From Geotalea daltonii FRC-32 (GTDB taxonomy: Bacteria > Desulfobacterota > Desulfuromonadia > Geobacterales > Geobacteraceae): a DNA stretch of 32,000 bases. A program made the position numbers and the translations under genes. Location of the stretch: positions 1,800,001-1,832,000 of the forward strand of contig NC_011979.1 in NCBI RefSeq assembly GCF_000022265.1, in the 5' to 3' direction. Each line of letters starts with the position of its first letter. Position 1 is the stretch's first letter. Of this stretch, positions 1 to 32,000 are shown piece after piece. The notes under the pieces are model-generated. The model saw only the letters and a program-made list of their open reading frames with translations, did no database searches and was not told where the DNA came from.

Positions 1-2
1 AA

Positions 3-152
3 GTTACCCAGATCGGCAAAGAGTGCCATACCCGCTGTGCCATCTACTACCAGGCCGGTGACTGCGTCATGCCCAAGGAAGGGATCTTTGCCAGGGTCAT
101 TACCGGCGGCACGATCAAGCCCGGTGATGGGATTGCGGTGAAGGAGCGTTGA
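3..152 (+). CDS. MOSC-domain protein, C-terminal 49 codons (5' end outside window)
   Basis: Frame 3 reads without stops as VTQIGKECHTRCAIYYQAGDCVMPKEGIFARVITGGTIKPGDGIAVKER, with stop TGA at 150-152. The QIGKECH..C...GDC.MP.EGIF...GG.I..GD pattern is typical of small molybdenum cofactor sulfurase C-terminal (MOSC) domain proteins. Too short to appear in the ORF track. Confidence 0.55.
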   Translation, partial: VTQIGKECHTRCAIYYQAGDCVMPKEGIFARVITGGTIKPGDGIAVKER

Positions 153-234
153 TTGGTGATTGGTGATTGGTGATTGGTGAGGTGGTAACTTCGAACTTCG
201 AACTTCGAACCTAGAACCTAGAACCTAGAACCTG
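150..234. repeat. Back-to-back tandem heptamer arrays: TGATTGG x4 (+TGA), AACTTCG x3, AACCTAG x3 (+AACCTG)
   Basis: Read directly: units at 150,157,164,171 (TGATTGG); 187,194,201 (AACTTCG); 208,215,222 (AACCTAG). The first TGA is the stop of the + strand MOSC gene. CTA at 225-227 is the TAG stop of the - strand kinase gene. Confidence 0.95.
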
Positions 235-2216
235 CCTTTAATAGGCAGCGAAACCTTAAAGGTGCTTCCTTTCCCCGCTTTGCTTTCTACCCGAATTGTC
301 CCGCCGTGGTCATTGACGATACCGTATGATACTGACAGGCCCAACCCCGTGCCGTTTGCCTTGGTGGTAAAGAAGGGGTTGAATATCTGCTGTAGATTAT
401 CTGCCTCTATGCCGGTGCCGGTGTCGGCAATCATTATCTCTGTCTGCTCCCGTTGACGGTCCAGCTGAGTTCTTACCGTCAGGATACCCCCCTTGTCCAT
501 CGCCTGAATCGCATTTAGCACCAGATTCGTCAAAACCTGTCGGATCTGTTCACTGTCCCCCTCCAGGATGGGCAACCCCGGCTCATATTCCTTGATAATA
601 CGGATATGGGAAAGGGGCACCTGGTGCACGATCTGAGCGAGAATTTCCTCCATCAGCTCATTGACCCGCACGTGCCCCAGCTGTTTCTTTTCCTGGCGGG
701 CGAATCTGAGCAGGTTGCCGACGATGCGCTCCACTCGCCCCACCTGCTGATAAATGGTATCCACCTCGTCCCGGTTGTCCGCCCCTTCCGGCACCGACAT
801 CTGCAGCAATTCCGTGTTGCCCCGGATGATGGCCATGGGGTTGTTGATCTCATGGGCAACGCCGGCGGCCAGCTCGCCGATGGCGGCAAGTTTCTCCGCC
901 CGGACCAGTTCTTCCCTGGCCTTCACCAGCAGCCGGTTCTTCTCCTCCAGTTCTGCCGTTCGCTCCCGGACCTTGTTTTCCAATCCCCTGTTCAGCTCCC
1001 TGATATCATCCTCGCGCTGCATCAGAGCCCGGTTCATCTGGTTGAATTCCTCTGCCAGATCCCCCAGTTCATCCCGGCTGGATATCAGGCACTGCACATC
1101 CCGTTCCCCCGCAGCCACGCGCCGTGCCGCATTTTCCAGTTCCTTGACCGGTTTTGCCAGGCGGGCCGCCAACCAACCTGCTACGGCAATGCCGATCACC
1201 GCTCCCACCAGCAGGACGCCGCTGAAGAGGAGTCCCAGCCTAAACTTGATGGCGGTGTATGGCTTCTCAAGCATCCCCACATAGAGGGAGCCGAGGGGGA
1301 CGCCATCGACGGAGAGGATCGGTTCATAGGCGGTAAAATACCAGTCATTGACGACGAAGGCCCGGTCGATCCATTTTTCCTTGTGCAGGATGACCCGATT
1401 ATAGACCTCTTCCGAAAGCCGGGTGCCGATTGCGCGCGATCCGCCTGAGGTCAGGACGTTGGTGGCGATGCGCAGGTCGCCGAGAAAGATGGTGGCGCTC
1501 CCCACGTCCTTGCCATCGGCCTTCACCCCTTCGTAGACGATGCTCTTGATCTTGTCCACCAGGCTATTGTTCTTGTTGAGGAGGACGCCGCCGCAGAGGG
1601 CGCCGATAATCCGCCCTGCGCCGTCCCTGACCGGTGCGGCGGCAATGAGCATCATTCCGGCCCGTTCCATGGTCTCGGTGGTGGGCCGTGCATGGGGGGT
1701 GGAGAGGATGGGTATGGTAGCTTGTTCTGCCAGCTGATTTCCTTCCATGGCCATGGCCTCGGCCGACACGATCCAGGTACCGGCAATGATTTCCCCCTTG
1801 AGGGCACGGGTGATGACCGGGTTACGGGACTTGTCGTCACTGGAGGCGGCCGGGTTGTTGGCGCGGTACAGGACTCTGCCCTGGGCATCCAGCGCCATGA
1901 ACAGATCAAGCTGCTCTGTCTGCCTCAGGGGGGCGAGAATGCCGGCCAGCACCTCCCTGTTGCCGTGGAGGGCTGCGGCGGTGTAGGGGGCGGAAGCTGT
2001 AAACCTGACCACGTCGCGGATGTGGCCCACTTCGTGGAGGTAGACCTCGCGAGCGGCGTTCAGGTCATTGCGCACCTTTTCCTGGGCTTGCCTGACGACC
2101 CTGGTGTTGAGGATGAACACCCCGGCAAGCCAGCAGATAAGGATAGCCACGGCGATGGGAATGAGAATGGCGATGGACAGCTTTCTTTTGATGGAGAAGC
2201 GCTTCTGCTGCGGCAA
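225..2216 (-). CDS. Sensor histidine kinase (TM, Cache-like extracytoplasmic domain, TM, HAMP, HisKA, HATPase)
   Basis: 663-aa ORF with a TTG start at 2216 preceded by AAGGAG. It has an N-terminal TM helix, a ~280-aa sensor region, a second TM, an H-box (GVAHEINNP) and N/G boxes (NLVLNAIQA, DTGTGI, GTGLGLS). It begins 3 nt after the upstream response regulator gene ends. Confidence 0.9.
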   Translation of the reverse strand: MPQQKRFSIKRKLSIAILIPIAVAILICWLAGVFILNTRVVRQAQEKVRNDLNAAREVYLHEVGHIRDVVRFTASAPYTAAALHGNREVLAGILAPLRQTEQLDLFMALDAQGRVLYRANNPAASSDDKSRNPVITRALKGEIIAGTWIVSAEAMAMEGNQLAEQATIPILSTPHARPTTETMERAGMMLIAAAPVRDGAGRIIGALCGGVLLNKNNSLVDKIKSIVYEGVKADGKDVGSATIFLGDLRIATNVLTSGGSRAIGTRLSEEVYNRVILHKEKWIDRAFVVNDWYFTAYEPILSVDGVPLGSLYVGMLEKPYTAIKFRLGLLFSGVLLVGAVIGIAVAGWLAARLAKPVKELENAARRVAAGERDVQCLISSRDELGDLAEEFNQMNRALMQREDDIRELNRGLENKVRERTAELEEKNRLLVKAREELVRAEKLAAIGELAAGVAHEINNPMAIIRGNTELLQMSVPEGADNRDEVDTIYQQVGRVERIVGNLLRFARQEKKQLGHVRVNELMEEILAQIVHQVPLSHIRIIKEYEPGLPILEGDSEQIRQVLTNLVLNAIQAMDKGGILTVRTQLDRQREQTEIMIADTGTGIEADNLQQIFNPFFTTKANGTGLGLSVSYGIVNDHGGTIRVESKAGKGSTFKVSLPIKGRF

Positions 2217-2219
2217 TGG

Positions 2220-3602
2220 TTACTCTCCTTCGGGCTTCAGCCCGAATTCCGCAATCTTGCGGTCGAGGGTCTTGCGGGAAATACCGAGAATTTCGGCAGT
2301 CCTGCTCTTATGAAAGCCGGTCCGCGCCAGCGTCTGCCGGATGTGCTCCCGTTCCACATTCTCCAGGGAGACCAACTGGTGGCTTGACAGGGCAGATGCC
2401 GGCCCAGTTGCAGCGGTCGATGCAACATTTTTCTTCCACATGGGCAGGTGGTCGGTGGTGACCACGCCGCTGCGGGCCAGTATCACCGCCCGCTCGACGA
2501 CGTTTTCCAATTCCCGGATATTGCCCGGCCAGCTATAGCCCAGCATCAGGTCCAGCGCTTCCCTGGTGAAGCGGTCGACCTCTTTGTTCATGCGCTGGTT
2601 GTACTTTCTCAGGAAATGGCGGGCCAGGGGCTCGATGTCCTCTTTCCGTTCTCTGAGCGGCGGCAGGGGTATGGAGATGACATTCAGCCGGTAATAGAGG
2701 TCCTCCCGGAACCTTCCCTCGGCCACCTCCTTCTCCAGGTTCTTGTTGGTGGCGGCAACGAAGCGGATGTCCACCTTCTTCGCCCTGGTCGCCCCCACCG
2801 GAATGAAATCTCCCTCCTGGATCACCCTGAGCAGCTTGGCCTGCAGCATCAGGCTCATGTCACCGATCTCGTCCATGAAGAGGGTGCCGCTGTCCGCCTC
2901 TTCCAGGAGCCCTTTCTGGTTGGTGGTGGCGCCGGTGAAGGCGCCGCGCACATGGCCGAAGAGCTGCGATTCCAGGAGCGTATCGGACAGGGCGGCGCAG
3001 TTGATGGAAAGAATGCGCCGTCCCCTGCGCTTGCTGTGCCGGTGAATGGCGCCGGCAATGAGTTCCTTTCCCGTCCCCGATTCGCCGAGGATGAGGATGT
3101 TTGCCTCGCTGGCCGCTACCTCCAGGGTCAACTCGTAGACTTCGCGGAAGCGGTCGCTGGCAAAGACGATGGCGTCCGTCAGGGTAACCTTCCCCAGTTC
3201 CTCCTTAAGCTGCTGATTCTCCTTGCGCAGAAGTTCCCGCTCCAGAACATTTTCCAGTACGCCCAGGATCTTTTCCTTGGGAAAGGGCTTGGTCACGTAA
3301 TCGTAGGCCCCCAGTTTCATGGCCTCAACCGCGGCATCGATAGTGCCGAAGGCGGTCATGATAACTACCGGCAGCCCGGGGCGGAGCTTTTTCACTTCCT
3401 GCAGGATCTGGAGCCCATCCATGTCAGGCATTTTCACGTCCTGCAGCAACAGGTCGGCATTGGGCCCTTGCTGCAGCCGGGCAAGGAGCATCTTTCCGGA
3501 GGTGAATGTTTCAACGACCAACCCCTGAGACTCCAGGAGCTTTTTCATATATTTGAGGATGCCCTCTTCGTCATCGCAGATGAAAATTCTTGTCTCTGAC
3601 AT
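2220..3602 (-). CDS. Sigma-54-dependent response regulator (NtrC family: REC + AAA+ + Fis-type HTH)
   Basis: Has a REC domain (LLLQDVKMPDMDG), Walker A GESGTGKE, the GAFTGA sigma-54 contact loop and a C-terminal HTH (RTAEILGISRKTLDRKI). The preferred start is ATG 3602 (MSETRIFICDDE) behind GGAG. The track start at 3647 adds 15 residues with no evident SD. Confidence 0.9.
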   Translation of the reverse strand: MSETRIFICDDEEGILKYMKKLLESQGLVVETFTSGKMLLARLQQGPNADLLLQDVKMPDMDGLQILQEVKKLRPGLPVVIMTAFGTIDAAVEAMKLGAYDYVTKPFPKEKILGVLENVLERELLRKENQQLKEELGKVTLTDAIVFASDRFREVYELTLEVAASEANILILGESGTGKELIAGAIHRHSKRRGRRILSINCAALSDTLLESQLFGHVRGAFTGATTNQKGLLEEADSGTLFMDEIGDMSLMLQAKLLRVIQEGDFIPVGATRAKKVDIRFVAATNKNLEKEVAEGRFREDLYYRLNVISIPLPPLRERKEDIEPLARHFLRKYNQRMNKEVDRFTREALDLMLGYSWPGNIRELENVVERAVILARSGVVTTDHLPMWKKNVASTAATGPASALSSHQLVSLENVEREHIRQTLARTGFHKSRTAEILGISRKTLDRKIAEFGLKPEGE

Positions 3603-3685
3603 GTAGTTGCACTCCATACTCCCCTCGCATCCCCCCCTACTCTGCATGGGGATGCGAACGTACGTGAACAGGAGGGTGAAATAAT

Positions 3686-3702
3686 TGTGTCAAAATGATA
3701 CA
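3686..3702. promoter_or_regulatory. Imperfect inverted repeat TGTGTCA-N3-TGATACA, candidate activator (UAS) site
   Basis: Half-sites match 6/7 as reverse complements. The repeat lies ~130 bp upstream of the -24/-12 promoter, a typical distance for bEBP binding sites. Function is inferred only. Confidence 0.25.
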
Positions 3703-3811
3703 TGAGATGGACAGAACAGCGCAAGACAACTTTTCTTCCCGCTACCGATGTTCTTCCCGGCATAACAAAAAGAGGAGGTATTCCAGCTAGTTGAACCCCT
3801 TCGGATCATTT

Positions 3812-3827
3812 TGTAAACGTGTAAACG
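3812..3827 (+). promoter_or_regulatory. Tandem TGTAAACG x2 abutting the -24 element; inverted copies lie downstream at 3873-3880 and 3900-3906
   Basis: Read directly: TGTAAACGTGTAAACG at 3812-3827, TGTTTACA at 3873-3880 and CGTTTAC at 3900-3906 (reverse complements). The binding factor is unknown. Confidence 0.35.
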
Positions 3828-3830
3828 TAT

Positions 3831-3845
3831 TGGCACGGCTGTTGC
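3831..3845 (+). promoter_or_regulatory. Sigma-54 (-24/-12) promoter TGGCACGGCTGTTGC for fdh cluster 1
   Basis: Exact match to the TGGCAC-N5-TTGC consensus with canonical GG-to-GC spacing. It lies 83 nt upstream of the fdnG ATG, and an NtrC-type activator gene is divergently adjacent. Confidence 0.8.
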
Positions 3846-3927
3846 CGTATACGGCTCGGTTGAAGCCACATTTGTTTACAGAACGCAGAACGTCTTGCAC
3901 GTTTACTTATCATGGAAGGGAGCACAT

Positions 3928-6900
3928 ATGGCAGTTTCACGAAGACAATTCCTGCAGGGGGGCGCATTGGCAGCGGCAGGGCTGGCGCTTACCGGCAAGC
4001 CCGGGGAGGCAAGCGTCGATGCGCCCCAGATGCGGACCAAGGGCCTGAAGTCATCCACCACCATCTGCCCGTTCTGCGCCGTCGGCTGCGGTCTGATCGT
4101 CCACACCCGGAACGGCAAGATCGTCAATATCGAAGGAGACCCGGATCACCCCATCAACCATGGGGCGCTCTGTCCCAAGGGGGGCGCCCTGTTTCAGATC
4201 GCTAACAACGAGCGGCGTCTGCAGAAGGTCATGTACCGTGCCCCCCGTTCCGACAAATGGGAAGAAAAGTCCTGGGATTGGGCACTGGAGCGGATCGCCA
4301 AAAACATGAAGGAAACCCGAGACAAGACCTTCAAGACGACAGAGATCAACAAGAAGGACAATAAAGAGTACCTGGTGAACAGGACCGAGGGGCTTGCTTT
4401 TTTCGGTGGCGCAGGGTTGGACAACGAGGAATGCTACCTCTGGTCCAAGTTTGGCCGGGCCATGGGTGTGGCTAACCTGGAACACCAGGCCCGACTTTGA
4501 CACAGTGCTACAGTCGCCGGTCTGGCGGCTTCATTCGGTCGTGGTGCCATGACCAATCACTGGATTGACCTGAAGAACTCCGATGCCATTCTGGCCATCG
4601 GCTGCAACCCGGCCGAGAACCATCCTATCTCCTTCAAATGGATCGAGGAGTCACTGGATAACGGCGGCAAGCTCATTGCCGTCGATCCCCGTTTTACCCG
4701 GACCGCCTCAAAGGCGGACATTTATGCCCAGATCCGGCCGGGCACCGATATCGCCTTTCTCGGCGGGCTGATCAACTATGCCCTCAGCCATAACCTGATC
4801 CACCAGGAATACGTGCGGGAGTACACCAACGCCACCTTCATCGTCAACGATAAGTTCGATTTCGAACAGGGAATGTTCTGCGGCTTTGACGACACGGAGA
4901 AGAGCTACGATTTAAAGATGCTTGCCTATGAGCTGGACGGTGCCGGCAACCCGAAGCAGGACCGCTCCATGCAGCATCCCCGCTCCGTTTTCCAGCTGAT
5001 GCGTAAGCACTTCTTCCGTTATGACGTGAATACCGTCTGCGCCATCACCGGCACGAAAAAGGACGAGTACCTGAATGTAGCCAAGACTTTTTGTGGCACC
5101 GGCCGTCCCGACAAGGCCGGGACCATCCTCTACGCCATGGGCATCACCCAGTCTACCCACGGCACCCAGAACGTGCGTGCCATATCAATGCTGCAGATGC
5201 TCCTGGGCAACATCGGCATCGCCGGCGGCGGCATCAATGCCCTGCGCGGCGAGAGCAACGTCCAGGGTTCCACCGACTACGGGCTCCTCTTCCACATCCT
5301 GCCGGGCTACCTGAAATCCCCGGAGTTCGACAACGTGGACCTGAAGACCTACCTGGAGAAATGGACCCCCAAAACCAAGGACAAGAAGAGCGCCAACTGG
5401 TGGGGCAACACGCCGAAATATACGGTGAGCCTCCTGAAGGCCTGGTACGGCGACAACGCCACAAGGGACAACGACTTCTGCTACAGCTATCTCCCCAAGC
5501 GGAGCGGCAACTACTCCTATATGAAACTGATCGAGAAGATGGGCAAGGGGGAACTGGAGGGGCTGGTCTGCATGGGCATGAACCCGGCCATGGGGGGGCC
5601 CGACTCCACCAATGCCAGGGATGCCCTGGGCAAACTGAAATGGCTGGTCACCGTGGACCTGTGGGAAACGGAGACCTCCATCTTCTGGAAGCGCCCCGGC
5701 GTTGACCCGAAGAAAATTGATACTGAAGTATTCATGCTTCCTGCCGCCTCCAGCGTGGAAAAGGAAGGTTCCATTTCCAACTCGGGCCGCTGGGCCCAGT
5801 GGCGCTACAAGGCCCAGGAGCCGGTAGGCGAATCCAGGAGCGACCTGCACATCATCCACGAGTTCTTCACCAGGGTCAGGGACCTCTACAAGAAGGAAGG
5901 GGGCGCCTTTCCCGAGCCGATTACCAAGCTCGCCTGGAACTACGGCACCGGCCATGAGCCCGATGTGCACCAGGTGGCCAAGGAGATCAACGGCTACTTC
6001 ACGAAAGACATGACCATCAAGGACAAGGACAAGACCCTTGAATTCAAGGCAGGGGATCAGGTCCCCATGTTCAAGTACCTCCAGGACGATGGCTCCACCG
6101 TCTCCGGCTGCTGGATCTACTGCGGTTCCTATACCAAGGAAGGCAACCAGATGGCCCGCCGCGATGCCAGCGATCCCACCGGCCTCGGCCTTTTCCCCAA
6201 ATGGTCCTGGTGCTGGCCGGTCAACCGCCGCATCATTTACAACCGCGCCTCGGTCAATCCCGACGGTGTTCCCTTCAATCCCAAGCGGGTGGTGATCGCC
6301 TGGGACGGGCTGGAGAAGAAGTGGCAGGGGGATGTGCCTGACGGGCCGTGGCCTCCCATGAACGACGACAAGGAGGGGAAATATCCCTTCATCATGCTGG
6401 CCGAGGGGCATGCCCGTCTCTACGGCCTGGATCTGAAAGATGGCCCGTTCCCCGAGCACTACGAGCCGGTGGAGAGCCCGGCCAGGAACCTTTTGTCGCC
6501 GGTGCAGAACAACCCGGTGGTCAAACTGCCGAAGAACGTCTCCTCCGATCTGGCGAAATTCCCGTATATCGGCACCACCTACCGGGTCACCGAGCACTGG
6601 CAGGCCGGGGCCATGACCCGCAACCTCCCCTGGCTGGTGGAACTGGTGCCCGACATGTTCGTGGAACTCTCGGAAACCCTGGCCAAAGAGAAGGGAATCC
6701 ACCAGGGGGACAAGGTGAGAATCAGCACCGTGCGCGGCACCATCGAAGCGACGGCGCTGGTGACGGCACGGCTCAAACCATTCAATGTTGATGGAAAAAT
6801 GATCGAGCAGGTGGGGATGCCTTGGCACTTCGGCTATGCGGGCCTGGCCAAGGGGGACAGCGGCAACGTCCTGACCCCGTCCGTTGGCTGCGCCAATACC

Positions 6901-6960
6901 AGTATTCCCGAATTCAAGGCATTTCTCTGTAACATCGAAAAAGGAGGTAAACGCTCATGA
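3928..6960 (+). CDS. fdnG: Formate dehydrogenase catalytic (alpha) subunit, TAT-exported, selenocysteine at TGA 4498-4500
   Basis: Starts at ATG 3928 behind GGAAGGGAG, with twin-arginine signal MAVSRRQFLQGGALAAAGLA. Track ORFs 3895..4500 and 4549..6960 share a frame and are split only by TGA within EHQARL-U-HSATVAGLAASFGRGAMTNHW, the conserved Sec position of FdnG-type enzymes. An N-terminal Fe-S motif CPFCAVGCG...CPKG is present. Confidence 0.95.
4513..4529 (+). other. Candidate SECIS apical hairpin (GUCGCC-GGUCU-GGCGGC) downstream of the Sec UGA
   Basis: A 6-bp stem (one G-U pair) with a GGUCU loop begins 13 nt after the UGA. This resembles the position and GGUC-type loop of bacterial SECIS elements. 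Hand-folded only. Confidence 0.4.
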
Positions 6961-7811
6961 GTGGCGAGAAGACGGATTTCAACAGCAGCGGAGCGTTCCT
7001 CATCGACATGACCAAGTGTACCGGCTGTCGGGGCTGCCAGGTGGCCTGCAAACAGTGGAACCAGCTGAAAGCAGAGAATACCAAATTTTTCAACGGCGAG
7101 GGGTATCAGAACCCTCCCGCCATGTCCGAACATACTTTTACGCGGATCAAGTTCCGCGACTACCAGAAAAACGGCCAGAACGAGTTCGCCTTCTACAAGG
7201 AGATGTGCATGCACTGCAATGACCCGGCATGCGCCTCCGTCTGTCCGGTCGGCGCCTTCAATAAAACCAAGGAAGGGCCGGTGGTGTACGACACCAAGCG
7301 CTGCATCGGTTGTCGCTTCTGCATGGTGGCCTGCCCCTTCGGCGTCCCCAAGTACGAGTGGAGCAAGGCTTTCCCCCTGGTGAAAAAATGCACAGGCTGC
7401 TACAGCAGGATCAGGGCAGGCCATAAACCTGCCTGCGCCACCGCCTGTCCGTCTGCCATTACCTACGGGCCACGGGCTGACATGCTCAAGGAGGCGGAAC
7501 GGCGCATTGCCGCCCGTCCTGAGCGGTATCTCAACAAAATTTATGGCAAGGAAGAGGCGGGTGGCACCAGTGTCATTTACCTGACCGCGCTCCCCTTCGA
7601 CGAGCTCGGTTTCAAGCAGGTAACCAAGCGGCCGCTTCCCTCCTACACCTGGCAGGCACTGCGCCTGGTGCCGGGGGTCTTCCTCACCGTCGGCGGCTCC
7701 CTGTCGCTCCTTTCCTGGTTCACCCACCGGAAAGACCGGCTGAAAAAGGAAGAAGAGCAGCGACAGGCCTGCAAACACCAGACGAAGGAGGATCATCATG
7801 ACTGCTGCTAA
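6957..7811 (+). CDS. fdnH: Formate dehydrogenase iron-sulfur (beta) subunit, 4x[4Fe-4S] with C-terminal TM anchor
   Basis: ATGA overlap with the fdnG stop. Has ferredoxin-type cysteine clusters (CTGCRGCQVAC, CMHCNDPACASVCP, CIGCRFCMVACP, CTGC...CATACP) and a hydrophobic C-terminal helix (LVPGVFLTVGGSLSLLSWF). Confidence 0.9.
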   Translation: MSGEKTDFNSSGAFLIDMTKCTGCRGCQVACKQWNQLKAENTKFFNGEGYQNPPAMSEHTFTRIKFRDYQKNGQNEFAFYKEMCMHCNDPACASVCPVGAFNKTKEGPVVYDTKRCIGCRFCMVACPFGVPKYEWSKAFPLVKKCTGCYSRIRAGHKPACATACPSAITYGPRADMLKEAERRIAARPERYLNKIYGKEEAGGTSVIYLTALPFDELGFKQVTKRPLPSYTWQALRLVPGVFLTVGGSLSLLSWFTHRKDRLKKEEEQRQACKHQTKEDHHDCC

Positions 7812-8994
7812 ACTGATAATCAACGAGATCAAGGGCTACCACCGCTTCCTCAAGTTCCTCATGGTGCTGGTTGGCCTCGGCGCCCTGGCGTCCCTGGCCC
7901 GCTTCATTTTTGGACTCGGAGTCACCACCAACCTGAACGACACCTATCCATGGGGGCTGTGGATCTCCTTCGACGTGGTCACCGCCGTTCCCCTGGCCGC
8001 CGGCGCCTTCACCCTGGGGGCCATCACCCACTGCTTTCACATCAAAAAACTGGAGCCGTTGGTGCGGCCCGCCATTGTCACCGGCTTCCTCGGCTACTCG
8101 CTGGTGAGCGTGGGACTGTTGCTGGATCTTGGACAGCCCCAGCGTTGCTGGCACACCATGGTCTTCTGGAACCCCCATTCCCCAATGTTTGAAGTTTCCA
8201 TGTGCATCATGGCCTACACCACGGTGCTTTTCCTGGAGTTTTTGTCGCCGGTCTGCGAGAAACTGGGCTATTACCTGCCGCTCAGGGTGCTCCGAACCCT
8301 GGAGATGCCGCTGGTGGTAGCTGCAGCCGCCATCTCCACTTTGCACCAATCGTCCCTGGGGACCTTTTTCCTCATTGCCGTAGATAAGCTGCACAGCCTC
8401 TGGTATAACCCGCTCTTGCCGCTCTTGTTCTGGATCTCGGCCATTTTCAGCGGCCTGTCCATCATCATCCTCGAAGCAACCATGACTCACAAGTGGCTGG
8501 GGCAGGAGGATGAGTCCGAACTGCTGGAGACCCTGGCCAAGATCATCCCGTGGGTGATCGGGGTCTACATCCTGGTCAAGGTCTATGCCCTGGTTTTTCT
8601 CAGCCAGGGCCCGTTCTTCGATAGGCCCGGCATGTTGATTCTCTTCGGCGTCGAGGTGGTGATAGGTGTCTTCGTGCCGTTCTTCATGTTCCTGCAACAA
8701 AGAGTGCGCAGCGACAACCGGCTCCGGGCCATCGCAGCCGGTCTGGTCATCTTCGGCCTGGTGGTCAACCGCTTCAACGTCTCCATGTACGGCATGATCC
8801 ACGAAGGGGCAGCCTACGTGCCGTCGCTCCTGGAGACGATGGTGACCATCGGCATCATTGCCGCGGAGATTCTCTTCTTCGTCCTCATCGCCAAGTACTT
8901 CCCCATTTTCGAGCACCATCCGGAGACGGTAGATTACTCCCTGCCGGACAAATTCCGCAAGGTGGAGAAGGGCGTAGTGGCGGTGGAAAGCTGA
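7798..8994 (+). CDS. NrfD/PsrC-family polytopic membrane subunit (quinone-interacting anchor of fdh cluster 1)
   Basis: 398 aa, with ATG behind GAAGGAGGA and a 14-nt overlap with fdnH. Highly hydrophobic with ~8-10 predicted helices. The N-terminus LNDTYPWGLWISFDV is typical of polysulfide reductase NrfD-type proteins. Confidence 0.8.
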   Translation: MTAAKLIINEIKGYHRFLKFLMVLVGLGALASLARFIFGLGVTTNLNDTYPWGLWISFDVVTAVPLAAGAFTLGAITHCFHIKKLEPLVRPAIVTGFLGYSLVSVGLLLDLGQPQRCWHTMVFWNPHSPMFEVSMCIMAYTTVLFLEFLSPVCEKLGYYLPLRVLRTLEMPLVVAAAAISTLHQSSLGTFFLIAVDKLHSLWYNPLLPLLFWISAIFSGLSIIILEATMTHKWLGQEDESELLETLAKIIPWVIGVYILVKVYALVFLSQGPFFDRPGMLILFGVEVVIGVFVPFFMFLQQRVRSDNRLRAIAAGLVIFGLVVNRFNVSMYGMIHEGAAYVPSLLETMVTIGIIAAEILFFVLIAKYFPIFEHHPETVDYSLPDKFRKVEKGVVAVES

Positions 8995-8999
8995 CTGTT

Positions 9000-9112
9000 C
9001 CCTCTCCAGGAGGACCCATAGGGCCTAAAGGAGAGGGCCAGGGGGAGGGGGAAGAATGCCACTGCTGTTTCCCCTCATCCGGCCTGCGGCCACCTTCTCC
9101 CCGGGGAGAAGG
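9000..9112. repeat. REP-like intergenic palindromes (CCCTCTCC...GGAGAGGG; CCTTCTCCCCGGGGAGAAGG)
   Basis: One hairpin has arms at 9000-9007 and 9030-9037. A perfect 20-bp palindrome lies at 9093-9112. G/C-rich 'ctcccc..ggggag' palindromes of this style recur in intergenic DNA of many proteobacteria. Confidence 0.6.
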
Positions 9113-9150
9113 GTTAGGAGCTTCACTTTTAGCTTTTAAATGGAACCGTC

Positions 9151-9813
9151 ATGAATTTCATCGACCTCAGCAATCAAAGTACCAATGTTACCGGCGTCAT
9201 CCTGGCCGGTGGCGCCTCCAGCCGCATGGGGAGCAATAAGGCGCTCCTCCCTTACCGGGGCGGGCGATTCATCGAGGCGATTCATCGGCAGCTTGCCCGG
9301 CACTTTGCCGAGATCATTGTCGTCACCAATACGCCACAGCAGTACTCGTTCCTGCCTTGTCGAACGGTCTGCGACCTGTTCCCCGGCATGGGGGCGCTGG
9401 CCGGCATCCATGCCGGGCTCTTCCACAGCACCACTCCGGCCATCTTTGCCGTCGCCTGCGATATGCCCTACCTGGATGACGAACTGATACGCTACCTCAC
9501 CAGTCGCTATAATCCGGCCGGGGTTGTGATTCCCGAAAGCGACGGCGGCCTTGAACCACTCCATGCGGTCTATGGGCGCGGCTGCCTGGGGGGCATGGAA
9601 AAGAGCCTCGCGGCAGGTAAAAAGCGGGTAGTCTCTTTTTTCGATGGGGTTCCCGTGGAGGTCGTGCCGGCCGGTCTGGTGGCCTGTTTCGACGGTGGGT
9701 TCAATTCCTTCCGCAACATCAATACCCCCGCCGACTACTTCAGTCTGCGCGGGGAGCAGACGGTCGTTCACAGCAGTGACAACAGCAGCGCCATAAGCAA
9801 AAGGAGAGAGTAA
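9151..9813 (+). CDS. mobA: Molybdenum cofactor guanylyltransferase (MobA), copy 1
   Basis: Has the N-terminal nucleotide-binding motif [19 protein letters not shown] and ACDMPYL. It is a paralog of the ORF at 20200..20874. Confidence 0.85.
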
Positions 9814-9977
9814 TGTTCGGATTCGGCATGCCCGAAGTTATAGTCATAGGCATAATCGCCCTGGTGGTGGTTGGCCCGTCGAAACTGCCCCAGTTGGGTC
9901 AGGCCCTGGGGAGCAGTATCAGGAACTTCAAGAAAGCCAGCCAGGGCGAGGATATGGCGAAGATCGAGAAGGAGTAA
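9813..9977 (+). CDS. tatA: Twin-arginine translocase subunit TatA/E
   Basis: 54-codon ORF missed by the track (<60 aa): [54 protein letters not shown]. The ATG overlaps the mobA TAA by 1 nt. The G.PE......LVVFGP.KLP..G...G....FK pattern is diagnostic of TatA. Confidence 0.85.
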
Positions 9978-10075
9978 GGGGAGGGGAGGTCGTTTTCGCC
10001 GCTGAGCCGTTGGGAATGCAAATTGCTATACCTTTTGCCAAGTTACAGTGTTTATCAATGTATTGGCGGGGCGGA

Positions 10076-12256
10076 ATGACAAGGCTTCTTATATGTAAAA
10101 TCCACCTGGCGGCGCTGCTGCTGGTGCTGATGGCGGGGCGCGGCAATGCCGTGGCAGCCACGACCGATCTGTTTGTCAACCAGGCTATAGCGCGGTACCT
10201 GGCAGCTGGGCGCGTTGCGCCTGCGGTGAAGGAAAATCTCGACCGGGACGGCTTGGCCGAGGTCCTGGCTGTGCTGGCCGATGACGACATGGAGTCCCAA
10301 GTGGCGCTGCTTCGTCAAGGCCAGAGGCCGGGGGTGGATTCGGCCGAGTTGGTCAGCGAAAAGGCACGTCTGTATAAGGTTAAAAAGCGGAGTATTCTTG
10401 CTCCCCTGCCCATGGACGGTTACGAACAGCTCCAGGAATTCGAACATGCGCCGGTGCTGCACCTCCGTGTCAATGCTGCCGGTCTGGCCGTGCTGTTGGA
10501 GAATCCGGAGGTGGTTGCCGTCAGTGAGAACCGTGCCCATCGCCACCATTTATCCCAGAGCCTGCCGTTGATCAGGGCCGCTCAGGCCCAGGCCATGGGT
10601 GCGACTGGGGCGGGTACGGCGGTGGCGGTGCTCGATACCGGGGTCGACTACACTCGCAGCGCTTTCGGTGGCTGCTCGGCGCCCGGGGTTCCCTCATCAT
10701 GCAAGGTAATTTACGCCCAGGATATTGCCCCCAGCGATGGGCAGTTGGACGGCAACGGCCATGGCAGTAACGTGGCGGGGATCATCCTCGGGGTAGCTCC
10801 GGAAACGGGTATCATCGCTTTGGATGTATTCCGCACCGATGGTTATGCTTACACCTCCGACCTCTTGAGTGCCCTCAACTGGGCACTCTCCAACCGAGCC
10901 ACCTACAATATCGCTGCCGTCAACATGAGCCTGGGGGGAGGGAGCTACAGCGCCGTCTGCAGCAGCGATCCCCTTGCCTCGATAGTCAACAACCTGCGAA
11001 ACGCCGGGGTGGCGTCGGCCATTTCCTCGGGGAATGAGGCCTACAACGGTTCCATGGCCTCGCCGGCCTGCGTGCCTGCTGCCGTTTCGGTGGGAGCGGT
11101 ATACGACTCCAATATGGGTTCCATATCCTGGGCCGGCTGCACCGACGCCACCACGGCTGCCGACAAGGTTACCTGCTTCACCAACATGGCCGATTTCCTG
11201 ACTATCCTGGCTCCCGGCGCCTTGATTAACGCAGCGGGTTACACCTATGGCGGCACTTCCCAGGCGGCGCCCCACATCGCCGGTGTTGTGGCGGCCATGA
11301 AAAGTGCCCATCCCTCTCTGACCGTCAACGACTTGGTGAGCAGGCTGACCTCCACCGGCCAGTCTGTTTCCACAAAGCGACTGGGAACCACCTATGTGAA
11401 ACCGCGGGTCAATCTGGAAGCGGCCATGCAGTACCCCAGAATCGTTATGCCTGCAGGGCCCCAGGATTACGGCTACCATCCCCAGGGGAGCTCGACTATC
11501 AGGACGCTTACTATAGGCAACAACGGCACAACCGATCTGCAGCTGGGCACCTTGAACCTGTCCGGCACCGATGCCGATCAGTTCCTCATTCAGAACGACA
11601 GCTGTTCAGGGCGGGCCGTGGCCCCCATTGCCACCTGCACCTTCGACCTGGTCTTTCAGCCTTCCCGTGGCGGCGATTTCCTCGTCTCCCTGTCCATCCC
11701 CTCCAACGACCCCGATTTACCCCAGGGTATGATCTCCTTGAGCGGTTCATCATTGGCACGCTACCAGCTGACTGTCTCCCCGAGCGGCAACGGCACCGTT
11801 ACCAGCCAGCCGGACGGCATTGCCTGCGGCGCTTCCTGCAGCGCCCAATTCGTCATGGGAACGGTGGTCACTCTTACGGCGTTGCCGGCAGCCGATTCCA
11901 TCCTGTCCGGCTGGGGTGGTGCCTGCAGCGGGAGCGGGCCCTGCCAAGTGAACATGAACGGCCCCTTGACCGTTTCTGCCGCCTTTACCACCAAGCCCCC
12001 CGTGGCGCTTTCCGGTGCGCCTGAAAACTATTTCACCTCCCTGTCCGACGCCTATGCCGCAGCTCCCGACGGCAGCACCATCCAGGCCAAGGCTGCCACC
12101 TTCACGGAAAGCCTGCTCCTGCAAAGGAATGTGGCGGTGACGCTGGCCGGCGGCTACGATTCGGCCTACGGAGCAGTTGTGGGGATGACCGTGGTGAATG
12201 GAGACCTGACAATCAGCGCCGGCTCGGTCACGGTCCAGGGGCTGACGTTGCAGTAG
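10076..12256 (+). CDS. Secreted subtilisin-like (S8) serine protease with C-terminal Ig-like/B-repeat domains
   Basis: Has a signal peptide (MTRLLICKIHLAALLLVLMAGRGNAVAA) and catalytic triad motifs AVLDTGVD, GNGHGSNVAG and GGTSQAAPHIAG. The C-terminus contains a HYDIN/choice-of-anchor-D-like segment and an InlB B-repeat-like segment (YQLTVSPSGNGTVTS...LTVSAAF). Start chosen at the Met that heads the signal peptide. Confidence 0.85.
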   Translation: MTRLLICKIHLAALLLVLMAGRGNAVAATTDLFVNQAIARYLAAGRVAPAVKENLDRDGLAEVLAVLADDDMESQVALLRQGQRPGVDSAELVSEKARLYKVKKRSILAPLPMDGYEQLQEFEHAPVLHLRVNAAGLAVLLENPEVVAVSENRAHRHHLSQSLPLIRAAQAQAMGATGAGTAVAVLDTGVDYTRSAFGGCSAPGVPSSCKVIYAQDIAPSDGQLDGNGHGSNVAGIILGVAPETGIIALDVFRTDGYAYTSDLLSALNWALSNRATYNIAAVNMSLGGGSYSAVCSSDPLASIVNNLRNAGVASAISSGNEAYNGSMASPACVPAAVSVGAVYDSNMGSISWAGCTDATTAADKVTCFTNMADFLTILAPGALINAAGYTYGGTSQAAPHIAGVVAAMKSAHPSLTVNDLVSRLTSTGQSVSTKRLGTTYVKPRVNLEAAMQYPRIVMPAGPQDYGYHPQGSSTIRTLTIGNNGTTDLQLGTLNLSGTDADQFLIQNDSCSGRAVAPIATCTFDLVFQPSRGGDFLVSLSIPSNDPDLPQGMISLSGSSLARYQLTVSPSGNGTVTSQPDGIACGASCSAQFVMGTVVTLTALPAADSILSGWGGACSGSGPCQVNMNGPLTVSAAFTTKPPVALSGAPENYFTSLSDAYAAAPDGSTIQAKAATFTESLLLQRNVAVTLAGGYDSAYGAVVGMTVVNGDLTISAGSVTVQGLTLQ

Positions 12257-12458
12257 CAAAGCCCTTTTCCCTTTACCTGCCCGACAGGTGAGTGTCACCC
12301 TTTAGTTTCCGAATTTAAATAGCCGAAAGGTCTCTTGTTACTGTACCTGTTCATAATTAAACTTATCTTTTAGTCTCTGTGATCTTTGCTCTCATCCGGG
12401 AGATAAAGCAGGCCTGAGTGGTTGTAAGGCAGGCATTACAGGGAAAAAGGAGGTCATT

Positions 12459-13031
12459 ATGGCAGGCAAGAACACGGCGGTTTACGGGATATACACCAAC
12501 AGGGCGGATGCGGAGAATTGTGTGGACGCATTGCGTGATGCAGGGTTCAGAAGCACGGATATTTCAGTTCTCTTACCTGAAAATGTGGGGTCAAAGGATT
12601 TTGCCCATGAGAAGCACACCAAGGCTCCGGAGGGTACGGCAGCCGGGGCCGGGACAGGCGCAGCAATAGGTGGCGCTTTAGGGTGGCTTACCGGCATAGG
12701 AGCGCTGGCCATCCCCGGCATTGGACCATTCCTCGCGGCCGGGCCGATTGTTGCCCTCCTGGCCGGAGTGGGGGCAGGCGGAGTGGTAGGGGGCATAGCA
12801 GGTGCACTGGTCGGAATGGGAATTCCCGAATACGAGGCTAAGCGTTATGAAGGCCGCGTAAAGGAAGGGGGAATACTCATGTCGGTCCATTCCGACAATT
12901 CGGAATGGGCAGACCGGGCAAAGGAGATCCTGGAGCGTACCGGTGCCCGTGATGTCTCATCCCACGGGGAAGCCAAGGCGGATTTCGCCAAGAGCGACAA
13001 GCCCGAATATCGGGGTGGGTCGCAGGTATAA
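12459..13031 (+). CDS. Glycine-zipper membrane protein with YflT/general-stress-like soluble domains
   Basis: ATG sits behind AAAGGAGG. The soluble N-terminus (VYGIYTNRADAENCVDALRDAGF) and the EYEAKRYEGRVKEGGILMSVH segment flank a Gly/Ala-rich hydrophobic core (GAAIGGALGWLTGIGALAIPGIGPFLAAGPIVALLAGVGAGGVVGGIAGALVGMG). Family assignment is from memory. Confidence 0.6.
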   Translation: MAGKNTAVYGIYTNRADAENCVDALRDAGFRSTDISVLLPENVGSKDFAHEKHTKAPEGTAAGAGTGAAIGGALGWLTGIGALAIPGIGPFLAAGPIVALLAGVGAGGVVGGIAGALVGMGIPEYEAKRYEGRVKEGGILMSVHSDNSEWADRAKEILERTGARDVSSHGEAKADFAKSDKPEYRGGSQV

Positions 13032-13053
13032 AAAACAGAGCTTCGTTGTTCCC

Positions 13054-13094
13054 ACAGGGGCAGGGCCGATCATAAGCCTGCCCCTGTTGTTTTT
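13054..13094 (+). terminator. Rho-independent terminator
   Basis: An 11-bp perfect stem (ACAGGGGCAGG / CCTGCCCCTGT) with a 12-nt loop is followed by TGTTTTT, 23 nt after the stop codon. Confidence 0.8.
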
Positions 13095-13171
13095 AGAGCA
13101 AGAATTTCTTTCGCCGCTACTTCAACTCTTAGAGTTCCCCTGGGGGCAGATACCTTGTGCTTCTAGTGGAT

Positions 13172-13756
13172 TTATGAGCGTACAAATGCCAGCAACTGGC
13201 TGTAATCGTGCCGGTCTGCGGCACGGAGTGCATTGATGTACTGTTGCCGACAGTCACCGGCATTGACCAGATTACCGCTACCCCAGGTAAAGTGCGGTTG
13301 TCCCAACAGATGCACCAGAAGAATATCGGTCATGAGCCTGGCATGACGTCCGTTGCCGTTGGGGAAGGGGTGAATTGCCGCAAGGCGGTGATGAAAGCGT
13401 GCTGCTATCTCATCCGGTGGGTAGGTGCCGTATTCAATCCAGGTGGCGCAGTCGGCGCAGAGATTTTGCAAGTCGGTATCTATCTGCCATGCCGCAACAC
13501 CAATATTCTTGCCGCTGTTGCGTCTTTCTCCTGCCCAGCGCCAGACATTACCGAACATCCTTTTGTGCATCCGCTTGATGAAGCCAATGGTGAGAATATC
13601 TTTCGGCTTGCGGCGAAACGCCCATGCTTCCGCTTCGCTGATGTTTTCCTGTTCCCAGCGGTCAAGCTCAAACCGGCTGGTGATATGAGAAAGCAGCAGA
13701 CCTTTCGCTTCGTCGGCGTCAAGCGGTGTTGCCCCCTCTGGATAAACAATGTTCAT
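13172..13756 (-). CDS. Fic-domain protein ('mobile mystery protein B' type)
   Basis: 194 aa with Fic active-site motif HPFPNGNGRHAR. Overall architecture matches the TIGRFAM family described as mobile mystery protein B. ATGA start/stop overlap with the upstream HTH gene. Confidence 0.8.
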   Translation of the reverse strand: MNIVYPEGATPLDADEAKGLLLSHITSRFELDRWEQENISEAEAWAFRRKPKDILTIGFIKRMHKRMFGNVWRWAGERRNSGKNIGVAAWQIDTDLQNLCADCATWIEYGTYPPDEIAARFHHRLAAIHPFPNGNGRHARLMTDILLVHLLGQPHFTWGSGNLVNAGDCRQQYINALRAADRHDYSQLLAFVRS

Positions 13757-14223
13757 GGCTTACTTTCCCAGAGTTCTTTCGGCATTTCCTGCACTAGTTC
13801 ATCAACGGCGGCGTCAATCGATGCGCTTTGCTCCTGGTCAGACAGGTTCTGCGCTTCGAGCAGCATGGTGTGCGACACCCTCTGCGTTCTGGCGTCGGCA
13901 ACCTTGCGAGCCTGCGCTCGAACGGTTTCCTCCAGGGTGGTACGGGGAATCATGGCGTAGACAAACACGCAATCCAGTGCTTCAGCAGCTTGCCGCATGG
14001 TTTTAATAGAGACGACGCCTGACAGCTCATCCCGTTCCAGTTTGGGAATGCGCGGCTGGCTGACATTCAGGCGCTTTGCCAGTTGTTTACCCGACATACC
14101 GAGTGCTTCACGGATTGCCCGTATCCAGCCTTTAACCGGCGGCGAGTTTTGTTTTAAGGCGGCATAGTAGGACAGCGTATTATCTAGCTGTTGACGCGCG
14201 ATGAGTTTGTATTTTGGTAGCAT
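13753..14223 (-). CDS. XRE-type HTH protein ('mobile mystery protein A' type), putative partner/antitoxin of the Fic protein
   Basis: Start ATG 14223 (MLPKYKL) lies behind AGAGG. The HTH is IREALGMSGKQLAKRLNVSQPRIPKLE. It is translationally coupled to the Fic gene. Confidence 0.75.
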   Translation of the reverse strand: MLPKYKLIARQQLDNTLSYYAALKQNSPPVKGWIRAIREALGMSGKQLAKRLNVSQPRIPKLERDELSGVVSIKTMRQAAEALDCVFVYAMIPRTTLEETVRAQARKVADARTQRVSHTMLLEAQNLSDQEQSASIDAAVDELVQEMPKELWESKP

Positions 14224-14719
14224 ATAAATAACCTCTATATTATTCTGATACGTCAGATAATAACATAACAATTATTTTTAACAATATAAATAATAATCTA
14301 TGGGTTATTTATGTGACGCCCAGTGGGCAGTGAGTTGGATGAATCTTCAGGCTGAGCATGACCTTGAATGTGCTGAGACCGCTGCAACGTCCCCTATCTC
14401 TGCCCAAATTTCATTTTTTTCAGGTTAAGGCAAATAGAGTCTAATCCAGGGAAAAGAGCCTCTCTACTGATTCTAAGATTTCAGATTTTAATGGCTGTCA
14501 AAGGGGATGCGCCCCCTTCTGGCGGACAGATCCTTTTGCCATGGAGACGGTCTTCTTTTCTGTTCATGAAAGAAAAAGCGGAAATAGCTAAAGCTTCGAC
14601 AGGGATGTGACGATATTTTAATATGCAGCGCTATATATCGTTTCACTGGACCAATAAAACAATGTCATATTAATTTATAGCTAAAAATAGCCATGGTGGA
14701 GTTGGTAATAATTGCTGAC

Positions 14720-14747
14720 TTGAGAATATAAAACATAGTATTATAAT
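14720..14747 (+). promoter_or_regulatory. Sigma-70-like promoter for fdh cluster 2 (TTGAGA-N16-TATAAT)
   Basis: -35 TTGAGA at 14720-14725 and perfect -10 TATAAT at 14742-14747, ~60 nt upstream of the fdnG-2 ATG in AT-rich DNA. No properly spaced -24/-12 element is present here. Confidence 0.4.
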
Positions 14748-14805
14748 GACGTAAACCAGGTTGCCATGTGATTTCAGACTTTTTTTCACAGAAGGAGGTT
14801 GTGCT

Positions 14806-17800
14806 ATGGCAGTTTCGCGCAGGAACTTTCTCAAGCTTTCAGGGGCCGGTCTGGCGGCGTCGGCGCTGGGGCTGGATCTGGCCCCGCTGGAGGCGAAGGC
14901 GGAGGACCTTCCTATCCGCTTTGCCAAGGAGACCACTTCAATCTGCCCTTACTGCTCGGTGGGGTGCGGCATGATCATGCATACCCTGGGAGGGAACCTG
15001 ATCAACGTGGAGGGGGACCCGGACCATCCTATAAACGAAGGGGCCCTCTGTCCCAAAGGTTCGGCGGTTTTCCAGCTGCGGGATAACCCGGCCCGGGTGA
15101 CCAAGCCCATGTACCGTGCGGCAGGCTCCAAGGAATGGCAGACGGTCACCTGGGACTGGGCCATGGACGAGATCGCCAGGCGGGTGAAGAAAAGCCGCGA
15201 TGCCAGCTTCGTTGCCACCAGCAAGATCAAGGTGAAAGAGAAGGTGGGTGACGCCGAGGTGGAAAACGAGGTGACGGCGACGGTCAACCGGACCATGGGC
15301 ATGGCCTCGGTGGGTAGCGCCGCCCTGGACAATGAAGAGTGTTACCTGTACCAAAAACTATTAAGGGGGTTGGGCCTGGTGTACATCGAACATCAGGCGC
15401 GCATTTGACACAGCGCAACTGTAGCGGCTCTGGCAGAGTCGTTTGGACGCGGTGCAATGACCAACCACTGGATAGATCTGAAGAATTCAAATGTTATTCT
15501 CATCATGGGCGCCAATCCCGCTGAAAACCACCCGGTCTCCTTCCGCTGGATATTGAAGGCCAAGGATGCAGGGGCCAAGGTTATCTGCGTCGATCCACGT
15601 TTTACCCGCAGTGCGGCCAAGGCCGACATTTATGCTCCCCTCCGTTCCGGAACGGATATCGCCTTCCTGGGGGGCATGATCAATTACATTTTGCAGAACC
15701 ACCTTTATTTCGCCGAATATGTCAAGCACTACACCAATGCTCCGCTTCTGGTGAATGCAGCCTTCCGGATGCCCGATGAACTGGATGGCCTTTTCTCCGG
15801 CTACGACCCCAAAAAGCGCAGTTATGATGCCAAATCCTGGGGATTCCAGAAAGATGGAGCAGGTAATCCCCTTGCCGATCCGACCCTCAGTGATCCCAAC
15901 TGCGTATTCCAGCTTCTGAAGAAACACTACGCCCGCTATACCCCGGAGATGGTCTCCAGCATTACCGGTACCTCCAAGGAGACCCTGATCGAGGTGTACA
16001 AGGCATATGGCTCCACCGGCGCCCCCGACAAGGCGGGAACCTCCCTCTATGCCATGGGCTGGACCCAGCATACGGTGGGGACCCAAAACATCCGGGCCAT
16101 GTCCATCATTCAGCTGCTTCTGGGCAATATCGGCATTGCCGGGGGCGGGGTAAACGCACTGCGCGGCGAGTCAAATGTCCAGGGCTCAACCGACCATGGC
16201 CTGCTTTTCCATATCCTTCCCGGTTACCTGCCAATGCCGTCTGCTGATTTGAAAGACCTTGCCGCCTACAACGCCAAGTACACCCCGAAGAGCAACGACC
16301 CCCAGAGCGCCAACTGGTGGCAGAACCGCCCCAAATACATCGCCAGCTACCTGAAGGCCATCTACGGCGCCAAGGCCACCAAGGAGAACGATTTCGGTTA
16401 CCAATGGCTGCCCAAGCTGGATCCGGGGATGAACGGCTCGTGGCTGATGATCTTCGACCAGATGATCAAGGGGAAATTCAGCGGCTTCTTTGCCTGGGGG
16501 CAGAATCCGGCATGTTCCGGCGCCAATTCCAACAAGGTGCGCAAGGCCCTGTCAAGGCTTGACTGGATGGTGGCGGTCAACCTCTTCGACAATGAGACCG
16601 CTTCCTTCTGGCGCGGTCCGGGCATGGATCCCGCCAAGGTGAATACGGAGGTTTTCCTCCTTCCCGCCGCCGCTTCCTTCGAAAAGGAGGGATCGATAAC
16701 CAATTCGGGGCGCTGGGCCCAGTGGCGCTATGCGGCGGTGAAGCCCCTCGGCCAGTCCAAGGCCGATTCGGAGATAATGAACGAGCTTTTCTTCCGCATC
16801 AAGGGGCTTTATCAGGTAGAAGGGGGCGCGCTCCCCGAGCAACTCCTCAACCTGACCTGGAACTATGGGTTCAAGCGGGCCGATGGCATCATCCGCAGCG
16901 TCGATATCCATGCCGTGGCCAAGGAGATCAACGGTACCTTCATTGCTGAAGTGGAGGACAAGCCCAAGGCCAAGCCTGGAGAGCCACCGCCACCGCCACC
17001 GCAGCCGTGGGAGAAGAAACTGCTCGGCAAAAAGGGTGAGCTGGTCGACGGCTTCGCCAAGCTGCAGGCAGACGGCAGCACGGCCTGCGGCAACTGGATC
17101 TATTGCCAGAGCTACAACGAAAAGGGGAACATGATGGCCAGGCGGGTGAAAAAGGACCCCACCGGCCTGGGGATGTTTCCCGAGTGGTCCTGGTGCTGGC
17201 CGGTGAACCGGCGCATCATCTACAATCGGGCTTCGGTCAACCTGGAGGGCAAGCCGTTCAATGTGAAGAAGGCGGTTGTTTATTGGAACCCGCTGGCGGT
17301 TCTGCCCGACGGCAAGCTGGGCAAGTGGGAAGGGGATGTGCCCGACGGGCCGTGGCCACCCATGGCCGATGCCAAGGACGGGCGCAAGCCGTTCATCATG
17401 CGTGCTGACGGCCTGGGGGCACTCTTCGGGCCAGGCTTGAAGGATGGGCCGTTCCCCGAACATTACGAACCTGTGGAATCGCCGGTAGCGAAAAACCTGC
17501 TGTCGAAGCAGCAGATCAATCCGGCGGTGAAGATCTTTGCCGATGGCACAATTCCTGAGGATGTGCTGGCCTCGGCTGACAGCAAATTTCCCCTTGTGGC
17601 GACTACCTACCGGGTTACCGAACATTGGCAGACAGGCGTTATGACCCGTAACACCCCTTGGCTGCTGGAACTGCAACCGCGGCAGTTCGTGGAAATGAGC
17701 GTTGAACTGGCCAAGGAGAAGGGGCTGAATAATGGCGATCAGGTTGTAGTTTCCTCGGCCCGGGGAAGCATCGAGGCTGTGGCCGTGGTTACGCCGCGCC

Positions 17801-17979
17801 TGAAGCCCATGAAGATTGGAGACCGTCTTGTGCACCAGGTTGGGCTGCCATGGTGTTTCGGCTGGTGTACACCGGGAGTGGGGGATGCGGCCAATCTGCT
17901 GACACCGACTGCCGGGGATGCCAATACCATGATCCCGGAAACCAAGGCCTTCATGGTCACGCTGAAGAGAAGGGGGTGA
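14806..17979 (+). CDS. fdnG: Formate dehydrogenase catalytic subunit, paralog 2, TAT-exported, selenocysteine at TGA 15406-15408
   Basis: ATG 14806 sits behind GAAGGAGG, with TAT signal MAVSRRNFLKLSGAGLAASALG. Track ORFs 14761..15408 and 15457..17979 are in the same frame, joined through EHQARI-U-HSATVAALAESFGRGAMTNHW. Confidence 0.95.
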
Positions 17980-17984
17980 GCGCC

Positions 17985-18761
17985 ATGACCGATACCAGGA
18001 AAGGATTTCTTATAGATACTTCCCGCTGCATCGGCTGCCGTTCATGTCAGGTGGCCTGCAAGCAGTGGAACAAGCTGGATGCGGAGAAAACGGGCAAGGA
18101 GCAGGTGGTTGCCGATGCAGAGCTGACCGCCAACCTCTATAACCGCATCCACTTTATGGAAAGGGCAAACGACGCCGGGGTCACCTGGGCCTTCTTCAAC
18201 GAGCGCTGCATGCACTGCGGCGATGCCGGCTGCCTTAAGGTCTGTCCCTCGCCGGGGGCGCTCTATCGTACCAGGGACGGCATTATCGCCTATAACAAAG
18301 AAAAGTGTATCTCCTGCAAGTACTGTGTTTCTGCCTGCCCCTTCAACATCCCCCGTTATGGCGCTGACGACAAGTTGGCCAAGTGCCACGTCTGCCAGGA
18401 TCGTGTTGCCGGCGGCATGGCACCGGCCTGCGCCAAGTCATGTCCTACCGGGGCCATCACCTTCGGCAACCGCAGCGAGCTCATTACCAAGGCCAAGGCC
18501 GCCAAAAAGAAACTCTACGGCGAAAATGACTTGCTCGGGCTCGGTGTGGTCTATGCACTGGAGGGGCCGCCGGCCGATTACGGTCTGCCTGCCAAGCCAT
18601 CGATCCCCCTTTCCATTTTTCTCTGGAAAGACGTGGTCAAGCCTTTGGGAATCCTCGGCTTCTGGGGGAGTATCGGCGCCATGCTGCTCCACTACGTGAC
18701 GGTGGGGCCGAAACGGCCTGAACATGAGAATGGAAACGGCACGGAGGAAAGACATGAGTAA
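17985..18761 (+). CDS. fdnH: Formate dehydrogenase iron-sulfur subunit, paralog 2
   Basis: Start ATG 17985 (MTDTRKGFLIDTSRCIGCRSCQVAC). Has four ferredoxin-type Cys clusters and a C-terminal hydrophobic helix. Confidence 0.9.
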   Translation: MTDTRKGFLIDTSRCIGCRSCQVACKQWNKLDAEKTGKEQVVADAELTANLYNRIHFMERANDAGVTWAFFNERCMHCGDAGCLKVCPSPGALYRTRDGIIAYNKEKCISCKYCVSACPFNIPRYGADDKLAKCHVCQDRVAGGMAPACAKSCPTGAITFGNRSELITKAKAAKKKLYGENDLLGLGVVYALEGPPADYGLPAKPSIPLSIFLWKDVVKPLGILGFWGSIGAMLLHYVTVGPKRPEHENGNGTEERHE

Positions 18762-19365
18762 CTATATCGATCGTTTCAATACCAAGGAACGGGTGCTGCA
18801 CTGGTTCGTCACCACGACCTTTTTTACTCTTCTTCTCTCGGGACTGGGGCTTTACTCGCGGCTTTTTACCGGCTACTTCAACCTCTTCGGCGGCGGCCAG
18901 AAGGCTATTACCATTCATAAGATCGCCGGTGTCCTTTTCTTTGTCAGCTCCCTCATTCTTTTCCTCCACAACCGTGCCAGAACCGTTGATTTCAACCGTG
19001 ATGACCTGGAATGGTGCCGCTACCTCGGGGGGTACCTGAGCCGGGAAGAAATTCACCTGAAGGTGGGCAAGTTCAACGCCGGACAAAAAGTATTCGGCGT
19101 CTTCATCGGCCTGGCGACACTCTTTCTGGGCATCACCGGCGTCTTCATCTGGTGGCCCCTCGCCTTCCCCCGCTGGATCGTGCAGCTGTCCCTTCTCATC
19201 CACGGTCTGCTGTTTGTGCTGTCGGCCATGTTCGTCGTTGTTCATGTCTACCTGGGAACCATCGGCAATCCGGGCACCCTTGAAGCAATGCTCTGGGGTA
19301 AGGTTTCCCGTGCCTGGGCCAAGAAGCACCATCCAAAATGGTACAAGGAAGTGACAGGGGAGTGA
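18754..19365 (+). CDS. fdnI: Formate dehydrogenase cytochrome b (gamma) subunit
   Basis: ATG 18754 (MSNYIDRFNTKERVLHW) lies behind GGAGGAAAG and overlaps the end of fdnH. It has four hydrophobic helices with conserved His residues (HW, HKIAG, HG, HVYLG), as in FdnI/FdoI. Confidence 0.85.
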   Translation: MSNYIDRFNTKERVLHWFVTTTFFTLLLSGLGLYSRLFTGYFNLFGGGQKAITIHKIAGVLFFVSSLILFLHNRARTVDFNRDDLEWCRYLGGYLSREEIHLKVGKFNAGQKVFGVFIGLATLFLGITGVFIWWPLAFPRWIVQLSLLIHGLLFVLSAMFVVVHVYLGTIGNPGTLEAMLWGKVSRAWAKKHHPKWYKEVTGE

Positions 19366-19367
19366 AC

Positions 19368-20210
19368 ATGCCCAATACAGCAGCGAAGCTTGAGTTTCTG
19401 CGCAAAACCGTTTGCGATCATCCGGAATACGGCGAGATCCTGCCGCTGTTCCAGGCCCTGTATCAGGTCATCGACGGGCAGGAAGAGCGGACAGGCATCC
19501 ATTTCAACCAACCGGCCGACCATGTGCAGGAAAAAGTGAGAAATGGCTTTCCTCTTCTCACCACTGAACATCTGGAGATCGATCCTTTCCAGGCAGTCGC
19601 CTTTCTCACAGTAGTCATCGAAGCCATGTTGCAGGTGAGCAGGGAGGGGCTCGACGAACTGAGCCGCTTGCGGCAGGCAATCGCTTCAGGGGACCTGGAC
19701 CTGCAACCACTCTTTGCCGGCTGCCTTTCCCGTGAAAGAAGTGCTGTGGAGGAAGCTGCCGCCCAATTGGAGGTCCCTTCGCCCCTCATGGAATTTGTCC
19801 TGGAAATCCCGTTGAAAACTGCCCTGGGAATTTACGCCGAGGCAATCTCTCCCGAGCAGGTTTCGGGCTGGACAGAAGGGTACTGTCCCATCTGCGGCTC
19901 CAGGGCAGGCATGGGGGAAATCTGCGGAGAGGATGGCAAACGTTTTCTCTCCTGCTCCAGCTGTTTCTTCAAATGGCCCTACAAGCGGTTGAAATGCCCC
20001 TATTGCGGGAATGACGATCCGGATACCCTGTCATATTTCATGGTCGGGGAAGGACCGACGCGAGTGGATGTATGCCGCAAATGCAGCAGGTACCTGAAGA
20101 CCAGGGATGCCAGGATTGGCAATTCAGAAGTGCCCCTGGAAGCGGAAGACCTGGCGACCATTCACCTTGATCTGCTTGCAGGCAAAGAGGGATTCGAGCG
20201 TGGCAAATAA
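19368..20210 (+). CDS. fdhE: Formate dehydrogenase accessory protein FdhE
   Basis: Has four CxxC pairs (CPICG, CSSC, CPYCG, CRKC) in the FdhE arrangement. The ATG is 2 nt after the fdnI stop. Confidence 0.85.
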   Translation: MPNTAAKLEFLRKTVCDHPEYGEILPLFQALYQVIDGQEERTGIHFNQPADHVQEKVRNGFPLLTTEHLEIDPFQAVAFLTVVIEAMLQVSREGLDELSRLRQAIASGDLDLQPLFAGCLSRERSAVEEAAAQLEVPSPLMEFVLEIPLKTALGIYAEAISPEQVSGWTEGYCPICGSRAGMGEICGEDGKRFLSCSSCFFKWPYKRLKCPYCGNDDPDTLSYFMVGEGPTRVDVCRKCSRYLKTRDARIGNSEVPLEAEDLATIHLDLLAGKEGFERGK

Positions 20211-20874
20211 GATACCCAACGTAACCGGCGTCATACTGGCCGGCGGCACGTCGAGCAGGATGGGGAGCAACAAGGCGCTACTTCCTTACCAGGGGCGCAG
20301 GTTGATCGAAACCGTATACGGCCACCTGGCAGCCGTTTTTACCGAAGTTATCGTCGTCACCAATGCACCACAGCAGTACCGTTTTCTTCCCTGCATGAAA
20401 GTGAAGGATGTTTTCGCCGGCGGGGGGGCCTTGGCCGGCATCCATGCCGGGCTCTGCCACAGCGGGAGCCCGGCCGTCTTTGTCGTTGCCTGCGACATGC
20501 CCTATCTGAACGAGGCCTTCATTCGCCACCTGGCTTCAAAAGCTGCCAGTGTCGATGTGGTTATCCCCAGAGGCCCGGCTGGTCTTGAGCCGCTCCATGC
20601 CGTATACGGCCGTGGCTGCCTGGCTGCCATGGAAGCGAGCCTGGCCAGGGGTGAAAAGAAGATTTCCTCCTTTTTCGGCGAAACGACCGTGGAGATCGTT
20701 ACTGAGGAGCACATCACCACTTTCGACCCCGAATTCAAATCTTTCCGCAACATCAACACCCCCATGGACTACTACCGGCTGCGCGCCGAGAGGCACAGCG
20801 AAAGCCCCTTCTTCAAGCATGCGCAGCGGTACGATTCCGACTCCTGCTCTCTCACTTTCTTTAATTTGATTTGA
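20200..20874 (+). CDS. mobA: Molybdenum cofactor guanylyltransferase (MobA), copy 2
   Basis: Motifs [19 protein letters not shown] and ACDMPYL, colinear with copy 1. The GTG start at 20200 was chosen because the upstream part of the track ORF overlaps fdhE, so the start is uncertain. Confidence 0.8.
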   Translation: MANKIPNVTGVILAGGTSSRMGSNKALLPYQGRRLIETVYGHLAAVFTEVIVVTNAPQQYRFLPCMKVKDVFAGGGALAGIHAGLCHSGSPAVFVVACDMPYLNEAFIRHLASKAASVDVVIPRGPAGLEPLHAVYGRGCLAAMEASLARGEKKISSFFGETTVEIVTEEHITTFDPEFKSFRNINTPMDYYRLRAERHSESPFFKHAQRYDSDSCSLTFFNLI

Positions 20875-20932
20875 CATCTATTTGCCGTTACAGGATTGCT
20901 TACCAAGCCACGGCAGTTTATCCTCCAGAAAC

Positions 20933-20958
20933 AAAAAAAGCGGGGCACAAGGCCCCGC
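20933..20958 (-). terminator. Rho-independent terminator of the lipoprotein gene
   Basis: Stem GCGGGGC/GCCCCGC (20940-46 / 20952-58) with a 5-nt loop, followed on the - strand by a run of 7 U (A-run 20933-20939). Confidence 0.8.
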
Positions 20959-20983
20959 CGAGTAATTTACAATTTTCCTGCAA

Positions 20984-22726
20984 TCATTGCCAGGCATTCA
21001 TGGATATGCCCAGTTGTCTACCGTAGCTGTCATATGCTCCCAGCCAGATGTTCCCCCAGGTTATGGTGAACCTTTGCCCGGTGCTGGTGACTGGAGACAG
21101 CACTAATGATCTGCTGGTCTCGGCCGGCAGGAGTCCTGCTTCAAATCTGGCAGTGTTGCCTGCATTGTCGCCTACCCATACGGACAGCCAATCATTGGTG
21201 AGCCCGCTAGGCAGGGTCCAGGTGACCGAATCATTGATATCGGCACTGGATCCCAATAGAGCATACAACTCGGTCGCTGTCGGTGAGGTGACCTTCGGGA
21301 AGTTGTCGACCGTCAATTCTGTGCTCAGGTAAGGACGCTTGACGAGTTTTTCGGTGTAGGTTGCTGCAGGTGTGGTGTTGGTGCCGATGTACAACTCTAC
21401 GGTATAAGCCTCTCCCGTGTCGGCTATTTTAGCAATATCCGCATCGGTCAAGGGGTAAAGGTTGCCGTAGCTTTGAGTTGGATTCTGAATCTGAAATTGA
21501 TCGTAGGCAACATTGTTGATCAGGGTGACGCCATCGACCGGCAGCCCGGCTCCCTTCACCACTGCACTTGTAATATTCAGGCCACCACGATCTTCAATGT
21601 TAAACCGTATACCGGTAATGATCTGGGGTGTAGTACTGGTAACATGATATTCCGCCACCGGTTCGATATCTATCCCGACAATGTACTGGTCCCCCTGCAT
21701 GTACCACTTGCCGTCAGCCTTTTTGATCATGTGAAACGCAACCGGCGCGTCCAGGGAGACCTTGCCGTTTTCAAGGACGGTAAAGGCGACTGTTGCTGTT
21801 CCTTTGGCTACGTCCATTGACTGAATCGAGATGTTGGTAAAGGAGATGCCGATCATTTCTTTGTCGGTGGTGATTTCGGAAAGGAATGAAGCAAGGTTCT
21901 GACCCTGATCCAGAAAGGTGGCGCTGTCGAAAAGTCCCAGCAAGGTTGCATTGGTTTCACTGGGCAGACTGGTGGCGAAGAGGTCGGAAAACTGTTTGAA
22001 CCCGGCGCTGATTTTCTGGATGTCGGTCATGCCGGTTGCAACGTTGGTTGTGTCGGTAAGAACTGCTGTGGTAGTAGAAGAAATGGCCTGCTTCGTAATA
22101 AGATTGGTGATAGTAGCTGCCCCAGTCGTTGTATCGGTGGTTTCAACTTTGATTATATCGAGAGCGGCATCTAGACCGCTATGATCCGTGCTGAACGAAC
22201 TCCGCAGGAGGTCGATGGAATCGCTGACGCCCACCGCCTGGAGAACCGGCAGCAGCTTGGCCTTCAGGGCATCCGACTCGGTTTTCAGCTCGGTCGCGGT
22301 CAGGTTGGAAAAATTGCCGCTTTCGAAATAATTTGCGGCCACGGTGTTAGCAATGTTGGCCACGATCAGGTCGGTGAGCGGTGTGACGTTAATCGTCCCA
22401 CCCACATCTGCCGCGGTGCCTGCAGAATAGAGGTGATACTCGTTGCCCCCAACATAGCCGTCGGCCCTGACCATGAACGGCCCGGTCATGTCCGAAACAT
22501 CAACGGTGTATTTGCCGTCGGCGGCGATTTGAACGGTTTTCGTGGCTCCCTTGCTGTCCTTGATGGTGACGGAGCCGATGATGGGTGCGCCGGCGGCTGC
22601 TGTGCCGGAGATGGTTGTTGCTGCAGGAGTGGTGCTGCCTCCTCCGCCGCCGCCACACGCGGCAAGAATGAGTGCCGATGTGCCGATCAGGATCAGCGTT
22701 TTTACGATCTGCCAGGTTTTTCGCAT
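20984..22726 (-). CDS. Large lipoprotein of unknown function
   Basis: Start ATG 22726 (MRKTWQIVKTLILIGTSALILAACGGGGGG) lies 8 nt after GGAGGA. It has a lipobox L-A-A-C followed by a Gly/Thr-rich linker, and the T/S/A-rich sequence looks beta-rich. No catalytic motif recognised. Confidence 0.75.
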   Translation of the reverse strand: MRKTWQIVKTLILIGTSALILAACGGGGGGSTTPAATTISGTAAAGAPIIGSVTIKDSKGATKTVQIAADGKYTVDVSDMTGPFMVRADGYVGGNEYHLYSAGTAADVGGTINVTPLTDLIVANIANTVAANYFESGNFSNLTATELKTESDALKAKLLPVLQAVGVSDSIDLLRSSFSTDHSGLDAALDIIKVETTDTTTGAATITNLITKQAISSTTTAVLTDTTNVATGMTDIQKISAGFKQFSDLFATSLPSETNATLLGLFDSATFLDQGQNLASFLSEITTDKEMIGISFTNISIQSMDVAKGTATVAFTVLENGKVSLDAPVAFHMIKKADGKWYMQGDQYIVGIDIEPVAEYHVTSTTPQIITGIRFNIEDRGGLNITSAVVKGAGLPVDGVTLINNVAYDQFQIQNPTQSYGNLYPLTDADIAKIADTGEAYTVELYIGTNTTPAATYTEKLVKRPYLSTELTVDNFPKVTSPTATELYALLGSSADINDSVTWTLPSGLTNDWLSVWVGDNAGNTARFEAGLLPAETSRSLVLSPVTSTGQRFTITWGNIWLGAYDSYGRQLGISMNAWQ

Positions 22727-23256
22727 AGTTAAATCCTCCATGTTAGTAAAAACAACATCAATAAATGGCGCTAATGGTATACATCCGTTTATTGATATGT
22801 CAAGATTTCATAAATTATCAAAAATTATTTTTCGTTATAAAAATTAATATCAAAAACTGAAGCTGGATTTTGCAATGCCAGTTTTTGAGGGGGAACCCAT
22901 TGGTTTTCCTCCTCCGGTATTTATAAGCTGCTTCTGTGACTGCCTCCTTTCATCAAAAATTCAGCGGCATCTTCCCTTCGGCAAAATAGTTCACCTCCTG
23001 CGCGTGTTGAAGTCCGGCGCTGCTTCTGCGCTTTTTCTACAGCGACTTAGCCTCCTTTCGGTAAAACAATGATTTATTGTTTATCAATATATCTCTTAGG
23101 CATTTGTATTGTCAATGAACTTGAAAACTGGTATTGTTTTACCATTGTAAAATGCTGTTTGCATATATAGCTGGGGTGGCAGCAGCAAGCTTCCCCTTGT
23201 CTTTGTGCCGTCACTTCCGGTAAACTTCATCAATCCCCATATCGACGAGGTTCCCT

Positions 23257-24027
23257 TTGAACAAAGATATCCCTGTTTATCATTATGACGGCGGCGTACT
23301 TGCCCCGGTTCAGGTCCATCCGGTTAAGGAATTTCCCATGAAACTGCTGGTCAATGAGCGTGAACTGGCGACGCTGGTTGCCTCACCCCACGACCTGCGT
23401 TTTCTGGTTGCCGGTTTTCTCAGACTGCAGGGCTTCGTCAAAAGTCTTGACGACTTTGTCCTGTTCAGCGTCTGCAACGACTTCGGCGTCGCCAACATCC
23501 GTATCAAAGGCGAACTGCCTGACAAGTTGCGACCGATCCTTACTTCGGGCTGCGGTACCGGGGTGACCTTCACTCTGCCGGGCTCTGACAGTGTCGGCAA
23601 AGTGTCTCAGCCTGACGGATTGAGTGTTCCTCCCGAAGCAGTGTTTGCCCTGATGGATGATCTTGGGAAGAAGGCCGAGCAGTATCGCAGTCACGGTGGC
23701 ATTCATTCTGCCGCCGTCGGCGATGGAGAAGATTTGCTCCTCTATGCCGAGGACCTTGGCCGCCACAATACCCTCGATCGTATTGCCGGCGAGGCTCTCT
23801 TCAAAGGGGTCGATCTCACCGGCAAGATGCTGGTCACCTCAGGCCGCGTCTCCAGCGAGATGGTTGCAAAGGCAGCTCTGCTGGGCATCAGCCTCATCGC
23901 CTCACGAACCTCGCCCACCGATATGGCGGTACAGATAGGCGACCAGTTGGGGATTACCCTGATCGGCTATGTGCGTGGCAGAAAATTCAATGTCTACACC
24001 CACTCTCAGCGCTTGGTCATATCGTAA
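23257..24027 (+). CDS. fdhD: Formate dehydrogenase accessory sulfurtransferase FdhD
   Basis: Conserved FdhD segments GGIHSAAV, GRHNTLDRIAG and SGRVSSEMVAKAALLGISLIASRTSPT. Has a TTG start at 23257 with GAGG 6 nt upstream. An alternative ATG at 23338 makes the start uncertain. Confidence 0.85.
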   Translation: MNKDIPVYHYDGGVLAPVQVHPVKEFPMKLLVNERELATLVASPHDLRFLVAGFLRLQGFVKSLDDFVLFSVCNDFGVANIRIKGELPDKLRPILTSGCGTGVTFTLPGSDSVGKVSQPDGLSVPPEAVFALMDDLGKKAEQYRSHGGIHSAAVGDGEDLLLYAEDLGRHNTLDRIAGEALFKGVDLTGKMLVTSGRVSSEMVAKAALLGISLIASRTSPTDMAVQIGDQLGITLIGYVRGRKFNVYTHSQRLVIS

Positions 24028-24038
24028 TCAGTCGCAGC

Positions 24039-24059
24039 AATTGCCCAGGGGGCAATTTT
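24039..24059 (+). terminator. Possible terminator hairpin after fdhD
   Basis: 8-bp stem AATTGCCC/GGGCAATT with a 3-nt loop, running into TTTTA. The U-tract is weak. Confidence 0.4.
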
Positions 24060-24107
24060 AGTGATAAAAGTTCTTTACAAAATAACGCAAGAATGTTAAT
24101 TACTATT

Positions 24108-24122
24108 CTATCAAATAGATAG
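24108..24122. promoter_or_regulatory. Operator-like palindrome CTATCAAATAGATAG just upstream of the Rrf2 gene
   Basis: CTATC-N5-GATAG inverted repeat, matching 13/15 with a second copy at 24613-24627. Confidence 0.4.
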
Positions 24123-24131
24123 GGTAATGTA

Positions 24132-24593
24132 TTGATCTCCAAGAAGACAAAATACGGCTTGAAAGCGATGATTTACCTGGCAAAGGTCTATGACCAGGGG
24201 CCGGTACTGATTGCCGATTTGGCAAGGGAAGAGAAAATCCCGAAAAAATTTCTGGAGCTGATCCTGCTGACACTGAAAAACCATGGGGTATTACAGAGCA
24301 GGAAAGGGAAAGGGGGGGGCTATTACCTGGGCAAACTCCCAAAGGAGATCAGCCTCGGTAAACTGGTGCGAATCCTGGACGGCCCGTTGGCTCCCGTTCC
24401 TTGTGTCAGCGAGACCGCCTATGCAAAATGCGATGAATGTCTGGATGAGAGAACATGCGGTATCCGGCTGGTGATGAAGGATGTGCGGGATGCAATAGCG
24501 GAAATTCTGGACGGAACATCCCTGGCAGACGTGCTGGAACGAAGCGAGAAGGCAGAGCAGCTGGAAAAGGGCATTTTTACATATAGCATCTAA
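24132..24593 (+). CDS. Rrf2-family transcriptional regulator (Cys-containing, possibly Fe-S)
   Basis: Rrf2 winged-helix N-terminus (ISKKTKYGLKAMIYLA...IADLAREEKIPKKFLELILLTLKNHGVLQSRKGKGGGYYL). A cysteine cluster PCVSETAYAKCDECLDERTC is present. TTG start. Confidence 0.85.
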   Translation: MISKKTKYGLKAMIYLAKVYDQGPVLIADLAREEKIPKKFLELILLTLKNHGVLQSRKGKGGGYYLGKLPKEISLGKLVRILDGPLAPVPCVSETAYAKCDECLDERTCGIRLVMKDVRDAIAEILDGTSLADVLERSEKAEQLEKGIFTYSI

Positions 24594-24612
24594 AATTTTT
24601 TTACTCATAAGA

Positions 24613-24627
24613 CTATAAAATTGATAG
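24613..24627. promoter_or_regulatory. Second copy of the operator-like motif (CTATAAAATTGATAG) upstream of cysP
   Basis: Lies 41 nt upstream of the cysP ATG. It overlaps a TTGATA hexamer (24621-26) and is followed by TATAAT (24631-36). Confidence 0.4.
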
Positions 24628-24667
24628 AGATATAATATTATAAGTAGTAAATAAAGGAGGGCAATTC

Positions 24668-25672
24668 ATGTTGACAACAATCAGTAGAGCCATTTTCTTT
24701 GCCGCTTTGGCAGTTGGCCTGCCGTTGGCGGCATTCGCACAGGTCAACCTTTTGAACGTTTCCTACGACCCGACCCGCGAGCTTTACCAGGATTTCAATA
24801 GCGCCTTTGCCAAGCAGTGGAAAAAACAAGCCAAGGAAGATGTTAGCTTCAAGCAGTCCCACGGGGGGTCCGGCAAACAGGCCCGGGCGGTTATCGATGG
24901 TCTGGATGCCGATGTGGTCACCCTGGCTCTGGCCTACGACATTGACGAGATCCATGACAGGGCGAAACTCATCCCACAGGCGTGGCAAAAACGGCTGCCC
25001 AACAACAGTTCACCCTACACCTCGACTATTGTTTTCCTGGTTCGCAAGGGTAATCCGAAGAAGATCAAGGACTGGAGCGATTTGGTGAAGCCAGGTGTGG
25101 CAGTTATCACCCCCAATCCCAAAACCTCTGGCGGTGCACGATGGAATTACCTGGCTGCCTGGGGGTATGCCTTGAAACAGAAGGGTGGAAATGAAGCCAA
25201 GGCAAAGGAATTTGTCACGAGGCTCTTCAAGAACGTGCCGGTCCTTGATTCGGGAGCGAGGGGCTCTACGACTACATTTGTCCAGCGCGGACTGGGAGAT
25301 GTGCTCCTTGCCTGGGAAAACGAAGCGTTTCTGGCAGTGAACGAACTGGGCAAAGACAAATTCGAGATTGTCGTGCCATCTGTCAGCATCCTCGCCGAAC
25401 CGCCGGTGACCGTGGTCGACAAGGTCGTTGACCGGAAGGGGACGCGCAAGGTGGCCGAGGCATATCTGAAGTATCTCTACACGCCGGAAGGGCAGGAGAT
25501 CGCTGCCAGGCACTATTACCGGCCCAGGGACAAAAAGGTGGCGGCAAAATACGCCAAGACCTTCCCCAAGGTGAAGCTCTTTACCATCGATGGGCAGTTC
25601 GGCGGCTGGCGAAAGGCGCAGAAGGCGCACTTTGCCGATGGCGGTGTATTTGACCAGATCTACGCCAAGTAA
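24668..25672 (+). CDS. cysP: Sulfate/thiosulfate ABC transporter periplasmic binding protein
   Basis: Has a signal peptide and near-colinear matches to remembered Sbp/CysP segments ([81 protein letters not shown]). Confidence 0.9.
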
Positions 25673-25707
25673 AGAGTGAAGGGCGAGGAGTGAAGAGTGA
25701 GGAAGAG
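25673..25707 (+). repeat. Degenerate heptamer array AGAGTGA AGGGCGA GGAGTGA AGAGTGA GGAAGAG
   Basis: Starts the nucleotide after the cysP TAA stop. It contains the GAGGAG SD and the GTG start (25697) of cysT, and uses the same TGAAGAG family as 30523-30564. Confidence 0.8.
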
Positions 25708-26527
25708 CCAACAACATAACGTGCTTCCTGGTTTTGGCCTGACGCTGGGTTATACGATCTTTTATCTCTGTCTGATCGTCTTGATCCCCTTGTCGGCCCT
25801 GGTCTTCAAGACTGCGACCATGTCCTGGGGCGATTTTGTCGCCGCCGTCACTGCGCCGCGGGTGGTGGCCTCTTACCGGGTAACCTTCGGCGCGGCGCTG
25901 CTGGCCGCTATCAGCAATGCCGTCTTCGGCGTGCTGGTGGCCTGGGTGCTGGTCCGTTACCGTTTTCCGGGGAAGAAGCTGGTGGATGCCCTCGTGGATC
26001 TTCCCTTTGCCCTGCCAACTGCCGTGGCCGGCATTACCCTGGCTTCGGTCTATGCCCCCAACGGCTGGATCGGCAAATGGCTTGAGCCCCACGGCATCAA
26101 GGTGGCTTACACGCCCCTGGGTATTCTGGTGGCGATGATCTTTATCGGCCTTCCATTTGTGGTGCGGACGGTGCAGCCGGTCCTGGAGGAACTGGAGGCG
26201 GAATTGGAGGAAGCTGCTGCCTGCCTGGGGGCCAACCGCTGGCAGACCTTCCGCCGGGTGCTGTTCCCGGTGATGCTTCCCTCAATTCTCACCGGCTTTG
26301 CCCTCTCCTTTGCCAGGGCGGTCGGCGAGTACGGCTCGATCATCTTCATCGCCGGCAACATGCCCATGGTATCGGAGATTACACCACTTCTGATCATCAC
26401 CAAGCTGGAGCAGTACGATTATGCAGGGGCTACGGCTATCGCCTCGGTGATGCTTCTGGCCTCGTTCGTCATGCTCTTTGCCGTGAACCTGTTGCAGAAG
26501 TGGAGCAGACGGTTCGCCGGCAATTAG
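25697..26527 (+). CDS. cysT: Sulfate ABC transporter permease CysT
   Basis: The N-terminus VLPGFGLTLGYT matches the remembered CysT/CysU pattern, and the permease EAA-loop region is LEEAAACLGANRWQTFRRVLFP. GTG start at 25697, with no in-frame ATG before the first TM helix. Confidence 0.85.
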   Translation: MRKSQQHNVLPGFGLTLGYTIFYLCLIVLIPLSALVFKTATMSWGDFVAAVTAPRVVASYRVTFGAALLAAISNAVFGVLVAWVLVRYRFPGKKLVDALVDLPFALPTAVAGITLASVYAPNGWIGKWLEPHGIKVAYTPLGILVAMIFIGLPFVVRTVQPVLEELEAELEEAAACLGANRWQTFRRVLFPVMLPSILTGFALSFARAVGEYGSIIFIAGNMPMVSEITPLLIITKLEQYDYAGATAIASVMLLASFVMLFAVNLLQKWSRRFAGN

Positions 26528-26609
26528 CAGGGAAACCTGAACCACGAATAACACGAATGAACGCGAATGGTGAGACGATAAGCCACGATGATCTTCTGGA
26601 GAGGAAGCA

Positions 26610-27488
26610 ATGAATAGTACCGGGGTGCTGACAAATAATAGGGAACTGAGCAACAGAAATGAGCTGACCGAACCCGTGCTGGTGCGCTGGCTGCTGATTG
26701 CCGTGGCACTGGCATTTCTGGGCCTGTTCCTGGTGGTTCCCCTGGCGGCGGTCTTCAGCCAGGCCCTGGAGAAAGGGTTCGACGTCTATCTTGCTTCCCT
26801 GAAGGAGCAGGATGCCGTTGCCGCCATCAAACTGACCCTTGTCACTGCCTTGGTCAGCGTGCCGTTGAACCTGTTCTTCGGTGTTGTTGCCGCCTGGGCC
26901 ATTGCCAAATTCGATTTCCCCGGCAAAAGCTTCCTCATCACCTTGATAGATCTCCCTTTTTCCGTGTCACCGGTTATATCAGGCCTCATCTACGTGCTGC
27001 TCTTCGGCCTGCAGGGGTGGCTGGGCCCGTGGCTCCAGGAGCACGACATCAAGATCATCTTTGCCGTGCCGGGTATCATTCTGGCTACCATTTTCGTCAC
27101 CTTTCCCTTTGTGGCCCGTGAGTTGATTCCCCTCATGGAATCCCAGGGGAAAGACGAGGAGGAGGCAGCACTGGTATTGGGAGCGAGCGGCTGGCAAACC
27201 TTTTGGAGGGTTACCCTTCCCAATATCCGCTGGGGTATCCTTTACGGCGTCATTCTCTGTAATGCCAGGGCCATGGGGGAATTCGGCGCGGTATCCGTCG
27301 TTTCCGGCCACGTGCGCGGCTCCACCAATACCATTCCGCTGCATGTGGAGATTCTCTACAACGAGTACAATTATGTGGCCGCCTTTGCCGTGGCGTCACT
27401 TCTGGGGATGCTGGCAGTCGTCACACTGGTTGCCAAGAGTTTAGTCGAGTGGCGGATAAAGGCTGTGAAGAGGGACGGTGATTGGTGA
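26610..27488 (+). CDS. cysW: Sulfate ABC transporter permease CysW
   Basis: Permease fold with EAA loop [34 protein letters not shown] precedes the ATG. The last 7 codons (VKRDGDW) are encoded by a repeat unit. Confidence 0.9.
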
Positions 27489-27518
27489 AGAGGGACGGTG
27501 ATTGGTGATTGGTGATTG
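27465..27518 (+). repeat. 20-bp tandem duplication (GTGAAGAGGGACGGTGATTG x2) followed by GTGATTG x2
   Basis: Copies at 27465-27484 and 27485-27504 are identical, followed by heptamers at 27505 and 27512. The cysW stop TGA (27486-88) lies at the junction. Confidence 0.95.
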
Positions 27519-27567
27519 GTGCCGGGTAAATAGTGACGTGAATTAAAGAAATGGGGCTAGATAGAGC

Positions 27568-28638
27568 ATGAGCATTGAAGTCAGAAATATAACCAAGACC
27601 TTCGGCGGTTTTACCGCCCTCAAGGATGTCAGTGTCAATATCCCCACGGGAGAGCTGATCGCTCTCCTGGGTCCTTCCGGTTGCGGCAAGACCAGTCTTT
27701 TGCGGATCATTGCCGGTCTGGAAACGCCCGATGGGGGAAGTATCCATTTTAACGGCGCGGACACCACCAGGCACGAAGTACGCGAACGTAAAGTGGGTTT
27801 CGTGTTCCAGCACTACGCACTGTTCAAGCACATGACCGTCTTCGACAACATCGCCTTTGGGCTGCAGGTGAGGCCCCGCAAAACGCGGCCGACAAGGGAA
27901 GAGATCGCCGCCAAGGTTCACGAATTGATCCGGTTGGTGCAGCTGGAAGGAATGGCCCAGCGCTATCCGTCCCAGCTTTCCGGCGGGCAGCGGCAGCGGG
28001 TGGCCTTGGCCAGGGCGCTGGCCGTGGAGCCCCAGGTGCTGCTCCTGGATGAGCCCTTCGGCGCCCTGGATGCCCGGGTCAGGCAGGAACTGCGCCGCTG
28101 GCTGCGGCGGCTCCATGATGAGCTGCACATCACCAGCGTCTTCGTCACCCACGACCAGGAAGAGGCGCTGGAAGTGGCCGACCGGGTGGTGATCATGAAT
28201 GCCGGCCAGGTGGAGCAGGCCGGCACCCCGGAAGAGGTTTATGATCATCCGGCTACCCCCTTTGTCTACAACTTCCTCGGCAACGTCAACCTTTTCCATG
28301 GCCGGGTAAACCAGGGGCAGGCCAAACTTGGGGAGATGGAGCTCTCCACCCCGGAACTGGCAGCGGTGCCGGACCGTCCTGCAGTGGGTTACGTGCGTCC
28401 CCATGACCTGGAGCTTGAGCGGAACTACTCGAACAGTTCCTCGGTGGAGGCTTCGATTCGTCACATCCATGCCGTCGGGCCGGTGGTACGGATAGAGCTG
28501 GAGCGGGGAGATACCTTCGAGATTCTGGAAGCGGAATTGACCAAGGACGTTTACCAGAAGCTGGCTCCCCAGGTGGGGGAGAAGGTCTTTGTCCGGCCGA
28601 GGAAATACCGGGTATTCGTCGATGACTACCAGATCTGA
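27568..28638 (+). CDS. cysA: Sulfate ABC transporter ATP-binding protein CysA
   Basis: Has Walker [10 protein letters not shown], signature [15 protein letters not shown], Walker B LLLDEPF and a C-terminal regulatory (TOBE-like) domain. Confidence 0.9.
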
Positions 28639-28663
28639 TGCGGAGGCAACAACCGGGGGTAAT

Positions 28664-28831
28664 ATGCAGAACAATGGGGAGGGTTCGGGCAGACAGCTCT
28701 GGAGCATTGAACTGGAAGAGAAGGTCAAGGATTCATTGGCCAGCATTCGCTTCGGCACCCTCACCCTGATCATTCAGGACGGCAAGGTGATCCGGATGGA
28801 TCGCAACGAAAAGATAAGGCTGACCCAATAA
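28664..28831 (+). CDS. YezD/DUF2292-like small protein
   Basis: 55 codons. The FGTLTLIIQDGKVIRMDRNEKIRL core matches the small YezD-type proteins often found next to sulfate transport genes. Start ATG 28664 chosen behind GGGGG. Confidence 0.65.
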   Translation: MQNNGEGSGRQLWSIELEEKVKDSLASIRFGTLTLIIQDGKVIRMDRNEKIRLTQ

Positions 28832-28855
28832 CGATGGCGGGCGGAAGATTCTCCG

Positions 28856-29024
28856 CTAGGAGTCTGTCTGACTTAGGGGATCGTAGCGAGAGGATAGCAG
28901 GTCGAGGACAGATTTACGGAAATTTGAAGACGAATAGTGGACCTATTGGTCGAAAATTTCCGGGAATATGGACCGATCTGCTATTCTCGCAGCAGATTCA
29001 TTCCTAAGTCCGACAGACTCCTAG
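28856..29024 (+). repeat. ~170-nt extended imperfect palindrome (long hairpin) in the cys operon 3' UTR
   Basis: The outer arms CTAGGAGTCTGTCTGACTTAGG (28856-77) and CCTAAGTCCGACAGACTCCTAG (29003-24) pair at 21/22. Inner segments pair further (GCGAGAGGATAGCAGGTCG with CGATCTGCTATTCTCGC; CGGAAATTT with AAATTTCCG), and the apical hairpin is AATAG-TGGAC-CTATT. Confidence 0.85.
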
Positions 29025-29064
29025 GCATTGATAATCATAACCATTAGTTGACCAGGCTGACTGG

Positions 29065-29105
29065 AGGCTAAGTTAATCCCACGGGATAGCTTGGCCTTTT
29101 TTTTT
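29065..29105 (+). terminator. Rho-independent terminator of the cysPTWA-yezD transcript
   Basis: Stem AGGCTAAG/CTTGGCCT (one G-U pair) with inner stem ATCC/GGAT, followed by a run of 9 T (29097-29105). Confidence 0.7.
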
Positions 29106-29311
29106 CTCCGGGCTTTGAAAAACTACTGCGAGGCCGATCTGCGGCATTACCGCTCGCTCGGAAACTCAACGTACTTCGTGTACGTTTCGTCTCCTCGCTC
29201 ATGAGGAGGCCGAAATGCAAGGCTCAAGTGACGTTTTTCAAGGCCCTGATATCTGCACGTTTTTTCCAGTTCCTTCAACTGAAGGATATTTCAATAAAAG
29301 GAGCGATAGCT

Positions 29312-30511
29312 ATGGCGAAGCAAAGGTATCTGTTTACATCGGAATCGGTCACCGAAGGCCATCCGGACAAGCTGGCGGATCAGATTTCAGACTCGGTGCT
29401 GGATGCGATTCTGGAACAGGACCCCCTGGCGAGAGTTGCCTGTGAAACCAGCCTCAATACTGGATTAGCCCTGGTGACGGGAGAAATTACAACACTGGCA
29501 CGGCCGGAGATAGCCAAAATCGTCCGCAACACCATCAGGGAGGTTGGCTATGATCATCCCGACTATGGCTTCGACGGGAAAACAGCCGCAGTCCTTGTTT
29601 CGGTGGATGAACAGTCGCCCGACATTGCCCAGGGAGTGAACCGGGCGCTGGAAGCACGCCGGAACGGTGATCATGACGGTTATCTGGACTCGGTTGGGGC
29701 AGGAGACCAGGGGATGGTGTTCGGTTTTGCCACCGATGAAACGCCGCAGTTTCTCCCCACCAGTATTGCCTTGGCCCATGGCCTTTCCCGCCGCCTGGCT
29801 GAAGCAAGGAAAAGCGGTGACATATCCTATCTACGCCCGGATGGCAAAAGCCAGGTGACGGTGGAATATGAAGGAGACCGGCCGGTGCGGGTGGATACTA
29901 TCGTTATCTCGGCACAACACGCTCCCGAGGTTGAGCTTGAACAGATTCGCAAAGACATCATCGCCCAGGTGATCGAACCGGTCATACCTGATGGATTGCT
30001 GGACGACAAAACGAAGATCTATGTCAATCCCACCGGCCGTTTCGTCGTCGGCGGACCCCATGGCGATGCGGGGCTGACCGGCCGCAAGATTATTGTCGAT
30101 ACCTACGGCGGTTTTGCCCGGCATGGGGGGGGCGCCTTTTCGGGAAAAGATCCCACGAAAGTTGATCGTTCCGGCGCCTATGCGGCACGTTATGTGGCGA
30201 AGAATGTGGTTGCTGCAGGCCTTGCCAGGAGGTTGGAAGTTCAGATTGCATACGCAATCGGCGTGGCGCGGCCGGTTTCCATATTTGTCGACAGCTTCGG
30301 CACAAGTGAATTCACCAATAGCGAACTTGCCGAGCTGATAGCAGCCAACTTCGATCTGCGCCCAGCGGCAATCATAGAGCAGCTCGATCTGCGCCGCCCG
30401 ATCTACCGGCAGACTGCCGCCTATGGTCACTTTGGCCGGACTGATCTGGATCTTCCCTGGGAACGAACTGACAAGGCTGAGCAGCTCAAGCAGGCGGTAA
30501 TAAAACAGTGA
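29312..30511 (+). CDS. metK: S-adenosylmethionine synthetase
   Basis: ATG 29312 lies behind AAAGGAG. Conserved segments are [33 protein letters not shown] and [19 protein letters not shown]. The track ORF's upstream extension from 29201 has no support. Confidence 0.95.
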
Positions 30512-30571
30512 ATGGTGAATGGTGAAGAGTGAAGAGTGAAGAGTGAAGAGTGAAGAGTGAAGAGTGAAAGG
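30509..30571 (+). repeat. Nine-unit tandem heptamer array: TGAATGG x2, TGAAGAG x6, TGAAAGG x1
   Basis: Units begin at 30509,16,23,30,37,44,51,58,65 with no gaps. The first TGA is the metK stop. The last unit runs into AAAGGAG, the SD for the ATG at 30581. Confidence 0.95.
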
Positions 30572-30580
30572 AGAATTGTC

Positions 30581-31834
30581 ATGTCCGTTGCTTTGAAACG
30601 AACATTCGAAAATGAACTGAGCCTGAACGAGGTGGTGGAAAAGTATCCCGATGTGCCGAGGCTGATTGCGCTGAAGATCGACGCGCAGAGGCGGGGAGTC
30701 CATTACACGGAGCGTGCCCTGGCCTCTATCGACGATACGGTGCAGATGCGCAGCCCTTACATCTTCGGCTCCCGGGACGGCGAGATCAAACCGCTGCCCG
30801 AATCGATCCTGCTCAGGGACGGAACCTCAATCCTCACCGATCCGACGCCCCTTGAGCAGAATCCCTATCTTGTCGACCTGGTGGACGGTCGCTTGGCGCT
30901 CGTTGATGGCGGGGAACCGGTCGAATTTGTGGAACTATGGCCGAAGCCGCTCTACTACGACAAAAAAACCAGTTCCGGCGTGCCAATGAGTCATATCGCC
31001 AGCGCCAGGCCGCAGCGGCTCAACATCTTCCAGTCAAGCTTCTGCCATTTCTGGGCGGAAAAACAGGAATGCCGCTTCTGCGACATTGTCAATCATACCA
31101 AACAACAGAAAGACGCCCTGGGAGTGCCGACCAGGTTGAAACCGGAAGACGTGTCGGAAACGGTGCGCGAGGCGCTCAAGGAGCCGGGTCGTTTCACCAG
31201 CATGTGCCTGACTGCCGGCTCAGTTCTCAAAGGTGAGGAGATCTTTGACCGGGAGGTGGACTACTACATCGAGACCCTTCAGGCCATCGGCGAGAATTTC
31301 ACCACCAAGAAGTTTCCAAGTCAGTTGATCGCTTCAGCCTTCAATGAGAGGCAGTTGGCGCGCCTCTACGAGCAGACGGGACTTACCAGTTATACCAGCG
31401 ATCTGGAGGTGCTGGGGGAAAAGATGTTTAATTGGATCTGCCCTGGCAAGGCTCAGTCGGTCGGCTATCGGGAGTGGCAACAGCGCCTGATCCGGGCTGT
31501 GGATATCTTCGGCCGGGGGAATGTTGGTACCGGTTTGGTGGGAGGGGTGGAACTGGCCAAGCCGAGCGGCTTTACCCGTGAAGACGACGCCTTGGCATCG
31601 ACCCTGGCTGAAGCGGAATACCTGGCGGAGAATGGTGTGACGACCGTTTACATCGTTTGGGTGCCACGCCCCGGTTCCTATTTCCGCGATCAGCAAAATC
31701 CATCACTTGAATACTTCGTCCGGTTGGCCAGGGGACTCCACAACCTGCGGGTGAAATACAATTTAGGCGTCGATTTCGATGATTATCGCCGTTGCGGCAA
31801 TCATCCGGACACGGATCTTTCACGGCTTCTTTAA
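30581..31834 (+). CDS. Radical-SAM-like protein with atypical CX8CX2C cluster motif, family not recognised
   Basis: 417 codons from ATG 30581 behind AAAGGAG. The only cysteine triad near the expected position is CHFWAEKQECRFC, whereas the canonical radical SAM motif is CX3CX2C. It has a ~150-aa N-terminal extension. The assignment is tentative. Confidence 0.5.
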   Translation: MSVALKRTFENELSLNEVVEKYPDVPRLIALKIDAQRRGVHYTERALASIDDTVQMRSPYIFGSRDGEIKPLPESILLRDGTSILTDPTPLEQNPYLVDLVDGRLALVDGGEPVEFVELWPKPLYYDKKTSSGVPMSHIASARPQRLNIFQSSFCHFWAEKQECRFCDIVNHTKQQKDALGVPTRLKPEDVSETVREALKEPGRFTSMCLTAGSVLKGEEIFDREVDYYIETLQAIGENFTTKKFPSQLIASAFNERQLARLYEQTGLTSYTSDLEVLGEKMFNWICPGKAQSVGYREWQQRLIRAVDIFGRGNVGTGLVGGVELAKPSGFTREDDALASTLAEAEYLAENGVTTVYIVWVPRPGSYFRDQQNPSLEYFVRLARGLHNLRVKYNLGVDFDDYRRCGNHPDTDLSRLL

Positions 31835-31852
31835 AGGGAAAGGAGACAGATA

Positions 31853-32000
31853 ATGGCTGTACAACTGACCAAGGAAATTATCGACCTGCTGAATAATCAC
31901 GAGAGTACGAAGGTGTTGTCCACCCTGGATGGTGACGACTTTCCCCATGCAGCAGTGAAAGAGTCGCTGCTGGCAGGGGAAGACGGCAATATCCTTTATC
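31853..32000 (+). CDS. Pyridoxamine 5'-phosphate oxidase-family (FMN-binding split barrel) protein, N-terminal fragment
   Basis: ATG 31853 lies behind AAAGGAGA. MAVQLTKEIIDLLNNHESTKVLSTLDGDDFPHAAVKESL resembles the N-terminus of PNPOx-like proteins. The ORF runs off the window. Confidence 0.5.
   Translation, partial: MAVQLTKEIIDLLNNHESTKVLSTLDGDDFPHAAVKESLLAGEDGNILY

Follow-up and report, generated by a model that had tools for sequence, protein, structure and literature searches.

Convergent genes at the locus terminate within heptamer arrays

The window, that is, the whole 32,000-nt stretch analysed here, corresponds to C1:1800001-1832000 of the 4.30-Mb, single-contig genome of Geotalea daltonii FRC-32. 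At its beginning, a MOSC-domain gene on the + strand and a sensor histidine kinase gene on the - strand converge, and both terminate within a tract at positions 150-233 that consists of three heptamer arrays, each with 100% matches. The features of this junction are as follows.

3-152, + strand: 3' end of the MOSC-domain gene (148 aa; start 294 nt upstream of the window)
150-180, + strand: module 1, (TGATTGG)x4.4, equivalent to (GGTGATT)n, with GTGA cores in phase at 156, 163, 170 and 177
178-191, + strand: linker of the degenerate in-phase heptads TGAGGTG and GTAACTT, joining the modules
187-210, + strand: module 2a, (AACTTCG)x3.4, equivalent to (TCGAACT)n, with a GAAC core and a near-palindromic TTCGAA
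207-233, + strand: module 2b, (GAACCTA)x3.9, equivalent to (TAGAACC)n, with a GAAC core
225-2216, - strand: sensor histidine kinase (663 aa; sCache_3, HAMP, HisKA and HATPase_c domains; stop TAG at 227-225)

A first-pass annotation of this DNA had described both genes as ending in stop-bearing arrays, and the open reading frames and the letters confirmed this. The MOSC gene stops at the first TGA of module 1 (150-152), and TGA recurs at 150, 157, 164, 171 and 178, covering all three + frames. On the opposite strand, the kinase stop lies in what reads there as a (CTAGGTT) array, where CTA (TAG on the - strand) at 225, 218 and 211 covers all three - frames. The palindromic CTAG of module 2b provides TAG on either strand, and the last units of this module form the final codons of the kinase (..G R F) together with its stop. 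The third array, module 2a, was correctly said to lack stops, since none occurs in any of the six frames. The description of the 72-nt spacer (153-224) as built from heptamers also stood: read in 7-nt blocks from position 150, the tract resolves into 12 in-phase heptads (TGATTGG x4, TGAGGTG, GTAACTT, CGAACTT x2, CGAACCT and AGAACCT x3), two of which are degenerate. Module 1 contains exactly four GTGA cores, and its sense strand is devoid of C.

Both encoded domains are complete before the arrays begin. The Pfam MOSC domain occupies residues 39-143 (profile positions 3-119 of 120), and just the last five or so residues of the protein (AVKER) precede or overlap the array. The HATPase_c domain of the kinase spans residues 553-659 of 663 (profile positions 1-109 of 111).

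The tract belongs to a genome-wide family of sense-oriented arrays

Perfect arrays of at least three copies numbered 70 at period 7 across the genome, compared with 0 at period 8, 1 at period 9, 0 at period 10 and 2 at period 5 (range 0-1 for periods 8-11 and 0-13 for periods 5, 6 and 8-12). Both the window arrays and this period-7 excess are far above chance. A total of 81 period-7 loci were found, and two unit families account for approximately 85% of the units: GTGA-type units, namely GGTGATT (the commonest, with 24 perfect arrays), GTGAAGA, GGAGTGA, GGTGAAG, GGTGACG and others, and GAAC-type units, namely TCGAACC, TCGAACT, TAGAACA and TAGAACC. Their general forms are (GTGA-N-K-R)n for module 1 and (GAAC-N-T-M)m for module 2. 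Three further members of the family lie in the window.

25668-25703, + strand: degenerate AGTGAAG-type units directly past a stop, between co-directional genes
27465-27521, + strand: a 20-nt repeat (x2.2) ending in (GGTGATT)x3.6, overlapping the stop of the upstream gene
30507-30568, + strand: (GTGAATG)2.7 followed by (GTGAAGA)6.7, spanning from the stop to the AGGAGA ribosome-binding site of the next gene

Array contexts were classed against rough gene calls (3251 genes). At 41 of the 51 GTGA-led loci, the distance from the array start to the stop of the gene that has GTGA on its sense strand is at most 25 nt in either direction (median +2), whereas random intergenic placement gave 3.0 +/- 1.7 such loci and a maximum of 9 of 51; the association between arrays and gene ends seen at the junction is therefore genome-wide. 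The stop of an antisense gene is abutted in just two of the 51. Co-directional contexts (58 loci) outnumber convergent ones (15), and none of the 405 divergent spacers of the genome contains an array. Most arrays sit within operons, and for most of them the next start follows after about 20 nt.

All 14 compound loci follow the same order, from the stop through a GTGA module and a linker of 4-24 nt to a GAAC module. The two modules are in phase across the boundary in just four of these loci, the window tract among them, which rules out a single continuous phase-locked array as a general description. The first-pass annotation had viewed the window arrays as mirror-oriented, one per gene. This view was not borne out: all three arrays share the single orientation and order of the family, in which antisense stops are so rarely abutted, and the tract is one unidirectional compound element, belonging to the 3' end of the MOSC gene, and not one device per gene. 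The kinase stop lies inside the element because the element occupies the entire 72-nt spacer.

Array orientation switches near 3.07 Mb, where the GC skew reaches its maximum. The loci that depart from this pattern (1189877, 2219450, 3288305 and 4135711) all have the strand of their neighbouring gene; orientation hence follows transcription and not replication, and a replichore-oriented signal of the Chi or KOPS kind was ruled out. At least 10 arrays, arranged as opposed sense/antisense pairs, were found in the 16S-tRNA-tRNA-23S-5S spacers of both rRNA operons. Since these spacers are filled in both orientations, the arrays are not tied to stop codons or translation as such. A G-quadruplex was also ruled out as an explanation for the family, as many units have no GG, and G-runs are absent from GTGAAGA and from the GAAC units.

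Array position persists among relatives while sequence turns over

The convergent MOSC/kinase pair is kept in Geotalea genomes only, the closest named relative recovered being Geotalea sp. SG265. Among the more distant orthologues of the kinase (L002-L018), the neighbouring genes are different and arrays are absent, so synteny is informative within Geotalea only. In four Geotalea species the junction carries arrays, in which both the units and the copy numbers differ; the spacer is thus present and polymorphic among relatives, in agreement with the alignment check that the first-pass annotation had suggested. Together with the genome-wide link to gene ends, this means that the refuting conditions set out there do not hold.

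G. daltonii (G000, the window): (GGTGATT)4.4, then (AACTTCG)3.4 and (AACCTAG)3.9; MOSC end AVKER and stop; kinase end ..GRF and TAG
Geotalea G002: (GGTGATT)3.6, then 14 GAAC units, the final ones (TTAGAAC)6; MOSC end AVIGDW and stop; kinase end ..SRF and TAA
Geotalea sp. SG265: TAA-bearing (AAGAGTA)6, then three degenerate GAAC units; MOSC end AVKSKE and stop; kinase end ..CKF and TAA
Geotalea G004: no module 1; another heptamer (CATCRAC) within a 56-nt duplication; MOSC end VVVKEQG and stop

In three species the array starts at a conserved Val codon (GCG|GTGA), and the kinases of G002 and SG265 end in ..RF or ..KF followed by a TAA that lies within a GTTCTAA unit. The C-termini of both proteins are array-encoded and differ among species. 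Because the arrays begin at the conserved Val codon and both domains are complete before them, expansion to the limit of constraint fits these junctions.

The comparison with SG265 was extended to all loci, with a recognisable orthologous gene end available for 43 of 63 G. daltonii loci. Among loci with at least three in-phase GT[GA]A cores, 22 of 32 (69%) keep at least three in SG265, whereas the base rate over all gene ends is 1.3%; the corresponding figures for GAAC loci are 10 of 17 and 0.9%. At the kept loci, units and copy numbers are mostly quite different, e.g., (GGTGATT)2.9 facing (GTGGATG)12 in SG265. Position and architecture persist, whereas sequence turns over.

Of 151 genomes of the order, 87, representing 27 of 35 genera, contain (GTGA-N3)x4, and in some of these arrays the units are degenerate, with the core alone kept. 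The compound arrangement, three GTGA units followed by three GAAC units, was found in 11 genomes of the order, including four from a second family. In six genomes compared for module order, the forward order gave 35 (G. daltonii), 9 (SG265), 33 (G025), 15 (G035), 6 (G029) and 4 (G032) matches, and the reverse order gave none.

Cores are conserved and array length in G. daltonii peaks at four cores

Mismatches between adjacent units were counted per position, with the phase assigned per zone by majority and with control cores treated alike. In the GTGA register, the four core positions had 15, 9, 15 and 6 mismatches and the remaining three had 28, 29 and 38 (p=2e-7). In the GAAC register, the counts were 12, 2, 1 and 0 against 41, 13 and 11 (p=2e-20), the four bases being about equally used at the fifth position. 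No comparable effect was obtained with the control cores.

Among perfect GGTGATT arrays, 21 of 27 finish after GGTG or GGTGA, i.e., on the core. In G. daltonii, the numbers of arrays with 3, 4, 5 and 6 cores were 21, 27, 4 and 6 for GTGA and 10, 31, 6 and 5 for GAAC (four versus three GAAC cores, binomial p=7e-4), and control 4-mers showed no similar peak at four. The 43 SG265 regions, a small sample, do not show this peak.

Slippage combined with tolerance alone does not predict conserved cores next to variable positions, arrays that end on the core, a length peak of four, a module order invariant across two families, or the 69% versus 1.3% conservation of position under sequence turnover.

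Termination signals and strand asymmetry at the junction

The first-pass annotation had seen no terminator hairpin at the junction, and our searches agree: no intrinsic terminator (hairpin plus T-run) was found on either strand at positions 1-500, and a separate scan of the spacer was also negative. No Rfam family was detected in the window at the gathering threshold. The + strand spacer folds no better than shuffled sequences (z = -0.15). The - strand spacer gives z = -2.0, which stems from a small hairpin in the coding region and from self-pairing of GUUCGAA. Two features of this region are relevant here.

232-248, strand not assigned: small hairpin CTGCCT-TTAAT-AGGCAG within the last codons of the kinase, with no T-run; it fails the terminator criteria
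148-188, - strand: 41-nt G-free, C-rich, rut-like run in the kinase 3' UTR, antisense of module 1

A hairpin plus T-run is present in six of nine array-bearing convergent spacers, compared with 158 of 356 array-free ones; the MOSC/kinase spacer is one of the three without. Replacement of a terminator is therefore not a general property of the arrays. The two strands are strongly asymmetric: module 1 has 46.5% G and 1.3% C in the sense direction, whereas a 60-nt stretch of the kinase-sense RNA that includes the G-free run contains 28 C and 2 G. The GAAC module has 30% C and 16% G on its sense strand. Rho-dependent terminators use unstructured, C-rich and G-poor RNA that precedes the release site, and Rho is encoded in the genome (C1:754536). 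The composition of the strands suggests that this asymmetry could end the kinase transcript at the hairpin-less junction, and a Rho-related asymmetry could also explain why operons tolerate the C-free orientation only.

Interpretation of the arrays

From the sequence comparisons, the tract is best read as a compound member of a lineage-wide heptanucleotide array family found in Geotalea and related Geobacterales. Our preferred explanation, to which we assign a probability of roughly 0.42, is that slippage generates these arrays, that selection shapes them, and that at this junction they donate both stops. Arrays would arise and turn over through slipped-strand mispairing, as the comparison of this junction among four species, which differ in units and copy numbers, indicates. 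Selection acting on the transcript flank would then restrict which arrays persist and in what shape. Beside a coding end, only the sense orientation with a stop in each unit could run past the end and leave the protein neither extended nor fused; such a stop-donor filter cannot explain the GAAC core, because the commonest GAAC unit has no stop codon. At the MOSC/kinase junction, the element would have expanded until the whole convergent spacer was filled, thereby donating the MOSC stop (TGA) and, through its CTAG units, the last codons of the kinase and its TAG stop. As a likely side effect, the 41-nt G-free, C-rich tract, which appears suited to Rho loading, would be part of the kinase transcript at a site with no hairpin terminator.

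The constraints on core, length and order may instead reflect cooperative binding, each module consisting of four or more heptad sites in a row for a candidate oligomeric protein, with one subunit or dimer per 7 nt. Such a platform could act on the transcript 3' flank, in the intercistronic spacer or on DNA, and would set mRNA fate or coupling. It is a possible, if somewhat unlikely, explanation. In its favour are the conserved 4-6-nt cores with free spacer positions, arrays that end on the core with a mode of four in G. daltonii, a module order fixed across two families, position kept through sequence turnover, and the spread of (GTGA-N3)x4 over 87 of 151 genomes of the order, core-only degenerate arrays included. 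There is also a precedent, with a worked-out mechanism of cooperative heptad recognition, in the omega protein, which binds WATCACW heptads and needs at least four contiguous copies (PMC9499535), and the AGTGATT and GTGATTT arrays of G. daltonii match this consensus exactly. However, profile searches of the genome for the HutP, TRAP and omega families gave no match (for omega, PF07764 was used, and its control was silent too), and the mode of four is not apparent in the small SG265 sample. If the platform were a DNA operator, arrays should be present in promoters, but divergent spacers have none. Stop-proximal heptamers with unrelated units are, moreover, known from many phyla (PMC4692102, PMC4679880), which argues for a universal machine or a mutational constant and not for lineage-specific binders. 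The wider form of this proposal is unlikely: that GTGA and GAAC platforms of about four heptads, serving one or two hypothetical oligomeric proteins, constitute a conserved end-of-gene system in several Geobacterales families, in which the sites would evolve by slippage while core, module order and position would be held by selection. Selection might otherwise act on composition, making the arrays a strand-asymmetric Rho signal. The C-free sense strand would be invisible to Rho and safe within operons, whereas the G-free, C-rich antisense strand would be a loading site that halts convergent or antisense transcription and, at the MOSC/kinase junction, terminates the kinase transcript. The strand compositions and the 41-nt run, the presence of Rho, and the lack of an intrinsic terminator on both strands at this junction all favour such a signal, as does the tolerance of both orientations in the rRNA operons, where antitermination shields against Rho. 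We consider it quite unlikely, since a rule of composition alone leaves the core conservation, the 7-nt period and the GAAC module, whose sense strand is richer in C than in G (30% C, 16% G), unexplained. In addition, a tract of 31-41 nt is below the typical length of a rut site, the hairpin terminator is kept in six of nine array-bearing convergent spacers, and convergent transcripts are not to be expected inside operons, the location of most arrays.

A role directed at the ribosome was also considered, in which the array is a row of UGA stops, each following an SD-like GGUGA, that would act as an all-frame backstop and, by pairing with the anti-SD, would hold the terminating ribosome and favour re-initiation on the next cistron. 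GGUGAUU indeed pairs with the 16S tail of this genome (GAUCACC) through six Watson-Crick pairs and one G-U pair; all module 1 units carry TGA or TAA, with the SG265 orthologue changed to GTAA and the stop kept; and the median array start is at +2 nt relative to the stop, with the next start about 20 nt downstream of the array in most cases. We nevertheless regard this role as very unlikely. Nine convergent loci, including MOSC/kinase, have no downstream cistron, and arrays also occur in untranslated rRNA spacers. The G at position 1 is conserved as much as the stop positions, stop-free arrays exist (e.g., (GTGGATG)12 in SG265, and TCGAACC), GTGAAGA-like units match the SD poorly, and three units suffice to cover all frames although the mode is four. 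The first-pass annotation had pointed to another kind of site, noting that (AACCUAG)n reads UAG-N4-UAG-N4-UAG on both strands, the spacing of HutP-type sites, as if the tract were a HutP- or TRAP-type antiterminator site whose triads are bound by a ring-shaped RNA-binding protein. Any TAG-containing heptamer, however, yields UAG-N4 automatically. Perfect arrays of TAGAACC number just 2, against 8 of the UAG-free TCGAACC, and a site at a 3' end has no terminator to control. The suggested search for such proteins returned neither HutP (PF09021) nor TRAP (PF02081) in the genome, with positive B. subtilis controls for both. In the hut system, the HutP site consists of two sets of three UAG-N4 triads in the 5' leader, overlapping a terminator, whereas the window tract has one triad set, at a 3' end, and no terminator hairpin. 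A TRAP site has 9-11 (G/U)AG triplets spaced 2-3 nt apart, and the spacing in the tract is 4 nt. A HutP-type RNA switch is effectively refuted, and an antiterminator site of either type has practically no chance of being correct.

Stop-proximal heptamers have been seen for years (in Xanthomonas, Nostoc, Beggiatoaceae and others) without an explanation, and Geotalea offers an unusually clean case, with two sequence-defined modules, strict sense orientation, conserved cores, persistence of position between species and a cultivable host. If the constraints described here reflect a binder or a Rho asymmetry, they would amount to a general rule of how bacterial gene ends are constructed. If they reflect slippage and tolerance only, annotation would still be affected, as array-encoded stops and C-termini vary by species, and the arrays would be usable as hypervariable strain markers.

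Comparison with known heptamer repeats

Rehm et al. (2015) described G-rich heptamers, GGGAATC in Xanthomonas and GGGGA(C/T)T in Nostoc, that lie 0-50 bp from the stop or overlap it on the coding strand, with a preference for about four units and no demonstrated function (PMC4692102). Like the Geotalea arrays, these repeats are dispersed over the chromosome, mostly intergenic and stop-proximal, with conserved positions. The Geotalea arrays differ in their units, in having two modules in a fixed order and in the stop carried by each module 1 unit, and their sense bias (41 loci versus 2) contrasts with that in Xcc, where same-strand copies make up approximately 30% and opposite-strand copies 35% (PMC4692102). 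The TAACTGA direct repeats of marine Beggiatoaceae, cyanobacteria and Bacteroidetes, for which MacGregor (2015) proposed binding by S1, Csp or CsrA, occur in 2-6 copies, and related 7-mers interrupt the sets (PMC4679880). They resemble our arrays as forward-oriented heptamers in intercistronic gaps, with stop-bearing units, and some of them overlap the end of the upstream ORF. However, they are anchored on the downstream start (the largest class ends 1 nt upstream of it) and often replace the ribosome-binding site, whereas the Geotalea arrays are anchored on the upstream stop, precede a normal ribosome-binding site and also occur at convergent ends. As summarised in PMC4679880, the LSSR survey of Mrazek et al. 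(2007) found heptanucleotides to be the most abundant among repeats of 5-11 nt, proposed an origin by polymerase slippage and noted the exclusion of non-triplet units from coding DNA; the survey, as summarised there, mentions neither stop-anchoring nor conserved cores, and neither a module order nor a four-unit mode.

The sites of omega, the RHH ParB protein of plasmid pSM19035 (5'-WATCACW-3'; PMC9499535), share with the Geotalea arrays a 7-bp period, contiguity and an ATCAC/GTGAT core, WATCACW being the reverse complement of WGTGATW. Read on the other strand, (GGTGATT)4.4 is (AATCACC)n, with at least four heptads that have the ATCAC core and fit WATCACW save for the last base. The omega sites are double-stranded plasmid promoter or centromere DNA used in either orientation. 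The Geotalea arrays, in contrast, lie at about 80 chromosomal gene 3' ends, are orientation-locked and absent from divergent spacers, and most of their units have no T after GTGA; this 3'-end location argues against an operator. In Geobacter metallireducens, a member of the same order, GGGACCG x4 (49 copies) and MTYCTGA x5 were annotated by Aklujkar et al. (2009) as putative regulatory elements (PMC2700814). They too are dispersed multicopy elements of four or five tandem heptamers, but with unrelated units, which rules them out as the same element, and with many intragenic copies and, for MTYCTGA, pairing on opposite strands. In the literature, nothing relevant was found on repeats of GGTGATT, GTGATTG or TCGAACC.

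The Geotalea arrays have the defining features of the stop-proximal heptanucleotide repeat class of Rehm (2015), MacGregor (2015) and Mrazek (2007), namely head-to-tail copies at period 7, a stop-proximal intergenic site, and variation in unit and copy number with persistence of the locus. Apparently new are the two-module architecture with an order fixed across families, a sense orientation that is nearly absolute, the conservation of the core at specific positions and the use of the arrays in rRNA spacers.

Stop codons within array units

Comparison of gene ends between Geotalea daltonii and Geotalea sp. SG265 showed that a stop codon within the heptamer unit is not required at every array locus, because SG265 carries (GTGGATG)x12, a heptamer without a stop (G005:C12:210607-210967, L107; one example from the L111-L133 set), where the corresponding G. 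daltonii locus has (GGTGATT)2.9. In the window, an upstream gene's stop falls within a higher-order repeat that is itself made of heptads:

27465-27521, 20-nt unit GTGAAGAGGGACGGTGATTG in 2.2 copies, leading into (GGTGATT)3.6

The MOSC/kinase junction and the kinase operon

The orthologous MOSC/kinase spacer of the Geotalea relative G004 (L087 1650-1800) contains a direct duplication of ~56 nt, each copy of which includes (CATCRAC)x4 and the final codons of the kinase (gctttaaaggcag); the GTGA module is absent from this spacer. In the G. daltonii window, the sensor kinase gene is preceded on the same strand, with a gap of 3 nt, by the following gene:

2220-3647, minus strand, encoding a response regulator in which the motifs GESGTGKE and GAFTGA occur

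This regulator is probably a sigma-54-dependent activator of the NtrC type, and the kinase gene is therefore likely the final gene of a two-component operon.

Arrays in rRNA operon spacers

Over the 4.30-Mb genome, the cumulative GC skew is lowest at coordinate 0 and peaks at ~3.07 Mb, which implies very unequal replichores (about 71:29), provided that the peak corresponds to the terminus. Both rRNA operons, which lie outside the window, carry heptamer arrays of the family seen at the MOSC/kinase junction (at least 10) in their 16S-tRNA-tRNA-23S and 23S-5S spacers:

C1:2110500-2118500 (L089), rRNA operon region with arrays
C1:3984500-3992500 (L090), rRNA operon region with arrays

Directly past the 16S end in L090 (6630-6710), a match to the Rfam group II intron domain D1-D4-3 was also observed (36.8 bits; gathering score 32). 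The rRNA-spacer arrays are organised in opposed pairs, GTGACGA/ACCAATC, TAGTGAT/TCACCAA and AGTGATT/CCAATCA, and such pairs could form processing stems.

Follow-up and report, generated by a model that had tools for sequence, protein, structure and literature searches.

We begin with the metK gene of Geotalea daltonii FRC-32 and the short spacer that follows it. The window (the whole stretch of DNA analysed here, 32,000 nucleotides of contig NC_011979.1) contains on its forward strand metK (29312 to 30511), which codes for an S-adenosylmethionine synthetase of 399 amino acids with all three S-AdoMet synthetase Pfam domains and whose true start is the ATG at 29312, and a gene (30581 to 31834) for a protein of the radical-SAM family, 417 amino acids long, with homologues named "radical SAM protein". 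The spacer between the two genes is filled by a heptamer array on the same strand (30509 to 30571), which reads TGAATGG twice, TGAAGAG six times and TGAAAGG once without a gap, and the metK stop codon is the first TGA of this array. TRF reports a period of 7, 8.9 copies and 94% matches; the original prediction of nine gapless TGA-heptamers between the metK stop and the next Shine-Dalgarno sequence is thus confirmed both by direct reading and by TRF. The Shine-Dalgarno sequence (AAAGGAG) overlaps the last unit and serves the radical-SAM ATG at 30581. In relatives, metK lies upstream of the radical-SAM gene in the same way, and the aaggag motif is found at an equal distance before the radical-SAM start. 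Within the array, the GTG at 30557 is in frame with the radical-SAM gene, and the C-terminus of MetK (AVIKQ*) is two residues shorter than those of its relatives (AVFKKSA*, AVFRKSA*).

Other arrays of this kind are found in the window. At 150 to 186 (plus strand), a repeat scan gives TGATTGG four times (4.4 copies over 150 to 180) followed by the variant TGAGGTGGT, and the first TGA, as stop codon, closes a partial MOSC-like gene at 152. Adjoining it on the minus strand (187 to 233) is an array of AGGTTC, three TAGGTTC and 3.4 GAAGTTC units, which the plus strand reads as AACTTCG and GAACCTA; its first TAG (227 to 225) is the stop codon of a convergent histidine kinase gene (225 to 2216). The two arrays jointly occupy the entire 72-nt gap between the convergent stops (153 to 224). 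At the sbp-cysT junction, the degenerate heptamers AGAGTGA, AGGGCGA, GGAGTGA, AGAGTGA and GGAAGAG (25673 to 25707, plus strand, lag-7 match 0.59) run from the sbp stop (25670 to 25672) into the cysT GTG start at 25697, include both the Shine-Dalgarno sequence and the start of cysT, and give cysT an opening (GTG AAG AAG AGC) that is itself the repeat unit. The cysW-cysA junction (27465 to 27521, plus strand) has the 20-mer GTGAAGAGGGACGGTGATTG 2.2 times and then TGATTGG three times, with the cysW stop (27486 to 27488) inside the array, the last eight cysW codons (VKRDGDW*) made of repeat sequence, and the cysA start 47 nt past the end.

These three regions (given earlier as 150-234, 25673-25707 and 27465-27518) had been described as further copies of the same TGA-heptamer design. 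All three are borne out as arrays, but two of the units in the 150-234 block have no TGA. The sharing of TGATTGG by two distant loci also holds, with four copies from 150 and three within 27465 to 27521. A degenerate heptamer array claimed at 26531 to 26551 is rejected (match 0.34 at lag 7, 0.39 at lag 10); the cysT-cysW spacer (26528 to 26596, plus strand) instead carries, by a lag-match scan, a decayed TGAACACGAA-like repeat of about 10 nt, and the homologous spacer of G. toluenoxydans carries TGACACGAAT three times. All arrays in the window are located at gene 3' ends or co-directional junctions, and none is found in its two divergent gaps (3648-3894 and 22742-23256). The gene map is based on Pfam hits, greedy stop-to-stop ORF calls having erred for some genes in this GC-rich window. 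The proposal that UGA is recoded as selenocysteine (Sec) twice in the window is plausible: the ORFs 3895-4500 and 4549-6960, and likewise 14761-15408 and 15457-17979, are in frame, and each pair makes up a molybdopterin oxidoreductase.

Could such arrays arise by chance? The scan for (TGANNNN)n>=3 that was suggested with the original prediction, done here on the 32-kb window, gives 11 matches against 0.21 expected from shuffles, and TGAWDRG repeated four times gives 7 matches against 0.00 expected. A chance origin of the window arrays is excluded. The period is specific too: counting exact arrays of at least 2.6 units, the window has six with period 7 and zero to two with each other period from 4 to 12. 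In 868 kb of other array-bearing genomes there are 173 period-7 arrays as against at most 10 for any other period, and 74 of the 173 lie outside any overlap with the search pattern. The stop-triplet enrichment among the unselected neighbouring arrays of this 868-kb set is left out of the evidence, many of these neighbours being variants of selected arrays or copies of them in inverted orientation.

It had been noticed that the arrays start at, adjoin or span the stop codon of the upstream gene and read in the direction of that gene. A start at the upstream stop with a sense orientation is indeed the rule in the window, and it extends to about 250 arrays among the matches listed from other phyla and from viral contigs. 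The TGAWDRG x4 scans behind this comparison have at least 120 matches each in genome contigs and in viral contigs, so that abundance and taxonomic range are lower bounds, and the genes of the positional test are crude stop-to-stop ORFs. Among the matches listed, a co-directional upstream stop is found within 11 nt of the array in 34 of 56 cases in genomes and 40 of 67 in viral contigs, while the same test in the mirrored orientation gives 3 of 36 and 1 of 22 (about 60% against 5-8%; Fisher test, 3e-7 for genomes and 3e-6 for viral contigs). The genuine stop is the first TGA of the array in 9 cases, the second in 3 and the third in 5 (cross-phylum sample, matches listed). The viral contigs have TGAAGAG x5 in 12 stretches and each of five same-composition permutations in zero to three, which hints at a preference for the unit TGAAGAG itself. 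A general favouring of any TGA-bearing heptamer is rejected, since TGAGAAG x5 occurs in only one viral stretch as against those 12.

Comparison of strains and species gives the arrays a history. At metK the window carries 9 array units and L131, a strain 98.8% identical over 3.1 kb, carries 10; at cysW-cysA the count of TGATTGG units is 1+3 in the window, as against 2+7 in two independent metagenome assemblies with flanks that, as far as shown, are identical to the window. Strains that are about 99% identical therefore differ by one unit at the first of these arrays and by +1/+4 units at the second, which answers the comparison of unit counts in related spacers that had been suggested earlier; both flanking ORFs stay intact through the changes at metK and cysW. 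Outside G. daltonii, no orthologous metK-radical-SAM spacer examined has the array (L126, L129, G. pickeringii L130, L132, L134, L136-L138, L148 and L159), L132 lacking it at 92% amino acid identity. The arrays of the cys operon persist in G. toluenoxydans with other units and counts, and Geotalea sp. SG265 has a three-unit proto-array there; the next outgroup, which keeps the cysTWA-metK-radical-SAM synteny, has none. In SG265 the end of cysW reads GTGAAGG GTGAAGA GTGAAGG, which encodes VKGEE*, the third unit supplying the stop. An insertion of TGATTGG x2 followed by TGAAGAG x7 lies 3' of that cysW stop in G. toluenoxydans, with an identical right flank, and in G. daltonii the coding end of cysW is duplicated as the 20-mer. 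The tails of CysW and MetK diverge from those of relatives exactly where the arrays begin. Units of the GTGAAGA type and GGTGATT are found at several unlinked loci in two Geotalea species. The sbp-cysT array has homologues in G. toluenoxydans and SG265, and the presence of arrays at both sbp-cysT and cysW-cysA in three species fits function and common descent alike.

At the RNA level the metK array is unstructured. Fold z-scores are +0.94 for the metK array and -0.15 for 130 to 260, no structure beyond that of shuffles, and the centroid structures leave the bases of the arrays unpaired. An Rfam scan of the whole window has no match at gathering score, and a scan of the window for tRNA and tmRNA finds none. 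Between 24000 and 32000, promoter and terminator counts equal those of shuffles, with no terminator-like site in the spacers and no promoter-like hexamers flanking the arrays. A REP/BIME-like palindrome or intrinsic terminator is rejected, as there is neither a stable stem-loop nor a terminator-like site. G-quadruplex heptamers are rejected as well: four G3 tracts are required, and the longest G run in the uninterrupted units is GG, GGG occurring only in the 20-mer of the cysW array (27472-27474 and 27492-27494). The evidence shows no dedicated regulatory device at the metK array.

The original prediction held that no annotated feature type explains the arrays. This is wrong, as intergenic heptanucleotide SSRs that lie near a stop codon or overlap it, on the coding strand, have been published (PMC4692102, PMC4679880, PMC2700814). 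In most bacterial genomes heptamers are the most abundant long SSR, and polymerase slippage has been proposed as their origin (Mrazek 2007, as cited in PMC4679880 and PMC4692102). The Geotalea arrays resemble those long SSRs, as the two citing papers present them, in being head-to-tail heptamers beyond chance, intergenic, sporadic by lineage, dominated by period 7 and variable in copy number, and differ from these descriptions in a sharper anchoring to stop codons. The GGGAATC and GGGGA(C/T)T heptamers of Xanthomonas and Nostoc (Rehm et al. 2015, PMC4692102) are similar in that the G-rich strand is the coding strand, that they lie within 50 bp of a stop codon or overlap it, that they are enriched between co-directional and rare between divergent ORFs, that the same gene pairs carry them in sister species with varying length and sequence, and that they are tied to no single functional gene class. 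They differ from the Geotalea arrays in their G3-4 tracts, in forming G-quadruplexes and in a preference for four units; G runs in the Geotalea units do not exceed GG, and no unit number is preferred there.

A parallel in reading frame is given by the TAACTGA direct repeats that MacGregor (2015, PMC4679880) describes from marine Beggiatoaceae, from cyanobacteria and from Bacteroidetes, which, read forward, likewise have a stop in each of the three frames, are intergenic and predicted to be unstructured, at times overlap the end of the upstream ORF, stand directly upstream of start codons and show one preferred unit per lineage. The arrays here are not TAACTGA repeats, their units being TGAAGAG, TGAATGG, TGATTGG, TAGGTTC and GAAGTTC; moreover, the BOGUAY repeats mostly have 2-6 copies and are anchored to the start codon, the largest class ending 1 nt upstream of it (PMC4679880), while the Geotalea arrays are anchored to the stop. 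Within the Geobacteraceae, Aklujkar et al. (2009, PMC2700814) describe multicopy sets in G. metallireducens, one of GGACCGG x4 and one of inverted pairs of MTYCTGA x5. These too are lineage-specific intergenic tandem heptamers (e.g., proB-proA), but they have a fixed copy number (4 or 5) and are dispersed, multicopy, BLAST-matched and often in inverted pairs, unlike the Geotalea arrays, which are single, of variable length and made of other units. The searchable literature has no relevant mention of the units GTGAAGA, GGTGATT and GGTGAAT or of G. daltonii repeats. The STRR heptamers of cyanobacteria (Calothrix PCC 7601), which PMC4692102 cites, are tandem heptanucleotides in non-coding DNA beside genes; they belong to another phylum, have other units, and are likened to the Geotalea arrays by description only.

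Combining this information, we favour, with a probability of about 0.6, the reading that the arrays belong to the "long SSR, 5-11 nt unit" class of bacterial repeats, as hypermutable heptanucleotide microsatellites made by slippage and kept in DNA that tolerates changes in length. They have the marks of that class: head-to-tail copies beyond chance, a period-7 excess in the 32-kb window, copy-number polymorphism between strains, and non-coding sites with none between divergent genes. The arrays are specific to the Geotalea lineage, and the kind of repeat is already known from many bacteria. Of the two slippage-based proposals made earlier, a contingency locus and a neutral microsatellite, the slippage-prone or neutral family fits best, given that counts differ between strains about 99% identical and that the orthologous spacers of relatives lack the metK array. 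A classical phase-variation contingency locus is rejected because the arrays are outside coding regions and do not separate promoter elements; they follow stops, and unit changes leave the flanking ORFs intact.

According to this microsatellite reading, replication slippage, which would strongly favour 7-nt units in many bacteria, creates and resizes the arrays, and selection acts as a filter, so that they would survive only where the length of the DNA escapes it. In a compact genome the tolerant stretch would be that from a stop codon to the next Shine-Dalgarno sequence or to the stop of a convergent gene, and an array would then come to fill nearly the whole spacer, touching both stop and Shine-Dalgarno sequence. 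The seed would be the sequence of the junction itself (stop codon, purine-rich Shine-Dalgarno sequence, or the last or first codons of the genes), and only units with stops in all frames could abut or invade a gene 3' end without adding a read-through tail; the sense-strand stop triplet in the units would follow from these two requirements. If expression were affected, for instance by a longer intercistronic spacer of C-free RNA without structure, this would be a side effect. What is observed is the anatomy of the arrays, their period-7 specificity and lineage restriction, the polymorphism between strains, the altered C-termini, the lack of RNA structure and the positional bias. Seeding explains the orientation bias only partly. 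Other observations also go against the microsatellite reading, namely the recurrence of GTGAAGA-type and GGTGATT units at unlinked loci in two species, which purely local, independent seeding does not predict, the preference of viral contigs for TGAAGAG x5 over its permutations, and the arrays kept at sbp-cysT and cysW-cysA in three species.

Alternatively, the array could be a tunable translational-coupling spacer, an unstructured, C-free, purine-rich RNA that is transcribed as part of the operon and holds ribosomes between the cistrons, a reading that we consider doubtful. The repeat may serve as a standby site or Shine-Dalgarno-like tether (GGUGAU is complementary to the AUCACC of the 16S 3' tail), or may form a chain of GUG...UGA mini-ORFs, each (e.g., MKSEE*) spanning two units and ending on the next GTGA, and the number of units may set the efficiency or the phase of coupling. 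The unstructured metK array, the lack of a terminator between metK and the radical-SAM gene, the merging of the Shine-Dalgarno sequence with the last unit, and the cysT Shine-Dalgarno sequence and GTG start within the sbp-cysT array are all consistent with coupling, as is the GTGA, an overlapping start and stop, that recurs every 7 nt because all four TGA units end in G. A translational role was proposed by MacGregor for TAACTGA heptamers just upstream of starts (PMC4679880). A mini-ORF chain of 9 units from the metK stop would miss the GTG at 30557 and one of 10 units, as in L131, would hit it, but the arithmetic of 7 against 3 alone gives an in-frame GTG in the last units in two of three cases, and the TAGGTTC and GAAGTTC units have no start codon. 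Coupling is also difficult to reconcile with the arrays of the convergent pair (150-233), which follow stops and have no downstream gene to couple, with the cysA start 47 nt beyond the cysW array, and with the relatives examined, which keep the gene pair and the Shine-Dalgarno sequence and lack the metK array. The relay form, in which ribosomes would end at the first UGA, re-initiate on the overlapping GUG and hop along two-unit mini-ORFs, a change of one unit flipping the phase to the downstream start, is improbable. If true, it would give heritable, reversible tuning of operon stoichiometry, with the same design in many phyla and phages; if unit number tunes coupling in any form, the arrays would make a new type of heritable expression control, which the present evidence does not require.

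It is very improbable that the array is a binding site for an oligomeric RNA regulator (TRAP-, HutP-, CsrA-, Csp- or S1-like) or for a nucleoid protein that binds DNA, either of them recognising triplets spaced by 7 nt. GAG, UGG or UAG triplets do recur regularly 7 nt apart, the units recur at unlinked loci and in a sister species, and the heptamer and octamer sets of G. metallireducens were proposed to bind global regulators (Aklujkar et al., PMC2700814), but the units vary by array (TGAAGAG, TGATTGG, TAGGTTC, GAAGTTC), the copy number ranges from 3 to 10 and also varies between strains, no terminator or antiterminator is adjacent, the metK site is absent in the relatives examined, and the genes (MOSC-like, sensor kinase, sulfate ABC transporter, metK) have no function in common. 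The TRAP- or HutP-like RNA site that had been suggested falls on spacing and triplet, besides the difference in units between arrays. A TRAP site has 9-11 (G/U)AG triplets 2-3 nt apart (B. subtilis trp); here the GAG triplets are 4 nt apart (period 7), and the TGATTGG array has neither GAG nor UAG. A HutP site (B. subtilis hut) precedes a terminator and consists of UAG triplets 4 nt apart, arranged as two blocks of three; the metK array has GAG and UGG without UAG and without a terminator, and the sole array of UAG-N4 type, on the minus strand at 227-207, forms one block at a gene 3' end. Even less probable is a selected, frame-independent stop pad that would catch read-through or frameshifted ribosomes and be valuable where UGA is recoded as selenocysteine. 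The stops in all three frames, the first of them the genuine one at all four clear loci, its excess over the second and third TGA across phyla, and the two probable Sec genes in the window suit a pad. Three units would be enough for it, but lengths of 9-16 units occur and the unit number varies freely; arrays are missing from the outgroup with cys-metK-radical-SAM synteny, arrays of this kind are found in many phyla and viral contigs, and the GAAGTTC and AACTTCG units are stop-free on both strands. A selected stop pad linked to Sec recoding is unsupported.

The arrays add to the scattered reports of heptamer SSRs a proteobacterial lineage, Geotalea, with preferred units of its own, and sharpen two questions: what favours a length of 7 nt, and what favours certain units over others. 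For annotation, start and stop calls beside the arrays are unreliable (e.g., the in-frame GTG at 30557), and the arrays explain the departure of the MetK and CysW tails from their relatives at the C-terminus. They also explain breaks of short-read assemblies at these junctions, the Logan contigs (short-read assemblies of G. daltonii) ending inside the arrays.

We begin with the array downstream of metK, which the original prediction described well. Nine gapless TGA-heptamers, TGAATGG TGAATGG (TGAAGAG)x6 TGAAAGG, are read directly on the plus strand at 30509-30571, and TRF agrees (period 7, 8.9 copies, 94% matches). The ORF that ends at 30511 carries three S-adenosylmethionine synthetase domains and is metK; its true start is the ATG at 29312, preceded by an AAAGGAG site. 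The next gene starts with the ATG at 30581, and its homologues are named 'radical SAM protein' in the sources; in relatives, too, metK lies directly upstream of the radical-SAM gene. Translation of the radical-SAM ORF from an in-frame GTG in the eighth unit (30557) would give a product of 425 rather than 417 aa. Because the exact 417-aa product is matched on Logan contigs (k-mer read-set assemblies) only and not in the NCBI genome, the deposited gene start may fall inside the array.

Chance is ruled out as an explanation of the metK array. TGA-heptamers are far above expectation in the window, with 11 occurrences of TGA-N4-TGA-N4-TGA (0.21 expected) and 7 of TGAWDRG x4 (0.00 expected). At period 7 there are six exact tandem arrays with 2.6 units or more, against 0-2 at each other period from 4 to 12. 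TGATTGG x4.4 (150-180, plus strand) begins with the stop of a partial MOSC-like gene, while in AGGTTC TAGGTTC x3 GAAGTTC x3.4 (187-233, minus strand) the first TAG terminates a convergent histidine kinase gene (225-2216); heptamer arrays thus take up all 72 nt that separate these stop codons (153-224). A decayed array at 25673-25707 (lag-7 identity 0.59) spans the sbp stop to the cysT GTG start, and at 27465-27521, where the cysW stop lies within, a 20-mer x2.2 is followed by TGATTGG x3. With Pfam-supported gene calls, no array is found in the coding regions of the window or in either of its divergent (promoter) gaps. All five loci lie at gene 3' ends, in keeping with the proposed tie to upstream stops; since only about 17 such ends are available, within about 3.4 kb of non-coding DNA, this is by a rough estimate far beyond random placement.

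The number of units differs between strains. The cysW-cysA array has 2 + 7 units in two independent metagenome assemblies versus 1 + 3 in the window; CysA is identical in these assemblies, and the surroundings of the array are those of the window bar unit number, with one TGATCGG variant. The metK array has TGAATGG x3 instead of x2 in contig L131 (98.8% identity across 3.1 kb), giving 10 units versus 9. Sequence divergence of about 1% is therefore enough for array length to shift by whole units. Logan contigs from SRR9436588, 100% identical to the window, stop inside arrays, which indicates that short-read assemblies break there; Logan assemblies of G. daltonii read sets end within the metK array on both sides (L001:1-42; 3' ends of L124 and L125). 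Arrays longer than the k-mer length thus fragment G. daltonii assemblies, and under-counting in MAGs is to be expected.

The metK-radical-SAM gene pair and its aaggag Shine-Dalgarno site (SD) are conserved in relatives. The array is absent from this spacer in a Geobacter MAG (L126), L129, G. pickeringii (L130) and, among relatives from metagenomes, L132 (92% aa identity), L134, L136-L138 and L148; the metK array thus lacks, in all orthologous spacers compared, the positional conservation raised in the original prediction. The Geobacter MAG spacer has another insert (L126:9890-9985), made of degenerate AGGCTRW-like heptamers with their complement opposite, which resembles the inverted heptamer pairs of G. 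metallireducens. The cys operon shows another pattern. In G. toluenoxydans (L154), sbp-cysT contains GTGAAGA/GGGTGAG heptamers and cysW-cysA contains TGATTGG x2, then TGAAGAG x7. At the cysW end of Geotalea sp. SG265 the only repeat is GTGAAGG GTGAAGA GTGAAGG, which encodes VKGEE*; its third unit holds the stop, and its right flank is that of G. toluenoxydans. L159, the nearest outgroup of the same synteny, has arrays in none of the spacers compared, and the family is thus confined to Geotalea. By this comparison it grew out of short stop-straddling proto-arrays, and its positions stay put while unit sequences and copy numbers change.

The arrays have reshaped protein ends. The CysW tails in three Geotalea species (RTVKGEE* among them) are quite unlike tails elsewhere, MetK falls two residues short of its length in relatives, and cysT opens with the repeat unit as its first codons, GTG AAG AAG AGC. 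In G. toluenoxydans a third array (L154:19888-19910) comes after the TAG stop (19871-19873) of a transporter gene and is preceded by a duplication of about 13 nt of the transporter coding end.

A TGAWDRG x4 scan gives at least 120 matches across a set with one genome per GTDB species and at least 120 in IMG/VR. The genome matches listed include Acidobacteriota, Bacteroidota, cyanobacteria, Planctomycetota, Proteobacteria, Bacillota and others, and their genome loci hold 173 exact period-7 arrays of at least three units, 74 of them outside the search-pattern overlap, versus at most 10 at any other period. On a crude gene map built from stop-to-stop ORFs (90 codons or longer), 34/56 genome and 40/67 viral cases among the matches listed have an array that contains the stop of an upstream ORF running in its own direction or lies no more than 11 nt from that stop, compared with 3/36 and 1/22 in the mirrored orientation (Fisher 3e-7 and 3e-6). 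The orientation relative to upstream stops that the original prediction describes thus extends beyond the window to genomes and viral contigs, and among the matches listed is seen in both GC classes. In the same set, the upstream neighbour is co-directional by 56:30 (genomes) and 67:26 (viral), a stop within the array coincides more often with its first TGA than with later ones (9 versus 3 and 5, genomes), and many arrays reach the next gene's start or form an inverted pair able to make a hairpin. TGAAGAG x5 occurs in 12 stretches of viral contigs and its five same-composition permutations in 0-3 each (TGAGAAG 1), small counts with some stretches from one contig or sample, which points to a preference for particular units and not for any TGA. 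In Pyrinomonadaceae, Gemmatimonadota and others (loci L008, L042, L080, L030, L037, L063), a reverse-complement array often follows the TGA-heptamers after 20-100 nt, giving long perfect hairpins at gene 3' ends; these microsatellite-built hairpins are possibly terminator-like or mRNA-stabilising structures.

Heptanucleotides are the commonest long simple sequence repeats in most prokaryotic genomes (Mrazek et al. 2007, as summarised in PMC4679880 and PMC4692102). The GGGAATC and GGGGA(C/T)T heptamers of Xanthomonas and Nostoc have their G-rich strand on the coding strand, overlapping the stop codon or within 50 bp of it, are more frequent between co-directional ORFs and less so between divergent ones, are transcribed, and occupy the same gene pairs in sister species with widely varying length and sequence; they have no link to functional class, and their function is unknown (Rehm et al., PMC4692102). 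TAACTGA heptamers provide stops in all frames, are unstructured, at times overlap the upstream ORF end and mostly lie immediately 5' of start codons; a translational role is suggested for these heptamers (MacGregor, PMC4679880). Heptanucleotide repeat families of G. metallireducens are also listed (Aklujkar et al., PMC2700814). The Geotalea arrays belong to this known class, and all their features have precedents except the unit sequences; the literature searched holds nothing relevant on these strings or on G. daltonii repeats.

To the observed anatomy, polymorphism, lineage restriction, SG265 proto-array and remodelled C-termini we would add replication slippage as generator and purifying selection as filter, a reading to which we give a probability of about 0.6. 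Heptamer-biased slippage would make and resize arrays, and selection would clear them from coding DNA, promoters and SD-to-start spacing. Survivors would be left in the short stretch from a stop codon to the next signal, of which the array becomes nearly all. Stop triplets would stand on the sense strand because the arrays are seeded by junction sequence (stop, SD-like purines, terminal codons), and because a unit can border or enter a gene end without a read-through tail only if it carries stops in every frame. This model leaves unexplained why sister species and unlinked loci share the same two units, and why TGAAGAG is in excess over its permutations.

That the arrays tune translational coupling is rather unlikely, even though the metK array RNA is unpaired (folding no better than shuffles, z = +0.94), the array merges with the SD and every unit offers a GTGA start/stop overlap: coupling is inapplicable at the convergent pair, and all relatives do without the metK array. 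Folding of the convergent-pair region gives z = -0.15. The sense strands are C-poor (0-2 C per 31-63 nt), the spacers contain no terminator-like or promoter-like sites above chance, and no Rfam family is found in the window. A site for a TRAP- or HutP-like or other protein, as had been proposed, is highly improbable, as the array fails the TRAP/HutP spacing and triplet tests and the varied units and counts are hard to square with it. Slighter still is the chance of a selected stop pad tied to selenocysteine recoding. Two formate-dehydrogenase-like molybdopterin oxidoreductase genes (3895-6960 and 14761-17979) fit such recoding, as the original prediction says: in each a single TGA in frame (4498-4500; 15406-15408) separates the Fe4S4 domain from the molybdopterin domain. 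The SECIS models in Rfam give no match. A pad needs nothing past three units, and L159 keeps the same synteny without arrays.

Other repeats lie nearby. At 28856-29024, two inverted 22-nt arms, 95% complementary (CTAGGAGTCTGTCTGACTTAGG / CCTAAGTCCGACAGACTCCTAG), enclose 125 nt with an inner second inverted repeat; four independent assemblies (L122-L125) terminate inside, and the similarity of L131 to the window is lost exactly at 28854. These features resemble those of a small palindromic element, mobile or multicopy, sitting at a synteny breakpoint. A degenerate heptamer array proposed at 26531-26551 is rejected, the site being part of a different, decayed repeat of about 10 nt (TGAACACGAA-like) in the cysT-cysW spacer (26528-26596). 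In G. toluenoxydans this spacer (L154:9870-9965) has TGACACGAAT x3 and then, as ATTCGTGAA-type units, the inverted complement; the two arms would pair into a long hairpin, and only the decayed left arm is left in G. daltonii. Three metagenome CysW homologues (P0122, P0123, P0124) are over-long (364-437 aa), with internal duplications of a block of about 70-150 residues, and are probably chimeric or mis-assembled contigs and not real genes.
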